64,000 nt of DNA from Parcubacteria group bacterium (GCA_016188775.1 JACPHC010000004.1:12704-76703); one strand, 5' to 3'; positions 1 through 64,000 are shown, counted from the first letter of the stretch. The notes: generated from the sequence alone by a model not told the origin. Made by a program: numbers and translations.

Positions 1-170
1 AATTTTAGACTGACATAGATTATAGGTTTGATATAATCAAAATAAGAAGCGGGATAACTCGTAAATTATGGGTTCTCCGTGTGTCGCAAAAAGATCTTCT
101 TGCAAAAGAGGGTCTTTTTGTTTCGGATAGAATTTTTAATTTTCTTGCGCCTCGCGGGCAATAATCAAAA

Positions 171-758
171 TTACTTCTCTCCTTGCATCGTGAATGACCC
201 GCCCTGGTAAAACGCTGTCCAGACCCATTTTTTCGCTTCTTTGGCGTAGTAGAACTTAAATTCGGAAAGGAGGCTAGGCGCCCCTCCTGCTGATTGATAC
301 AGACCGGCCGCGACCGCGTCGCTGTTGATTAAAACGCCTTTAAAAACTTGAGCAAAAGTGTCTTTTTTCTCGCTAGCGTCCCTGATTTCCCCGTTTTTGA
401 CCAAAACCGCGTAGCTCTTTTTAGCGGACGGCGAATAGAAAACCACGTTCCAGCCCGAAGCCCGGCCGTCTTTGGCGATTTCTCTGGAATCAAGAGTGAT
501 TAAAGCCAAAGTCGCGTCTTTTTGCCAAATAATGGCCGCGGGCAAAGCCAGTCGAAAGGCTTCGTCTGCCAAAAGATTGGAAACGACAGCCGGGCCGCCG
601 GGAATAATAATCCCCTGTCCGCCGCCGATTTGGGCCTGTTTTTGAACTTGGGCTTTGCCGATAAAAAACGCGGCCACTCCGGCGATCAAGGCGACGATGA
701 CTAAACTGATAAGAAAAGTTTGCTCGGAATATTTTTTTTCTTCTATTTTTTCTTCCAT
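171..758 (-). CDS. hypothetical membrane-anchored protein (single N-terminal TM helix)
   Basis: 195-aa ORF with a hydrophobic N-terminal segment (LISLVIVALIAGVAAFFI). No recognisable catalytic motif. Confidence 0.5.
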   Translation of the reverse strand: MEEKIEEKKYSEQTFLISLVIVALIAGVAAFFIGKAQVQKQAQIGGGQGIIIPGGPAVVSNLLADEAFRLALPAAIIWQKDATLALITLDSREIAKDGRASGWNVVFYSPSAKKSYAVLVKNGEIRDASEKKDTFAQVFKGVLINSDAVAAGLYQSAGGAPSLLSEFKFYYAKEAKKWVWTAFYQGGSFTMQGEK

Positions 759-925
759 AAATTGAACTAGAATCTAGAAGCTAGTAACTAGAATCTAGAA
801 GCCAGTAAAATAAATATAAATAAATTATTAATTGTTAAGAAAATTGTTAAGAATTTTCATTACTTTAGATAATAAGTTTTCGACCTTTTTTATTATAGCA
901 ATTAAATTCTGCCATGCGCTTATTT

Positions 926-1002
926 TGTCATTGCGAGCCGAAGGCGAAGCAATCTCAATCGTTTAGAGATTGCTTCGGCGATTTCATCGCCTCGCAATGA
1001 CA
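926..1002. repeat. MITE-like foldback repeat, copy 1 (termini TGTCATTGCGAG / CTCGCAATGACA, inner GAAGCAATCTC / GAGATTGCTTC)
   Basis: Nested inverted repeats read directly. Same element recurs at 14680-14758, 22058-22142, 38011-38099 and 48288-48379. Confidence 0.8.
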
Positions 1003-1020
1003 TCGGATTTTTTTCTATCC

Positions 1021-4000
1021 TTACGGCGTGTAGCTGTAAGTCAATATGATTTTAGCGTTAAGAAGATAGACTGTTGAACCAGTGGCCGTGGGAGAGACGT
1101 GAAGCGTGTATTCTTTGGTGGTGTTGGAAACGCCATTTAAGTCAGTCACGGTTTCGCAAGCGTTGCAGGCTTGAGGAGAAGCGGTGAAAACACTGGTGGC
1201 GTCGTAGAGCAGTTTGAAAGGCAGAGCCGAGGCTGGAGAAGAGAAAGTGAACTGGGCTCCCGGATAAGCTCCATAGCCGGTCGCGCCAAGATTGCCTCTT
1301 TTTAATTTAAGATCCATAGTCTGATTGGTTCCGCCTTGGGTGGTGCCGTTGATTTCAATGGCCGCGGATTTAATTTGAATATTATTTTCCGGAATGCGAA
1401 TTCGGAATTTTTTGGTAATGGCCGGAGTGGCAATGGGAGTGGCAATGGGAGAGGTGGGATTCTTTTCCTGGAAGATAAAGAATTCAACTGTTTTGGAAGG
1501 ACTGGTAGTTCCAGTGGTCAAGGAACAGAAAGGAGTGGCTGAAGGATTGAGGGCCGGACCGTTGTTGGCGCTGTCTTTGGCTGAAACTCTGAAAAAGTAT
1601 TGAGTGGAAGCGGTCAGATTTAAAAGATTAATGGTTTTAGTAAGACCAGCCTCGTTTTCAGGAATGGAAAGCATTGATGAAAGAGCATTGGGAGTGGTTA
1701 AAGAGGAATCAGTATCATACTCAATTTGGGCCGAGATTGGATAAGAATTAGCCAGATCAGAGGCGTTGAATGAAATGTTGGCTGTGGAAGCGGTAACTCC
1801 GCTATAAGCGGTGCCGCAACTGCCGCCATTTAAATTGACAACAGGCGGAGTGGTATCAACCATAAAATCAGCCGATGTTTCAGGATTGCCGCCAAATGAA
1901 ACCCAATTGGAAAGAGTGTTATTGGTCCCGCCGACAGTATCGGACCTGACTCGGGCTTGCCAGTGATAGGAGGTGCCGGAGACAAGACCGGAAACCGTCA
2001 CTTGGCCGGTGGCTGTTCCGGTTGTCCAGAGAACTCCGGTTCCTTCAACAATACCTGTTCCGTCAAAAGCTTGAGCAATGGGTTTAACTTCCACTTGAGG
2101 ATAATAGGTTTGATTGGTTTTGCCTCCGGCCATAGACATTTTGAAAATAACCGAGGATTCATTAGTGGACCCAGCAGTGGTAATGGCGGTGGAGCCGTCA
2201 GTTCGGTACTGATTAAGAGCGGTCGGGTCAATTGGTTTAGCGTCCAGAACAGTGAAAGGAGAATAACTGCCTGAACCAACTGAATTAGAAGCCACGACTG
2301 TCCAATTGCCTAAAAGTTTGTCAGTCAAATCAAAACCGCAGCCGGTCATTGAAGTGGAGCTGGCAAAAGCGCAAGCCGGGGAACTTAAAATATCGGTTTG
2401 ACTGGTCGTAGCCAATTTAACCAAAGTGTCAGCGGTGAAATTAGCGCCAGTGATAGAGACGCTGGAGATTGTTCCGTTATCAAAACCGGAAGAAGGAGAA
2501 ACGGAAGTGACAACCGGGGCAGTGGCTCGGACTTCAAAGCCGGTAGTTGAACCGTCTCCGAATTCTCCGATTTGGGTGTCTTGATTAGTCACTCGAGCTT
2601 TATAAAAACCGAGGGAAGCCGCGTTTAAATTAAAAGTGCCGGTAATGGAAGTGTAAGCGGTATTTATAGTTACGCTCGCGCCGGGGATGGCGAGAACGCC
2701 GGAACAATTATCGGTTAAACATTTAACGTATTTTAAATCATTCGTTGCCAATACTCCATTATTCGTTTCTTTATAAGCAATTTTTGCCAATCCGTCCGTG
2801 GAATCTAAAACTAAAGAAGCGAAACTGCCGGTAAAAGCATCAGTATCGCATCCTGAAAGAGTACAACCCGTATCGCCATCAAGAGTTTTTACAACTCCCG
2901 CGGAACAATTGGCGTCATTGCATCGAGCAAATCTCAATGATGATTCAGTCGAATATTTATAATAAGCAATCGCGGGATATTGATTTGAATCTAAAATCAA
3001 AGAAGGAGTATCATTAGGGCTTAAAATAGCCGTGCTTGTAGTGCAGCCGGATAAAACGCATCCGGCAATACCGTCAAGATTTACAACCGTTGCTCCGGTG
3101 CAGGCTGTGTTTGGACAACGAATATATCTAAGAGGATTGATTGAAACAATTCTGGCAAGATTATCAGAACCTAAAGCCATTGATGAATTATTTGATGAAC
3201 TGATGTCCGTAGAAACTCCGACCGCGCAATTGGCGTCAGAGCAACTGATAAATCTATTATCGAAAACAACTCTTCCAAAATCGTCTGCCGGATTTAAGGC
3301 AAGCGATATAGAATTAGCATTATAGCCAGCTCCGCAGCCGGTTAACGCGCAGCCTGTTCCGCTAATTGGCGTAATAATTCCTGAAGCGCAATTAATATCG
3401 GCGCATTTGGCATACTTAACCTGAGAAGTGGCGGGGTCTCCGTAAACAATCCTGGGAAATCCATCAGATCCAACGGCTATGGATGTAAACCGCCCCGAAT
3501 CTCCAGTGGCGCAATTAGTTAAAACACATCCGGTGTTGCCGTCAAGAAGATTCATTACGCCGGTTGAGCAATCTAAATCAGCGCAGCGAATAAATTTAAG
3601 ATCTAAATTTGAATCTTGATAAGCAATTCTGGCAAAACCGTCGGCGGAACCTATGGCAATCGAAGGATAACTGCCCGCCGCTGTTAACGTGCTGCATCCC
3701 GTAATTTTACAATTGGATCCGCCGTCAAGAGTCCTAATAATTCCGGCGCTGCAATTACTATTAGCGCAGCGAATATATTTAAGAAAACCAGCGCCACTAG
3801 CGGGACTATCGTTTTGATAAACTATTCTTGAAAATCCGTCTTGGCCTAAAATATTTTTAATATAGCTCCCCTGATTATTAGCAGTAAAGATTTCAACTGC
3901 GTTCCTAACAACGCTAACGCAATCTATGTCAACGCAACGAATATAATTCAAGTGTGGCGAAGATCCTATTGGATTAACTACAAACACAACTCTTAAAAAA

Positions 4001-6711
4001 TTACCAGAACCAAACGCAAGCTCCGCAACGCTCATAGGATTAGAGGCGTAAGTTAGAACGCCGCCAGAAATATTACCGGTAAATACTCCGGCGGAGCAAT
4101 CTTCGGCTGAACAATGAAAATATTTTAAAGGAAAAGGAGAAGCGTTGGCTAGACGATAAACAATTCTGGCAAAACCGTCGTCGGAACCTTTAATGCCGCG
4201 TATATTGGTTATGCTTAAAGCGCCGGTGTCGCATCCCGTTATAACGCAAGAAGGTCCATCAACCACTGTTATAGCGCCAGTCGAGCAATTTAAATCCGAA
4301 CATTTAGCGTATCTAAGATTAGAATTGGTAGAATCCAGATAGCTTATTCGGGCAAACCCATCATTGGCAATAAAAATAGAATTATATACTCCCGGGTCGC
4401 TCGTTGTACTGCAGCCGATTAAACCGCAGCCAGTCTCGCCGTCTATTTTTTGAACAAGACCGCTAGCGCAATCTAGATGAGTGCAGTTGATATATCTCAA
4501 TCCTGTTTCTCCTCCTCCCGTTGTAAAAATAATTTTTCCAAAATCATTTGAAGCAAGAGCAAATGACGGATTTCCCGCGCCATTCCCGGTGGAAACACTG
4601 CAGTCAGTTAACACGCACCCCGACCCCGCGACACTTGTTATAACGCCTGAAGAGCAACCAATATCAAAACAACGACTAAAATTAATGCTGCTAGAGCCAG
4701 TCCTTCTATTATGAACAATTCTGGCAAAACCGTCGGAACCTTTAATTATAGAGGTGAAACTTGTGCCATTTGCGCCATTTGTTGCGCAATTGGTTAAGAC
4801 GCAACCCGTAACGCCATCAAGAATGGCAACTGTGCCGGTTGAGCAATCTAAATCAGCGCAATGAGCATATTTTAAAATTCCAGATGTATAGGATGTATAA
4901 CTAATCATTGCAAATCCATTATTATCAAGAGTTATGGAATTGTAATGGCCTGTATTTTCAGCGGTATTGCAGCCGGTTAAAACGCAACCCGTTCCGCCAT
5001 CTAAAAGAGCGGCGGTATAGTCAGTGCAGTCTATATTTTTACATCTGACATATTTAAGATCGCCATTGGTGTCATCTCTATAACTTATTCGGGCAAATCC
5101 ATCAGTGGCAAATATTGTAAGCGATGGCGTCGCTAATATTTTACCGCTACCACTATTTTCACAGTCAGTTAATAAACAGCCGGTATTTCCATCTAAAAGA
5201 TTAACCGTACCTTCGGCGATCGTCTTCCTCAACTCCATCTTGGGCTTATTATTAACCATATCATCCGTGTCAATTCCGGCGCCGTTAAAAGTAATAGATT
5301 TGGCCGTTTCATTGTTAATTCCAAAAGTCGGAGCCACGCTGGTGACAGTTGGAGCGAAAATGGTAAAAGAACGGGTATTGGAAGTACCAGTGATTGGAGT
5401 GGAACGGGAAACAGAAATGGTTCCGGTGATGTTGGTTGATCCTTCCTGTCCCGGCACTCGGACGGCGATACAAGTATTAGTGTAAGCCGAGCCAGCGCAT
5501 TTGGTTGAGCCGGTAATTTGGGTGGCGGCTGAAGCGTTAATGGTAATAGCCCCAGCGGTTCCAAAATGATCTCCATTTAAAGCAATGACTTTGCCGATTT
5601 GATCATCCGGAGTCGTGTCTATTTGACCCGGACCTTCGATTGTTCCGGCATCATCAGCAATAGAGCAAAGACGGGGCAGAATCGTGAAAGCGAAATTAGA
5701 TGATTGGCCGGAAACAGTGACTGTGATGTTTCCGGAAATTCCGGCGTCAGAGGGAATCGCGGTGGTTATAGCCGCGTCAGTCCAATTAGTGGTTGGAGAA
5801 ACAACGATATTAGCGGAGCCATTGATGGTTAAAGTTGAAGCGTCTTGAGTGGCGCCGAAACCAGCGCCGTTGATTGAGATAGTGTCTGATTGTCTGGCTG
5901 AAGCAATACCGCTAGCAATGGATGAACCAGTCGGACAAGTAGTTTCGGCTCCAGCCTCGGTCAAGTCAACTGTTGTAATAGCCGGTCCGACGGAAAAATC
6001 CGGCGTTGTCATTTTCGTCCGGTCAGCGTCAGCCAGTTCCGAGCCTTCAACAATAAAATTGAGAGTTCGGCCGGAACTTACAACAGTGTTATGATCCCAA
6101 ACTTCAAGATAAAGATATTCGTTGGCTAAAGTAAAAGGGCCGACGGAAGAAGAGGCGGTGTTGATGGTGGAGGCGCCTCCGGTCCACCAATCAACGGCGG
6201 TCGGATCATGAGAGAAAAGAAGAACCGCTCCGGTTAAAGAAGTGTCCTGGGGAACTCGAAAAACCTGGAAGGCCGGATGAGAGGTGACGTTGGCTCTGTT
6301 GTCGGTTTTTCTGACATTGAAAGTCCAGGTTCCGGCGGCGAAAGTGCCGGACATTTGGGCGTTGGAAAACCAGCCGTAGGGTTGAGGCGTGGCTCCCGGA
6401 GTGCCGGTGGTAGTGCTTGTAACTCCCGGCCTGATAACGGTTTGGACAGCGGAAGCCGGAGAAGTAATAGCTGATGTGGTGTTTGAAGCTTGATCCGGAA
6501 CAGTTCCGTCTCTCATTATCCAAGTTCCGGCCATTCCGGAAACTTCCTGATGAAGATAAAAAGTTTTGACAGCGGCGTTAGCTGAATTTTTCTCAACGCT
6601 CACCTGCGGCGGGTTTTTGGATAAATCCAAAAAGACATCATAGGGAACCGCTGTCCCTAAAATGGATAAAGATAAAATTACGACCAGAGATAGTTTTTTA
6701 AAATAGTTCAT
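1021..6711 (-). CDS. giant secreted surface protein (1896 aa) with about 14 Cys-rich ~60-aa repeats, FN3-like and IPT/TIG-like domains
   Basis: N-terminal signal-like peptide MNYFKKLSLVVILSLSILGTA. Repeats of pattern LDGxTGCVLTxC...DGFARIxY...LKYxxCxDxDCSxG. FN3-like stretches (TSYHWQARVRS, TQYFFRVSAKDS). IPT/TIG-like (PVVTSVSPSSGFDNGTISSVSITGANF). Confidence 0.8.
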   Translation of the reverse strand: MNYFKKLSLVVILSLSILGTAVPYDVFLDLSKNPPQVSVEKNSANAAVKTFYLHQEVSGMAGTWIMRDGTVPDQASNTTSAITSPASAVQTVIRPGVTSTTTGTPGATPQPYGWFSNAQMSGTFAAGTWTFNVRKTDNRANVTSHPAFQVFRVPQDTSLTGAVLLFSHDPTAVDWWTGGASTINTASSSVGPFTLANEYLYLEVWDHNTVVSSGRTLNFIVEGSELADADRTKMTTPDFSVGPAITTVDLTEAGAETTCPTGSSIASGIASARQSDTISINGAGFGATQDASTLTINGSANIVVSPTTNWTDAAITTAIPSDAGISGNITVTVSGQSSNFAFTILPRLCSIADDAGTIEGPGQIDTTPDDQIGKVIALNGDHFGTAGAITINASAATQITGSTKCAGSAYTNTCIAVRVPGQEGSTNITGTISVSRSTPITGTSNTRSFTIFAPTVTSVAPTFGINNETAKSITFNGAGIDTDDMVNNKPKMELRKTIAEGTVNLLDGNTGCLLTDCENSGSGKILATPSLTIFATDGFARISYRDDTNGDLKYVRCKNIDCTDYTAALLDGGTGCVLTGCNTAENTGHYNSITLDNNGFAMISYTSYTSGILKYAHCADLDCSTGTVAILDGVTGCVLTNCATNGANGTSFTSIIKGSDGFARIVHNRRTGSSSINFSRCFDIGCSSGVITSVAGSGCVLTDCSVSTGNGAGNPSFALASNDFGKIIFTTGGGETGLRYINCTHLDCASGLVQKIDGETGCGLIGCSTTSDPGVYNSIFIANDGFARISYLDSTNSNLRYAKCSDLNCSTGAITVVDGPSCVITGCDTGALSITNIRGIKGSDDGFARIVYRLANASPFPLKYFHCSAEDCSAGVFTGNISGGVLTYASNPMSVAELAFGSGNFLRVVFVVNPIGSSPHLNYIRCVDIDCVSVVRNAVEIFTANNQGSYIKNILGQDGFSRIVYQNDSPASGAGFLKYIRCANSNCSAGIIRTLDGGSNCKITGCSTLTAAGSYPSIAIGSADGFARIAYQDSNLDLKFIRCADLDCSTGVMNLLDGNTGCVLTNCATGDSGRFTSIAVGSDGFPRIVYGDPATSQVKYAKCADINCASGIITPISGTGCALTGCGAGYNANSISLALNPADDFGRVVFDNRFISCSDANCAVGVSTDISSSNNSSMALGSDNLARIVSINPLRYIRCPNTACTGATVVNLDGIAGCVLSGCTTSTAILSPNDTPSLILDSNQYPAIAYYKYSTESSLRFARCNDANCSAGVVKTLDGDTGCTLSGCDTDAFTGSFASLVLDSTDGLAKIAYKETNNGVLATNDLKYVKCLTDNCSGVLAIPGASVTINTAYTSITGTFNLNAASLGFYKARVTNQDTQIGEFGDGSTTGFEVRATAPVVTSVSPSSGFDNGTISSVSITGANFTADTLVKLATTSQTDILSSPACAFASSTSMTGCGFDLTDKLLGNWTVVASNSVGSGSYSPFTVLDAKPIDPTALNQYRTDGSTAITTAGSTNESSVIFKMSMAGGKTNQTYYPQVEVKPIAQAFDGTGIVEGTGVLWTTGTATGQVTVSGLVSGTSYHWQARVRSDTVGGTNNTLSNWVSFGGNPETSADFMVDTTPPVVNLNGGSCGTAYSGVTASTANISFNASDLANSYPISAQIEYDTDSSLTTPNALSSMLSIPENEAGLTKTINLLNLTASTQYFFRVSAKDSANNGPALNPSATPFCSLTTGTTSPSKTVEFFIFQEKNPTSPIATPIATPAITKKFRIRIPENNIQIKSAAIEINGTTQGGTNQTMDLKLKRGNLGATGYGAYPGAQFTFSSPASALPFKLLYDATSVFTASPQACNACETVTDLNGVSNTTKEYTLHVSPTATGSTVYLLNAKIILTYSYTP

Positions 6712-6807
6712 ATTTTCTAAATTTAGATTTAAAATTTAAGAATCAATCGACCTCATTCTTAAATCATAAATCTTTTTAATTAATAATTATTTTTTCGACT
6801 TTTTTTA

Positions 6808-6841
6808 CCCGCCAAAATTTTTTTATAAAAATTTTGGCGGG
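6808..6841. promoter_or_regulatory. palindromic hairpin/operator-like site CCCGCCAAAATTTTT-TTAT-AAAAATTTTGGCGGG
   Basis: Perfect 15-bp arms. A near-identical site is at 15882-15913 and a half-site at 16021-16034. Confidence 0.4.
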
Positions 6842-6845
6842 TGAA

Positions 6846-6998
6846 TTATTTTATTTCAACGCCTAATTTTTCTTTAATGACTTTAATAACCGCTTCCAGT
6901 CTCTGATCTAAACGGCGATAAGCTTCTGAAGACATAATTAATTCTTGACGAATTTCCAAAGTCATTTTTGGTTTTTTGTTTTTTTCTGTTTTTTTCAT
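6846..6998 (-). CDS. small hypothetical protein (50 aa, MKKTEKNKKPKMTLEIRQELIMSSEAYRRLDQRLEAVIKVIKEKLGVEIK)
   Basis: Short ORF not in the supplied track (below 60 aa). It fills the gap between the coiled-coil genes and the giant gene on the same strand. Unsupported beyond ORF presence. Confidence 0.25.
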   Translation of the reverse strand: MKKTEKNKKPKMTLEIRQELIMSSEAYRRLDQRLEAVIKVIKEKLGVEIK

Positions 6999-7019
6999 TA
7001 TGAGATTGAATATCGAAAA

Positions 7020-7418
7020 TTATTTTATTTTTTTCTCAAGTTGAGCGACTCGGGTTTCTAAAATAGGAAGGCGGCTTAAATCTGACTTTTGAATATGTTC
7101 CAATTCTTTGTCTATTTTTGAAAGATATTCGAAAATAACTTTAAAATCTTTTCCATTTTGCTCTTCGTGTAAAATTAATTTAGTTTTTAAATCTTCGATT
7201 TTATCGCTCAATACCTTTTGCCCCATTGTCAAAAATCTTAATTCTTCTCTTGTTTCGCGCCTAAATTCTTCCGTTTCTTTTTTAATAACTTCTTGCCCTT
7301 CTTTGATTTGCTGAAATTTTGAATCAATATCTTCCAAAACAATTCCAAAATAACGATCTTTTGAAGACGAATCTTTGCTGATTTTTTTAGTTTTACTTTT
7401 ATTTTTTTCTTTCATCAT
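7020..7418 (-). CDS. coiled-coil protein (132 aa), paralog of the upstream gene
   Basis: Charged heptad-rich sequence. Its C-terminus (RVAQLEKKIK) resembles that of 7415-7753 (RIELLEKKAGIK). Overlaps the upstream gene by 4 bp (ATGA). Confidence 0.55.
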   Translation of the reverse strand: MMKEKNKSKTKKISKDSSSKDRYFGIVLEDIDSKFQQIKEGQEVIKKETEEFRRETREELRFLTMGQKVLSDKIEDLKTKLILHEEQNGKDFKVIFEYLSKIDKELEHIQKSDLSRLPILETRVAQLEKKIK

Positions 7419-7753
7419 TTAACATTTTTAATGCCGGCTTTTTTCTCCAACAGTTCTATTCTCGCCAGCGCGTCTTCAAATTCATCGCGATAGACAAAAT
7501 GTTTCCTAATTTCAGCGACATCGCGTTCTATAACGCCGAGCCTTGAATCTATATTCACAACTCTGTCTTCCAAACGATCAAATCGCCTGTCAACTTGTTC
7601 AAAGCGCTTATCAACTTGTTCAAAACGTTCATCAATCCGCTGAAAACGTTTATCAACGCTTTCAAATCCTTTGGCGACAATACGAGCAAGATTTTCTATC
7701 TCGCTTTGAACTATTCCTTTTATTTGCGATAAATCTTTTTTAGTTAAAGGCAT
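7415..7753 (-). CDS. coiled-coil protein (112 aa) with tandem DKRFEQV / DRRFDRL repeats
   Basis: Repeats RFQRIDERFEQVDKRFEQVDRRFDRLEDR read in the translation. Confidence 0.55.
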   Translation of the reverse strand: MPLTKKDLSQIKGIVQSEIENLARIVAKGFESVDKRFQRIDERFEQVDKRFEQVDRRFDRLEDRVVNIDSRLGVIERDVAEIRKHFVYRDEFEDALARIELLEKKAGIKNVK

Positions 7754-7776
7754 AAATTATTGGTTATGTTTAAATT

Positions 7777-8424
7777 CTATTGTAATTTAATCAGGCCGAC
7801 AGTTCCGGTGTTAATATTGGTCGCTGAATTATAAGTAGTCCAACCGGCGCAGGCGGAAGCGTCGCTTTGCGTTCCCGCGCCCGCGCCGCCGGACCAATCC
7901 GATTGCCGGCAAATTCGATTGGAAAGAGAACGGGTAAGATATTCAGACCAAGAAACGGATTGAGAAGTCGCCCAAGTGACATTTAAATTAACCTGCAGGG
8001 TGGAAGAATCTAAAATATTTGAAGAACAATTTACGCTGCTGGTAAAGCTGACGATGTCGCCGGTTGACGAATCCCGACAAATGTTAAAAAACTGAACTTT
8101 ACGGGTAAAAGGAATGCCGGAAATTGTGATAATTTCTTGGCCGGTAGTAAATATAAACCGAGTCGGAGAAACTTGACGGGAAGCGTAATAATCAACGCCC
8201 TTGGAAGAATTAAAAATATCAGTCCAACTGGAAGCCATAACGGAACGGGCGATTTCTATTTCTTCCTGGCCGAGCCGAGAAGCGGTTGATTGTTCTCCGC
8301 CGGATTTTTGGCCTCGCAAAGAAACAAAAGTCAATTGGGAAACGAGAAAAATAATAACCGCCACTATCGCCACCGCCAGAATCATTTCCAGCAAAATTTG
8401 TCCGTTCTCGTTTAATCTTTTCAT
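7777..8424 (-). CDS. prepilin-type N-terminal domain protein (minor pilin / pseudopilin-like)
   Basis: N-terminus MKRLNENG|QILLEMILAVAIVAV has the G-x4-E prepilin cleavage and methylation pattern followed by a hydrophobic helix. Confidence 0.6.
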   Translation of the reverse strand: MKRLNENGQILLEMILAVAIVAVIIFLVSQLTFVSLRGQKSGGEQSTASRLGQEEIEIARSVMASSWTDIFNSSKGVDYYASRQVSPTRFIFTTGQEIITISGIPFTRKVQFFNICRDSSTGDIVSFTSSVNCSSNILDSSTLQVNLNVTWATSQSVSWSEYLTRSLSNRICRQSDWSGGAGAGTQSDASACAGWTTYNSATNINTGTVGLIKLQ

Positions 8425-8601
8425 TAGAACTTATGCAAAATATTTTTTTCGTAGCGAAAATTTAATGTTTTGAGCGAAGCGAAGCGAAAATTTCGCAGGA
8501 ATATACAAAGCATATTTCAAGAAATTTCCGCAAAGCCGCAGCCAAAACAATAAATTTGTAGTAGAAAAAGTATTTCGCATAAGGCCTGTAAATTCCAACC
8601 G

Positions 8602-8625
8602 CCTGTTTTAAGAACAGGTTTTTTT
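8602..8625 (+). terminator. putative intrinsic terminator (CCTGTT-TTAAG-AACAGG followed by T7)
   Basis: 6-bp stem plus a T-run on the plus strand, with no annotated plus-strand gene upstream. It may end an unannotated small RNA. Confidence 0.3.
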
Positions 8626-8665
8626 AAAGCTAAAAAAATTATACCATAGATTTCGCCTGTCCAGT

Positions 8666-8676
8666 TGTGGATAACT
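8666..8676. promoter_or_regulatory. TGTGGATAACT 11-mer (contains a perfect DnaA-box complement TGTGGATAA)
   Basis: Exact 11-mer also at 15711-15721 and 15868-15878. Confidence 0.4.
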
Positions 8677-8740
8677 AAATTGAGCTAATTTTAGCGTTAT
8701 TTACTAATTTCTATCTATAATTTCTATCTATTTAAAGAAT

Positions 8741-8784
8741 AAACTTACATATTTACGGACGATCGTCCGTAAATATGTAAGTTT
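8741..8784. promoter_or_regulatory. perfect 44-bp palindrome centred on CGATCG (AAACTTACATATTTACGGACGATCGTCCGTAAATATGTAAGTTT)
   Basis: Reverse-complement identity checked by eye. Shares the core TTACGGACGATCGTCCGTAA with 40198-40243. Confidence 0.7.
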
Positions 8785-8794
8785 AATAAATTTT

Positions 8795-9355
8795 TTATTG
8801 AAGATGAAATCTATTTTTTAAATCCAAATCGATGTCTGTTTCTTTAACAATTAAAAATCTTGCATAAGCTCTCAAATTAAAAAATTCAATCACGAAATCA
8901 ATTTCATTTTTGCATTCATAAGGATAAATAAAAACGCTTTTTTGCAAAGGATAAAAACCTAATTGTTTTAATTGAAAAGTTAAAGCATTTCTTTCGCGTC
9001 TTAAACGTTCGGGAATATCAAAAATTACCACTCTCCATAATTTATCCCAATGGGGTGGTTTTTTAATTCGCATTGTTTTTAAATTATATCGCAAAAATTC
9101 TTTTTTGCCTTCTCTGTTTAAAACTAAACTAACTGTTCCGTCTTTATTTTCTTGATAATTAATTAATTTTGACCGATAAAGACGATGAATAGATTCTCTC
9201 AGACTACGATAATTAATTTTCTGCCATTCTTTGATAGCGGATTTTAAAATTCGAAAATAAGAATCTGGTCTGCGCGTTAAAGATAAAGCAACTCCCGTGC
9301 CTAACAAAATAATAATTTTTCTAGCCACCGGTCCCAATCTTTTTTTATTTGACAT
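8795..9355 (-). CDS. winged-helix plus Cas2-fold domain protein (PaaX-like putative regulator)
   Basis: The C-terminal segment VVIFDIPERLRRERNALTFQLKQLGFYPLQKSVFIYP resembles the Cas2/PaaX-C core. There is no cas1 and no repeat array nearby. Confidence 0.5.
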   Translation of the reverse strand: MSNKKRLGPVARKIIILLGTGVALSLTRRPDSYFRILKSAIKEWQKINYRSLRESIHRLYRSKLINYQENKDGTVSLVLNREGKKEFLRYNLKTMRIKKPPHWDKLWRVVIFDIPERLRRERNALTFQLKQLGFYPLQKSVFIYPYECKNEIDFVIEFFNLRAYARFLIVKETDIDLDLKNRFHLQ

Positions 9356-9407
9356 AAGTATTTAAATTTTTATTTAGATTTAATTTAAAATAAATAAAAT
9401 GCTTTGT

Positions 9408-9521
9408 TATTTCAATGATATTTCAATATTTTTAAAATTTTTAAATTTACATGTTTATTTACGATCGTCCGTAAATATGTAAATTTTAAAAATAATATTG
9501 AATATTGAAATGGAATGGAAA
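9408..9521. repeat. long imperfect inverted repeat (~55-bp arms) centred on ACGATCGTCCGTAAATATGTAAATTT
   Basis: Left arm tttcaatgatatttcaatattttt...acgatcg pairs with right arm cgatcg...aataatattgaatattgaaatgg. Confidence 0.6.
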
Positions 9522-9560
9522 ATGAAAAATGGAAAATGAAAAATGAAGAAATAATATAAA

Positions 9561-10049
9561 TCAATCTGAAATTCGACCGCTGGTAGTGACGGTGATCAAT
9601 TTGGAAAAAGTCGGCGAGCTTTTGATGTTGATTTCCAAAGAATGGCTGACGGAGCCGGAAGGAACGCCGGTTAATCTTTCAAAAGTGATGTCCAAAGGCG
9701 AACCCAGTCCCCCGCCATCGAAAGTTTTATATTCAACGCGATTGGATAAAAATAAGGTTTCTTTAACCGCGCCGGAAGCGAAAGTCGTCAGCGTGGAAAA
9801 TAAGCGGTAGCCGGCTAAAGAATTATCAAATCTTACTCCCCAGCGAGACCCGTCTTCGCCGGATAAGGCTCGAGCCTGAGCTTCTCTTAATTTTCCGACA
9901 ATTTCACGCGAGGCGATGTCCAAAATCGCGCCTCGCTGGAAAGACTGGTAAGCCGCGGTTAAAGCGACGGATAAAATGGCAATAATGCCCATAACGAGAA
10001 TGAGTTCCAAAAGAGTGAAACCGGTCAATTTTTTTTTCTTAAATGGCAT
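9561..10049 (-). CDS. type IV pilin-like protein (prepilin-type N-terminus)
   Basis: N-terminus MPFKKKKLTG|FTLLELILVMGIIAIL is a canonical class III signal with Glu at +5. Confidence 0.75.
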   Translation of the reverse strand: MPFKKKKLTGFTLLELILVMGIIAILSVALTAAYQSFQRGAILDIASREIVGKLREAQARALSGEDGSRWGVRFDNSLAGYRLFSTLTTFASGAVKETLFLSNRVEYKTFDGGGLGSPLDITFERLTGVPSGSVSHSLEINIKSSPTFSKLITVTTSGRISD

Positions 10050-10066
10050 AAAATTATATAAACTCG

Positions 10067-10210
10067 GAAATACTGATTTTCAAAACATATTCGCTCGCTT
10101 CCAGCGGCTCGCTCATTCTATGTCCTCGGCGAAAAATTTTTTTGCTTGAATAATATAGCAAAAAATACCAAGCTTTTTCGCCTGCGGATGGTTTTGAAAA
10201 TCAGTATTTC
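10067..10210. repeat. 20-bp inverted repeat pair (GGAAATACTGATTTTCAAAAC / GTTTTGAAAATCAGTATTTC) flanking a ~104-bp spacer in the pilin-pilC intergenic region
   Basis: Arms read at 10067-10086 and 10191-10210. Confidence 0.6.
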
Positions 10211-10231
10211 TTCGCTTACTATTTGTTATAA

Positions 10232-11446
10232 TTATCTAAACGATCCGACTAATTGATAAATCGGAACGATAATGGAAACGGCGATGCCGCCGATGATAAG
10301 ACCAATAACCAGAAGCAAAACCGGCTCAATCAGAGAAACTAAATTTTTGAGAGAATTATCAACTTCTTCTTCGTAAAATTCCGATAAGCTGACCAGTATT
10401 TCTTCAAGATTGCCGGACCGCTCTCCCACGCCGATCATATTGGTGACCAAATGCGGAAAAAGTTTCGGTTCTCTTTTCAACATCGCGGCCAGAGTGATGC
10501 CTCGAGCCACGCCGGATTCGGCTGACTTAAGATAGGCTGATTTATAGAGATCATTGCCGATGGTATCGGCCGTGATCCGCAAAGAATCCAAAAACGGCAC
10601 CGCGCTTTTTAAAAGCGTGGCCAGAACCCGGGTGGAACGAGCCAGGGACACTTTTTTTATCAAATCGCTCGCAACCGGCAAATGAAAAAAGATTTTTTCG
10701 TACAAAAATTTTTTCCCGGCCGAGGAACGCCAAACCAGAACAGCGGAAAAAATTAAACCAATAACAAAAATCGCTATATATAAAGGATAAGCGGTGATAA
10801 AATCGCTGATGTTTACCAAGACTTGAGTAATGGCCGGAAGTTTGACCCCGGTTTCTTTAAAAGTTTTCGTCAGACGCGGCAAAACAACCGTAAACATCAA
10901 AGTTAAAACTCCAAAAGCCATAATGATAAGAATGGAGGGATAAATCATCGCCGATTTGACCCGGCGTTTCAGGGAGTATTCGGATTTCATTTGAGAAGAA
11001 AGTTCGGCAAAAACCTGCTCTAAATTTCCGGAAGCCTCGCCGGCTTTAACGAGACTGACAAATAAAAGAGGAAAATCTTTCGGAAATTTTTCAAAAGCCG
11101 CTGACAAAGGCTGGCCGCGCTGGAGCTCATACCGAATCTGGGAGAAAATTTTGGCCAGTATCGGTTTTTCCGCGTCCGCGATCAAAATATCAATCGCTTC
11201 GATAATCGGAATGCCGGCGCGAAGCATCGTGGCCAGATGTCTGGTAAAAACGATTTTATCGTCAATGGAAAGCCGGCCAAAAATAAAACCGGCAAAAGGA
11301 ATTTTTGCCTCGTTTTTTGGCGCCACTCGAATCGCTTGCCAGCCTTGACGTTTAATGAAATCCAGAACCGCCTCTTCGCTCGCGGCTTCAATTTCTCCTT
11401 CTTGTAAAATTCCTTGGGAATCGGACGCGGTATAATTATAAATCAT
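10232..11446 (-). CDS. pilC: type IV pilus / type II secretion platform protein (GspF/PilC family)
   Basis: 404 aa with three TM regions and two GspF-like repeats (e.g. LATMLRAGIPIIEAI, LSLIEPVLLLVIGLIIGGIAV). Confidence 0.88.
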   Translation of the reverse strand: MIYNYTASDSQGILQEGEIEAASEEAVLDFIKRQGWQAIRVAPKNEAKIPFAGFIFGRLSIDDKIVFTRHLATMLRAGIPIIEAIDILIADAEKPILAKIFSQIRYELQRGQPLSAAFEKFPKDFPLLFVSLVKAGEASGNLEQVFAELSSQMKSEYSLKRRVKSAMIYPSILIIMAFGVLTLMFTVVLPRLTKTFKETGVKLPAITQVLVNISDFITAYPLYIAIFVIGLIFSAVLVWRSSAGKKFLYEKIFFHLPVASDLIKKVSLARSTRVLATLLKSAVPFLDSLRITADTIGNDLYKSAYLKSAESGVARGITLAAMLKREPKLFPHLVTNMIGVGERSGNLEEILVSLSEFYEEEVDNSLKNLVSLIEPVLLLVIGLIIGGIAVSIIVPIYQLVGSFR

Positions 11447-11452
11447 AAAACA

Positions 11453-13162
11453 TTATTCTCTAATGACGCGTAAAATTTCTTCAATGGTCGTAATGCCGGC
11501 CTCGACTTTAGCCAGTCCGTCTTCAAACATTGTCATCATCCCCTCTTTCCTCGCTTGTTTTCTTAAATCTTCAATAGTCCATTCGCTGTTGATGATTTCG
11601 CGCATGGCCGGAGTAACGGTTAACACTTCAAAAATAGCGACTTGCCCTTGATAGCCGACGGAACATTCGGGACAAGTGCCGGATTTATAAAGCAACTCCG
11701 GAATCGCGTAAGTAATTTTTTCTTTGGGATACAAAATGGCAAACTGGTCTTGAATCGCTTTTTTTATCTCGGGCGAGACGGGATAAGATTCAATGCAAGA
11801 TTGGCAAATTTTCCGCACTAAACGTTGGGCGATAATTAAATTAAGCGTCGTTGACATTAAAAATTTCGGCACGCCGATATCGGTCAGACGCGGAATGGAG
11901 GTAATGGCGTCATTGGTGTGCAAAGAAGAAAGAAGAAGATGACCGGTCAGGGCCGCGTTAACGGCGATCTCGGCGGTTTCCAAATCGCGAATTTCACCGA
12001 CCATCAGAATATCCGGGTTTTGCCTGAGAAGCGAACGCAGACCGGTGGCGAAAGTAATGCCGGCTTTAACGTTCACTTGCGTCTGGTTGAGCCGGGGAAC
12101 GTCGTATTCAATCGGGTCTTCAACGGTGGAAATATTAACTCCGGGTTTATTTAAAAGATGCAAAATGGCGTAAAGCGTGGTTGTCTTGCCGGAGCCGGTC
12201 GGACCGGTGGAAAGAATCATTCCGTGCGATTTAGTGATGGCGTCTTTAACAATCGCTAAATTCTTACCCACCATCCCCAACTCTTCCAAGTTAAGAGGCC
12301 GGGCCGCTCCTCTCAATAATCTCAAGACCGATTTTTCGCCGTGAAAAGTCGGCATTACCGAAACCCGAACGTCAACGGCTTCATCCTCAAATTTAAACTT
12401 GAAACGGCCGTCTTGAGGTTTAAAATGTTCGTCAATGGCGAGATTGGACAGAATTTTAATCCGGGCGGTTAAAGCCGGATGAAGTTCTTTGGGCAATTCG
12501 GTGATATCTTTTAAAATACCGTCAATCCGATAACGAACAATTAGTTTTTCGGCCGTGCGTTCAAAATGAATATCCGAAGCCCGGCTCAAAACCGCGAATT
12601 CAATAATGGAATCAATGATGGTGACAATGGGAATGTTTTCCGCCAAACGTTCCAGTGTCGCCGTTTCCGGAGAAGCGATTAAAGCTTTTTTAATATTTTC
12701 TTCAATAATTATTTCAAATTGCTTGGAAATATCGCCTTTATAAAAACGAAGAGCGTGAATAATATCCGCGGCCGTGGCCAAATAAACTTCAATTTCAGAG
12801 CCGGTTTTAAAACGGAGATATTCAATGAGTTTGATATCGCCCGGATCCTGCATCGCCACTTTCAGTTTAGATTCCGATTGGTCAAAAACGGCGATGCCGC
12901 GAGTTTTGGCGAAATCTTCCGGAATCATCCGAAGAACTTCCATATTGATTGTTCTTCGGGTCAGTCCGGCCATTGGAACACCGTAAAATGTCGAAAGCAA
13001 TTCAAAAAAATAAGACTCGGGAACGTCGCCACGCCCGATGAGAACATTTTCGATTTTTTGACCCGCCCGATGAGCTTCGGTTTTGGCCGACTCAAACTCT
13101 TTGACGGACACCAAACCGCTTTCCACGATCATTTTCCTTAATTTTCGCTCTGGGATAGGCAA
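11453..13162 (-). CDS. pilB: type IV pilus assembly ATPase (GspE/PilB family)
   Basis: Walker A GPTGSGKTT, Walker B/Asp box ILMVGEIRD, and a C-terminal tetra-Cys motif CQSC...CPEC. Confidence 0.92.
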   Translation of the reverse strand: MPIPERKLRKMIVESGLVSVKEFESAKTEAHRAGQKIENVLIGRGDVPESYFFELLSTFYGVPMAGLTRRTINMEVLRMIPEDFAKTRGIAVFDQSESKLKVAMQDPGDIKLIEYLRFKTGSEIEVYLATAADIIHALRFYKGDISKQFEIIIEENIKKALIASPETATLERLAENIPIVTIIDSIIEFAVLSRASDIHFERTAEKLIVRYRIDGILKDITELPKELHPALTARIKILSNLAIDEHFKPQDGRFKFKFEDEAVDVRVSVMPTFHGEKSVLRLLRGAARPLNLEELGMVGKNLAIVKDAITKSHGMILSTGPTGSGKTTTLYAILHLLNKPGVNISTVEDPIEYDVPRLNQTQVNVKAGITFATGLRSLLRQNPDILMVGEIRDLETAEIAVNAALTGHLLLSSLHTNDAITSIPRLTDIGVPKFLMSTTLNLIIAQRLVRKICQSCIESYPVSPEIKKAIQDQFAILYPKEKITYAIPELLYKSGTCPECSVGYQGQVAIFEVLTVTPAMREIINSEWTIEDLRKQARKEGMMTMFEDGLAKVEAGITTIEEILRVIRE

Positions 13163-13165
13163 AAT

Positions 13166-13825
13166 TTAAACGATTAAATTTATAAACTGAGTATGCCTTA
13201 TTATTATATCACCGAATAAAACTACAATCAAAGCCGCGACCAGCCAAAACGGAGTCAAAATTAATTCGCCCTGATTCTCGGGTTTAAATATCTTTAGAGC
13301 CAACAGCCAAAAAACCGCCAAAACAGGAACTAAAAAAATATAAATCATAAAACCGGGCCAACCGCCGACCAGTCCCCCGATCGCGGCAAAATAAACATCT
13401 CTTAATTCAAAACGGTTAAAATATTTGTAAAAAATAAAAATCAAAGAACTTAAAATTAAAGAAGCGATAGCGGCAAAAAAAGGCGCTTTGATAAAATGCT
13501 GCCAGGAGTATCGCAAAAAATAGCCGGAGAACGGCGTTTCCAGGCCGAAAATTTTAAGGCCCGGGGTATGAGGCGGAAAAACATAAATCATCACCGGGCT
13601 GGTTTTCCAAACGGCGTATTGCGCGAAAGTAAAAATCAAAGGCTGGGCTAAAAAAATAATTAAAATAAGCCCGAGGGCGAAAAATACGTATTTAGGGTTT
13701 AAAATTTTATATTTTAAATCGGGCCATCGGAAACGAAAAAAAGATATCGCTAAAATAAAAAATAATAAAAAACCGTAAAGAATGGATGGACCGTGAAAAT
13801 TAAAAAAAAGATTTATGAATTTCAT
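13166..13825 (-). CDS. polytopic membrane protein, possible divergent prepilin peptidase (A24-like)
   Basis: Multi-TM 219-aa protein directly upstream of pilB in the same operon. Has Asp-containing loops (RWPDLK, FGDIII) but no canonical GDVK motif. Confidence 0.35.
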   Translation of the reverse strand: MKFINLFFNFHGPSILYGFLLFFILAISFFRFRWPDLKYKILNPKYVFFALGLILIIFLAQPLIFTFAQYAVWKTSPVMIYVFPPHTPGLKIFGLETPFSGYFLRYSWQHFIKAPFFAAIASLILSSLIFIFYKYFNRFELRDVYFAAIGGLVGGWPGFMIYIFLVPVLAVFWLLALKIFKPENQGELILTPFWLVAALIVVLFGDIIIRHTQFINLIV

Positions 13826-13859
13826 AATAGTTCATATTTTTTAAATGCTGGTTGTATGC

Positions 13860-14123
13860 TTAACGATAAATATTTTTTCTGTGGCCAACATCAATAAGAA
13901 GAATTTCATAGGGAGATAAAAATTTAAAAAGGACTCGGAAATCTCTTGTGATACGAAATGAATAAATTCCGGCAAGCTCTCCGGATAAAGATTTAGTATG
14001 TAATTGAGAATAATAAGGATTTTCTTTTAATAAAACGACAAGTCGCGCAATTTTAGCTTGTTGTTTTTCACTAAGTTTTTGAACACGTTTAAGGAAATTA
14101 TCAGTATAATAAACTCTTACCAT
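13860..14123 (-). CDS. RelE/ParE family type II toxin
   Basis: SGELAGIYSFRITRDFRVLFKF...ILLIDVGHRKNIY matches the RelE/ParE C-terminal core. Confidence 0.75.
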   Translation of the reverse strand: MVRVYYTDNFLKRVQKLSEKQQAKIARLVVLLKENPYYSQLHTKSLSGELAGIYSFRITRDFRVLFKFLSPYEILLIDVGHRKNIYR

Positions 14124-14129
14124 TAGAGA

Positions 14130-14351
14130 CTAAGAATTACTTTTCTTTTCTCTTACATGCCGTAAAAAAGATTCAATGTTTTTAAATTCATAATTGGGTT
14201 TTTCTTTAGCTGCTTTTAAAATTCTTTGCGCAAAATCGGGATTATATTCTCCTTCAGAGTCTTGTCCTGCCTGACCAATCACAAAAGAACGTAAAAGATC
14301 TAACTCGCTTTCTAATTTTCTTGTTTTTTTATCTAACGTTTTTGTAGTCAT
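14130..14351 (-). CDS. putative antitoxin partner of the RelE/ParE toxin
   Basis: 73-aa ORF immediately upstream and co-oriented with a 6-bp gap. No recognisable RelB/Phd motif. Confidence 0.4.
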   Translation of the reverse strand: MTTKTLDKKTRKLESELDLLRSFVIGQAGQDSEGEYNPDFAQRILKAAKEKPNYEFKNIESFLRHVREKKSNS

Positions 14352-14411
14352 ATTATCAGTATAGCAAATATAAAAATTTTAACAATATCTCGGCCAGAAA
14401 GAATCCTTAAT

Positions 14412-14636
14412 TTAGGCATAAATCGGCTCAAGCTCTAAATTAAGCAAAATAGATGAATTTTTTGATAAATCTAATTTTGAAAAATCTTCTGATTCTAGAT
14501 GAAGAGATAGCGCTTCTTTAATATTTGAAACTACTTCATCAATAGTTCTGCCTCGGGTAATAATAGGCAGATCAATGCTTTCTCCAATATAATATTTTTC
14601 GCCTTTATAAATTTTAAATTGAATTATATGTTTCAT
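14412..14636 (-). CDS. HicB-like antitoxin domain protein (UPF0150 family)
   Basis: IYKGEKYYIGESIDLPIITRGRTIDEVVSNIKEALSLHLE resembles the HicB N-terminal core. No hicA partner found. Confidence 0.5.
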   Translation of the reverse strand: MKHIIQFKIYKGEKYYIGESIDLPIITRGRTIDEVVSNIKEALSLHLESEDFSKLDLSKNSSILLNLELEPIYA

Positions 14637-14679
14637 TATTTTAATTATAGTCTCAAAAAAAAGAAGTCAATGAATAAAT

Positions 14680-14758
14680 TGTCATTGCGAGGCGATGAAA
14701 TCGCCGAAGCAATCTCTCTCTTGGATTTTGAGATTGCTTCGTTTCGCTCGCAATGACA
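14680..14758. repeat. MITE-like foldback repeat, copy 2 (inverted relative to copy 1)
   Basis: TGTCATTGCGAGGCGATGAAATCGCCGAAGCAATCTC...GAGATTGCTTCG...CTCGCAATGACA. Confidence 0.8.
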
Positions 14759-14845
14759 AAATATAAAAATTGGAGTTGAAGTGAACAAAACAAAACCGCC
14801 ACCCGTAGGGTGGCGGTTTTTAAAAATCATTGGGAATTATAGGAA

Positions 14846-15547
14846 TTAATAGCCATTACTCGTCACAATTAATAATTCAGTGCCTTTTTCAAAAATCAAA
14901 TCATTATTTCCGCCGTCATTCTTTTCTTTATCATCCGCGCCACCGTTGGAAAAAGCCGAGCTTTCAAGATTGGCTCCCAATTCAAATGTTGTATCAACAG
15001 CGTCGCAAACATAAGAGTAAAAATGATTATTAGTCGGACCTTCGCCAAGACTATTGATAACAGGAGCAGGATCGCGCGGAAGATTTGAAATTGGCGAACC
15101 GCCTGTAATGTCGCTAAACCTTACTGGCAACCAGCCCGTACCATCAACTACGCTGCTTGCGGAGCCGCTAGTCGCCCAAGCCGTAGTTTCATAAGTTTTC
15201 CCGCCTCCGGTTTGCGCTCCTGTTCCGTAAGATCTAGTGCCGGCGGCGATTCCTGTTTGATCGTAAAAAACAGTTGGATCTGGCGTAGCAGCAGACGAAT
15301 TAACACATCGATTATTATCAATAGTGTCAGTGGAAAGATCCGGCGCGCTAACCGTTGTCAAATAAAGACCTAAAGCGGTCTTTAAAACATCAAGGTCGGA
15401 AATTCTCTGAACGTCCCGGGCTTTTTTCAATGTTTCCGCCGGGTTCAAAACCAAAACCACCACCACGGACAAAATCGCCAAAATAGCGATAACGATCAAA
15501 AGTTCAAGCAGAGTAAAACCTTTTTTGCTAAACATTTTATTAGTCAT
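14846..15547 (-). CDS. type IV pilin-like protein (prepilin-type N-terminus)
   Basis: MTNKMFSKKG|FTLLELLIVIAILAILSVVVV. Confidence 0.75.
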   Translation of the reverse strand: MTNKMFSKKGFTLLELLIVIAILAILSVVVVLVLNPAETLKKARDVQRISDLDVLKTALGLYLTTVSAPDLSTDTIDNNRCVNSSAATPDPTVFYDQTGIAAGTRSYGTGAQTGGGKTYETTAWATSGSASSVVDGTGWLPVRFSDITGGSPISNLPRDPAPVINSLGEGPTNNHFYSYVCDAVDTTFELGANLESSAFSNGGADDKEKNDGGNNDLIFEKGTELLIVTSNGY

Positions 15548-15710
15548 TTCTTAATTTTATTTCGACCTTTTCCTTTATTTCCTTTATTTTATCAAATTTT
15601 AAGCGAATAAAAAACTGTAAGCCAAAAAACCGAGCGAGCCGAGCAAAATCAGAGAAAAAATAATTATTAATACTATAATAACATTCCTGGGCATATTGTC
15701 TATAATTTAT

Positions 15711-15721
15711 TGTGGATAACT
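15711..15721. promoter_or_regulatory. TGTGGATAACT 11-mer (DnaA-box-like)
   Basis: Exact copy of the 8666-8676 and 15868-15878 11-mers. Confidence 0.4.
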
Positions 15722-15746
15722 TATGAAATATATTTTCTAGTTTAAT

Positions 15747-15768
15747 AAGTATCCTAAAAATTTTTAGG
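15747..15768 (-). promoter_or_regulatory. pilus-associated promoter-like motif (rc CCTAAAAATTTTTAGGATACTT) oriented toward the pilin gene 14846-15547
   Basis: Contains the 16-bp palindrome CCTAAAAATTTTTAGG plus a -10-like GATACT. Confidence 0.4.
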
Positions 15769-15810
15769 TACCCTCGGCGGATTATATAATTTCATTAAAG
15801 TGCCTCGACC

Positions 15811-15832
15811 TCAAAAATTTTTTAGAATACTT
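15811..15832 (+). promoter_or_regulatory. pilus-associated promoter-like motif (TCAAAAATTTTTTAGAATACTT) oriented toward 16038
   Basis: Same motif family, with -10-like TAGAAT. Confidence 0.4.
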
Positions 15833-15867
15833 ATTTAGCATTATACCACAAATTATAATCGTCAAGC

Positions 15868-15878
15868 TGTGGATAACT
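15868..15878. promoter_or_regulatory. TGTGGATAACT 11-mer (DnaA-box-like)
   Basis: Exact copy. Followed by the CCCGCC...GGCGGG hairpin at 15882-15913. Confidence 0.4.
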
Positions 15879-15881
15879 TTG

Positions 15882-15913
15882 CCCGCCAAAATTTTAGTTA
15901 AAATTTAGGCGGG
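15882..15913. promoter_or_regulatory. palindromic hairpin/operator-like site CCCGCCAAAATTTT-AGTT-AAAATTTAGGCGGG
   Basis: One mismatch versus 6808-6841. The half-site AAAATTTAGGCGGG repeats at 16021-16034, abutting the ATG. Confidence 0.4.
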
Positions 15914-16037
15914 TAAAAAAATAATAAATCGCATACCGGTTGCGCAAATAATCTTAAACGCGTATAATACCGCATAATCAAGAAGTGATTCCTTCTTATT
16001 TAAACAGTCGAAAAATAATTAAAATTTAGGCGGGTAA

Positions 16038-18314
16038 ATGTTTCAAAAACTCAATTTGAAAATCATTCTTTGGTCGCTCGTGGTTATTGTTTTTTTGCCG
16101 CTTCTGCTTTCGCCTTTTTTATTTTCCCCGCCGGAATTCGGTCGGGGCGTTATTTTCCGGATTATTATAGAATTGATTTTTATTATCTGGATAACGCTCG
16201 TTCTTTCCGACCAAAAATATCAGCCAAACCCTTCTTTTATTTTTTCTTCTTCTATTTTTAGGTCTTTGGCGATTTATATATCCATTACCGGCTTTTCGGT
16301 CATTTTCGGCATCCATCCTTTTTTCAGTCTTTGGTCCGAACCGGGACGGCTCGGCGGCTATTTCAGCCTCATTCATTATTTCCTTCTTTTTATTATAGCC
16401 GGTTCCGTTATAAAAGAAAAAGATTGGGAAAAAATTTGGACCGGAACGGCCGTGGCCGGAATTTTAGTCGGCCTTTTCGCGATTGAACAACGTTTTGATT
16501 TTTTTAAAAATTTTTTAACCGCCTTTGCCCGGCCGCCCGGACCATTGGGCAATCCCTTGATTTTAAGCGCCTGGTCGCTTCTTTTATTTTTCCTTTTTTT
16601 GGGATTTGTTTTAACTCAAAAATCTCTTTTCAAAAAAACGCTTTTCGCCTCCGCCGCCTCTTTCCAATTTTTTTCCATTTTACTCGCCCAGTCAAGAAGC
16701 GCCTATCTCGGCCTTGTCGCCGGACTCGGAATTTTTCTTTTATTTTACCCCGCCGGGAATAAAAAAATAAAAAAATGGCTGATGGCTTCCAGCCTCGTCA
16801 TAATTGCTATTTTTGCTCTGGGCGTTCTGCTTATTCCGAGCCTTACGAAAAATCCGGAAATCGCCAGAATTTTTACTTTTCTTCCTTCTTCCAAAAATGT
16901 TCAGGCCGCCAGCCTCGTTCCGCGCCTTTTAGTTTGGCAAGCCGGCCTCAAAGGATTTCTGGACAAACCGATTTTGGGCTGGGGGCCGGAAAATTTTTCC
17001 ATCGCTTTTGATAAGCATTTTAACCCCGGACTAGCCAGCTTCGGATACGTGGAAACTTATTTCGACCGAGCCCATAACACTCTTATCGACACGGCGGTTT
17101 CTTCCGGCATTTTAGGCCTGGCCGGTTATTTGGCTTTTTTCGTTATTGTATTTCGACAAATTCATAAAAAATACCGAGCCCAAAACATCAACGGCGAAAA
17201 TAAAATACTGCTAGCCGCTGTTGGCGCGACCTTGGCCGGCTATTTTATCCAAAACATTTTCAATTTCGACAGCGTTTCCACTTATATCTTTTTCTTTTTA
17301 ATTTTAGCTTGGCTGGAATTCCTTCTTAATTCTAAAATTCAAAATCCAACGCCCGAAACAGAAAATTCAGCGGTTAAAACGGCTAATTCCCGAATGCCGC
17401 TTCCGTTGCCATTATCGGCCGGAATTTTGATATTATCGGCCTTACTGGTTTTTTACTCAATTTTTAAATTTAACGTCAATCCTCTGCTGAAAAATTGGGA
17501 AATTAACCGGACGACTAATTTTTTAAAAAAAGGGTCATACCAGCTCGCTCTGGATAATTTTGAAAGACTGACCGGACAAGCTACTATGTTTGACCATTTT
17601 TACCACGCCTTAAACGAAGGCGGCGCGCTTTATGATATGGCCATGGCCATAAAAAATACCAATAAAGAAGAGGCGATAAAATTTCTAAAAAAGGCCGAGA
17701 AAAGAGTCCAAGATTATAATTATCAGCGGCCTTTTTACGTCCGAAATTATATCTTTTTAGGCTCCATAAATAACGCTCTTTACGAATTGGGCGAGACTGG
17801 AGCCGAGGACAGGGCCAAAAAATTTTTAGAGAAAGCCGTTGAAATCTCGCCAAAAAGACACCAGGCTTGGCTGGAATTGGCTAACATCTATTTAATTTCC
17901 AACGAGCAACAAAAAGTTCTTGCCATTGCCGATAAACTTATCAATTTTAATCCGGATATTGGAGAAGCTTATTTTATCAAAGCGCTGAGCTATGTCAGAA
18001 CAGGCAATATAGATGAAGCGGAATCGCAGCTGGAAATCGCCCAATCAAAAAAACTTGATTATTTCGGCTATCCTTACTTGGGAAGACTGGCGGAAACGGC
18101 GCTGACCATGAATAATAACGATTTCCTCGAAAAAATATATTTGGAATATAGCGATCAATATCCAAAAAATATTCAACCTCATCAACTTTTAGCCGCTCTT
18201 TACCGAAACACCAAACAAATCGTCAAAGCCAAAAAAGAAGCTCAAATTATTTTAGAACTTGAGCCGCGAGCTTCTAAACAAGTCGGAGATTTTCTAAATT
18301 CGCTGGAAAAATAA
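16038..18314 (+). CDS. O-antigen ligase-like (Wzy_C) polytopic membrane protein with C-terminal TPR repeats
   Basis: Many TM helices. The motif FDRAHNTLIDTAVSSGILGLAGYLAFF is typical of O-antigen ligase. The C-terminal half has TPR-like repeats. Confidence 0.7.
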   Translation: MFQKLNLKIILWSLVVIVFLPLLLSPFLFSPPEFGRGVIFRIIIELIFIIWITLVLSDQKYQPNPSFIFSSSIFRSLAIYISITGFSVIFGIHPFFSLWSEPGRLGGYFSLIHYFLLFIIAGSVIKEKDWEKIWTGTAVAGILVGLFAIEQRFDFFKNFLTAFARPPGPLGNPLILSAWSLLLFFLFLGFVLTQKSLFKKTLFASAASFQFFSILLAQSRSAYLGLVAGLGIFLLFYPAGNKKIKKWLMASSLVIIAIFALGVLLIPSLTKNPEIARIFTFLPSSKNVQAASLVPRLLVWQAGLKGFLDKPILGWGPENFSIAFDKHFNPGLASFGYVETYFDRAHNTLIDTAVSSGILGLAGYLAFFVIVFRQIHKKYRAQNINGENKILLAAVGATLAGYFIQNIFNFDSVSTYIFFFLILAWLEFLLNSKIQNPTPETENSAVKTANSRMPLPLPLSAGILILSALLVFYSIFKFNVNPLLKNWEINRTTNFLKKGSYQLALDNFERLTGQATMFDHFYHALNEGGALYDMAMAIKNTNKEEAIKFLKKAEKRVQDYNYQRPFYVRNYIFLGSINNALYELGETGAEDRAKKFLEKAVEISPKRHQAWLELANIYLISNEQQKVLAIADKLINFNPDIGEAYFIKALSYVRTGNIDEAESQLEIAQSKKLDYFGYPYLGRLAETALTMNNNDFLEKIYLEYSDQYPKNIQPHQLLAALYRNTKQIVKAKKEAQIILELEPRASKQVGDFLNSLEK

Positions 18315-18348
18315 GTTTTTTGGAAAAATAAAAAAAATATAAAATTTG

Positions 18349-18369
18349 CTAAAAAATTTTAGGATACTT
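18349..18369 (+). promoter_or_regulatory. promoter-like motif CTAAAAAATTTTAGGATACTT
   Basis: Same family as above, but between convergent genes. Its role is unclear. Confidence 0.3.
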
Positions 18370-18381
18370 TTAGATGAACAT

Positions 18382-20394
18382 CTACGGCGAATAATTGATA
18401 GTAACGTCATATAATTCCGGAGTTTTTGAACTATCGGTCGTGGAAAAGAAAAACTTGTATCTTAAATAACGATTGTTGTTATGGCAAGCCCGATTAATTT
18501 TAGCATACGAAGCCGACGCGCTGATAGTATAATAAGTTCCGGCGGAGCAATCCGGCCCTTTGTAATTCCAAGTGGCGTTATCGTTATTAGTGGCGATTTG
18601 AGCCTTTAGGTCCGTGCTGGCCACTTGCGAAGACGGATTCCAAGCCAAAGTGTTAAAAGCTGAAGAAGCGACGGTATCAAGCGAAGTGGAAGTAAAATCG
18701 CCCGAGGCAACAAATCCGCCGCTTGAGCTGGCAAAAAGAATATCGTCAAAAAACAAAGTCGGCCGGGCCGTGGTCGCGTTTTCAATCATTGAAATGGACG
18801 TAATTGTAGCGCTGGCAATATTCATATCCGCCAAAGGAATGGAAACCAATTGCCAACTGGTCGGATCTTTATCCGGGCCGCCGGTCAAATATGAAGACAT
18901 ATTTACTTCGGTCGGACTTCCGCCCACTGGCTTTACTTTAAAATCCTGACCGTAATAATTGGGCGTGAAATAACTGGGCGGAGTGGGATTATCCAAAGCG
19001 GTCGCGTAATTATAATTGACATTGGCGTTTCGAAAATTCGTGTCAAAGGTTTTAACAATAACCGAACCATTGACGGTCAAAACTTGCGGACTAGAAATGG
19101 AAGAATCATTAATTCCTCCGGTTTCTGAAAAAATAAATCCGCTAATCGTAAAATTATTGTTGGCGCTAAATTGAATCGCGCCGGCGCCAAGCAAAGCCGG
19201 ATAAATGTTTTTATTTTTGCTGTTTAAAGTAGTGCTGTTGTAATTTTGCAATCTAACGTCCGTGGTATTGGTGACGATTGAGGCCGTATAGCTTCGGCCG
19301 GAAAAACTGCCGAAATCTATCGTTAATCTTCTAGCGGTATCGCTGAATTCCACGTAAACCAATTTATTGGCGTAACCGGCCAGGTCAGATTCGCTGATCG
19401 TGTAATTGGACGAGCCGGCATTGACGTAAATTCCACTGGATTGAGCTTCGGATTTAAACGAGGCGTAATTGGGCGTGGGAAAAATAGTGGTATAAGAATT
19501 ATAAGTATAAGAAGCGTAGCCGGAAAAACTATTGGTTAAAGTAATACCTGAACCGGTCGGGGCGCCGCCGGTGTTGGAATAAAAAGCAAAAGTCCAAGGC
19601 GCGACTGAATCAATATAAAAATCAAAAGAATTGAAACCCGCGGTGTTAAAACTTTTGGAAAATTTTATTTCCCCGGAGGCGGCAAATTTTGTCAGCAAAG
19701 ATTTGGCGCCGGTTCGGATCGGCTTATTGGTATTATTAAGATCAGTCGTGTTGCCGCCGATGTTGGAAAAAGTCCAACCGGTTCCCAAAGCGTCGGTATA
19801 GATATTTTCCGGACTGCCTCCGCCCGAAGTCGCCAGTCTTACTTCCCCGCCGGAATTATTGGTCGTCACAACGTTATTTTTTGTTCCGGCGTCAAATTCG
19901 GCTTGAGTGGTATGAATAAATTTATTGTTGTTCAAATATCGGGTTGAATAAATCGTATAACTGACTGATCTTGAAATAGGTTGGGACCAAGAAACCGTCA
20001 CGACCATTTTTTTGCTTGAAGGATCAGAGACGCCGCAAGCGACCAAAGCATCGGACGAATCCCGACAAACATCGGAAATAACTATTTTCCGGGTAAAATT
20101 TCCCACAGTTTCGCCAACCGGATCAGCGGTCAGAATCCATTTGCCGTTTGAATTAGCCGAAATTTTATAAGCGCCATTGGCTAAATTCTGCCAAGAATCT
20201 TCCCGAATCGACCGAGCCGCTTCCAAGTATTCCTGGGCCAAAAAATTGGCCTCGGCAATGGCTTCGCTTTGAATGAAACTGGAATAAGTCGAGACCACAA
20301 AATCCGTCAAGGCCGGCAAAAAAATCGCCAGCAGTCCCATAACGACGACAATTTCAATCATCGCTTGACCTTTTTTATTGTTTATTAATATCAT
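18382..20394 (-). CDS. large (670 aa) prepilin-type protein, candidate pilus tip/minor pilin or adhesin
   Basis: N-terminus MILINNKKG|QAMIEIVVVMGLLAIFLPAL has the prepilin pattern. The large Ser/Thr/Asn-rich C-terminal domain is likely beta-rich. Confidence 0.6.
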   Translation of the reverse strand: MILINNKKGQAMIEIVVVMGLLAIFLPALTDFVVSTYSSFIQSEAIAEANFLAQEYLEAARSIREDSWQNLANGAYKISANSNGKWILTADPVGETVGNFTRKIVISDVCRDSSDALVACGVSDPSSKKMVVTVSWSQPISRSVSYTIYSTRYLNNNKFIHTTQAEFDAGTKNNVVTTNNSGGEVRLATSGGGSPENIYTDALGTGWTFSNIGGNTTDLNNTNKPIRTGAKSLLTKFAASGEIKFSKSFNTAGFNSFDFYIDSVAPWTFAFYSNTGGAPTGSGITLTNSFSGYASYTYNSYTTIFPTPNYASFKSEAQSSGIYVNAGSSNYTISESDLAGYANKLVYVEFSDTARRLTIDFGSFSGRSYTASIVTNTTDVRLQNYNSTTLNSKNKNIYPALLGAGAIQFSANNNFTISGFIFSETGGINDSSISSPQVLTVNGSVIVKTFDTNFRNANVNYNYATALDNPTPPSYFTPNYYGQDFKVKPVGGSPTEVNMSSYLTGGPDKDPTSWQLVSIPLADMNIASATITSISMIENATTARPTLFFDDILFASSSGGFVASGDFTSTSLDTVASSAFNTLAWNPSSQVASTDLKAQIATNNDNATWNYKGPDCSAGTYYTISASASYAKINRACHNNNRYLRYKFFFSTTDSSKTPELYDVTINYSP

Positions 20395-20417
20395 ATTTTC
20401 CTAATTTAAAAGGTGTT

Positions 20418-20438
20418 CTAAAAATTTTTAGGATACTT
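20418..20438 (-). promoter_or_regulatory. promoter-like motif CTAAAAATTTTTAGGATACTT, ~25 bp upstream of the 18382-20394 gene
   Basis: Exact match to the motif family. Confidence 0.35.
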
Positions 20439-20440
20439 TT

Positions 20441-20490
20441 TTTATTTATTTCCAATATACTGGTATACCAGTATATTGGAAATAAATAAA
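20441..20490. repeat. perfect 50-bp palindrome (TTTATTTATTTCCAATATACTGGTA | TACCAGTATATTGGAAATAAATAAA) directly after the pilin gene stop
   Basis: Perfect reverse-complement symmetry read directly. Candidate long hairpin terminator or attenuator. Confidence 0.7.
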
Positions 20491-20491
20491 A

Positions 20492-20959
20492 TTATTGAAC
20501 TTCAATAACCCCGGATTTATAAATTGTCATTGTTTTGGAAAGTCCGGTTTGAGTGTTTTGGATAATCAAAGTATTTTGGCCCGAAGAGAAAGATTCGACT
20601 TCTCCGATTAATTTAGTGAAAATAATTTGCGACGATGGAAAGGTTACGCTGGAAAACGTATAACCCGAAGAAAGAGTGGAAACAAAATTAGTTCCCGCGC
20701 CGGCCGAATACGGCGCCTGAAATAGAGTGAAAGAAGTCGAGTCAAAAAAAACGCCGAATTTGGCGGCTGTGGAACCGGATTCGGCAAAGCCGGTCATTGA
20801 TTTGACCCGGGCTTCAAAAAACGTGTTTTTAATTTGAGCGACCGCGGCCGAAAGTTCCGTGTCAATAATGGGTTTGACCGCGTTTAAACTTATCAAGGCG
20901 GCCAAAATCGCGAAAATCGCGACGCTGATGGAAATTTCAATGAGAGTAAAGCCCCGCAT
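20492..20959 (-). CDS. type IV pilin-like protein
   Basis: MRG|FTLIEISISVAIFAILAALISL. Confidence 0.7.
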   Translation of the reverse strand: MRGFTLIEISISVAIFAILAALISLNAVKPIIDTELSAAVAQIKNTFFEARVKSMTGFAESGSTAAKFGVFFDSTSFTLFQAPYSAGAGTNFVSTLSSGYTFSSVTFPSSQIIFTKLIGEVESFSSGQNTLIIQNTQTGLSKTMTIYKSGVIEVQ

Positions 20960-20960
20960 T

Positions 20961-22019
20961 TTATCTGGCTCCGATTCGGCCGATTAATTGATAAATCGGA
21001 GCGATAATCGTAATCACTATCAAAGCCACTAAAGTTCCGACGACAACAATCAAAAGAGGCTCAATCAAAGTTGATAAAGTCTTCAAAATGTTGGCGGCTT
21101 TTCTTTCATAAAAAACGGCTAAATCAATCAGCACTTGATCCAGATTGCCGGATTTCCAGCCCACGGCCACGGCTGAACGGTACATTTGAGGAAAAAGATC
21201 GGGCCAAGCGCCTAAAGCCATGTCCAAAGAAACGCCCTTGGAAACATCGTCTTTAATAACCGGCATAGCGGACCGATAAACCGGGTCTTCAAAAACATTG
21301 GCGGCCAGCTCCAGCGACTCCAGTATCGGAATGCCGGAGGCAAAAAGCAAACTCAAGGTTCGGGCGTATTTGGCCAGATTAACGGCTTGAACCAATTTGT
21401 TGATTCCGGGCAGGCGTTTAAAAAAAGAAAATATAACGAGACGAACCGGTTTTAAAACCCGCCAGACAAAAACAAAAACGAGAACAATAAAAATTAAAAA
21501 TAAAATGGAACTTAAAATATTCCGGCTCAAAATCGCCGAGATGGAAAATAAAATCTGGGTGTAGACAGGAACTTTTAATTGAAGTTTGGCGAAAACGGAC
21601 GCCACCCGAGGAATGACAAAAAGAAAAATGAAAAATAAAATAACGATGGCCAGTCCCAAAACTAAAAGAGGGTAAAAGGCCGCGGCTTGAAGATTTTTTT
21701 TGATATTGTAGGAATTTTCCAGCTCTTCTGCCAAAAAACTGATGTTGCGATCCAAGGTGCCGCTTTGCTCGCCGGCTCGAATCGCGGCCGTGAAAACTTT
21801 GTCAAAATACCGAGGGTGATCTTCAAAACTTTCAGTCAAGCTTTTGCCGCTGGAAATGGAAACGAGCATCGCCTGAAAAACTTTTTTAGCTTCCCGGCTT
21901 TCCGCTTCCACTGATAAAATTTCAAAAATCTCGATTAAATTAAGTCCGGATTTCAAAAGCAGATGAAAATTCTTTAAAAAATTTATCCGCTCAAGTAGTG
22001 AAAATTTTTTAGTAAACAT
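20961..22019 (-). CDS. pilC: second GspF/PilC-family platform protein
   Basis: 352 aa with a TM pattern and GspF-like repeats (LSTLIEPLLIVVVGTLVALIVITIIAPIYQL). Confidence 0.85.
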   Translation of the reverse strand: MFTKKFSLLERINFLKNFHLLLKSGLNLIEIFEILSVEAESREAKKVFQAMLVSISSGKSLTESFEDHPRYFDKVFTAAIRAGEQSGTLDRNISFLAEELENSYNIKKNLQAAAFYPLLVLGLAIVILFFIFLFVIPRVASVFAKLQLKVPVYTQILFSISAILSRNILSSILFLIFIVLVFVFVWRVLKPVRLVIFSFFKRLPGINKLVQAVNLAKYARTLSLLFASGIPILESLELAANVFEDPVYRSAMPVIKDDVSKGVSLDMALGAWPDLFPQMYRSAVAVGWKSGNLDQVLIDLAVFYERKAANILKTLSTLIEPLLIVVVGTLVALIVITIIAPIYQLIGRIGAR

Positions 22020-22057
22020 TTTTCTCTATAATAAAACAAAATAGAAATTTCAGCAGT

Positions 22058-22142
22058 TGTCATTGCGAGCGACCGAAGGGAGCGCGGCAATCTCAAGCAT
22101 TTAACAAATGATTGCTTCGTCGCTTACGCTCTTCGCAATGAC
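22058..22142. repeat. MITE-like foldback repeat, copy 3 (degenerate), followed by extra direct repeats to ~22230
   Basis: TGTCATTGCGAGCGACCGAAGGGAGCGCGGCAATCTC...GATTGCTTCG...CTTCGCAATGAC. Then ACGGACGCGAATGTT appears twice and CGAAGTTCAACTTCG is palindromic. Confidence 0.7.
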
Positions 22143-22245
22143 GGACGCGAATGTTCAATTTTACGAAGTTCAACTTCGCAAGGTTTCGCTTCGTAAGGTT
22201 TCACGGACGCGAATGTTGAAATTTTTATTTCATTATCTTTTAAAT

Positions 22246-23910
22246 TTATAAAACTCTTAAAACTTCTTCAATCGTTGTCAGGCCCGCGTCCACTTTTTCA
22301 AGGCCGTCCTCAAAAAGCGTCGTCATTCCTTCTTTTTTCGCTTGCGTCAAAATTTTTTGATCCGCCTCTCCTCTGAAAATCATTTGCCGGATAGCGTCGC
22401 TGAATTTCAAAACTTCAAAAATACCGATGCGGCCCTGAAAACCCGAACCGCCGCATTGAGGGCAACCCGTGCCGTGAAAAAACTGCCGGCCTCCAAGACT
22501 GACGCCGAATTCTTTTTCCGCCGCCTCTAAAACCAAAGGCGACGGCTGGTAAGAGCCGATGCAAACCAAACACGGCCTCCGAACCAAACGTTGGGCAATG
22601 GCCGCGTTCAAAGTTGAACTCAAAAGAAAGGGCCGAATTTTCAAATCCAGCAGTCTTGTTAAAGACCCAATAGCGTCTTGAGTGTGCAAAGTGGATAGAA
22701 CCAACTGGCCGGTCAGGGCGGCGTGAATGACAATTTCAGCCGTTTCTTCATCCCTGATTTCTCCGACCATAACTATATTGGGGTCGTGGCGCAAAATCGA
22801 GCGCAGACCAACGGCAAAATCAATGCCGGTTTTAGGATTAACCTGAATCTGATTGAGACGGGGAATGGTGTATTCAATCGGGTCCTCAATAGTCTCAATG
22901 CTGACTCGGGGATTATTCAAAACATTAATCATATTATAAAGAGTCGTTGTCTTGCCGGAGCCGGTTGGGCCGACCACTAAAATCAAACCGAATGATTTTT
23001 TGAGTTCTTCTTGAACAATCTCCAGTTGTCGGCCGGAAAGTCCGGTTTCTTCCAAATTCTTCGGCCGGCCTAATTCCGAAAGCACTCTCGTTTCAATGCT
23101 CTCCCCTTCTTCGGTCGGCAAAATGGAAACCCTGACGGAAACTTTTTCTTTTTGAAAAGAAAAAGTGAAACGGCCGTCTTGAGGCTGATAATGTTCGTCT
23201 ATTTTCAAATTGGCCAAAATTTTAATTCGGGCCAACAAAGGGTCGTAAATTTTGGGCGGCAGTTTCAAAACGTCAAAAAGCGCGCCTTCAATTCTTAACC
23301 GGACGATAATCTCTCCCAAAAATTTATCAATATGGATATCGGAGGCGCCTTTGGCGGCGGCGTAGGTTAAAATCAAATCCAGGATTTTCACCACCGGCGC
23401 TTCTTTGGCCCCTTGTTCCCCGGTTGCCTTGACCGCGGCGATTGATTTTTCAATCAGGGACGGAAGCTGTTTTTCAAAATTTTGAAAATAAAGCCCGAGA
23501 GCGTAATTAAAAGAACCTCGGGTCATAAAATAAGAAGTAACTTCGCTTCTGGTTTTTTTTCTGACCAATTCAATCGCTTCCAAATCTTTCGGATTTTCCA
23601 TTGCCAGAAAAACTTTTTTATCTTCTTTTTTAAAAACAATAATATGATATTCTTCGGCGATTTCTTGCGGGACTAAATTTAGGATTTCCAGGGGTATTTG
23701 AGTTCTTTTTAAATCAATATAAGGAACTTTAAAATACCAGCCGGCCACTTCGCCGAAATATTTTTCCGCGATTATTCCTTTTTCAATTAAAACATCCAAA
23801 AGATTTTTTCCCAGCGTGCCCGCGGTTTCTTCGGCCAAACGCATTTCTTCTTCCGGAACGATTCCTTGGCCGATAAGAATTTGTTTTATGTCATCATTTG
23901 AAAGAATCAT
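22246..23910 (-). CDS. pilB: second GspE/PilB-family pilus assembly ATPase
   Basis: Walker A GPTGSGKTT, MVGEIRD box, tetra-Cys CLVC...CPQC. Confidence 0.92.
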   Translation of the reverse strand: MILSNDDIKQILIGQGIVPEEEMRLAEETAGTLGKNLLDVLIEKGIIAEKYFGEVAGWYFKVPYIDLKRTQIPLEILNLVPQEIAEEYHIIVFKKEDKKVFLAMENPKDLEAIELVRKKTRSEVTSYFMTRGSFNYALGLYFQNFEKQLPSLIEKSIAAVKATGEQGAKEAPVVKILDLILTYAAAKGASDIHIDKFLGEIIVRLRIEGALFDVLKLPPKIYDPLLARIKILANLKIDEHYQPQDGRFTFSFQKEKVSVRVSILPTEEGESIETRVLSELGRPKNLEETGLSGRQLEIVQEELKKSFGLILVVGPTGSGKTTTLYNMINVLNNPRVSIETIEDPIEYTIPRLNQIQVNPKTGIDFAVGLRSILRHDPNIVMVGEIRDEETAEIVIHAALTGQLVLSTLHTQDAIGSLTRLLDLKIRPFLLSSTLNAAIAQRLVRRPCLVCIGSYQPSPLVLEAAEKEFGVSLGGRQFFHGTGCPQCGGSGFQGRIGIFEVLKFSDAIRQMIFRGEADQKILTQAKKEGMTTLFEDGLEKVDAGLTTIEEVLRVL

Positions 23911-23949
23911 TTGACGCTAAAATTAGATTTTTGGTATACTTATTTAAGT

Positions 23950-23977
23950 AAGTATCTTAAAAATTTTTAGAATACTT
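23950..23977. promoter_or_regulatory. bidirectional promoter-like palindrome AAGTATCTTAAAAATTTTTAGAATACTT between divergent pilB and pilin genes
   Basis: Motif family member in both orientations. A variant CTAAAATTAGATTTTTGGTATACTT lies at 23915-23940. Confidence 0.4.
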
Positions 23978-24022
23978 ACTTGTCGTTAATTTATAATAAA
24001 AAGCGAAGCTTTTGATTAAATT

Positions 24023-24463
24023 ATGAAAAATAAAGGTTTTACCTTGATCGAAGTTTTGGTCGTTGTCGGCATGCTCGCCATTTTAATGGCGATTGTGATC
24101 ATTGCCATTAACCCGCCCAGGCAATTTTCTTTGGCCAACAATACCAAGCGCCGTTCCGATATTCTGGCTATCCTAAACGCGGTCCATCAATACGCGGCTG
24201 ACAATAAAGGAACTTTGCCGTCAGTCATTACCACCACTTCCACGGATATGGGAACCGGCTCCGGCGAAATCAATATCTGCACGTATTTAGTTCCCAATTA
24301 TTTGGCCGAGATGCCCTTTGACCCAAAAGCCTCCGGCGCTAATTATTCCAGTTGCACCAGCTACGAAACGAAATATCAAATCAAAAAAGATTCCACCACC
24401 AGCCGAATAACCGTTGCCGCTTCCTCGGCCGAACTGAGCGAAACGATTTCAATCACCAGATAA
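24023..24463 (+). CDS. type IV major pilin-like protein (PilA-like)
   Basis: MKNKG|FTLIEVLVVVGMLAILMAIVIIAI is a canonical prepilin N-terminus. 146 aa. Confidence 0.8.
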   Translation: MKNKGFTLIEVLVVVGMLAILMAIVIIAINPPRQFSLANNTKRRSDILAILNAVHQYAADNKGTLPSVITTTSTDMGTGSGEINICTYLVPNYLAEMPFDPKASGANYSSCTSYETKYQIKKDSTTSRITVAASSAELSETISITR

Positions 24464-24528
24464 ATTTAAGCTCCGCTTTTTTAATTATAAATCTTAAAAG
24501 AAATTCAAGCAATAGGTCTAATTAATAA

Positions 24529-26031
24529 ATGTTCCGCCGATTCACCGATCAATTTATTTTCGTCATCATCATCAATGTTGTTATTTTCGTTATTTTAGGC
24601 GGCTACGCTCTTTGGTCGCTCAATTCCTTAAAAAACATCAATCAACGCTCAAAATTAATTTCCGGAACGCTCATCCTGAATGTCATAAAATTTAAAAATT
24701 ATTTTGATAATAATTATGTTGACTCGATTTCACTGGAACAAAATTTAATCTCATCCGATATTTTCAAAAAAGATTTTAGCGAACGCGTTTCTAAAAAAGA
24801 GGAAATTATCTCTGCCTTAAGTTTTTTTCCGGGAGATTTTAAAAAAGGCGGAGGTATCAGCGCGGAGGAACATAATTTTGCCAAAAATCTTGAAACTCAA
24901 TTGATCGATTTGACCGTCAGTTCCCGAGATCAAGACTCTTCTCTGGAAAATCTGATTAAGCTAAAAGAAACGGGAAGCGATATCAAATCCGGACTTCAAG
25001 AAATTGGAGAAAAAACCAAAAATACGGATAAACTTTTAAGTCAAATACTTTTGGCCGTCGGATCATTGGAAGGAATAAATTTTGATCATTTTCAAAACGC
25101 TCAAAACAAATCAGCCAAAAATATCTTTATCATTTTAACGGTTTTCAGTTTTATCTCCATCGGCATAATGATAGCAACCGTTTTGACGATAGCGTCCGGC
25201 CTAAACGCTATCCTGGAAGGCATTAAAAAATTTTCCAAAAACGAGTATAATTATCGCATACCTTTAAAATCCCAAAATGAACTCGGCCTGATTGCCAATT
25301 ATTTAAACACGGCCATTATCAATATTGAAAAAATGGATGAGCTGAAAACAAGCTTCATCTCCATCGCTTCGCATCAAATCAGAACGCCTTTGGCGGCCAC
25401 CCGCTGGTTTTCCGAAATGCTTCTTTCCGGAGACGCCGGTCCGCTCAACCAATTCCAAAAAGAATTCGCCGAAGAGCTTCATAACGGCATTTTGCGAATA
25501 TCCGAAATCGTCAACACTCTTTTGGCTCTTTCTCGAATCGAGGCTGGAAAACTGGTAATGCAACCGGTTTCCACCGATGTTATTTTGCTGACGGAAAATA
25601 TTGTCGCCAGTTTTGCTCCTCAACTCCAAACAAAAGAGCTTAAAATAGAGTTTTTGCCCGCGCCACCCATTCCAGTTATTCAAATAGATCCGAATCTGCT
25701 CCGCGAGGCCGTCAGCAATTTAATCGCCAATTCTATACAATACACCGAAGCCGGTGGTATAATAAAAGTAAAGGTGAGTAAGTTAGGCAACGATATTCAA
25801 TATTCGGTTGAAGATAACGGCATTGGAATTCCGGAAAACCAAAAATCGCAATTATTTGAAAAATTTTTCAGAGCGGATAACGCGCGGCTGAAAGTTCCGG
25901 ACGGACTGGGTCTGGGACTAAATTTAATAAAACGCTTGATTGAACTTTGGGGCGGCAAAATCTGGTTTGAATCCGAAGTGGGCAAAGGAACGACTTTTTA
26001 CTTCACTATTCCTTATATTAAGGAAATATAA
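24529..26031 (+). CDS. sensor histidine kinase (TM, HAMP-like, HisKA, HATPase_c)
   Basis: H-box SIASHQIRTPL. G-boxes GIGIPENQ and GLGLGLNLIKRLIELWGGKIWFESEVGKGTTFYFTIP. Confidence 0.85.
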   Translation: MFRRFTDQFIFVIIINVVIFVILGGYALWSLNSLKNINQRSKLISGTLILNVIKFKNYFDNNYVDSISLEQNLISSDIFKKDFSERVSKKEEIISALSFFPGDFKKGGGISAEEHNFAKNLETQLIDLTVSSRDQDSSLENLIKLKETGSDIKSGLQEIGEKTKNTDKLLSQILLAVGSLEGINFDHFQNAQNKSAKNIFIILTVFSFISIGIMIATVLTIASGLNAILEGIKKFSKNEYNYRIPLKSQNELGLIANYLNTAIINIEKMDELKTSFISIASHQIRTPLAATRWFSEMLLSGDAGPLNQFQKEFAEELHNGILRISEIVNTLLALSRIEAGKLVMQPVSTDVILLTENIVASFAPQLQTKELKIEFLPAPPIPVIQIDPNLLREAVSNLIANSIQYTEAGGIIKVKVSKLGNDIQYSVEDNGIGIPENQKSQLFEKFFRADNARLKVPDGLGLGLNLIKRLIELWGGKIWFESEVGKGTTFYFTIPYIKEI

Positions 26032-26044
26032 AAATTGCAGGTTT

Positions 26045-26425
26045 ATGGACGCTAAAAATAAAAAAATCCTTGTTGTTGAAGACGACCGAGCCACGCTCGC
26101 CGCGCTTTCTTTCAAATTACAAGTCAAAAACATCAAGGCCGACACGGCCAAAGACGGCCAAGAAGCAATAGAAAAAATAAAAAACGCCGCCTATGACGTA
26201 ATTTTACTGGATATTCTCCTGCCAAAAATCAACGGCTTCACGGTATTGGAAGAAATCAGAAAAAAATATCCTTCGGCTCAAACAAAAGTATATATGATTT
26301 CCAATCTGGGACAGGCCGAAGAAGTTTCCAAGGCGATGAGTCTGGGCGCGGACGGCTATATTGTCAAAGCCGAAACCTCGCTTGACGGCATTGTCCAAAA
26401 AGTTACGGAAATTACTGGCAACTAA
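26045..26425 (+). CDS. stand-alone response regulator receiver (REC) domain protein
   Basis: KILVVEDD...DVILLDILLP...K motif pattern. The start is chosen at MDAKNKK (26045) rather than the track start 25940, which overlaps the kinase. Confidence 0.75.
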   Translation: MDAKNKKILVVEDDRATLAALSFKLQVKNIKADTAKDGQEAIEKIKNAAYDVILLDILLPKINGFTVLEEIRKKYPSAQTKVYMISNLGQAEEVSKAMSLGADGYIVKAETSLDGIVQKVTEITGN

Positions 26426-26446
26426 AATTAAATTGATAAAATTAAA

Positions 26447-26478
26447 TAAAAAAAACTCCTTAAATGGAGTTTTTTTAA
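26447..26478. terminator. bidirectional intrinsic terminator (A-run, AACTCC-TTAAAT-GGAGTT, T-run) between convergent genes
   Basis: Stem-loop flanked by A-runs and T-runs, read directly. Confidence 0.5.
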
Positions 26479-26483
26479 AATTT

Positions 26484-28316
26484 TTAAGATTGGCGATTTA
26501 TGATTTCGTTTATTTCATCTTTTTCTAAAGTTTCTTTCTCAATCAGTTTTTCGGCCAGACTCGCCAAAATTATCGATTTTCTTTTTAAAATTTCTTTCGC
26601 GTTTTTATAGCAAGCGTCAATCAGAATTTTCACTTCTTGATCGATCATTCTCGCGGTTTCTTCGGAATAATCTTTCGTTTGAGCGATGTCTCTCCCCAAA
26701 AAAACTTCGCTTTTGCCCTGTTCATAAAAAATCGTCCCTAAATTTTCGCTCATTCCCCATTCCGCTATCATTTTTCTCGCCAGTTCGAAGGCTTTTTTAA
26801 AATCGTCTCTCGCGCCATTGGTAATTCCAAGCCCCAGCATCTTTTCGGCGATTCGGCCGCCGAGAAAAATAGAAATCTCCGCTTTAAGATAATCTTCAAA
26901 ATAAAGATGCCTGTCGTCTTCCGGCAAAGAATGAGTGGCGCCAAGCGAGTACCCGCGAGGAATAATGGTAACTTTATTTATTTCATCGGCGTTGGGCAAA
27001 GATTTCGCGACTAAAGTATGCCCGGCTTCGTGCCAAGCGACCACTTTCTTTTCCTTTTCATTCATAATAATGTTTTGGCTGATACCCATTAAAAGGCGAT
27101 CGATGGCGGCTTCAAAATCCGACTCTTCAACTTTTAATTTATTCATTCTCGCGGCAATTAAAACCGCTTCGTTAGCCAGATTGGCAAGATCGGCGCCAAC
27201 TAAGCCTGGAGTCATTTTAGCTATTTTAGCAAGATTGACATTAGCCGATAAAATAATTGATTTTGTGTGAATTTTTAAAATTTCTTCCCGTTCTTTTATA
27301 TTCGGCCTCGGGATAACAATATGTCTGTCAAAACGGCCGGGCCTTGTCAGGGCCGAGTCTAAAATATCCGGCCTGTTTGTCGCCGCGAAAACTATTATTG
27401 TCTCATGGGAGTCAAATCCGTCCATTTCAATAAGAATCTGATTCAGCGCTTGTTCCCTTTCATCATGCCCGCCTCCAATACCGGCGCCCCGATGCCGGCC
27501 AATCGCGTCAAGCTCGTCTATAAAAACAACGCAGGGGGTTTTTTTCTTCGCCTTTTCGAATAAATCCCGAACTCGCGCCGCTCCAACGCCCACATACATT
27601 TCCACGAACGCGGAACCCGATTCGGAAAAAAACGGAACACCCGCTTCTCCGGCAACGGCTTTGGCAAGAAGAGTTTTTCCCGTTCCCGGAGGCCCGATAA
27701 AAAGAAGCCCTCGGGGAATTTTCGCGCCAAGTTTTCTGAATTTTTCCGGCTCTTTTAAAAATTCAATAACTTCTTTTACTTCTTCTTTGGCTTTTTCACA
27801 GCCGGCAACATCTTCAAAAGTTATTTTATTTTTTTCAACGGCGGAAATTTCTTTCGCCCTCGCTTTTGTAAAACCGATTTGATTATTTAATCCGCTTTTG
27901 GTTTGTCTTATGAAAAAAATCACGTAAATAGCCGTAACGCCCAAAAGAAAAAGAACAAGCAGGTTTAAAAAAGAAAAAGAGGACGGGGGTATAATTTTCA
28001 ATCCAACCCCGTGATCTTTTAATTTATTCAGAAAATCCATATCGCCGGCCAAAGAAGAAAAAACATCAATCGCGTATAATCTTTGATCTTTCGACATCCA
28101 TTTTAATCTGCCGTCACTTAGCCGCAATTCCGCGTAAGAAACTTGATTCGATTCCACCAATTTAAGAAATGAGGTTATTGTTTGATAAGATGTTTTGTCT
28201 AAATATCCGTTTGTCGCGCCGTTTTCTTTAATTGAAACCGTGTTATTGATAAAAAACACGGCCAAAGAAGCGATAAGAACGCCTATTATTATAAACATTA
28301 TGTTTCGCGGAAACAT
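26484..28316 (-). CDS. ftsH: ATP-dependent zinc metalloprotease FtsH
   Basis: AAA Walker [24 protein letters not shown], zinc motif HEAGHTLV, N-terminal TM. Confidence 0.93.
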
Positions 28317-28497
28317 TTTTTCTCCTTTTAAAAAGAATTTTTCAAGGAACTTGATTTTAAATTATCCCAATTTTTTTGTTTTGTCAAAAGAAAAAAACAC
28401 CTTTAAAAAGTGTCTAATTAAACCGGCGAATAACCGGTTTTTTTAATTAGAAATCACTTCAAATGTCTGCTCAAGCGATTCTTCAGTTACAGCGCGC

Positions 28498-29358
28498 TCA
28501 CTCGTTCCCGGCCCGCCCTATGTAATCTTCAACGGCTGTAAAAAAATCCGTTCCGTAACGAAAATCAAATTTCCCGCTTGCGGTGAAAAGCCCCAGACCC
28601 ACAATCATGACGACGCAAAATACCATCCCAATGATAACTATTTTACGCGCGGGAGATCGCAGAAACTTTTTTCCAATAATCAAGCCGAAAATAAGCGCGA
28701 AAGCTCCGATTAAAGGATTGGCAAACCAGGCAATAGTCCCCATTATTCCAAAAAACAGCGGGCCGAACGCCTGTCTCTTTCTTTCTTTTTCTGATTCCGG
28801 ATCCCAACCGTTTTTTATTCTGCGTTTTTTAATAAACAGCGCGATTGGCAAAACTGCAAGGCCGAATAATCCGTAAACCCCGGCGTTAAAAACAATCCGA
28901 GCGGCGGGCGGAACCGTTTCAAAAAAATCATTAATTATAAAAATTGGTTCTCCGTCTTCAATATTAATCGTGCCGTAAACGGCAACTAGCGCCGCCCCAT
29001 CATTAAAAATTTCCATATTTTTGCAACCGGACGCATCTACCGGCATAGACCATTCGTTATCAGAAAGATAATATTGTTCGCTTAATGGCGCGAAAGAAAT
29101 TTTCGCGCGCGTGGAAACGCCTCTACCTTCCCATTCTTCGGGAGCAAGCGCTATTTCTTTAAGAGAGGTCTTGGAATATCTAACGTTAAACCGTTCACTT
29201 GTTTCAATTTGGCAGTCTGTTTCTTCCCCGAATTCAGTCGGAGAATAAAAAGCAAGATAAATTGCAGGACTCAAAAGCAAAATTAATTCCCCGATTATAA
29301 TCAAAAGATATCGCAATTTTTTATGTCTTTTTAAAAATGAAACCATATACTTATCCAT
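28498..29358 (-). CDS. hypothetical integral membrane protein
   Basis: 286 aa with TM segments at the N-terminus and a C-terminal cluster. No motif recognised. Confidence 0.5.
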   Translation of the reverse strand: MDKYMVSFLKRHKKLRYLLIIIGELILLLSPAIYLAFYSPTEFGEETDCQIETSERFNVRYSKTSLKEIALAPEEWEGRGVSTRAKISFAPLSEQYYLSDNEWSMPVDASGCKNMEIFNDGAALVAVYGTINIEDGEPIFIINDFFETVPPAARIVFNAGVYGLFGLAVLPIALFIKKRRIKNGWDPESEKERKRQAFGPLFFGIMGTIAWFANPLIGAFALIFGLIIGKKFLRSPARKIVIIGMVFCVVMIVGLGLFTASGKFDFRYGTDFFTAVEDYIGRAGNE

Positions 29359-29364
29359 TTAAAT

Positions 29365-31095
29365 TTATTGGCACGAGATCGCATTACAGCGGTCCGTCTC
29401 GGCATTGCTCTTAATAGTGCAATCAAACGCGCATTGCGTTCCAGCATCCCCGCTCGGGCATGAATTATAGCAGGCAACCCTATCGTTATCGTTCTTTTTG
29501 TGGCACTCTTCGCGCTCCACCCAACAGCTTGCCCCTGAAGTTTCCGGAGGCAAAGGCGCCGGAGCTTGAATGCTTCGGCATAAATAATCGGCCCTGGCAG
29601 CGCACAAGCAATCATCTCTTTTTCTTTCGGCGCCACCAATGCAATTATTAAAAGTATTATAATCGCCGTATTCTTCGCCGCCCAGATTATAAGCCCTGTT
29701 GCAAATATCATAAGCGGCGTTATATGCCGCGTAACACGCGTCTTTATCGCCCGCCGCTTTCGGTTTTACTGTAAACGCAATAGTCCGGCAGGCATTCGAC
29801 CCGGCCAAATCGATTGCGCAAACGCTAAATGTCCGCGAACCCTCCGCGCTCGGAGCGCCGGATAAAAGTCCGTTAAGATTCAATGCGATGCTGAACGGCG
29901 GAAATCCTCCCGAACCGAGCTGAAAATGATACGGTGGCTTGCCACCGGTCGGATTGACAGACGCGGCAGGGCATAAGTCGCTCGCCCGCGTTGCCGGCGG
30001 CTGACAAAAAGAATATTCAAATTTTTCGCCAACTTTTCCTTGAAAATTCAAAAGTGGATTAAATTTAATCGGGCCGCCAAGAGTATCCGCGTCCGGCTGT
30101 CCGAGCGAACGAGGCGTCGACTGGTTTTGCGCGGGTACGGTCTGCCGCGCTTGCTGCCGCATCGTTTGTTTTAATTCTTCTGACCGTTTCGCCGCAAGCT
30201 CTTGCGCGAGTTTGCGGTCAAGTTCCTTTTCTTCCGGAGGCTTGGTTTTTTCTTCCAATTCTTTAAAACGCTTTTCTTCTCCCTCGAGAAATTTTTTATA
30301 ATCCGCCGCAAGCCTGTCTTCCATTCGCTGATGTCGGATAGCTTCGATTATCCTTTCCAGCCGCTGGACGGCCGCGGGATTTGAGGCCCACTCTCCTTCA
30401 GGATCATATATTGTATATGCCAGGCTTTCTTTCAGCTTTTTTGCTTTTTCGAGAATAATTTCGCGTTTTACATTATCTTCAAAATCATCCTCAATTTTTT
30501 CAACTTCAATATCAATAATGATGTTCGACCGGTCAGCGGCTTTTGCTAGACGATCAAAGCGGTTCTTGGCAGTCGTAAGTTCTTCAAGCAGCGATCCCGC
30601 GCGAACGGCATCCCCGGCTTTGCGCGCCTCATTGATTGCTTCTCTTAATTCTTTCTTTTTTACCGAAAGCGCGAAAAGATCCTGACGCAAATGCTCCTGG
30701 ACCTTAGGCGCCTCTTCATTGAGTTTTTTATAAAACCGCTGTATTTCCTCGTCCCGCAACCCGCTTAAACGGCGGCCTATGTCACGCACCGCTTCCATCT
30801 GCGACTCTCGCGCAATTTCATATTCTTTAGAGTTATATGCGTCATATCCCTTATCTTTCCTAACCGCTTTTACTTCTTCCGTTCGTTCCTTGAGAAGACT
30901 AAAGGCAAACTCAAGCTTTTTCTTCGTGTCAAAAATCGTGGCGGCCCGAATTTTTTCAGCAAACCGATCAAAAAAATAAAAAAAGTTCAGCGGAGTAATG
31001 CCTGCTCCGGATTCATAGCTGGCGTGATTTTCGGCAATTGCGCTTCCGGGGAAAAAAATGATTACAGCCAAAATTATCCAAAAAATATACTTCAT
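29365..31095 (-). CDS. secreted coiled-coil protein with a putative Ig (He_PIG-like) domain and a Cys-rich C-terminus
   Basis: Signal-like MKYIFWIILAVIIFFPGSAIA. Long charged coiled-coil. GKPPYHFQLGSGGFPPFSIALNLNGLLSGAPSAEG resembles the putative Ig domain. About 20 Cys in the last 150 aa. Confidence 0.55.
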   Translation of the reverse strand: MKYIFWIILAVIIFFPGSAIAENHASYESGAGITPLNFFYFFDRFAEKIRAATIFDTKKKLEFAFSLLKERTEEVKAVRKDKGYDAYNSKEYEIARESQMEAVRDIGRRLSGLRDEEIQRFYKKLNEEAPKVQEHLRQDLFALSVKKKELREAINEARKAGDAVRAGSLLEELTTAKNRFDRLAKAADRSNIIIDIEVEKIEDDFEDNVKREIILEKAKKLKESLAYTIYDPEGEWASNPAAVQRLERIIEAIRHQRMEDRLAADYKKFLEGEEKRFKELEEKTKPPEEKELDRKLAQELAAKRSEELKQTMRQQARQTVPAQNQSTPRSLGQPDADTLGGPIKFNPLLNFQGKVGEKFEYSFCQPPATRASDLCPAASVNPTGGKPPYHFQLGSGGFPPFSIALNLNGLLSGAPSAEGSRTFSVCAIDLAGSNACRTIAFTVKPKAAGDKDACYAAYNAAYDICNRAYNLGGEEYGDYNTFNNCIGGAERKRDDCLCAARADYLCRSIQAPAPLPPETSGASCWVEREECHKKNDNDRVACYNSCPSGDAGTQCAFDCTIKSNAETDRCNAISCQ

Positions 31096-31251
31096 TTCTA
31101 TTTTGAACAGTTTAAACCAAAGTCCAAGAATTACTTAAATTTTATCGCTCAAAAAAAATTAGGTCTATAAAACAATCTGATCGGCTCTAATTTCGGAACA
31201 CCGCTTCCGTTCACTGCTTCCACTACGGGAAACTTCCGTTTCCCGACCCCT

Positions 31252-31270
31252 TCCCAGTTCGAATCTCACC
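31252..31270 (+). other. tRNA 3-prime-end-like fragment (AGTTCGAATCTCACC identical to the T-arm/acceptor of the tRNA-Ser at 35526-35615, opposite orientation)
   Basis: 15-nt exact match read directly. The surrounding sequence does not fold as a full tRNA. Confidence 0.4.
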
Positions 31271-31323
31271 ACTAATCAATAATCCAAATAAATATACTTT
31301 TACAAAGTATATTTATTTGGATT

Positions 31324-31617
31324 GGCGGTGAAATTATATCCTTTGCGCGAACCTTTTTCGAGGGACGATGACCCGACCAGCCGCCCGCCTCCGCTAACGC
31401 TCCGGCGGCAACCTCGCAGAAAAATATCCTCCGCCTTCTTGATTTTGCGCGCGCCCGATTTTTTCTTCTAAAAAGGAAGAGGATATTTTTCTGCTCGGTT
31501 CCGCCCTCCAAGTATTCGGGCGGAGCGGCGGGGCTTCTGCGCTCGGGCGCGGCAGAATTCCCCCCACCCCCCTTCCGCCGCGCCCGAGCTTCCACGGCGA
31601 AAATTTTTTGCGGCTAA
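31324..31617. repeat. GC-rich inverted repeat, left copy (IR-L, ~290 bp with an ~85-bp insertion relative to IR-R)
   Basis: The reverse complement of 31341-31617 aligns near-identically with 33797-34021 (e.g. GGCGCGCGCAAAATCAA..GCGGAGGATATTTTTCTGCGAGGTTGCCGCCGGAGCGTTAGCGGAGGCGGGCGG). Confidence 0.85.
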
Positions 31618-32231
31618 TTGATTTTTACAAAATAACAAAGCCAGTTTGTTTTTCGTTCGTCATCCTCGACATGCGTACTCATTTTTAGCACAGAAAACCC
31701 ATTTTGCTCAAGTAGATTTTTGAACTCATCTTGAGTGTAGAACGAAAAATACCGACTGATTCCGCCATATTTATTTTCGTTTATCATTCCTTCGTCCATT
31801 CCGTTTTTCTCTTTGACCGAGATAAAACCGACGCCGCCGTTTTTGATAATTCGTTTTGTTTCCTGCAAAACTCCAACAACATCTTTTTTGGGTATGTGTA
31901 AAAAACTAGCGGCTGCCCAAAATCCGTCAAATTCTCCGTCTTGGAAAGTGGTTTTGCTAAAATCCATTTTTTGAAATTTTCCTTTTGGCACTCTCTCGCT
32001 TGCCACCCTTAACATTCCTTCGGAAGCGTCTATACCCGTATAATCAAAACCATTTTCCACAAAAACGGCAGCGTCTCGTCCGGCTCCGCAACCGAGGTCA
32101 ATAACTTTTTTTCCGTTAATAATACTTTTGTAAAAATCAAATTCTTCAACCCGAAAATGAGCGAAATGACCTGCGCTATAGTCGGGAGCGATTTTGTCAT
32201 ATGTTTCTGCTGTTTTCTGTTTGATGTCCAT
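31614..32231 (-). CDS. class I SAM-dependent methyltransferase
   Basis: Motif I VIDLGCGAGRDAAVF. 205 aa. Confidence 0.8.
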   Translation of the reverse strand: MDIKQKTAETYDKIAPDYSAGHFAHFRVEEFDFYKSIINGKKVIDLGCGAGRDAAVFVENGFDYTGIDASEGMLRVASERVPKGKFQKMDFSKTTFQDGEFDGFWAAASFLHIPKKDVVGVLQETKRIIKNGGVGFISVKEKNGMDEGMINENKYGGISRYFSFYTQDEFKNLLEQNGFSVLKMSTHVEDDERKTNWLCYFVKIN

Positions 32232-32233
32232 AA

Positions 32234-32509
32234 TTATTTTTCTTTTGTCTCAAATTGTATAATTTGGAAGCCATATTTTTCTACTGCTTCCGGCGACCAA
32301 AAAGTTTGGCCTTTGGTTTTGAGAATATAGGTGGCGATAACTTCAACTTTTCTTCCAGTATATTCTTTTTTGTCTTTGTCCCACTCCTCTAAAACCAAAG
32401 TGTCGCCTTCGTTTACTTCAAAATCTGCAAGACGCAGTTCCAGCTTTTTCTTGCCGGAAATAATTTTCTCAAAATATTCTCGCCAAACTTTTTTACGAAT
32501 TGTTGCCAT
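32234..32509 (-). CDS. DUF3850 / ASCH-like (PUA-fold) small protein
   Basis: VWREYFEKIISGKKKLELRLADFEVNEGDTLVLEEWD...YTGRKVEVIATYI matches the DUF3850 pattern. Confidence 0.5.
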   Translation of the reverse strand: MATIRKKVWREYFEKIISGKKKLELRLADFEVNEGDTLVLEEWDKDKKEYTGRKVEVIATYILKTKGQTFWSPEAVEKYGFQIIQFETKEK

Positions 32510-32511
32510 AG

Positions 32512-33057
32512 TTATTTTACTTCATAATCCCATCCCGGTCTCCATGCCTTAGTTTTTCGCCAATCTTCCGCAAACGCATCTTCCCATGTTTTACCCTTGA
32601 GCAAAACATCAAGCGCGAGTTGCGGGGCTTTATGGGCAACTATGGCAACGCTTTTGCCGTCGTAATTCTGTTTTAGAAAATCGAGAAAGTCAGCAATTCG
32701 TGTTTTTACATCCTCATAACTTTCGCCATCAGGAAATTTTTCGATTATCGCTTTTTCTTGCATTGGTTCAACAATACTCGACGGCTTAGCATTGTATTTG
32801 CCATAGTTGCATTCCCGTAATCTCGCGTCAGGAATAATCGGCACAATTCCCTCAAATGTCAGTTTTGCGGAATCAATGGCTCGCTTCAAATCAGAGCAAA
32901 ATACAATATCAAATTTTTTGTCTTTGATTTTATCTCTCAAATCAATGGATTGTTTTACTCCCAATTCTGAAAGCCCAACATCAAACCAACCGGAGGAAAT
33001 TTCTTTCTCATTATCCGTTGTCGTGCCGTGGACAAAATAAGTAATCTTGATTGCCAT
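32512..33057 (-). CDS. histidine phosphatase superfamily (phosphoglycerate-mutase-like) protein, RHG motif variant VHG
   Basis: YFVHGTTTDNE...GLSELGVKQ...SDLKRAIDSA...IVAHKAP parallels branch-1 histidine phosphatases. Confidence 0.55.
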   Translation of the reverse strand: MAIKITYFVHGTTTDNEKEISSGWFDVGLSELGVKQSIDLRDKIKDKKFDIVFCSDLKRAIDSAKLTFEGIVPIIPDARLRECNYGKYNAKPSSIVEPMQEKAIIEKFPDGESYEDVKTRIADFLDFLKQNYDGKSVAIVAHKAPQLALDVLLKGKTWEDAFAEDWRKTKAWRPGWDYEVK

Positions 33058-33061
33058 AAAT

Positions 33062-33523
33062 TTATTTAATCATCCCGCCGTGTACCAAACAGCGATAAAC
33101 AACTTTTCCACCAAAAGAAATTTCCTCTTTACCGGAAAAATTTGCAAGGTTGCCATCAGCAACAAAACGATACTCTTTGTCGTCGGCGAAAAAGTTGCTT
33201 GGTCCTCGCACTGGAATTACATCATTGTATTCTTGCATGAGTGCTTTTCGGAGGAAATCATATACATCTTTCTCGCTCACTTTTTCATCTAGGACAAAGC
33301 CGAAATAATTTGCACCCCAAATTGGTTTCTCATTTTCGTATACGATTTCCTCGCCGATAAAGTCGCGCCCGCCAAAATAAGTGTCGTGGTAAATTAGCCT
33401 GTCTTTTTCAAAATGATAATCCTCCGATTTTAGACGGGATGGCGCGACTTTTGGAGCGTCTTTATTAGCGTAAGTTGTCTTGTTCATCTCATTAAGAAAC
33501 TTTGTTAGTGTTTGAAGATTCAT
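33062..33523 (-). CDS. conserved hypothetical protein (153 aa)
   Basis: ORF tightly packed in the operon (5-bp gap to the HTH gene). No motif recognised with confidence. Confidence 0.5.
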   Translation of the reverse strand: MNLQTLTKFLNEMNKTTYANKDAPKVAPSRLKSEDYHFEKDRLIYHDTYFGGRDFIGEEIVYENEKPIWGANYFGFVLDEKVSEKDVYDFLRKALMQEYNDVIPVRGPSNFFADDKEYRFVADGNLANFSGKEEISFGGKVVYRCLVHGGMIK

Positions 33524-33528
33524 AAAAT

Positions 33529-33732
33529 TTATTTAATTAAATCCTCAATCGCGACATCAAGGGCTTTCGCAATTTTGCTCACTACAAAGACAGATGGCTT
33601 CTTGATAACACCTGTTTCAATTTTGGTTAGGGTCGTATAAGGTACATCAGCCTTACGAGCAAAATCATCTTGCGAAAGCTCTAATTTCTGTCGCAATTTC
33701 CTTATTTTCTGTCCCAGTTGATTACTTTCCAT
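33529..33732 (-). CDS. XRE-family helix-turn-helix transcriptional regulator
   Basis: LGQKIRKLRQKLELSQDDFARKADVPYTTLTKIETG is a classic Cro/C1 HTH. Confidence 0.85.
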   Translation of the reverse strand: MESNQLGQKIRKLRQKLELSQDDFARKADVPYTTLTKIETGVIKKPSVFVVSKIAKALDVAIEDLIK

Positions 33733-33796
33733 ATATTGATAACATATAACTGTTGCTATATTTCGGAGACAATATTATACTAACAGATATGAGGAC

Positions 33797-34037
33797 TTTC
33801 TTCAATGTAGCCGCAAAAAATTTTCGCCGTGGGAGCGAGGGCGCGGCGGAAGGGGGGTGTGGGGGGAAAAGTTTTCTTTTCCTTTTAGAAGAAAAAATTC
33901 GGCGCGCGCAAAATCAAAAAAGCGGAGGATATTTTTCTGCGAGGTTGCCGCCGGAGCGTTAGCGGAGGCGGGCGGCGGGGCGATTCAGTCCGTTCTTCGT
34001 TCGAAAAAGGTTCGCGCAAAGGTTAATACATCACCGC
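33797..34037. repeat. GC-rich inverted repeat, right copy (IR-R)
   Basis: See IR-L. The outer ends share CCTTTGCGCGAACC / GGTTCGCGCAAAGG. Confidence 0.85.
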
Positions 34038-34069
34038 CTTCGCCTCGCAGTAGCTCGGCTTCGGCGTGA

Positions 34070-35525
34070 CGCAGTCCGCAGAAGACGAGCGAAGGCGGGG
34101 GAATAAAATCAACGGAAGATGACGACCGACAAGTAATGTCTATTGAAGCGCAACTTTTTGAACTGCGAGAATACGCGCGTAAAGAAAATCTTGAAATTCT
34201 GGAGGAATTTCAAGAGTCGAAAAGCGCAAAGACACCCGGACGAGAAATCTTCGGCGAGATGATGGCGAAAATAGAAAGTGATGGAGATTTTGGCATACTC
34301 GCGTGGCACCCCGATCGCCTTGCGCGTAATAGTATTGACGGAGGACGCATTATCTACACCGTAGATCAGAAGAAAATAGTGTCTTTGCGTTTTCCGACAT
34401 TTTGGTTTGAACCAACCCCGCAGGGGCTCTTTATGTTGCAAGTGGCGTTCGGATGCGTCGTAAAGAATGGCTGGGACTTGCGCCTTTCGGATACCAAAAC
34501 AATCCACTTATTCGTAATATTGAACCGCACCCGACCGAAGCGCGTATTGTTAAATTAGCGTTTGAGGAATATGCGAAAGGCGTACACTCTTTTGTTTCTC
34601 TCGCGCAATTTTTGGCGGACCTCGGCGTTGTCTCAAAAAATAGAATGCCACTTGCCAAAGCTTCCATCAAACGACTTTTAACGAACAGAGCATATCTCGG
34701 CTTTTTGAAACACAAAGGAGAATGGTTTGATGGAAACTTTGAACCAATTCTTTCTCCCGCATTGTTTGAAGCCGTGCAGAAAATTTTGAAAACGAAAGAG
34801 CGGCCGCGCCACCGCCGCGCTCGGCACGATTTCCCATTTACCGGATTATTCCGGTGTGCCGAGTGCGGCTCAATGATTAGCGCGCAATGGGCGGTCAATC
34901 GCTGGGGTACAAAATATCGCTACTATCGCTGTTCAAAAAAGCGCGGCCGCTGTCCGCAACCATATATTCAAGAGGCGGAGTTGGCGCGGCAAATCAAGGC
35001 ACGGCTTCAAACAATCTCGCTTTGCGACAATCTCACCGATTGGATGTTGGAAAAAGTAAAAAGTTGGGAGCACGAGGAAATCGGAGCGTCGCAAAGCGAG
35101 GTTCAAAATCTTTCCGAAAATATTAAAACGGCAGAAGCGAGGATGGAAAAGCTGGTTTCCACTTATCTTGATGGCGACATTCCCAAACAAACTTATCTCA
35201 AAAAGAAAGATGAAATTTTACTCGCTTCTGCCGTTTTGGAGCAAAGGAAAAAAGATTTTGAAAACGGGAGAAAAAATTGGGTCGAACCCCTGCGGGAATG
35301 GATTTTAGATACGAAACAGGCCGATTTTTTGAGCACATCGAATGATTTTCACCAAATCAAAACATTTGTTCAAAAAATCGGAACGAACCCTCGGGTTCGT
35401 AACAAATCCGCCGTCTTTGATTTTTGCCCAGCCAGCCAGTTCGCCGCGAAGCGGCGAGGGATTTTGCGGAGCGCGGCCGCCTCGCGGCCGCGCGGAGCAA
35501 CCCTTTCAAATCGTGAAGTTTCTAT
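34070..35525 (+). pseudogene. large serine recombinase: frameshifted, without an in-frame start codon, and with a degenerate catalytic motif
   Basis: Resolvase-domain remnant (IKSTEDDDRQVMSIEAQ...DRLARN) with no start codon upstream. Frame shift near 34440-34460. Recombinase plus zinc-ribbon domain (FRCAECGSMIS...YYRCSKKRGRCPQP) in the second frame. The track ORF runs on through the tRNA only because no stop codon intervenes. Confidence 0.7.
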
Positions 35526-35615
35526 TGGCGGAGGCGGTGAGATTCGAACTCACGATGCCCTTTCGGACATACTTGCTTTCCAAGCAAGCGCACTAGGCCG
35601 CTATGCGACGCCTCC
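35526..35615 (-). tRNA. tRNA-Ser (anticodon GGA), class II with long variable arm, CCA encoded
   Basis: rc sequence GGAGGCG-TC-GCATAGCGGCCTAGTGCG-CTTGC-TTGGAAA-GCAAG-TATGTCCGAAAGGGCATC-GTGAG-TTCGAAT-CTCAC-CGCCTCC-G-CCA folds as a cloverleaf. Confidence 0.85.
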
Positions 35616-35715
35616 AATAGATTGGATTATATAGTTTAAAATCGGGAAAATCAAACGATATCAGTATTACATATTGATATTTTTTTTGTTATAATAAATA
35701 TAATCAATAAAAAAC

Positions 35716-37929
35716 ATGAAAATATTTAGATTTTCCCTGATTTTTCTTTTTCTTGTTTTTGGGTTTTTTATTTTTGCCAAAATTTCTTTCGCTCAAAGCG
35801 TAACGGTCAATCAGCCCAACGGCGGCGAATGTCTAAAAACTAATCAAGCTTATTCTATTACCTGGACGAGAGTTGGCGGCGATCATGTCGCTCTTTATTA
35901 TCGTTCTGACGGCCAACAACCGACTCATCTTGACAACAGCTTGATTGATCATGGAATGACCGGCTCTTCTTTTAATTGGACCCCTTCGGCGGGCGAAGCC
36001 TCGGAAACAGGCAGAATCTGGGCGGAAATTCACGACGCGGATCATAATTCTTTAAATGTCTGGGATCAATCTAACGCTAATTTTTCAGTAAGGTCGAGTT
36101 GTCCGACTATCGGTTTATCCCCAGCGAGTTTTAGTTTTTCCGGTTCAGTCGGCGGATCAAATCCTCCCTCCCAAACTTTGACCGTCACCAATACCGGCGC
36201 CAGCGGCTCTTCTTTAAGTTGGACTGGAACCAGTAATCAATCCTGGCTATCCATCTCTCCGACCTCCGGCGGTCCGCTTGGTTCAGGCGCTTCAAATTCG
36301 GTAAGCGTGAGCGTAAATATCGCTGGCTTAACCGAAGGCACTTACAATGGAACAATAACGATTTCGGGCATATCAACCAATAAATCGCAAACAGTGTCAG
36401 TCGCTTTAACTATTAATCCGGCTGGCCCCACTATTTCCCTCACTCCTTCCAGTTTTAATTTCACGGCAACAACAGGCGCCAATCCGGCCAGTCAAACTTT
36501 AACAATTACCAATGTCGGTCCATCCGGATCCAATCTCAACTGGTCCGCTTCCGACAATGCCGCCTGGCTGACTCTTTCCCCGACTTCCGGCGGGCCTCTG
36601 GGTTCCGGAGCTTCAAGTTCGCCAGTGACGAGTATTGACACAGCCGGACTGGCAGCCGGAACTTATAACGGGACAATAACGATTTCTGACGCCAGCGCGA
36701 CTAACAGCCCGCAAACAGCCGGCGCGACATTAACTCTTAACGCGGCTTCATCCGGCTCATCCTCAATAACAACCGGACCGGCTGTTATTTCCAGTTCAAT
36801 AAAAACAATAATATCGCTGACCGGCGCGGAAATTACCTGGCAAACAGATACGGAATCGTACAGCCAAATTGAATACGGCCCAACGATTAATTACGAATTC
36901 CAAGGCCAGCTAGACGCGGTTTTGAGCCTTACTCATAAAATGATTTTGGAAAATTTGCTTTCGGAAACAACTTATCATTTTAGAATTGCCAGCGGCCGAT
37001 TTTTGCAGCAATCCATCAAATCAGCCGATTTTATTTTTACCACTTTGAGCTTACCCAAGTCGGAATCAGCGCCCGTCATTCTGCCGGAAGCAGAACAGCC
37101 AAAAGAAGAACCTCCTTCCCTCCCTTCAATCGTCATCCCGCCGCCAATAGTAAATTCAATTTTTAATCGGCCGGGCAACAAAAAAATTGAACTTTCTTGG
37201 ACTAATCCCGACCCTGAAAAATTTAAAGAAATAAAAATTATAAGAAAAGAGGATAAATTTCCTTCCAACCCGTCTGACGGAGAAACAGTATTTCAAGGAA
37301 TGGCCAATTTATTCCTTGACGAGTCGGTGAAAAACGGGGTCCGTTATTTTTACTCCATTTTCACCTTTGACGAAGCTGGAAACTTTTCCGAAGCGGCTTT
37401 CACTTCTTCCAGGCCTCGGCCCGACCCGCCAGAAACGCCTCTGTCTTTCACGGCTCTTTCCAGGCAAAGCAAAAACGCGGAAAAACTGAACGATTATTTG
37501 CGAGAAATCGGCTATCTGGAAAAAAGTTCGCCGATCTTTGACGAAAAAACGAAAGAGGCTCTGAAAACTTTTCAAAAAGATAAGTTCATCAGGCCAACCG
37601 GACGAGCCGATTTAAGAACTCTTCATATCATTAATCAAAAACCCATTGAAGAATTAGGAGGAAAAAAAATTAGCGTTGAAGAATATAAAGAAATAACAAG
37701 ACACTTTTTTAATAAAGATTTTTCTCAAAGCAAACGTTCCCAAGAAGTAAAATTACTGCAAAAATCTTTATATATCCGAGGCTATTACTTTGGCCGATTT
37801 CATAATTTATTCGACGCGCTGACGAAAAAAGCCCTGATAAAATTCCAAAAAGATTTTGATATTCCGGAAGAGTCTGGAAAAGTCGGCCCAAAAACACAAG
37901 ACTTTCTTAATCATTATCCAACTATATAA
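35716..37929 (+). CDS. secreted cell-wall-associated protein: two BACON/Ig-like repeats, an FN3-like domain, two peptidoglycan-binding-like domains
   Basis: Signal-like MKIFRFSLIFLFLVFGFFIFAKISFA. Duplicated LSWTGTSNQSWLSISPTSGGPLGSGAS...GTYNGTITIS segments. PG-binding-like LNDYLREIGYLEKSSPIFDEKTKEALKTFQK and LLQKSLYIRGYYFG...KKALIKFQK. Confidence 0.65.
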   Translation: MKIFRFSLIFLFLVFGFFIFAKISFAQSVTVNQPNGGECLKTNQAYSITWTRVGGDHVALYYRSDGQQPTHLDNSLIDHGMTGSSFNWTPSAGEASETGRIWAEIHDADHNSLNVWDQSNANFSVRSSCPTIGLSPASFSFSGSVGGSNPPSQTLTVTNTGASGSSLSWTGTSNQSWLSISPTSGGPLGSGASNSVSVSVNIAGLTEGTYNGTITISGISTNKSQTVSVALTINPAGPTISLTPSSFNFTATTGANPASQTLTITNVGPSGSNLNWSASDNAAWLTLSPTSGGPLGSGASSSPVTSIDTAGLAAGTYNGTITISDASATNSPQTAGATLTLNAASSGSSSITTGPAVISSSIKTIISLTGAEITWQTDTESYSQIEYGPTINYEFQGQLDAVLSLTHKMILENLLSETTYHFRIASGRFLQQSIKSADFIFTTLSLPKSESAPVILPEAEQPKEEPPSLPSIVIPPPIVNSIFNRPGNKKIELSWTNPDPEKFKEIKIIRKEDKFPSNPSDGETVFQGMANLFLDESVKNGVRYFYSIFTFDEAGNFSEAAFTSSRPRPDPPETPLSFTALSRQSKNAEKLNDYLREIGYLEKSSPIFDEKTKEALKTFQKDKFIRPTGRADLRTLHIINQKPIEELGGKKISVEEYKEITRHFFNKDFSQSKRSQEVKLLQKSLYIRGYYFGRFHNLFDALTKKALIKFQKDFDIPEESGKVGPKTQDFLNHYPTI

Positions 37930-38010
37930 ATTTTTTAATTAAATCAACTAATTGAAAAAAGAGAAGGAAGCGAATTTTTCAAATCGCCTTAGTCATGAGA
38001 TCGTACGAAA

Positions 38011-38099
38011 ATTCAATCATTTGTCATTGCGAGAAGCGAAGCGACGAAGCAATCTCTATAATCAGCCAAGAAATGAGATTGCTTCGGCGATTCCATCGC
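38011..38099. repeat. MITE-like foldback repeat, copy 4
   Basis: TGTCATTGCGAGAAGCGAAGCGACGAAGCAATCTC...GAGATTGCTTCGGCGATTCCATCGCCTCGCAATGAC. Confidence 0.8.
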
Positions 38100-38157
38100 C
38101 TCGCAATGACGATTGTTTCGCAATATTTCAAAAATCCGTTTCCGAAGCTTTAACTAT

Positions 38158-38766
38158 ATGAAATATAAATTTATAATGATTTTAGCGATTATTCTGCTGA
38201 TGGGCGGAGCGGGTTATTTTGTCTGGAAAACGCAAATCGCATCGCCTCAACCAATATCTCTGCCATCTTCGCCTCCTTCTACTCCAACTCCTCTGCCAAC
38301 TCCAATTCCGACCGTTGAACCGATTCAAGCGCCGGAAATAACACCGAATATTGAACCGACTCCCTCAATCACTCCGATACCTTTGCCAGCTCCACCTTCC
38401 CCAACGCCAACGCCCGCGCCTCAACCAACTCCTGTTCCAACTCCAACCCCAACTCCAACGCCTGAAATTGAATCCCCCAAAGAATACATAATTCTTATTG
38501 ACGGAAACGGGTATCAAAATAAAAATCCCGTCATTAAAACTGGAGATACCGTTACCTTTATTAATAAAGACAATAAACTTCATTGGCCCGGCGCCGACCC
38601 TCACCCGACTCATTCAAGCTATCCGGACTTTGATAGTTTAGGAGGAATAAGCAACAACCAAAGCTATTCTTTCACTTTTACTGAACCGGGGCTTTATTAT
38701 TATCACGACCATCTTTTTCCGCTGGAATTGGGCACGGTCGGCATTATCACGGTAAAATCGCGCTAA
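38158..38766 (+). CDS. membrane-anchored protein with a Pro/Thr-rich linker and a cupredoxin-fold-like C-terminal domain (no Cys ligand)
   Basis: Start chosen at MKYKFIMILAIILLMGG, downstream of the MITE. Linker PTPTPAPQPTPVPTPTPTPTPE. C-terminal GDTVTFINKDNKLHWPG...YYYHDH. Confidence 0.55.
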   Translation: MKYKFIMILAIILLMGGAGYFVWKTQIASPQPISLPSSPPSTPTPLPTPIPTVEPIQAPEITPNIEPTPSITPIPLPAPPSPTPTPAPQPTPVPTPTPTPTPEIESPKEYIILIDGNGYQNKNPVIKTGDTVTFINKDNKLHWPGADPHPTHSSYPDFDSLGGISNNQSYSFTFTEPGLYYYHDHLFPLELGTVGIITVKSR

Positions 38767-38772
38767 TAAAAT

Positions 38773-40200
38773 ATGAAATTTCCAAAATTAAAATTACTTC
38801 CGACATTTATCATCGCTTCAGGAACGATTTTTTTGCTTTTGACTATTATCATTATTCAGATAGCCGAACCGCTTCTTAAAAATAATTTTCTGGAAGAAAT
38901 AGGACAAAACACGGTCGTTTTTGTCAACCGACTGGCTAACACCGTTCTTGTCCAAAAAAATTTTGAAGATTACGGCTCAGAGGAATCTCAAAAAAATTTC
39001 CGCGAATTCAGGCGCGCGCTAGTCGTGCCGAATTTAGCCAGATTAAAAATCTGGAATCCCGAGGGCGTGATTATTTTTTCCGACGAGTCCAGACTACAAG
39101 GGAAAAAGTTCGCCAACTCATTCGCTCTCGAAGCTTTGGATCTTTCAGTCAAAAATAAACTCATCAATACTCTGGAACTGGCGATCGAAACGAACGAATA
39201 CGCTTTTGACAAAGGCATCGGCCAAGTCTTTGATATGGCCGTGCCGATTACTTTCGGCCTCTCCAGAAAACCAATCGGCATTGTCGAGGTTTTTATCCGC
39301 ACCGGCCCATTGGAAACAAGAATCGCCGATTTTAGGTTTGCGCTGGCGACCAGAATATTTATCGCCACGACTCTTTTTTTCATAATTTTAACCGGCATTA
39401 TTGTCCGGGCTTCAAAAACAATCCGCGATCAGCAAAACGAGCTTAATAAATACGCCAGGGAGCTTGAAGAAAAAGTGCTGGAACGGACAAAAAACCTTGA
39501 AGAATCTCATCGAAAAGAAAATATGCTCAAAGATCAGTTTGTTTTCATTATTTCCCACGAATTATCAACGCCGGTAACCGCGATATCTTGGAATATCAGC
39601 TCTTTGAAAAAAAGCAAAACATTGGAATCTTTGAGTCCAGACGCTCAAGAAATGTTTGATAATTTGGAAAAAAACACAATGACGCTATGGAGAATAATCA
39701 GAAATATTGTCCAAATTCACCGCGGCGAACTGGGCAAAATCCAAATATCCAAATCTGAATTTGATATTCACGCTCTTGCCAAAGAAATAATTAAAAACAA
39801 TCAAGCCTTTGCCCAACTGAAAAAAGTAAAACTTGCCTACGAGGACGAGGGCGAGCCTTTAACGATCAAATCCGATCCGGAAAGAATCAAAGAAGTTTTA
39901 AACAATTTAATATCAAACGCGATACAATTTAACGGCCAGGGAGGCAAAGTCAACGTGAAAATGAATAAAAATGATTCTGAAATCGTCTTTAACGTCGAGG
40001 ACACCGGAATAGGAATAAGCGAAGAAGAAAAGCCGAAGGTTTTTGAAAAATTCTGGCGATCCGAAGACGCGGCTAAAATCGAAGGCTCCGGCCTCGGTTT
40101 ATTTATATCTAAATTTATCGTCGAAACGATGGGCGGAAAAATTTGGTTTGAATCTAAAAAAGCCATTGGCTCGACTTTTTCTTTTTCTTTGCCCATTTAA
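38773..40200 (+). CDS. sensor histidine kinase
   Basis: H-box FVFIISHELSTPVTAI. ATPase boxes DTGIGISEEE and GSGLGLFISKFIVETMGGKIWFES. Confidence 0.85.
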   Translation: MKFPKLKLLPTFIIASGTIFLLLTIIIIQIAEPLLKNNFLEEIGQNTVVFVNRLANTVLVQKNFEDYGSEESQKNFREFRRALVVPNLARLKIWNPEGVIIFSDESRLQGKKFANSFALEALDLSVKNKLINTLELAIETNEYAFDKGIGQVFDMAVPITFGLSRKPIGIVEVFIRTGPLETRIADFRFALATRIFIATTLFFIILTGIIVRASKTIRDQQNELNKYARELEEKVLERTKNLEESHRKENMLKDQFVFIISHELSTPVTAISWNISSLKKSKTLESLSPDAQEMFDNLEKNTMTLWRIIRNIVQIHRGELGKIQISKSEFDIHALAKEIIKNNQAFAQLKKVKLAYEDEGEPLTIKSDPERIKEVLNNLISNAIQFNGQGGKVNVKMNKNDSEIVFNVEDTGIGISEEEKPKVFEKFWRSEDAAKIEGSGLGLFISKFIVETMGGKIWFESKKAIGSTFSFSLPI

Positions 40201-40243
40201 ATTTACACCTTTACGGACGATCGTCCGTAAAGGTGTAAATTTA
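40198..40243. promoter_or_regulatory. perfect 46-bp palindrome centred on CGATCG (TAAATTTACACCTTTACGGACGATCGTCCGTAAAGGTGTAAATTTA) between convergent genes
   Basis: Shares the 20-bp core TTACGGACGATCGTCCGTAA with 8741-8784. Overlaps the kinase stop codon. Confidence 0.7.
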
Positions 40244-40355
40244 GAAATCTTCTATTTTCATAGACTCCAACACTCTTATCCGTTCCTCAATCGGCGGATG
40301 GGTCACCCCGTACAAATGCTTCGCGTTATACGGAGCGAAACTCAAATAAATTAAT

Positions 40356-41279
40356 TTATACGCTAAATTCGCGTAAGGCCCGTATCCTCTCCTCAATCGG
40401 CGGATGGGTCATAAAAAGTTTAATAAACCAAGACGTTCCCGCTTTATCAAATTTTTGTCCGCTTCGCAAAGGATTATCAAAATAAATATGAGAAATAGCG
40501 GCATTGACCCTTAAGGGAGTTTGATTGGTTGATATCTTTTTAAGAGCCGAAACAAGTCCTTCCGGATAACGTGTTAAAAGAACGCCTGAAGCGTCAGCTA
40601 AAAATTCCCGTTTTCGCGAAATGGCCAGCCGAATCAAAGTCGCGGCAATAGGCGCTAAAATTGCCGCCGCGATTCCTAAAATGATAAGCAGCCCCTGAAA
40701 TTGATTCCCCTCCCTTTCGTTATTTCTGCTCCGGAAGCCGCCCCACAATAAAGACCGCATAAAAAAATCCGAAACCAGAGAAATAACGCCGACTAAAACC
40801 ACTGCCATGGAATTAATCAGCATGTCGCGATTGCCGATATGCGAAAGTTCGTGCGCGATTACGCCTTCCAATTCAACTTTATTTAATTTTTCCAAAAGAC
40901 CTCGGGTCGCCGCCACGACGGCGTGTTTGGGATCGCGGCCCGTGGCAAAAGCGTTCATTGCTTCCTCTTCAATAATATAAATCTTCGGCATGGGCAAGCC
41001 GGCGGTAATCGTTAAATTCTCCACGACGTTATATAATTCGGGAAAATCTTTTTTTTCAACCGGCTTGGCTTTGGCCAATGACAAAACCAATTTATCCGAC
41101 CACCAATAAGAACTGAAACTCATAAAAAAACTGATAAAAACCGCGAAATATAAAATTCCCGGACTCCGATAAATTTGGGAAAAAAACCAGCCGATTCCAA
41201 TGACAAAAAACAAAAAGACTGTCAGAAGCAGCCAAGTTTTTTGGATATTTTCCGTCTGTTGGGTATAAATAGTCGCCAT
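40356..41279 (-). CDS. htpX: HtpX-like M48 zinc metalloprotease
   Basis: HELSHIGNRD (HExxH) with N-terminal TM helices. Confidence 0.85.
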   Translation of the reverse strand: MATIYTQQTENIQKTWLLLTVFLFFVIGIGWFFSQIYRSPGILYFAVFISFFMSFSSYWWSDKLVLSLAKAKPVEKKDFPELYNVVENLTITAGLPMPKIYIIEEEAMNAFATGRDPKHAVVAATRGLLEKLNKVELEGVIAHELSHIGNRDMLINSMAVVLVGVISLVSDFFMRSLLWGGFRSRNNEREGNQFQGLLIILGIAAAILAPIAATLIRLAISRKREFLADASGVLLTRYPEGLVSALKKISTNQTPLRVNAAISHIYFDNPLRSGQKFDKAGTSWFIKLFMTHPPIEERIRALREFSV

Positions 41280-41600
41280 TTAAAATTCTTTTTTTGCGAG
41301 CCGCCAATGGTAAACATAAACCGGAATGCCGACAATCAAAAAAGACGCGGCGTTTGAAGCTTCTCTTTGGCGATTGGAATCGCGCTGTTCTTCCTGTGAT
41401 TTCTTTTCCGCTTCCGGATCAACGCCTTCAAATTCTCCTTTTGGAGAAACCGGCCGCGGATAAAAAATCACCACATCGGCTTTTTTAAAAACAAAAATTT
41501 TCAAAGCCAAATCAGTAAATTGAACCGCGCCGATTATCGTAAGCACGAGCCCGACTGTTGAAAAAATGTAAAGATAAATTTTCCTTAAATTAATGTTCAT
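41280..41600 (-). CDS. small membrane protein (106 aa)
   Basis: Two hydrophobic segments. Abuts htpX with no gap. Confidence 0.5.
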   Translation of the reverse strand: MNINLRKIYLYIFSTVGLVLTIIGAVQFTDLALKIFVFKKADVVIFYPRPVSPKGEFEGVDPEAEKKSQEEQRDSNRQREASNAASFLIVGIPVYVYHWRLAKKEF

Positions 41601-41612
41601 TTAAAATTTCAC

Positions 41613-42167
41613 TTAAAATTTCACTTTTACCGGCTCTTTAGCCGCTTCTTCTTCCAATTCAAAAAATTCCGCCATTTTAAAATTGAAAATTCCGGCAATG
41701 ATATTGGAAGGAAAAGACTCGATTAAAATATTAAAATCCCGAATGTTGCCGTTGTAAAATCTTCGGGCGGCCTGAATTTTATCTTCCGTGTCGGTCAGAT
41801 CGTTCTGAAGCTGGGCAAAATTTTGCGACGCTTTAAGCTCGGGATAATCTTCAGCCACGGCAAAAAGAGTTTTTAGCGCGCCGCCAAGAGCCATATCCGC
41901 TTCTCCTTTTTCTTTCACTCCTTTCGCTTCCATGAGCCGGCTTCTCATTTTAGCCACATTTTCAAAAAGTTCTTTTTCGTGCGAAGCGTACCCTTTGACG
42001 GTCTCGACTAAATTTGGAATCAAATCGTATCGGCGCTTCAATTGAACATCAATATCCGCCCAAGCCTCTTTAACTCGATTTTTTAAAGTTACCAAGCGAT
42101 TGAACGCGAAAATAATCCATAAAATCCCGCCGATTAAAATAATTAGAACAATATAAAATGGGTTCAT
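41613..42167 (-). CDS. lemA: LemA family protein
   Basis: N-terminal TM plus [41 protein letters not shown] is the LemA signature. Confidence 0.85.
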
Positions 42168-42218
42168 ATTATGATTTTAAAAATTTAATTATATGTAAAA
42201 AGCATAACTCTTTTATGA

Positions 42219-43772
42219 TTAATTTGCAATAAACTGTAAAAAGACGGTAAAAACGCTTCCCTTTCCCAGTTCCGATTCCGCGTTCAAGCGTCCGTTATGA
42301 GCTTCAATAAAATTTTTTGCCAGATAAAGCCCGAGACCGGCTCCGTCCGGAACAGTTTTAATCGCGTTTTTGGCTCGAAAAAACTTGGTAAATAAACGAG
42401 GAAAATCTTCTTTGGCAATGCCGATACCCGAATCCTTGACAATGACCGCAAGCGCCGGTTTTCCGAGATATTCGCTTTCTTGAATCGCGATTTTAATTTC
42501 TCCATTTTCCGGCGTATAATTGACAGCGTTTCGAATTAAAATTTCAAACGCGTGTTTAATTTTTTCCTGATCCAAAAAAACCTCTTTAATCGGCACGGCC
42601 GAGCTGCTAAAAATCAATTTTATTTTCCGAGATTCAGCCTCCTTTTGAAAATCTTTCACTAAATCGTCAATAATTTCCCAAAGCTCGACCGGTTTTTTCT
42701 CAATCTTCATTGTCTCATTCTCAACGGCCAAGACCGCGAAAATATCACTTAAAACATTGACTAGAAAACGGCTTTTTTCATAAATAGAACGAACAAATTC
42801 CAGGGGGTCTTTTCTTTGCTCTTCGGGCAAAAGTTTTAAAAGTTCCGTTTCTAAAACTTCCGCGCTCCAGCGAATTCCCGAAAGCGGCGTGCGAAATTGA
42901 TGGGAAATAACGGAAATAAAATCTTTCTCCGCTCCTTCCAACGCTTTTAATTCTTCAAGCGCTCTGGCCAATTTTATTTTTTCTTCGCTTAAATTTGAAA
43001 GGGCCAATTCGAGTTCCCGCGTTCCCCGCCTAACCTCCTCTTCTAATTTAGTTTTTGGCATTAATTCAATTCTTTCACTGGAAAGAAATTCTTCCGGAAC
43101 AATTTCAAGAACTTTTGAAAAATCATCAATAAAATCCAATTCGTTTTTTAATTCTTTATAAGATTCTTCAAATAATCTTTCGGCGCGCAACGAACCAAAC
43201 GTTTCGGATAAAACCGTTTTAAGCAGATTTAAAACTTTTTTAAGGACTGATTTTATTTGCGAATTTTGTTTTTCCAAAGGATGTTTATAAAATTTTTTTT
43301 GAAGGTCGCTCCATAAAATTTTATTATCTTTAATAATTCCGTTAAAATCGTCAATGGCTTTTAAATTGCCGAATAATTTTTTATATTCCGGATCGGCTAA
43401 TTGAAAACGAGCTTTATCGAAACAAAGACTGGAAAACATTTCAAAAAGCTTTATTTCTATTTTTGAGACCGGCAAAAAAATCAACGAAAAATTTCCTTGA
43501 ACTTTGTCCGCGTGACACTTTTTATTGATTTGGGCTCGCAGAACCTCGGAAGAAATTCTTTTTTTTGCCTGCTCTTTGGATAAAAAACTTTCGAGTTGAA
43601 GATAAAGTTTGGCTAAAGCTTTTTCTTCTTCTTTCGCGTCCGGCAAAGAAATCGATTCAATGCTCTTGAGATAATCCAAGCCTTCTTTTTGAACCGCGTG
43701 TTTTTTTAAAATTGAAACAGCGCAGGCTTTAAATTTTTTTTCCGAGACGAATTTTTTAAAAAAGAAAAACAT
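42219..43772 (-). CDS. cytoplasmic histidine kinase
   Basis: H-box FISVISHQFRTPLSGI. DSGIGIAKEDFPRLF, GAGLGLYLAKNFIEAHNGRLNAESELGKGSVFTVFL. Confidence 0.8.
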   Translation of the reverse strand: MFFFFKKFVSEKKFKACAVSILKKHAVQKEGLDYLKSIESISLPDAKEEEKALAKLYLQLESFLSKEQAKKRISSEVLRAQINKKCHADKVQGNFSLIFLPVSKIEIKLFEMFSSLCFDKARFQLADPEYKKLFGNLKAIDDFNGIIKDNKILWSDLQKKFYKHPLEKQNSQIKSVLKKVLNLLKTVLSETFGSLRAERLFEESYKELKNELDFIDDFSKVLEIVPEEFLSSERIELMPKTKLEEEVRRGTRELELALSNLSEEKIKLARALEELKALEGAEKDFISVISHQFRTPLSGIRWSAEVLETELLKLLPEEQRKDPLEFVRSIYEKSRFLVNVLSDIFAVLAVENETMKIEKKPVELWEIIDDLVKDFQKEAESRKIKLIFSSSAVPIKEVFLDQEKIKHAFEILIRNAVNYTPENGEIKIAIQESEYLGKPALAVIVKDSGIGIAKEDFPRLFTKFFRAKNAIKTVPDGAGLGLYLAKNFIEAHNGRLNAESELGKGSVFTVFLQFIAN

Positions 43773-43805
43773 ATTTTGAAAATAACCTCACGTTTATTAT
43801 AACTC

Positions 43806-43835
43806 AAAAACCGACTTTATTAAAAGTCGGTTTTT
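43806..43835 (-). terminator. intrinsic terminator downstream of groEL (AAAAACCGACTTT-ATTAA-AAGTCGGTTTTT)
   Basis: Stem-loop with flanking T-runs and A-runs. Confidence 0.55.
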
Positions 43836-43878
43836 GTTTTTTAAAACAAGACGGTTCAAATCTCGCCCTTTTAATCAA

Positions 43879-45823
<1,945 letters not shown>

Positions 45824-45926
45824 ATTTTAAATTTCAAAATTTTGAAATAATTTCTTAATTAGCAATCACGACCATTGAGCGCTAATTTGATTATAATATA
45901 GTATTATATTCAGACAAAAATTATTG

Positions 45927-47087
45927 TCAAGATAGAAGAGATTTATAAATCCGCAATAACTTTTTCGCCTGCGACCGGTCGGAAAATTTTTGAGCGATTT
46001 TAAAAGAATTGCCTGAAAAACGTTTTTGAATATTTGGATCGCGTAAAATTTTTAATATTTTATCGGCAAATAATTTAGCCGAGGAGCGGGGCGAGATCAA
46101 GAATCCGTTTTGATTATCAATAACCGCCCCGGAAAAAGCGGCGTCTTTCAAAGCGACTATTGGCAGCGAACTGCCGATCGCTTCAATTATGACTATCCCT
46201 TGAGTCTCTGTCAGCGAAGAAAAAACAAAAACATCCGCCAGCTGATAATAAAAAGGCAATGTTTCGTGGGAAATAGCGCCGGTAAAAATAATTGATTCGC
46301 TAATTTTTAATTTAGCCGCTAAAACTTTAAGCTCGCCCAAATAAGGACCGTCGCCAATTAAAATAAACTTGACGGCATTTCTCTTTTTCTTGATTTCTCC
46401 AAAAGCTCGGATCAAAAAATCGATATTTTTCTCTTTACCCATTCTTCCCACGAAAATTAATGCTTGATCTTTCGGCGACACGCTCAATTTATTTTTTAAT
46501 GTTTTAGCGCGGCTTAAAGATTTTCGGGTTTTTTTAAATATTTCCAAATCGACTCCGGTCGGCAATATGTAAATCGGTTTTTTAACGCCGTAGTCCTTAA
46601 GCTGTTTTTTTATTTTCAAAGAAGGAGCTAAAATGGCATCCGAGGCGTTTGAAAACCAACCGCTCCACCATCTGGCCAGCGACGGCAAAATAAATTTTTC
46701 CTTCATATACGCTTTGGCGTATTCCGGATAATCCGTATGGTGAGTATAAATTAAAGGAATATTTTGCCGCGCTGAAATAAATTTTCCCAAAATTCCAAGA
46801 CTAAACGGAGTATGGGCGTGAACAACGTCTAATTTAAAATCAATAATTTTTTTCAAATGCCCGGCGGCGGCCAAAGGAAAAGCAAAACGCATTTCCGGCT
46901 TTTTAATAATCCTGACGGATTTCAGTCTAAACACTCCGGGGTTCTTGTCTTTATAGCCGGGATGATAAGGGGCGTAAATAAAAACCTGATGCCCCATTTT
47001 TTCCAAACTTTTCCTGAAAGTCTCAATTGAAATTTCAACGCCGTGGACAACCGGCAAATAAGTATCTGTAAAAAATCCTATTTTCAT
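45927..47087 (-). CDS. glycosyltransferase family 4 (GT-B fold)
   Basis: MKIGFFTDTYLPVVHGVEISIE N-terminus. C-terminal E-x7-E region FVFSSLTETQGIVIIEAIGSSLPIV. Confidence 0.85.
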   Translation of the reverse strand: MKIGFFTDTYLPVVHGVEISIETFRKSLEKMGHQVFIYAPYHPGYKDKNPGVFRLKSVRIIKKPEMRFAFPLAAAGHLKKIIDFKLDVVHAHTPFSLGILGKFISARQNIPLIYTHHTDYPEYAKAYMKEKFILPSLARWWSGWFSNASDAILAPSLKIKKQLKDYGVKKPIYILPTGVDLEIFKKTRKSLSRAKTLKNKLSVSPKDQALIFVGRMGKEKNIDFLIRAFGEIKKKRNAVKFILIGDGPYLGELKVLAAKLKISESIIFTGAISHETLPFYYQLADVFVFSSLTETQGIVIIEAIGSSLPIVALKDAAFSGAVIDNQNGFLISPRSSAKLFADKILKILRDPNIQKRFSGNSFKIAQKFSDRSQAKKLLRIYKSLLS

Positions 47088-47197
47088 ATAACTATTATAA
47101 ATGATATAAAATTAAAATTAAAGTTTATGTTCAAAAAAATAATTCTTTAATATAGGCATATGTAATGAGTTTTTCTAAGATAAAATTTTTAAAAAAA

Positions 47198-47239
47198 TTC
47201 ACTACAATAGTATTACGATCGTAAGTTCATTGTAGTGAA
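47198..47239. promoter_or_regulatory. CGATCG-centred imperfect palindrome, family 2 (TTCACTACAAT-N6-ACGATCGT-N6-ATTGTAGTGAA)
   Basis: 11-bp arms and the ACGATCGT core match. The 6-nt internal segments are non-complementary. Confidence 0.6.
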
Positions 47240-47343
47240 AATGTCTGTTTTCAGTCGAAGGCGCGAGATAATCTTCACGAGGCGATTTCCTCTTGCAAAA
47301 GCTATTGCATAATAAAATTATTCGTGCTATATTGGATAATCGT

Positions 47344-47793
47344 ATGATAAAAGAACCAAAAATTTACGAAATTGCTTATCATCTAAATCCGGATTTAACC
47401 GAAGAAAAAGCGCTGGAAGCCAGCCGGGAAATTTTAAATTTTATCGGCTCGTACGAGGGCGAAATTAAAGAAATCAGCGAGCCCCAAAAAAGAAAATTGG
47501 CTTACCCGATCAATCATTTCCGCCATTCTTATTTTGGCTGGGCGACTTTTCATATTTCTCCGGCCGGCCTTGAAAATTTAAAAGCTAAACTGAAATACAG
47601 GCCGGAAATTTTAAGATACCTGATAATAACTTTTGAAAAACTTACTTCTAAACGGAAAAAAATAGCCGCTTTTCCAAAATTAGAACTGCCAATGCTGGAA
47701 ACTCCGGTTCCAAAAAACGAAAAAACTATTTATGAAAAAGAGAAAATAGGATTGGAGGAACTGGACAAAAAATTGGAAGAAATATTAAAATAA
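47344..47793 (+). CDS. rpsF: 30S ribosomal protein S6 with a K/E-rich C-terminal extension
   Basis: KIYEIAYHLNPDLTEEKALE...YFGWATFHISPAG. Start at MIKEPK (47344) preferred over the track start 47293. Confidence 0.85.
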   Translation: MIKEPKIYEIAYHLNPDLTEEKALEASREILNFIGSYEGEIKEISEPQKRKLAYPINHFRHSYFGWATFHISPAGLENLKAKLKYRPEILRYLIITFEKLTSKRKKIAAFPKLELPMLETPVPKNEKTIYEKEKIGLEELDKKLEEILK

Positions 47794-47798
47794 AAAAA

Positions 47799-48266
47799 AT
47801 GAATCTCAATAAAATTTTTATAATTGGAAACTTAACCAGAAATCCGGAAAAAAGAACCACGCCGCAAGGCCAAACCGTGGTCAGTTTCGGCGTCGCCACC
47901 AATAAAATCTGGACCGACCAACAGGGACAAAAACAGCAAAAAACAGAATTTCATAATGTCGTGGCCTGGCGACGGCTGGGCGATATAGTCGCCCAATATC
48001 TCAAAAAAGGCAGTATGATTTTTGTCGAAGGCCGGCTGGAAACAAGATCTTGGGAAGATAAGGAAGGAATAAAACGTTACCGGACCGATATTATCGCGGA
48101 AAATATCCAAATGGGGCCAAAAAGCGCCAACGCTATTGTCAAACCTTCGGGCCAAGAGGAATATAACGTCGGCTCGGAGCCAATCATTGATTCACAAGCG
48201 GCCGATGAAGAATTTTCATCCGTAAAATCCGGGGATGAAATAGAAGTAAAAGAAATTCCCTTTTAA
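47799..48266 (+). CDS. ssb: single-stranded DNA-binding protein
   Basis: MNLNKIFIIGNLTRNPEKRTTPQGQTVVSFGVATN...FHNVVAWRRLGDIVAQYLKKGSMIFVEGRLETRSWEDKEG. Acidic tail ending IPF. Confidence 0.9.
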   Translation: MNLNKIFIIGNLTRNPEKRTTPQGQTVVSFGVATNKIWTDQQGQKQQKTEFHNVVAWRRLGDIVAQYLKKGSMIFVEGRLETRSWEDKEGIKRYRTDIIAENIQMGPKSANAIVKPSGQEEYNVGSEPIIDSQAADEEFSSVKSGDEIEVKEIPF

Positions 48267-48287
48267 TAGATGCGAAATTCCTCTTTC

Positions 48288-48379
48288 CGTCATTGCGAGA
48301 AATGAAGCGAAGTGTAATAACGAAGCAATCCCAAAGATTGCCGCGTCGCTCTCATTTTCATTCGCTCCTCGCAATGACA
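48288..48379. repeat. MITE-like foldback repeat, copy 5 (degenerate), inside the rpsF-ssb-rpsR cluster
   Basis: CGTCATTGCGAG...GAAGCAATCCC...GATTGCCGCG...CTCGCAATGACA. Confidence 0.7.
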
Positions 48380-48423
48380 GAATGGTTTATTTAAGCGAAA
48401 CACATCACATATAAATAACAAAT

Positions 48424-48633
48424 ATGCAAAAACAATGCTATTTTCACCAGCAAAGCAATGTCGCGATTGATTACAAAAATATCGAAATTTTGCGGCGTTT
48501 TATTTCTTCACAGGCGAAAATTATGCCGCCCAAAAGAACCGGTCTTTGCCGCAAACATCAATCTTTGATAGCCCAAGCCATAAAAAGAGCCCGTTTTATG
48601 GCTCTGCTTCCGTACACGAATTTACAGGAATAA
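48424..48633 (+). CDS. rpsR: 30S ribosomal protein S18
   Basis: IDYKNIEILRRFISSQAKIMPPKRTGLCRKHQSLIAQAIKRARFMALLPYT. Confidence 0.9.
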   Translation: MQKQCYFHQQSNVAIDYKNIEILRRFISSQAKIMPPKRTGLCRKHQSLIAQAIKRARFMALLPYTNLQE

Positions 48634-48691
48634 TTTATTAGACCTAATAATTTATTAGACCTGTCGAGTAATAACCTTTCTACCGCAATTT

Positions 48692-48747
48692 CAAAATTTT
48701 ACTACAATCAATAATACGATCGTGAGCTTCATTGTAGTAAAATTTTG
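48692..48747. promoter_or_regulatory. CGATCG-centred imperfect palindrome, family 2 (CAAAATTTTACTACAAT-N7-ACGATCGT-N7-ATTGTAGTAAAATTTTG)
   Basis: 17-bp arms match perfectly. Lies between convergent rpsR and recA. Confidence 0.65.
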
Positions 48748-48784
48748 AATCGCACTATGAAAATTATTACGCAAAAACCTATTG

Positions 48785-49801
48785 CTAAATCGCCGCAACT
48801 GCCCGCGAGGCCTCGCGGGTTTTTTTTGCCACTTCCTCCATCACTTTGGGATTTTCTTTAAAATATAAACGAGCCGCCTCCATTCCTTGCCCCAATTTCG
48901 CGTCTTCGTAAGTAAACCAAGCGCCGGCTTTTTTGATAACGCCGTAGCGAGCCGCGGTATTGATGATATCGGAAAAACGGGCAATGCCTTCGTTATACAT
49001 AATGTCAAACTCGGCGATTTTAAACGGCGGAGCGACTTTATTTTTAACCACTTTGACTTTCACCCGAGAACCGATAATGTCATCGCCTTTTTTAATCTGT
49101 CCGGTTCTTCGCACATCGATGCGAACCGATGAATAAAATTTCAAGGCTTTGCCGCCCGGCGTGGTTTCCGGATTGCCGTAAAAAACGCCAACTTGCATTC
49201 TGATCTGATTAATAAAAATAATCGAGGTACTGGTTTTAGCCGAAATGGCGGTCAATTTTCTCAAGGCCTGGGACATCAAACGAGCCTGCAGGCCGACATG
49301 ATGAGCGCCCATTTCCCCTTCAATTTCGGCCTTGGGCGTTAAAGCCGCGACTGAATCCACCACTATCACGGCCACAGCGCCGGAACGAACCAAAGATTCC
49401 ACGATTTCCAAAGCCTGCTCCCCTGTATCCGGCTGGGATATTAAAAGATCATTAATTTTAACGCCGATCTTGGCGGCGTAATCCGGATCCAGAGCGTGCT
49501 CGGCATCAACAAAAGCCGCCTGTTCGCCTCTTTTCTGCGCTTCAGCCACGATATGCTGGGCTAAAGTCGTTTTACCGGAAGATTCGGGACCAAAAATTTC
49601 AACAATTCTGCCTTTGGGCACCCCGCCCACGCCCAAAGCAATATCCAAAGAAATCGAGCCAGTCGGAATCGCGTCAATATCCACTTTTCTCGCTTCCCCC
49701 AGCTTCATAATGGCCCCCTCTCCAAAACGCTCTTTAATTTCGCGAATCGTCTCGTTTAAATTTTTATCTTTAACTTCTTCTTTTTGATTTTTTGAAGTCA
49801 T
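48785..49801 (-). CDS. recA: recombinase RecA
   Basis: [45 protein letters not shown]. Confidence 0.97.
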
Positions 49802-50145
49802 TGTATCACAAATATTTTCCTGGTAATAATATCCGAACGATTATTTTGATCTTCGGCTTTTAAAACGATTTTATTCAAGCCCGAAGCTAAATTAATCTTT
49901 TGATTGAAAACGCCGTCTTCGCCAATATATAATTTTTCGTTGTTGATTGTCAAATTTTTTATTTGACCTTTAATTTTGCCTTCGATTTTAATCAGACGCG
50001 ATTCAGTTCTAATGTCTTCTTTGGGGTTGAGCAAGATAATTTTCGGCCCTTGAATAAAAAATTTACCCGTGGCAAAAAAATAAAAAGAAAAAAATAAAAT
50101 AATTAAAAAAGAAAAAAATAAACCTAAAAAACTAAAACTTTTCAT
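49798..50145 (-). CDS. small secreted/membrane-anchored protein upstream of recA (possible Ig-like/Gmad2-type fold)
   Basis: N-terminal hydrophobic segment. 4-bp overlap with recA. Fold assignment is weak. Confidence 0.45.
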
Positions 50146-52282
50146 TTTCCATTTCTTGATTAGATTCTTTCACAACCAAAATTTCGCGAGGCTTGGCCCC
50201 ATCGCCGGGTCCGATTATTCCCCGCGTTTCCATTATATCCAATAATCTCGCGGCTCGGGCGTAGCCGACCCGGAGCCGACGCTGAAGCAATGAAGCCGAA
50301 GCTTTGCCCATTTCAATAACCAAATCTTTCGCTTCTTCATAAAACTCGTCTTCTTCATCCGAATCCGCGTCAAATTTTTCCTCCGCTTTAGTTAAATTAA
50401 AATCCTCGGTTTTTGATTCCGCCTCATCCCATTCCAGGGATCCGATATAATCGGCGGTTTTTTTCGCCTCTTCTTCGGAAACATAAACGCTTTGAATTCT
50501 CTTTGGTTTTGAAGCGTCGCCGGCCAAATAAAGCATATCGCCTCGACCCAAAAGTTTTTCCGCTCCGGCCATATCAAGAATAGTGCGCGAATCCACCAAA
50601 GAAGCCACCTGAAAAGCGATCCGACTGGTGATATTGGCTTTAATAAGTCCGGTCACGACTTCCACCGAAGGCCGTTGAGTGGAAACGATCAAATGCATGC
50701 CGACGGCTCTGGCCATTTGGGCGATTCTGATGATTGACCCTTCCACCTCCCGCGGATAAGAAGCCATCAAATCCGCCAGCTCGTCAATAACAATTACAAG
50801 ATAAGGCATAATTTCTTCTTTATTTTTTCTGGCTTGCCTGTTGTATCCTTCTATGTCTCGGACTTTCGCGTCGGATAAAATGACGTAGCGCCGCTCCATT
50901 TCCGAAGCGGCCCAGCGAAGAGAAGCCACGGCTTTTTTCGGCTCAATAATCGTTGATGAAAGAAGATGCGGAATTCCGTTGTAAATTCCAAGCTCGACTC
51001 GTTTGGGATCGATCAAAAGAAGCCGCAAAGTCTCGGGAGAATTGCGCCAAAGAAAAGTGGTTAAAATACTGTGAATGGAAACTGATTTTCCCGCTCCGGT
51101 TGCCCCGGCCACCAACAAATGCGGCATCTTGGCCAGATCGGCGAAAATCTGCGAGCCGGCCACATCCCGTCCCAAGGCGAAAGCGAGAGGAGAAGTTAAA
51201 TTGACAAAAATCGGATTTTCTAAAATATTCCGGAGCCGCACCAGAGTTTGAGACCGATTGGGAATTTCAATGCCAACCAAAGACCGGCCCGGAATCGGCG
51301 CTTCAATTCTTAACGGATAAGCCGCCAAAGCTAGAGAAAGATCGGAATTTAACGCGGTGATGCGGGAAAGTTTCACGCCTTCCGCCGGCTTAAGAGTGTA
51401 TTGAGTGACGGTCGGGCCGACATTAACTTCGGACATCTCCACTTCAATGCCGAAATTTTCAAGGGTTCTTTTTATAATCTGCGCTCGGGCGCTGATGTCG
51501 CCTTGGGACGGAATGCCGCTTTCCGGAGTTAAAATATCAAGCGGCGGCGACTTGTACCCTTGGGAAAACCGGTCTTCTTTGACTTTTTTCGGTTTAAATT
51601 CAGCTTCCGATTCTCGGGCCGATTCGGCTTTCTCTTTCAAATTTTGGCTTGAGACTCCGCCAGGTAAATTGATTTTTAAACTTTCTTTTTTAGGGCTGAA
51701 TTTTTCCAAAGTTTTGGAAACGACCGCGGCGATTTTTTCCTCCAAAACCGGAATTGCTTTTTCATCCGTATCTTTAATATTTTCAGTTGATTTCCGATAA
51801 CGCCAAATCGGCATATTAATCGTAATTAAAAATGAAATAATAAGAGCCGCGATAAATAAAATCGAACTCGCCCAAAAACCGAAAATAAAAGAAAAACCGT
51901 CGGCAATAATCATTCCGAGATAACCGCCGGCGTCCAACTTATCATTGGCGACAAGCGTGAAAAATCCCAGAAAAGAAAATTTAAAAACGACTCCGCCAAT
52001 AACGCTGGCGTAAGCCACTTTTTCATTAAGCGTTCTGACGAAAGAGAAACTTAACAAAAAAAGCACTGTTGGAAGCATAAAAAAACCTTTTTTGCCTAAA
52101 AGAAAACTGGCGCCTTCAAAGAAAAAACCGCCGAAACGGCCGGCCAAACCAAAAGCGGAAAGCAAAAAAATAACCGCTAAAGTGAAAAAAATAATGGAAA
52201 TGACGATTTTTTTAACTTCCGGATGTAAAGAGGGGTTATTTTTTTCGTTTTCCAGTTTTTGATTTTTATTTTTTTTCGCCAT
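50132..52282 (-). CDS. ftsK: DNA translocase FtsK/SpoIIIE
   Basis: N-terminal TM helices. Walker A HLLVAGATGAGKSV. C-terminal winged-helix gamma domain (LLQRRLRVGYARAARLLD). Confidence 0.9.
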   Translation of the reverse strand: MAKKNKNQKLENEKNNPSLHPEVKKIVISIIFFTLAVIFLLSAFGLAGRFGGFFFEGASFLLGKKGFFMLPTVLFLLSFSFVRTLNEKVAYASVIGGVVFKFSFLGFFTLVANDKLDAGGYLGMIIADGFSFIFGFWASSILFIAALIISFLITINMPIWRYRKSTENIKDTDEKAIPVLEEKIAAVVSKTLEKFSPKKESLKINLPGGVSSQNLKEKAESARESEAEFKPKKVKEDRFSQGYKSPPLDILTPESGIPSQGDISARAQIIKRTLENFGIEVEMSEVNVGPTVTQYTLKPAEGVKLSRITALNSDLSLALAAYPLRIEAPIPGRSLVGIEIPNRSQTLVRLRNILENPIFVNLTSPLAFALGRDVAGSQIFADLAKMPHLLVAGATGAGKSVSIHSILTTFLWRNSPETLRLLLIDPKRVELGIYNGIPHLLSSTIIEPKKAVASLRWAASEMERRYVILSDAKVRDIEGYNRQARKNKEEIMPYLVIVIDELADLMASYPREVEGSIIRIAQMARAVGMHLIVSTQRPSVEVVTGLIKANITSRIAFQVASLVDSRTILDMAGAEKLLGRGDMLYLAGDASKPKRIQSVYVSEEEAKKTADYIGSLEWDEAESKTEDFNLTKAEEKFDADSDEEDEFYEEAKDLVIEMGKASASLLQRRLRVGYARAARLLDIMETRGIIGPGDGAKPREILVVKESNQEMENEKF

Positions 52283-52398
52283 AAAAAACTATTTTCAGTT
52301 TAAAACAAAAAAGACTTCTTGTGAAGCCTTTCTTGTTTTTTAATTCTCAAATTTATCACGTTAGACAAAATCTTATTATTTCACCATTTCACGTATTT

Positions 52399-52446
52399 AT
52401 TTTCACTACAATGCATTCACGATCGTGAGTTGATTGTAGTGAAAAT
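52399..52446. promoter_or_regulatory. CGATCG-centred imperfect palindrome, family 2 (ATTTTCACTACAAT-N6-ACGATCGT-N6-ATTGTAGTGAAAAT)
   Basis: 14-bp arms match. Lies between the ftsK start and the rpoC stop. Confidence 0.65.
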
Positions 52447-52460
52447 TTAAAAACTCAAAC

Positions 52461-55400
52461 CTACTTTTTAAATCCCGTGCCGACCGGAATCAGCCGGCCA
52501 ATAATGACATTTTCTTTCAATCCTTTTAATTTATCAATAGCGCCTTTGGTTGAAGCGGAAATCAAGATTCGAGAAGTTTCCTGAAAAGAAGCGGCCGAAA
52601 GAAAACTGTCAGTCGTCAAAGCGGTCTTCGTGATTCCTAAAAGAAGCTGAGCGCCTTTAGCCGGTTCTTTGCCTTCCTCTTTCAAACGATGATTTTCTTC
52701 AAGTAAAATCGCTTTCGGTATAATTTCGCCAACGGTGAAAATCGAATCCCCTTCTTCTTTAACTTTCACTCGCGAAAACATTTGACGAATTATTATCTCG
52801 ACATGTTTATCGGAAATCGGAGCGCCTTGCGAGACGTAAATTTTTTGAACTTCATTTAAAATATAGCGCTGAGTTTTTTCCGAGCCGGCCAATTTAAAAA
52901 GCTCTGAGGGATCAACCGAACCTTCGGAAAGTGAATCGCCTTTTTGAACTTTAGTTCCTTTTTCAACAATAATCGCCGTTCCTCCCGGAATGGCATATTC
53001 AACGACTTCCGGTTTCTTCTTGTTTTTTTCTTCATCTATCTCTTGAATTTTGATAATTTTTTGCGGCCTTTTATCAATAATATCCAAAACAATGCCGCTA
53101 ATTTCGCTGATAATCGCCTGACCTTTTGGCGGACGCGCTTCAAAAAGCTCTTCCACCCTGGGAAGACCTTGAGTAATGTCGCTTCCGGAAGCCACTCCGC
53201 CCGTGTGAAAAGTTCTCATTGTCAATTGAGTGCCGGGTTCGCCAATGGCTTGCGCGGCAATAACGCCCACGGCGGTGCCTAAAGGCACGATTTTATTGCT
53301 TCCGAGATCATAGCCGTAACATTTGGAACAAACTCCGGCTAAAGATTTGCAAGTTATCGGCGATCTTAAGATGACTTCATTTGCTCCGGACTGATCAATC
53401 TCCTCGGCTAATTCTTTAACGACCAAATCTCCTTCTTTACCAATGATTTTTCCTTTTTTGCCCATTACCGTCTCGGCCAAAATCCGGCCAGCCAAGCGAG
53501 CGGCGAAATTCCGGCCCAAAACCTCCCCGTCTTCGCGATAAACTTTCCAGCCGCCGGTCGTGCCGCAATCCTCTTGAGTCACTATCAAATCTTGAGCCAC
53601 GTCAACCAGCCGACGGGTTAAATAACCGGCATGAGCCGTTTTCAGGGCCGTATCCGTCGTGCCTTTTCTGGCTCCATGAGTGGCGATAAAATATTCAAGC
53701 GCGTTAAAACCTTCTTTGTAGCTTCGTTTAATCGGAAGTTCAATAATCTGCCCGGCCGGATTAACCACCAAACCCTTCATTCCCGACATCTGAATCGGCT
53801 GGGTCCAAGAACCTCTGGCCCCGGATGAAATTATGGAAAACACGGACCCGTTGGGATCAAGAGATTTTTTCACTTCATCGCCGACTTTTTCCTTAACTTT
53901 ACTCCAAATTTCAATAACCCTGGAATAACGCTCTTCATCGGTCAAAAGGCCGCGCTGATATTGATTGAATATCTTTTCAACTTCGGTTTCGGCCTCGGCC
54001 AGCAAAATTTTCTTCGCCGACGGAACAATCAGATCATTCATTCCCCAGGTAATTCCGGATTTAGTCGCGTATTCAAAACCTATTTTTTTAATTTTATCCA
54101 GAATTGACGGCGCTTCCGAATAACGAATAATTATCTGGCCGACTAGAGCTTCTAATCCTTTGGAATTCAATTCTTTATTGGCAAATTCAAAATCAGGCGG
54201 CAAGGCTTGATTAAAAATTATCCGACCGACTGATGTCTCGATTAATTTGCCTTTTTTCCTCACTTTAATTTTCGCTTTCAAATCAACCCCGCCGTGCTGA
54301 TAAACTAAAATTGCTTCATCTTCCGATCCGAAAATTTTGCCTTCGCCTTTAACGCCCTGACTTATTTTAGTCAAATAATAACAGCCTAAAACGATATCTT
54401 GAGTCGGAACCGTGATCGGATCACCGGTGGCCGGCTTTAAAAGATTCTTGGAGGAAAGCATTATTTCTCGAGCTTCCGCTTGAGCTTCTTCGGACAAGGG
54501 AAGATGAACGGCCATCTGATCGCCGTCAAAATCGGCGTTAAAAGCGCGGCAAACCATCGGATGGACCCGAATCGCTTCTCCTTCTATTAAAATCGGCTGA
54601 AACGCCTGAATGCCCAAGCGGTGCAAAGTCGGCGCGCGATTAAGAAGCACGAGTTTACCCTGAATAATTTCCTCAAGAATCGCCCAGACTTCATCCGGCC
54701 CTTCTTCAATCAAACGAAGAGCGCCTCTGATATTGTGAGCTGATTCCTTTTTTATCAATTCACGGATAACAAAAGGTTTAAAAAGTTCCAGGGCCATCTT
54801 TTTTGGAAGTCCGCACTGATGAAGATCAAGCTCCGGACCGACCACGATGACCGAGCGGCCGGAATAATCAACCCTTTTGCCTAAAAGATTTTGGCGAAAT
54901 CGGCCTTGTTTGCCTTTCAGTATGTCAGCCAAAGATTTCAAAGGCCGTTTTTGGCCGGTTGAAGCGACTGTCACAACGCCCTCGCCTCTTCTTTGAGAAT
55001 TGTCTATCAGGGCGTCAACGGCTTCCTGAAGCATTCTTTTCTCGTTTCTGACGATTACTTCCGGAGCGTTAAGCTCAATAAGTTTTTTCAGACGGCTATT
55101 GCGGTTTAAAACTCGCCGATAAAGATCGTTTAAATCAGAGGTGGCGTAGCGGCCGCCATCCAAAGGCACCATGGGCCGAAGATCCGGAGGAATAATCGGA
55201 AGATAAACTAAAAACATCCATTCCGGACGAATTCCGGCCTTAATTAAAGATCTTGTCAGAAATAAACGTTTTAAAATTTTTCGACGAGCTTCGGCTGACG
55301 CGGTCCTAGATTCGGTTTCCAGTTCAATTTTTAAATTTTCCAAATTTATTTTTGAGACAATATCTCTTAAAGTTTCAGAGCCGGTGCCGGCTTCAAAGAC

Positions 55401-56027
55401 CGGGCCGTATTTGAGCGAAAGATTTCGATATTCCACTTCCGACAAAACAAGGCCGACTTTAAGAGCTTTTAATTCTTTTTCCGTTTTTTCTTTGGCGCTT
55501 TTCAGAGATGCCAGCAATCCACCCTGTTTTTTGATTTGTTTAGCCTTAGTTTTATATTCCGCTTCCAAATCTTCCAAAATTCTGTTTTTGGCTTCTTCGT
55601 GAATTTTAGTGACAATATAGCCGGTAAAATAAATAATTTTTTCCAAATCAATAACCGAAAGACCGGTAATCGCGCCGATTTTGGAAGGAACGCCTCTTAA
55701 AAACCAGATATGCGAAACCGGAACGGCCAGTTCAATGTGGCCAAAACGTTCTCGGCGGACAATAGATCGCGTCACTTCGACGCCGCAACGGTCGCAAACA
55801 ACGCCTTTATAGCGAACCCGTCTATATTTTCCACAATAACATTCCCAATCCTTGGTCGGGCCAAAAATCCGCTCATCAAAAAGACCGTCTTTTTCCGGTT
55901 TCTGGGTCCGATAATTGATAGTTTCGGGTTTAGTCACTTCCCCGCGCGACCAATTTAAAATATCGTCGGGAGAAGCGACTTTTAATCTGATTGCTTCAAG
56001 ATCAATTGCTATTTTTTGATCAGCCAT
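52461..56027 (-). CDS. rpoC: DNA-directed RNA polymerase subunit beta-prime
   Basis: [12 protein letters not shown] catalytic motif. Zinc-finger [20 protein letters not shown]. Confidence 0.97.
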
Positions 56028-56043
56028 AAAATTAAACCGTAAA

Positions 56044-59000
56044 TTAAGATAAATTTTTTAACGCTTCTCTTTTTACCGCTTTCATTTCTTTTTCTTGTTC
56101 TTTCTTCTCTTCTTCCTCTTTCGGCATCTCAACTTTTTTCTCAATCAATTCGACATTCAAAGACAATCCTTTAAGTTCATTAACGAAAACGTTAAACGAG
56201 GCCGGCAAATTTTGAACTCGGATTTTTTCGCCGGAAATAATCGCGTCATAAGCGGCGGAGCGGCCATGGACATCGTCCGATTTAATTGTCAGCATCTCCT
56301 GAAGCGTATGCGAAGCGCCGTAACCTTCCAAAGCCCAAACCTCCATTTCTCCAAATCTTTGTCCGCCAAATTGAGCTTTACCGCCGAGCGGCTGCTGGGT
56401 AATCAGAGAATAAGGACCAATGGAGCGCATATGAATTTTATCTTCCACTAAATGATGCAGCTTCATAATGTAAATATGGCCGACTGTCACTTTATTATCA
56501 AAAAGTTCGCCGGTTCGGCCGTCGTAAAGAGAGACTTTCCCATCCTCTGGCATTCCGGCTTTCTTAAGCTCGGCCCGAATTTCTTCTTCGCTGACACCCG
56601 AAAGGGCCGGGGTAATAGCCTGATAATTCATCTTTTTGGCAATCCAGCCCAGATGAGTCTCGAGAATCTGGCCGAGATTCATTCGGGAAGCGACCGATAA
56701 CGGATTTAAAATAATGTCAATCGGCCGGCCAGTTTCCAAATACGGCATATCTTCCTCGGGAAGAATTTTTGAAATAACGCCTTTATTGCCGTGCCGACCG
56801 GCCATTTTGTCGCCAACGGAAAGTTTTCTTAATTGAGCCACTTCAACTTTAATCTGTTTAATAACTCCGACCTCAAGCTTATCGCCTTTTTCCCTGGAAA
56901 AAATTTTCACTGAAATCACCCGACCGTGCTTGCCAAACGGCAAAGCTAGAGACGTATCTTTGACATCGCGCGCTTTTTCGCCGAAAATAGCCCGCAAAAG
57001 CCTTTCTTCGGAAGTCAAATCCGCTTCTCCTTTGGGTGAAATTTTACCAACTAAAATATCTCCGGCCCTGACTTCCGCTCCAATCATCACGATTCCTTCT
57101 TCATCAAGATTTTTCAATCGTTCTTCGGAAACATTGGGAATGTCGCGAGTGGTAATTTCCGGACCAAGTTTCGTGTCTCTAACGTCAACGGTAAAATCTT
57201 CAATATGAATTGAAGTATAGCGATCGTTTTTCAAAATACGCTCGGAAATAACGATGGCGTCTTCAAAATTAGATCCGAAAAACGAAACAAAAGCGCAAAG
57301 AATATTTTGCCCCAAAGCCAGCTCACCTTTATCCGTGGCAATGCCATCGGCGATTACATCCCCTTTTTTAACCTCCTGCTTTTTTTTAACAATCGGCCGA
57401 TTGGTAATAGCGGTGAAAGCGTTAGATCTTAAAAAATTATTCATTTTATAAACTTTGGACTCCGGCTTTTTTCCTTTGGATTTGATGATAATCTGATTGG
57501 CGTCAACCGCCGCGACTTCGCCGTCAATATCGGAAACAATGACTCGGCCGGAATCGCGCGCGGCTTTGGCTTCCACTCCCGTAGCCACCACCGGAGCTTG
57601 AGGACGAATGCAAGGCACGGCTTGACGCTGCATATTTGAACCCATCAGAGCGCGATTGGCGTCGTCATGTTCAAGAAACGGAATTAAACTTGTGGCGATA
57701 CTGATTGACTGCTGCGGGGCGACATCCATATAATTAATCTCTTTTTTTGAAACAATCGTCGGCTTGCCTTTGACTCGCGCTTCAACAATCGGCGCCAAAA
57801 TACGCCCCTCTTGATCATAAGGAATTCCGGCGTGAGCGATATTAAATTCCGACTCTTCTAAAGCGTTAAGATAAACAATCTCTTTAGTAATCAGTCCTTT
57901 TTCAACTTTAATATACGGCGTTTCAATCAAGCCCAGCTCATTAACTCGGGCGTAAGAAGCGAAATGGCCAACCAAGCCGATATTCGGACCTTCCGGAGTC
58001 TCAATCGGGCAAATACGGCCATAGTGGGACGGATGCACGTCGCGAACTTCAAAACCAGCGCGCTCTCTAGTCAGACCGCCCGGGCCCATGGCTGAAAGCC
58101 GTCGTTCATGCTCAAGCTCCGAGAGCGGATTAACCTGATCCATAAACTGGCAAAGCTGGGAAGAAGTGAAAAATTCTTTCACCGAAGCCATAAAATGCCG
58201 AGTATTAATCAATTGAGCCGGCGTCAAAGTGTAAATATCAAAAGTGGACATGCGGTCGCGGATAATTCTGGTCAGGCGGCTAATGCCGAGCCTTAATTTC
58301 GTCTGCAAAAGCTCGCCCAAGGCCCGAACCCGACGGTTGCCCAAATGATCAATGTCATCAGGTTTAGCGTCCGGATCATTATTTAAACGAATAATTTCTT
58401 TAATAACCGCGACTATGTCTTCAAGATTCAAAACCCGCTTGTCCCGGCCAATTTCCTTGATATCTTTAACTCCCTTTTTAAATTTACTTAAGCGCTGATC
58501 TAATTTAAAACGGCCGACCGGAGAAATATCGTAACGCTCAAAACTGAACATTGATTCAATAAAACTTTTAGCCGTATCCGGCGTCACCGGCTCGCCGGGC
58601 CTTAAACGATGATAAATTTCAACAAAAGCCTCGGACTCGTCTTTCGCGCTATCGTGCGAAAGAGTGGATTTTATAAAATTAATTTCCGGATTTACGTCCA
58701 CTTCTTTAAAAGCATCCAAAATTTTTTCACCGGAACCCATGCCAAACATTTTCAAGAAAATAGTCGCCGGAATTTTTCTCTTGCGATCAATCTTGACGCT
58801 AATCACTCCTTGAGAATCGGTTTCAAATTCCAGCCAGGCGCCGCGATTCGGAATCAGTTTGGCGCCAAAAAGCTTGCGGCCCCTGGAAACTTCGGCGGTA
58901 AAAAAAACGCCGACCGAACGAATAAGCTGGGACACGACCACTCGTTCCACGCCATTGACGATAAAAGTTCCCCGCGGCGTCATTACCGGAAAATCCGTCA

Positions 59001-59322
59001 TAAAAATCTCCTGCTCTTTGATCTCACCCGTCCTTTTATTAGTCAAACGAAGGCGAACTCTCAAGGGCGCTTCATAAGAAAGATTATTTTCCCGGGAAGT
59101 CACTTCATCGTATTTGGCCTCGTCCAAATAATAATCGATAAATTCCAATTCAAGATCTTTGCCGGTATAATCTTTAATTGGCGAAATTTCGTCAAAAAGT
59201 TCCCGCAATCCCTTTTCCAAAAACCACTGCCAGGAATTCAATTGAATTTCGGCCAAAAAAGGGAGAGAAACAAAAGACGGTTTAAAGCTTCCGAAATATT
59301 TTTTATTCATAATAAAAAACAA
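56044..59322 (-). CDS. rpoB: DNA-directed RNA polymerase subunit beta
   Basis: GGQRFGEMEVWALEGYGASHTLQE and other conserved blocks. The true start may be the internal MNKKYF. Confidence 0.97.
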   Translation of the reverse strand: MFFIMNKKYFGSFKPSFVSLPFLAEIQLNSWQWFLEKGLRELFDEISPIKDYTGKDLELEFIDYYLDEAKYDEVTSRENNLSYEAPLRVRLRLTNKRTGEIKEQEIFMTDFPVMTPRGTFIVNGVERVVVSQLIRSVGVFFTAEVSRGRKLFGAKLIPNRGAWLEFETDSQGVISVKIDRKRKIPATIFLKMFGMGSGEKILDAFKEVDVNPEINFIKSTLSHDSAKDESEAFVEIYHRLRPGEPVTPDTAKSFIESMFSFERYDISPVGRFKLDQRLSKFKKGVKDIKEIGRDKRVLNLEDIVAVIKEIIRLNNDPDAKPDDIDHLGNRRVRALGELLQTKLRLGISRLTRIIRDRMSTFDIYTLTPAQLINTRHFMASVKEFFTSSQLCQFMDQVNPLSELEHERRLSAMGPGGLTRERAGFEVRDVHPSHYGRICPIETPEGPNIGLVGHFASYARVNELGLIETPYIKVEKGLITKEIVYLNALEESEFNIAHAGIPYDQEGRILAPIVEARVKGKPTIVSKKEINYMDVAPQQSISIATSLIPFLEHDDANRALMGSNMQRQAVPCIRPQAPVVATGVEAKAARDSGRVIVSDIDGEVAAVDANQIIIKSKGKKPESKVYKMNNFLRSNAFTAITNRPIVKKKQEVKKGDVIADGIATDKGELALGQNILCAFVSFFGSNFEDAIVISERILKNDRYTSIHIEDFTVDVRDTKLGPEITTRDIPNVSEERLKNLDEEGIVMIGAEVRAGDILVGKISPKGEADLTSEERLLRAIFGEKARDVKDTSLALPFGKHGRVISVKIFSREKGDKLEVGVIKQIKVEVAQLRKLSVGDKMAGRHGNKGVISKILPEEDMPYLETGRPIDIILNPLSVASRMNLGQILETHLGWIAKKMNYQAITPALSGVSEEEIRAELKKAGMPEDGKVSLYDGRTGELFDNKVTVGHIYIMKLHHLVEDKIHMRSIGPYSLITQQPLGGKAQFGGQRFGEMEVWALEGYGASHTLQEMLTIKSDDVHGRSAAYDAIISGEKIRVQNLPASFNVFVNELKGLSLNVELIEKKVEMPKEEEEKKEQEKEMKAVKREALKNLS

Positions 59323-59613
59323 AATAGCCCTAGGCCTCTATCTTTCTAGGGTTTTTGATTTTTTTTAATTACTACTTAAAGTAATAAAACACTATATTTT
59401 TATGAATCCAAGCCTTTTCTTTTTTAAGAAATCTATAAATTATAAAAAGGAATAAGGCTTGATTTTAATCGTAAAATAAAACCAAGAATAAGTTTATACC
59501 CTCTCCAAAAATTTGTCAAGAGCCCAGAATGTTGTGTGTTATTGCGCTATTATAAATTCTTGACTATTATTTAATTAGTGTTTACCGACGCTCTCATTAT
59601 TCTAATATAAAAT

Positions 59614-62043
59614 ATGGATAATAATAAATCAACAAATAATTTAACGGAACGCGTTCGCGACGTCCTTAAAAAGGAATATATCGTGGTTGGAAAAACTCGC
59701 GTGACGGGCTGGTATGCCTGGCTTTCGTTCGGTCTTATTGCGGGCGTTGTAGCTGGCGTTATTTTTGTCGCTAATCGCAGCGGAAAATTTGAATTAGTAA
59801 AAGCGGAATTAATATCATCTACAACTACCGTCAATGTTAATGCCAGTAAGATTCTTGGTGATTTGCCGCTCATTTACAGAACGGGAATATGGATTGCAAG
59901 CGCTGAAAATAGTAGCCAAGAATATATACGCAATAAAACATTTGAAGAAAACGCAATTGGAGTAATTCAGTTAAACGTCGATCATGAGATTGCTTATTCA
60001 AAAAATCTTTCTGATATTAAAAAACGCCTAAATAAATTTATTCCCGTTTCATTAACAGAGAAAATCAAGGATTCGAAAAAAATATTGATAGTCACAATTC
60101 CTAATTATCTTTTAATGCCCAATTGGCTTTCTGCTAGGCCTAATGATGAACGAACATTGGGACAAAATTTGGGTTCATTCATTTGGCAAGTGTCCCCGCC
60201 TAAATGTTATGAATGGGAATGTCCGATTGAGAACGAGAACTTGCCTGGTTGGGAGCAAGTCGTTTATGAAACGATGAAATTTTTTAAGGAACGCGGAATC
60301 ACAAATATTGCCCTCGCGGTTGGCCATGAACCAAATAGAGATTGGCTAACCAAAGAAGAGAATTGGTATAAACTTTATGCTCATAGTCTTAATGGAGCTA
60401 AAAAGATTTATCCAAGCATACTAATTGGCGGAGTGGGGTCTTGGGGTTGGGAAGAACCGAAGTTGAAGTGCGATAGCGGACAGTACGCTCTCTATGTGCA
60501 ACAAATGTGTTTTGATGAAAGCGGCTGGGCAGATCCTAATGGAAAATCGCTCACCGAAAATTTCATTGCTTATATAGCTAAAAATAATTTACCTTTAGAT
60601 TTTATCAACTATCATTCTTTTGGAACAATGCCCTTTCAATTTATCAGTCATGGCGCGGGAATCAGGGCATTGCTTCAAGAATATGGAGAAACATACAATA
60701 GGGATTTTTCGCAAGTCAAAATCTATCCAGCTGATTGGACGGTATGGGGAGGCACTTATCCGGCTGACTACTTAGATACTGAATATAATTCTTCATATTT
60801 CATTAACTCTCTTTATTATATGAACAACGCAAGCATTCAATGGCACAGTTATGATTTTGATGTTTTTGATCCTGGTTTTGAAAAAAGCGTAAAAGAACAA
60901 CGAGGGAAAAATGCTCAATTCATCGGCGACTGGCCCGTTTTTACTTTTAATCAAATCATCAAGCCTGTCTATAATGCGTTTTTCGCGCTTTCCATTTTTG
61001 CTGGAGAAAAAGAACAACAAATTCCGAATGAAATAGAAACGACGATTACTGACGATGGTTTTGTGATATCAGTCGCTTCTCAAACTAAAAATAAAAAAAC
61101 AACACGGGTATTGCTTTCAAGTTTCGCGCCGAGCGCTGATGCCGTAGGAACGAGCAAAGCCTACGGTCCTTATCTTCTATCGACACTCAAATCTTGCATG
61201 AATTCGAAAGGTTATTCCGAGGAAAAATTAAAATTACTCATTTCTTCTGTCAAAGTAGCGGCAAAAATAAACCCTCCTAACGGTAACATGACGCTTGAGT
61301 ATATAAAGAGCCTGATTGCGAATACGGCCCCTGATCCAAAAACAAGAGAAGATCTTTTTTGGTGCGCGGAACATGATGTATTTGAAATGAAACAATCGAT
61401 TGACCGCTACGCGAAAGAACCGTCGGAAATAAAACTCTCTGTTTCTGGCCTTGCTTATGGCTTTTATGAAATTAAAAAATATCTTATTGACGCAAATCAC
61501 TCTAATGGTTGCGGGTATAACAAAAAAACCGAGCCGCGAAGAACCGATACTCCCTGCGGCATCGATGGAGAAATAGATCAGCGCGTCGCGCGAGCAAAAC
61601 AAGAGGCCAAACGCAAAGGCACGAAAGAAGCGTTTTCTTACCTGCGCGAACAAGGATACAGCGAAAACGATCTCGCGTTGGGGAAAAAGATAGCTCAATC
61701 CTGCAAACGGAAAATGGCGTGTGTTCAAGAAAAATTGAAACAACGTTACCAAGAATTGGATCGTTGCAAAATGCTTCAATGCTCTTCGGCGGATACAACT
61801 ATATCGGAGTTAAAAACCGCCATCGACATCTATAAGGGCGCGTATGCGCGAGTTTTCTTTTACGATTCTCCGGATTCAATTGATAAGGTCAATAATATAA
61901 AAGAAGCGCGATTGGACACAACAGAACAAAAACTCATTTCAATTTCAGCGGTTAGCAACGCCTATCGCGAGATAATTAAACTCACGCCTCACTCTGTTTT
62001 ACTTGTAGAAATACAAAATATAGAAAAATTAATTATAAAATAA
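59614..62043 (+). CDS. large membrane-anchored hypothetical protein (809 aa) with a possible TIM-barrel glycosyl-hydrolase-like region
   Basis: N-terminal TM (WYAWLSFGLIAGVVAGVIFVA). Segments GHEPNRDW and FINYHSFG hint weakly at a glycoside hydrolase. Confidence 0.6.
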   Translation: MDNNKSTNNLTERVRDVLKKEYIVVGKTRVTGWYAWLSFGLIAGVVAGVIFVANRSGKFELVKAELISSTTTVNVNASKILGDLPLIYRTGIWIASAENSSQEYIRNKTFEENAIGVIQLNVDHEIAYSKNLSDIKKRLNKFIPVSLTEKIKDSKKILIVTIPNYLLMPNWLSARPNDERTLGQNLGSFIWQVSPPKCYEWECPIENENLPGWEQVVYETMKFFKERGITNIALAVGHEPNRDWLTKEENWYKLYAHSLNGAKKIYPSILIGGVGSWGWEEPKLKCDSGQYALYVQQMCFDESGWADPNGKSLTENFIAYIAKNNLPLDFINYHSFGTMPFQFISHGAGIRALLQEYGETYNRDFSQVKIYPADWTVWGGTYPADYLDTEYNSSYFINSLYYMNNASIQWHSYDFDVFDPGFEKSVKEQRGKNAQFIGDWPVFTFNQIIKPVYNAFFALSIFAGEKEQQIPNEIETTITDDGFVISVASQTKNKKTTRVLLSSFAPSADAVGTSKAYGPYLLSTLKSCMNSKGYSEEKLKLLISSVKVAAKINPPNGNMTLEYIKSLIANTAPDPKTREDLFWCAEHDVFEMKQSIDRYAKEPSEIKLSVSGLAYGFYEIKKYLIDANHSNGCGYNKKTEPRRTDTPCGIDGEIDQRVARAKQEAKRKGTKEAFSYLREQGYSENDLALGKKIAQSCKRKMACVQEKLKQRYQELDRCKMLQCSSADTTISELKTAIDIYKGAYARVFFYDSPDSIDKVNNIKEARLDTTEQKLISISAVSNAYREIIKLTPHSVLLVEIQNIEKLIIK

Positions 62044-62047
62044 AACA

Positions 62048-62281
62048 ATGACGCAATTATCCTTTATTAAAAAAATATTCATAGCGCTCATTATTATTGC
62101 CATTATTACGGTTGGAATATATCTATATTTTACAATGAAAAAAATACAAACGGGAACGGGTTCTCAAGAAAATTTACTTCCCCTATTTGAGAATGAAGAT
62201 CAAGATATTACATCCGGTTTGCCGCGCAATATTCCTAATCCAGAAGAAAACGAGATTCCTGAAGGATTTTTTGAGGAATAA
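62048..62281 (+). CDS. small membrane protein (77 aa)
   Basis: One TM (IFIALIIIAIITVGIYLYF) and an acidic tail. 4 bp after the upstream stop. Confidence 0.35.
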   Translation: MTQLSFIKKIFIALIIIAIITVGIYLYFTMKKIQTGTGSQENLLPLFENEDQDITSGLPRNIPNPEENEIPEGFFEE

Positions 62282-62337
62282 ATTAATAATAATTTTGATA
62301 ATTATACGTAAATTGTACGAATTTTTTTATAAAAAAA

Positions 62338-63159
62338 TTAAAATCTGATATATTTATTCCAATATTCATAAAGCTCTTTAGTGGCGCGAAGATCGCCGAC
62401 ATTATAACGGGCGATATCCAAAAATTTTTTCTCTTGGAAAAGTCGGCCGATATCGTCGCCGGTCACGCCGGAAGTTTTCGGACTTTTAATGCCAAAAAAC
62501 CGGCTCCAAAGATGAAGATTCCCCTTTTTTCTAACCGCGCCGTAAAAAGAGAGCTGATCCAATAAATCAACATGTGAGGCGCCGAATTTTTGAAGAGATA
62601 AATAACGATTGGACATCAAATCTTTGGACGGCCGAATTTTGTGCAGAGCGGATCTGGCCATTAAAAACGGGACATCGAATCCCCGGCCGTTAAAACTGAT
62701 AAATTCCTGATATTGGACAATGCCCCGCCAAAAATTTTCCAGCATTTCTTTTTCCGTCACTGGTTTAAATTTAATCCCGTCTTCTTCGAATTCTTTTATT
62801 TCTTCTCCGGAAGTTTGTCCCATACCAGAACTTCGTTCGGTACGGGACTGCGCCGATTTCTCTTTAAACGCGATGCCCTCTTTTCCATTTGAAATTAATT
62901 CTTTTACAAGTTCTTGATTCGGGGCTTGAAAATAAACCGTTCCCTGATTTTTTTCGTAATCCAAAACGCCAATGGCGACAATCTCTCCGGTCAACGGAGA
63001 AAAACCCAAGCCGTTTTTTAAATCCGCCAGGGCTGTTTCATATTCTTCTTCATTATAGGCCTCCTTTTTAATCCAGCGCGTCAGAACTTCTTGAGTCGAT
63101 TTGTCAAAAGCGTCAAAATCCGCGCCGATCGTTTCAATATCAAAAATAAGTTTACTCAT
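62338..63159 (-). CDS. RNase H-like 3-prime-5-prime exonuclease domain protein (YprB/PolB-exo-like)
   Basis: LIFDIETIG (exo I), FNGRGFDVPFL (exo II), YNVGDLRAT (exo III-like). Confidence 0.6.
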   Translation of the reverse strand: MSKLIFDIETIGADFDAFDKSTQEVLTRWIKKEAYNEEEYETALADLKNGLGFSPLTGEIVAIGVLDYEKNQGTVYFQAPNQELVKELISNGKEGIAFKEKSAQSRTERSSGMGQTSGEEIKEFEEDGIKFKPVTEKEMLENFWRGIVQYQEFISFNGRGFDVPFLMARSALHKIRPSKDLMSNRYLSLQKFGASHVDLLDQLSFYGAVRKKGNLHLWSRFFGIKSPKTSGVTGDDIGRLFQEKKFLDIARYNVGDLRATKELYEYWNKYIRF

Positions 63160-63217
63160 AATTTTATTATATTATATCAATTAATAAAAAATAACAAAAC
63201 TATTTATATTTTCTTTT

Positions 63218-63259
63218 ATTTTACATATTTTCAAACGATCGTTTGAAAATATGTAAAAT
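63218..63259. promoter_or_regulatory. perfect 42-bp palindrome centred on CGATCG (ATTTTACATATTTTCAAACGATCGTTTGAAAATATGTAAAAT)
   Basis: Reverse-complement identity verified. Arms share TTACATATTT with 8741-8784. Confidence 0.7.
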
Positions 63260-63312
63260 TTAAAATTTTATAATCTTTCTAATGATTGTTAAAAAATGTT
63301 AAATTAATTTTA

Positions 63313-64000
63313 TTAAAATAATGATTGCAATTCATTATTATTTTCCGGCAGACAAATTTGGCAAGTTTCGCATAAAGTTTTATCAACTCGCCAGGCCAGT
63401 ATCGCTTTGCTAATCGGCAAAATTGAAAGAAAATAGCGCAAATCGGCCAAACGGCGAAGCAGCCAACCCCAACGTCCGTAAATAGCTATTCCGTCAATCA
63501 AAGTCACGGCCCATCCCGGACCAATCGGAATTGAATAATACGGTTTTTGAGGCTGATAATTTGCCAATTTTTTATCTTGAAGAAGCGAGGCGATATGGCG
63601 AGCGACAAATTTTCCGTCATAAGAGGCAGTTTGAGCCATTCCGGCATGCAAGGTTGAAGCGCTATCGCCAATGATAAAAATATTTTCCAAGCCTTGAGCC
63701 CTCAAATAATCGTCAACTAAAATTCGGCCTTTTTTATCAAATTTGAATTCGCTAATTTTTTTATAAAGAGAGTTCGGTTGCACCCCGGCGGTCCAAATCA
63801 CCGTGTTAGAGAACAAAGTCATTCCGCGCACTTCCACCTTGCTTAATTTTTCGGCGATAATCGGCCGATTGGTAAAAATATTAATACCCAAACTCCGCAG
63901 CCGTTTTTCAATTTTTGCCGAAATTGCCGAGGGAAAAACCGGCATCACTCGTCCCGCTCCTTCAATTAAATCAATGGTTATAAGCGACGAATCGACTTGA
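63313..64000 (-). CDS. FAD/NAD(P)-dependent oxidoreductase (type II NADH dehydrogenase-like), C-terminal part; gene continues past the window edge
   Basis: TVIWTAGVQPN and IFIIGDSAS resemble the second dinucleotide-binding region. The N-terminus lies beyond 64000. Confidence 0.6.
   Translation of the reverse strand, partial: QVDSSLITIDLIEGAGRVMPVFPSAISAKIEKRLRSLGINIFTNRPIIAEKLSKVEVRGMTLFSNTVIWTAGVQPNSLYKKISEFKFDKKGRILVDDYLRAQGLENIFIIGDSASTLHAGMAQTASYDGKFVARHIASLLQDKKLANYQPQKPYYSIPIGPGWAVTLIDGIAIYGRWGWLLRRLADLRYFLSILPISKAILAWRVDKTLCETCQICLPENNNELQSLF

Follow-up and report, generated by a model that had tools for sequence, protein, structure and literature searches.

CGATCG-centred palindromes as putative operators of a PaaX-related winged-helix, Cas2-like protein in Patescibacteria

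Within 5.3 kb of a 64,000-nucleotide stretch of a Parcubacteria group genome (hereafter, the window) lie three palindromes centred on CGATCG. Because the few nucleotides between arm and centre seemed not to pair, the first-pass annotation likened them to spaced protein operators rather than simple hairpins. Are these palindromes operators, and, if so, which protein would bind them? To our knowledge, next to nothing is known of how genes are regulated in the candidate phyla radiation, since the organisms are uncultured.

The three copies, referred to as family 2, share the consensus ACTACAAT-N6/7-ACGATCGT-N6/7-ATTGTAGT, with ACGATCGT at the centre of each site. They are real: the pattern ACTACAAT-N(10-30)-ATTGTAGT has exactly three matches in the window (47201-47236, 48701-48738, and 52405-52440) and none in 100 dinucleotide-preserving shuffles. 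Outside these sites, the 64 kb contain only one further copy of these 8-mers, a lone ACTACAAT at 13221, and no ATTGTAGT. Copy 1 (47198-47239) reads TTCACTACAAT-AGTATT-ACGATCGT-AAGTTC-ATTGTAGTGAA, and copy 3 (52399-52446) reads ATTTTCACTACAAT-GCATTC-ACGATCGT-GAGTTG-ATTGTAGTGAAAAT. Copy 2 (48690-48749) extends from TTCAAAATTTTACTACAAT to ATTGTAGTAAAATTTTGAA, its 19-nt arms (TTCAAAATTTTACTACAAT) being separated by a non-complementary linker of 7+7 nt. All palindromes are listed without strand. The arm sequence thought to be common to the copies proved so for the 8-mers ACTACAAT and ATTGTAGT but not for the 13-mer TTTTCACTACAAT, which is exact in copy 3 only and becomes ATTCACTACAAT in copy 1 and TTTTACTACAAT in copy 2. 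Likewise, the stretch between arm and centre is non-complementary only in part. Folding produced internal loops of 4x4 in copy 1, 6x6 in copy 2, and, with the + strand folded as RNA, 2x2 in copy 3, with a short apical stem closing a GATC loop above each of them. All three copies fold far better than shuffled sequences (z, -4.7 to -7.4).

CGATCG itself is under-represented in the window (17 observed versus 23.6 expected), with 7 of the 17 copies serving as centres of long palindromes, and in five other loci (11 versus about 24); GATC and most palindromic hexamers are depleted as well. The same hexamer occupies the core of HIP1 (GCGATCGC) of cyanobacteria, and some of our sites do read GCGATCGC. 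HIP1, however, is an 8-mer that is hyper-abundant genome-wide, including in coding regions (PMC5861425, PMC4390886), whereas CGATCG matters here only as the centre of 34-56 bp palindromes. An identity with HIP1 was therefore rejected.

The gene context was as first described. Copy 1 is found between a divergent GT4 glycosyltransferase gene (start at 47087) and rpsF-ssb-rpsR, copy 2 between the convergent rpsR (stop at 48633) and recA (stop at 48785), upstream of a + strand terminator, and copy 3 between rpoC and ftsK, where it begins 14 nt past the stop codon of the former and leaves 116 nt to the start of the latter. The resulting order (site 1, rpsF-ssb-rpsR, site 2, recA-orf115-ftsK, site 3) brackets two convergent operons. 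A terminator scan returned a hairpin resembling an intrinsic terminator (GCCCGCGAGGCCTCGCGGGT followed by T8) at 48801-48828 on the + strand, overlapping the last recA codons on the opposite strand; copy 2 thus falls inside the predicted 3' UTR of rpsF-ssb-rpsR. Between copy 3 and ftsK, a hairpin with an A-tract, a 17-bp stem, and a U-tract (52300-52345, - strand) probably terminates rpoBC, in which case copy 3 would belong to the rpoC 3' UTR. The palindromes do not qualify as intrinsic terminators: the scan lists 48801-48828 and not them, their stems are A+T-rich, and T-runs precede and A-runs follow the arms on both strands, which is the reverse of the terminator arrangement. No promoter-like match at a convincing register was found beside the three family 2 sites of the window. 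The window sites flank the ssb and recA operons. A LexA/SOS operator was rejected, as about 80 non-redundant neighbour genes elsewhere include no DNA-damage regulon and copy 2 lies downstream of recA.

The family 2 motif recurs at 60 further loci in Patescibacteria genomes and metagenomes. Thirteen of these loci are in species-representative genomes (Wolfebacteria, Nomurabacteria, Saccharibacteria, and others), where about 0.5 chance matches were estimated for the scan, and 47 are from metagenomes. The element is conserved across Parcubacteria, Wolfebacteria, Azambacteria, Nomurabacteria, and Saccharibacteria. As for the housekeeping setting, the genes beside the sites in other genomes are diverse. 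Many sites begin 3-15 nt past a stop codon, and some occupy an entire stop-to-start gap (at locus L014, 3 nt and 8 nt remain to the neighbours). One site lies within an ORF (L010). Site positions are conserved in relatives, as the first reading had invited one to check: three non-redundant lineages share the order trmD, site, csoR-like gene.

These loci do not support a free spacer as the defining feature of the family. Of 53 non-redundant sites beyond the window, 34 have a perfectly complementary spacer, with 21 distinct sequences represented. All six spacer positions covary in the 35 non-redundant sites with 6-nt spacers, where 95.1% of cells are paired, a value reached by none of 500 shuffles. 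Most members are thus perfect, hairpin-capable palindromes, and the bubble of the window copies, which is confined to their lineage and a few others (L072, L073), is a lineage variant. At orthologous sites, the spacer sequence changes between lineages while complementarity is kept. The spacer types are discrete and recur within genomes, and some sites (L014b, L021a, L023a, L051a, L049) are chimeric, with two types meeting exactly at CGA|TCG.

We found a strong and specific link between the family 2 motif and one gene, with a site on each side of it. The gene most often beside the sites encodes a protein of about 200 residues with a winged helix and a Cas2-like domain (Pfam PaaX_M), which we named mini-PaaX clade B. 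PaaX_M is the commonest Pfam family among the non-redundant neighbour genes, accounting for 7 of 36 genes with a site at the 3' end and 3 of 45 with a site at the 5' end; by our own estimate, about 0.04 such sites in all would be expected by chance. Paired sites 660-817 bp apart flank homologous genes of this size at six loci (L014, L017, L021, L023, L040, L051), and a site adjoins the clade B gene at eight more (L025, L033, L043, L044, L050, L056, L060, L062). In a reverse test, in which loci were chosen by protein (clade B, L072 and L073; the paralogous clade A, L064, L066, L068, L075, L076, and the window), palindromes centred on CGATCG, CTATCG, or CGATAG were found on both sides of the gene in every case. 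Of the 11 CGATCG-centred palindromes in five protein-chosen 20-kb loci, 9 are next to the gene. Since the window combines ACTACAAT sites with a clade A gene only, a clade B protein was predicted elsewhere in the genome. A profile search found it on another contig of the metagenome-assembled genome (MAG) that encodes the window's HYV52_01420 and RecA (HYV52_02825; MBI2451243.1); by analogy with the other loci, the link would hold in the window's own genome.

Clade B proteins comprise about 190-205 residues. They begin with a winged helix of the PadR/ArsR type, carry at the C-terminus a Cas2-like domain such as occupies the central part of PaaX, and score 46-65 bits against PF20803 (PaaX_M; cut-off, 24). 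The best PDB matches of the structure model (pLDDT 84.8) are PaaX (8a39, 3l09), followed by the winged-helix DNA binders PadR, ArsR, TubR, and AspA, and by Cas2. In the Cas2-like domain, the Asp of the FDIPE motif is retained and lines up with an Asp of a solved Cas2 structure.

The window's own clade A gene (8795-9355, - strand; MBI2450982.1, HYV52_01420) encodes a paralogue of the predicted family 2 partner, with 186 residues, a winged helix (the N-terminus is modelled at low confidence), a Cas2-like domain, and a PaaX_M score of 73.3 bits (cut-off, 24). It is bracketed by palindromes of another family, family 1: TAAACTTACATATTTACGGA-CGATCG-TCCGTAAATATGTAAGTTTA at 8740-8785, 9 nt downstream of the stop codon, and a second palindrome at 9438-9491, 82 nt upstream of the start. 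A third copy (40198-40243) differs from 8740-8785 by two compensated changes, ATAT to ACCT, matched on the other arm, and a family 1-like palindrome, TTTTACATATTTTCAAA-CGATCG-TTTGAAAATATGTAAAA, lies at 63204-63273, upstream of a gene for an RNase_H_2-type exonuclease. Drift from family 1 does not account for family 2, since the family 2 arms recur across Patescibacteria and each family goes with a different paralogous protein. At L064 and L076, the clade A gene has a strong promoter-like match whose -35 hexamer starts immediately 3' of CGATCG (TTGAAA-18-TATAAT, 11/12 and TG-extended, and TTGGAA-18-TATACT, respectively), the classical position for autorepression. The arms differ wholly between clade A lineages, whereas the putative recognition helix is nearly invariant; in this clade, only the CGATCG core would be readable by sequence. 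The synteny of the gene (rplT-infC, smpB, argS) is kept in L064, L066, and L076 and, together with the stable trmD-site-csoR-like order, argues for vertical inheritance rather than mobility.

Since the motif family occurs on both sides of the clade B gene, the sites are most likely bound by its product. On balance, we favour the reading that family 2 palindromes are putative operators of the clade B protein, and we propose, with similarly guarded confidence, that mini-PaaX clade B is a Patescibacteria-specific regulator. The bracketing of the clade A gene by family 1 palindromes agrees with this reading. The protein would dimerise via its Cas2-like domain, and its two winged helices would read the outer half-sites (TTT)ACTACAAT and ATTGTAGT(AAA), about 26-28 bp apart centre to centre, with the CGATCG core beneath the dimer. 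Binding may repress or insulate the adjoining transcription units.

This arrangement resembles PaaX of Escherichia coli W and Pseudomonas sp. Y2 (8a39, 3l09), in which an N-terminal winged helix is likewise followed by a Cas2-like PaaX_M domain, and which is the best structural match of the clade B model. PaaX autorepresses through the operator TGATTC-N27-GAATCA, that is, 6-bp inverted repeats 27 bp apart (PMC9493321); the putative operators described here have a similar geometry, with inverted arms of 8 nt set 18-20 bp apart, although their spacer behaves differently, and the autoregulation of the PaaX gene may have a counterpart in the promoter-like matches abutting the clade A core. The tie to a PaaX-related winged-helix family, the geometry of the known PaaX operator, and the reversed T- and A-runs together suggest protein-binding sites, in line with the first-pass annotation, rather than plain terminators. 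Mini-PaaX proteins differ from PaaX, however, in being shorter (186-205 versus about 300 residues) and in missing the C-terminal ligand-binding half (PaaX_C). They score only 26-41 bits against NCBIfam PaaX (TIGR02277; cut-off, 264.55), covering profile positions 31-158 of 279. They have no paa genes nearby, are confined to Patescibacteria as far as sampled, and have sites on both sides of the gene, in which the CGATCG core is invariant and the spacer both pairs and covaries.

Several observations speak against operators. The near-perfect spacer covariation is not predicted for a simple operator on which a dimer binds duplex DNA. The core and the spacer pairing might serve cruciform extrusion, or the symmetry might be a product of arm-to-arm correction. 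Copy 2, with a 3' end on either side, and copy 3, enclosed by a stop codon and a terminator-like hairpin, are oddly placed for operators. Further points against this reading are the sites that fill stop-to-start gaps, the one inside an ORF, the variable arms in clade A, and the lack of a convincing promoter-like match beside the window copies.

Alternatively, the palindromes could be REP/REPIN-like hairpin repeats that the winged-helix, Cas2-like protein, acting as a nuclease, copies, corrects, or recombines at the CGATCG tip, a reading we consider improbable. [quoted passage not shown] Here, too, a single-copy, vertically inherited gene goes with paralogue-specific repeat families, and one genome holds two such families and two paralogous proteins. 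As with REPINs, the repeats are hairpin-capable, lie in intergenic regions and 3' UTRs (and once in an ORF), and include symmetric long palindromes and chimeric forms (PMC3337134, PMC3116915). The discrete spacer types, the chimeras joined at the tip, the strong stem covariation, and the retained FDIPE Asp also conform to this reading. REPINs number tens to hundreds per genome. The 64-kb window holds 7 CGATCG palindromes, but the other loci have no more than 2-3 in 20 kb; most lineages sampled thus show a low copy number, and the palindromes are largely gene-adjacent. Unlike those of REPINs, site positions are conserved between diverged lineages, and no evidence of transposition, presence/absence polymorphism, or target-site duplication was seen among the loci compared. 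The partner is not an HUH/Y1 (IS200-like) enzyme, as Pfam, NCBIfam, and fold searches return only PaaX_M, Cas2, and winged-helix matches; PaaX-family proteins are repressors with no known nuclease activity; and the clade A promoter overlaps its own palindrome.

Covarying stems beneath a conserved loop are also the classic signature of structured RNA. The sites could be transcribed 3' UTR or intercistronic hairpins with a C(GAUC)G apical loop, serving transcript stability or processing and perhaps recognised by the RRM-like Cas2 domain, so that the partner mRNA, with a hairpin at each end, would be under feedback. We judge this doubtful, about as much so as the REPIN-like repeats. With terminator-like hairpins downstream of them, copies 2 and 3 are expected to form part of the rpsF-ssb-rpsR and rpoBC transcripts, at their ends. 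The many sites just past stop codons, the strong folding of the window copies, and the RNase activity of some Cas2 proteins (PDB 3exc) are in line with such a role. The site shared by L023a and L051a keeps its pairing through 4-5 G.U pairs, on one strand only, but that strand is antisense to both neighbour genes. As DNA, most sites are perfectly palindromic, and G.U pairs are very scarce among them. In co-directional contexts, A.C mismatches (16) outnumber G.U pairs (4) on the sense strand, and sites with one mismatch split 2 to 1. The divergent promoter region in which copy 1 sits also speaks against an RNA role. Rfam 15 detected one tRNA only in the whole window, and its scores around the sites (21-28 bits versus cut-offs of 50-229) match no family. 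The conserved outer arms of clade B sites and a DnaA box 3 nt outside many sites suggest recognition of duplex DNA.

These boxes raise the question of whether the sites act in replication or chromosome organisation, working with DnaA or as domain boundaries or centromere-like elements, rather than in promoter control. Of 140 flanks, 20 carry the DnaA-box 9-mer TGTGGATAA (at most 1 mismatch) within 30 nt beyond one arm, as opposed to about 1.4 expected from a background of 0.345 per kb; 14 of the 20 lie at exactly 3 nt from the arm, and in several lineages the box is at the site downstream of the clade B gene. The winged helix resembles those of the centromere-binding TubR and AspA, the core contains GATC, and the clustered window copies bracket whole operons. 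Such a role is nonetheless very unlikely. No DnaA box was found near the window's family 2 copies, no par or dnaA gene was seen among the genes next to sites, and box-bearing sites are on at least three contigs of one MAG (L005, L009, L014), which argues against a single origin.

Less probable than operators, though somewhat less remote than the repeats or the RNA hairpins, is a previously unrecognised two-component genetic system in Patescibacteria, in which the winged-helix, Cas2-like protein would recognise extruded hairpins or cruciforms instead of plain duplex and may cut or join DNA at the tip. Its parts would be single-copy proteins of at least two paralogous clades and cognate palindromes with an invariant CGATCG tip. 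On this reading, the covarying stems, the chimeric half-sites, and the presence of palindromes on both sides of the gene would be accounted for. If true, it would make a new class of repeat-and-partner system, either a functional analogue of REPIN-RAYT built on the Cas2 fold or a structure-specific global regulator.

Our search of the literature found no published description of a regulatory system formed by clade B and family 2, and it seems to be undescribed so far. As operators and regulator, the two would be a first candidate cis/trans pair in the candidate phyla radiation, a cis-element with a predicted trans-factor, open to testing with recombinant protein alone.

The pairing would also tie a Cas2-fold domain to palindromic DNA outside CRISPR and bears on the relationship between Cas2 and PaaX. 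The C-terminal domain of mini-PaaX shares with Cas2 of CRISPR-Cas its fold and the Asp motif in the N-terminal beta1 strand but, unlike Cas2, is joined to a winged helix. Instead of arrays, the repeats form single palindromes, and no Cas1 domain was found among the called genes of the protein-selected loci or the tested genes beside sites. NCBI names some mini-PaaX members Cas2, and the PGAP label "CRISPR-associated endonuclease Cas2" on these proteins is probably wrong.

The pattern ACTACAAT-N(10-30)-ATTGTAGT matched the window (G+C content, 41%) exactly three times, at positions 47201-47236, 48701-48738, and 52405-52440, and had no matches in shuffled window sequence. These matches belong to three palindromes (copies 1 to 3, at 47198-47239, 48690-48749, and 52399-52446) that we refer to as family 2, as distinct from the family 1 palindromes of the window, which also have CGATCG centres. 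All three copies are found inside 5.3 kb, each is centred on ACGATCGT, and the arm 8-mers occur only one further time in the 64 kb. Copy 1 is preceded by groEL, groES, and then a GT4 glycosyltransferase gene on the minus strand; rpsF, ssb, and rpsR lie between copies 1 and 2 on the plus strand; recA, orf115, and ftsK occupy the minus strand between copies 2 and 3; and rpoC and rpoB, also on the minus strand, follow copy 3. The window scan and gene calls thus agreed with the first-pass annotation on coordinates, common arms, centre, and gene context. The shared 13-nt arm that it described is exact in copy 3 but not in copies 1 and 2. Its non-complementary linker appeared in folds of the three copies as internal loops (4x4, 6x6, and 2x2) below a short apical stem closing a GATC loop, but the linker is partly complementary. 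Folding z-scores of the window copies ranged from -3.8 to -7.4.

Copies 2 and 3 each follow a stop codon and have a terminator-like hairpin downstream. The palindromes themselves are not intrinsic terminators, since their T and A runs are placed the wrong way round, and they matched no known RNA family. The rpsR stop codon, a short distance before copy 2, is overlapped by a tandem direct repeat, (A)ATAATTTATTAGACCT x2 (48630-48662). The strongest terminator-like hairpin of the region (48801-48828) serves the plus-strand rpsF operon and, on the opposite strand, falls within the final recA codons.

The RecA of the window (MBI2451021.1) shares only 75% identity with its nearest counterpart, and the only close relatives found in the search were identical short Logan contigs. 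The organism occurs in the sequencing runs SRR12113420, SRR12113422, and SRR12113424. A scan for ACTACAAT-N5-8-CGATCG-N5-8-ATTGTAGT in a single genome of each species gave 13 loci, in Wolfebacteria, Nomurabacteria, Saccharibacteria, and other Patescibacteria, plus one locus that is orthologous in three Anaerolineae MAGs; one Wolfebacteria MAG carries four copies. A slightly looser pattern gave 47 metagenome loci. The motif recurs well beyond the window. A phage origin was rejected, viral contigs having given no match. Site positions are also kept between lineages, as in the arrangement trmD, site, csoR-like gene.

Removal of duplicates left 56 sites, 53 of them outside the window. A free, non-complementary spacer does not define the family: spacers are perfectly complementary in 34 of the 53, and these 34 use 21 different spacer sequences. 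Aligning 35 distinct sites whose spacers are 6 nt long showed compensated double changes at all six spacer pairs, in 9 to 21 sequences each. Paired cells made up 95.1% of the total, as opposed to 77% in shuffles, none of which (0 of 500) reached the observed value, and the signal was lost when the partner column was slid. At the site downstream of the partner gene described below, the spacer differs by lineage with complementarity kept. Given this covariation and the lineage-specific complementary spacers, the family, taken together, consists of palindromes able to form hairpins, in which the arms and the CGATCG tip are conserved and the inner stem covaries. Non-complementary linkers are particular to the window's lineage and to two further loci, L072 and L073.

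Such covariation could reflect a protein-bound RNA hairpin, a reading that we consider unlikely. Hairpin-templated correction during replication may keep short palindromes symmetric, so covariation alone is no proof of a functional hairpin. The asymmetry of G.U versus A.C pairs offered too few informative sites to serve as an RNA-versus-DNA test. Several sites (L014b, L021a, L023a, L051a, and L049) are chimeras, with a left half of one spacer type and a right half of another. One site found in L023 (2653-2686) and L051 (580-613) has the spacers AACCCG|CAAACC (or AACCTG|CAAACC), in which all mismatches are transitions, so that the opposite strand is fully paired with 4-5 G.U/G.T wobbles; this wobble-paired strand is antisense to both neighbouring genes.

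Site-containing regions were co-directional in 23 cases, divergent in 7, and convergent in 4 (background: 150, 43, and 53). Convergent intergenic regions are thus mildly depleted of sites (4/34 versus 53/246), a weak deficit. Some sites take up whole intercistronic gaps. In L010 (4393-5775; also in L039 and L053), a ACTACAAT site lies in frame within a Wzy_C (O-antigen ligase-like) open reading frame and encodes ...LQFNGDRRSIVV...; the L010 protein also contains three repeats of about 25 amino acids (REYYVLHSVMHRKKKSLRPTLYW, RKYCVLRSVLRRKNKSLRPTYYW, and REYCVLRRAEKPLHPTYYW), whose source may be a different inserted DNA repeat. A perfect 42-bp A+T-rich palindrome, CTGACTACAATTTGTATACGATCGTATACAAATTGTAGTCAG, is common to the orthologous locus of the three Anaerolineae MAGs (67-68% G+C; L004, 826-861; L007, 1397-1432; L013, 2387-2422), where it precedes a gene starting MKFTDGYW... 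by about 50 nt. No mini-PaaX gene, the partner described below, was present near these three sites, and the palindrome could represent either a transfer or an unrelated operator.

Six loci have a pair of sites, 660-817 bp apart, that flank a gene of about 200 codons, and these genes are mutually homologous. Their products, which we call mini-PaaX clade B, combine a winged helix with a Cas2-like domain (Pfam PF20803, PaaX_M). The same gene adjoins a site in L025, L033, L043, L044, L050, L056, L060, and L062. PaaX_M was the commonest family among non-redundant site-adjacent genes (7 of 36 with the site at the 3' end and 3 of 45 at the 5' end), followed by TrmD (3), CsoR-like (3), and NusA (2); we estimate that about 0.04 such PaaX_M adjacencies would arise by chance. 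A tblastn search of the window with clade B proteins identified a minus-strand open reading frame at 8795-9355, encoding a 186-amino-acid paralogue (MBI2450982.1; PaaX_M, 73 bits; clade A) and bracketed by two family 1 palindromes (8740-8785 and 9438-9491). Conservation of clade A is strong, with 60-70% identity across Parcubacteria (622 matches), and its synteny with rplT-infC, smpB, and argS is kept in L064, L066, and L076.

In all protein-selected loci, palindromes were found on both sides of the gene, centred on CGATCG or the one-base variants CTATCG and CGATAG; on the sense strand the variant read CTATCG in three cases and CGATAG in one, which is not significant. Arms are lineage specific in L064, L068, L075, and L076, and those of the orthologous loci L064 and L076 differ through compensated substitutions. 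L066 has a short ATTTG-CTATCG-CAAAT on either side of the gene, and L072 and L073, both clade B loci, have arms TTTACTAAAGT, related to TTTACTACAAT, with linkers non-complementary as in the window. Most lineages have a low number of sites near the partner gene. In L068, a tandem cluster of related palindromes lies downstream of the clade A gene (10558-10931), two with CGATCG centres and a third with the same arms and the centre CAGTCA.

Because ACTACAAT-type sites occur in the window and its one mini-PaaX gene belongs to clade A, a clade B protein was expected elsewhere in the genome. A profile search with clade B proteins retrieved HYV52_02825 (MBI2451243.1; match P0355), which is encoded on a 42.9-kb contig of the same MAG and bears the clade B signatures QRFYNLLSYLKRQG and FDIPE...QKSVWVG; the prediction held. 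The two clades also co-occur elsewhere, as matches P0172 and P0356, which we take to represent one Azambacteria genome. By analogy with the other loci, families 1 and 2 probably each have their own paralogue as partner within one genome. By our comparison, their arms, aligned on the centre, share only about 5 of 18 positions, both having TACA 10-15 nt from the core, and the arms of family 2 stay conserved between lineages with clade B proteins of only 37-60% identity. For these reasons family 2 is not a set of family 1 elements that have drifted, as had been conceivable at first.

The clade B structural model (pLDDT, 84.8) best matched E. coli PaaX (8a39) and a Jannaschia PaaX-like protein (3l09) in the PDB, with further matches to PadR, LmrR, and ArsR-family winged-helix repressors, the centromere binders TubR and AspA, and Cas2. 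The C-terminal domain of the clade A model matched Cas2 structures and PaaX. NCBIfam scores were 26-41 bits for PaaX (cut-off, 264.55) and 21-33 bits for Cas2 (cut-off, 24.5). Mini-PaaX lacks the C-terminal effector domain and so is not a true PaaX, and it is not a CRISPR Cas2 either; no Cas1 domain was found among the called genes of protein-selected loci or the families listed beside sites. Four matches (P0244, P0303, P0321, and P0344) are named "CRISPR-associated endonuclease Cas2" by NCBI because they score just above the Cas2 model cut-off, and JGI labels other members PadR or PaaX regulators.

A gene bracketed by sites is also expected of a REP/RAYT-like system of repeats and partner: RAYT genes are 'flanked by multiple REPINs' and show family-specific co-evolution (PMC3337134). 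The enzyme class of the partner does not match, and we regard this reading as improbable. The interpretation that we rank first, and hold to be somewhat probable, is that family 2 sites are operators of mini-PaaX clade B. PaaX is an autorepressor with the operator TGATTC-N27-GAATCA, the same "spaced operator" geometry that the first-pass annotation had in mind (PMC9493321). The Cas2-like dimer would sit over the CGATCG core, and cruciform extrusion or looping between the bracketing sites could contribute. In L064 and L076, the -35 hexamer of a strong promoter-like match starts immediately 3' of CGATCG (TTGAAA-18-TATAAT, 11/12 matches and TG-extended, and TTGGAA-18-TATACT), and protein bound to the palindrome would occlude it. 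This overlap, the conserved positions, the low copy number, and the mild convergent depletion favour a duplex-DNA operator. Against a simple operator are the covariation of the spacer, clade A arms that have turned over completely although the putative recognition helix is nearly invariant, the stop-to-terminator placing of copies 2 and 3 along with the gap-filling sites, and the one site within an open reading frame.

A DnaA-box 9-mer (TGTGGATAA/TTATCCACA, at most one mismatch) was found just outside one arm in 20 of 140 flanks of ACTACAAT sites, with about 1.4 expected from the background rate (L005, L009, L014, L021, L023, L028, L033, L034, L040, L043, L047, L049, L051, L055, and L062). Fourteen of the 20 were at exactly 3 nt. 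Such a box typically accompanies the site that lies downstream of clade B genes, as well as the site between trmD and the csoR-like gene. DnaA boxes are absent from the flanks of the window's family 2 copies, and a DnaA-linked or chromosome-organisation site seems very unlikely. The ranking of the operator and its three alternatives follows from the evidence for and against a simple operator and from the caveat on covariation. The window contains three perfect DnaA boxes, at 8666, 15711, and 15868. The first lies about 70 nt past the family 1 palindrome on the downstream side of the clade A gene; the other two, 157 bp apart, lie in the 15.5-16.0 kb intergenic region, where GC-skew goes from about 0 to negative and which may be an origin or a dnaA-type control region.

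Other readings of the sites were rejected. An SOS/LexA-type box, suggested by ssb and recA, was dismissed in view of the diversity of neighbour genes in other genomes. The promoter scan chose the arm TACAAT twice as a -10 box, yet -35-like hexamers 16-18 nt upstream of it were not enriched (13 of 104 flanks versus 9 at a control offset). With the arm TTGTAG read as a -35 box, a -10 could be seen by eye to follow at 16-17 nt in L017 and L025; the pattern does not hold generally and failed the scan criteria.

No published description of the system was found in full-text literature searched for the arm sequences, PaaX with a Cas2-like domain, and Patescibacteria CGATCG palindromes. In the reading ranked first it would be a PaaX-type repressor acting on an inverted-repeat operator, for which the invariant core, covarying stem, bracketing of the gene, and paired paralogues are unusual; these features leave room for a more novel system. 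The only literature found on CGATCG palindromes concerns cyanobacterial HIP1, an over-represented 8-mer, whereas here CGATCG is depleted along with GATC and most palindromic hexamers, which led us to reject a HIP1-like or restriction-site explanation. The strong depletion of GATC and most palindromic hexamers was seen in the window and in L064, L068, L073, L075, and L076; in these five loci, observed versus expected counts were 76 versus 322 for GATC, 0 versus 19 for GGGCCC, and 1 versus 20 for TGATCA. All 11 CGATCG copies of the five loci are palindrome centres, but given the wider depletion the absence of CGATCG elsewhere is not special.

Palindromes with other centres also occur in the window. 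A perfect 52-bp palindrome, TTTTATTTATTTCCAATATACTGGTA|TACCAGTATATTGGAAATAAATAAAA (20440-20491), directly follows the stop codon of a minus-strand gene (20492-20959). A third family, with the common sequence (G/A)TA(T/C)CTTAAAAATTTTTAG(A/G)ATAC, is present in two intergenic regions, at 20403-20446 and 23946-23981.
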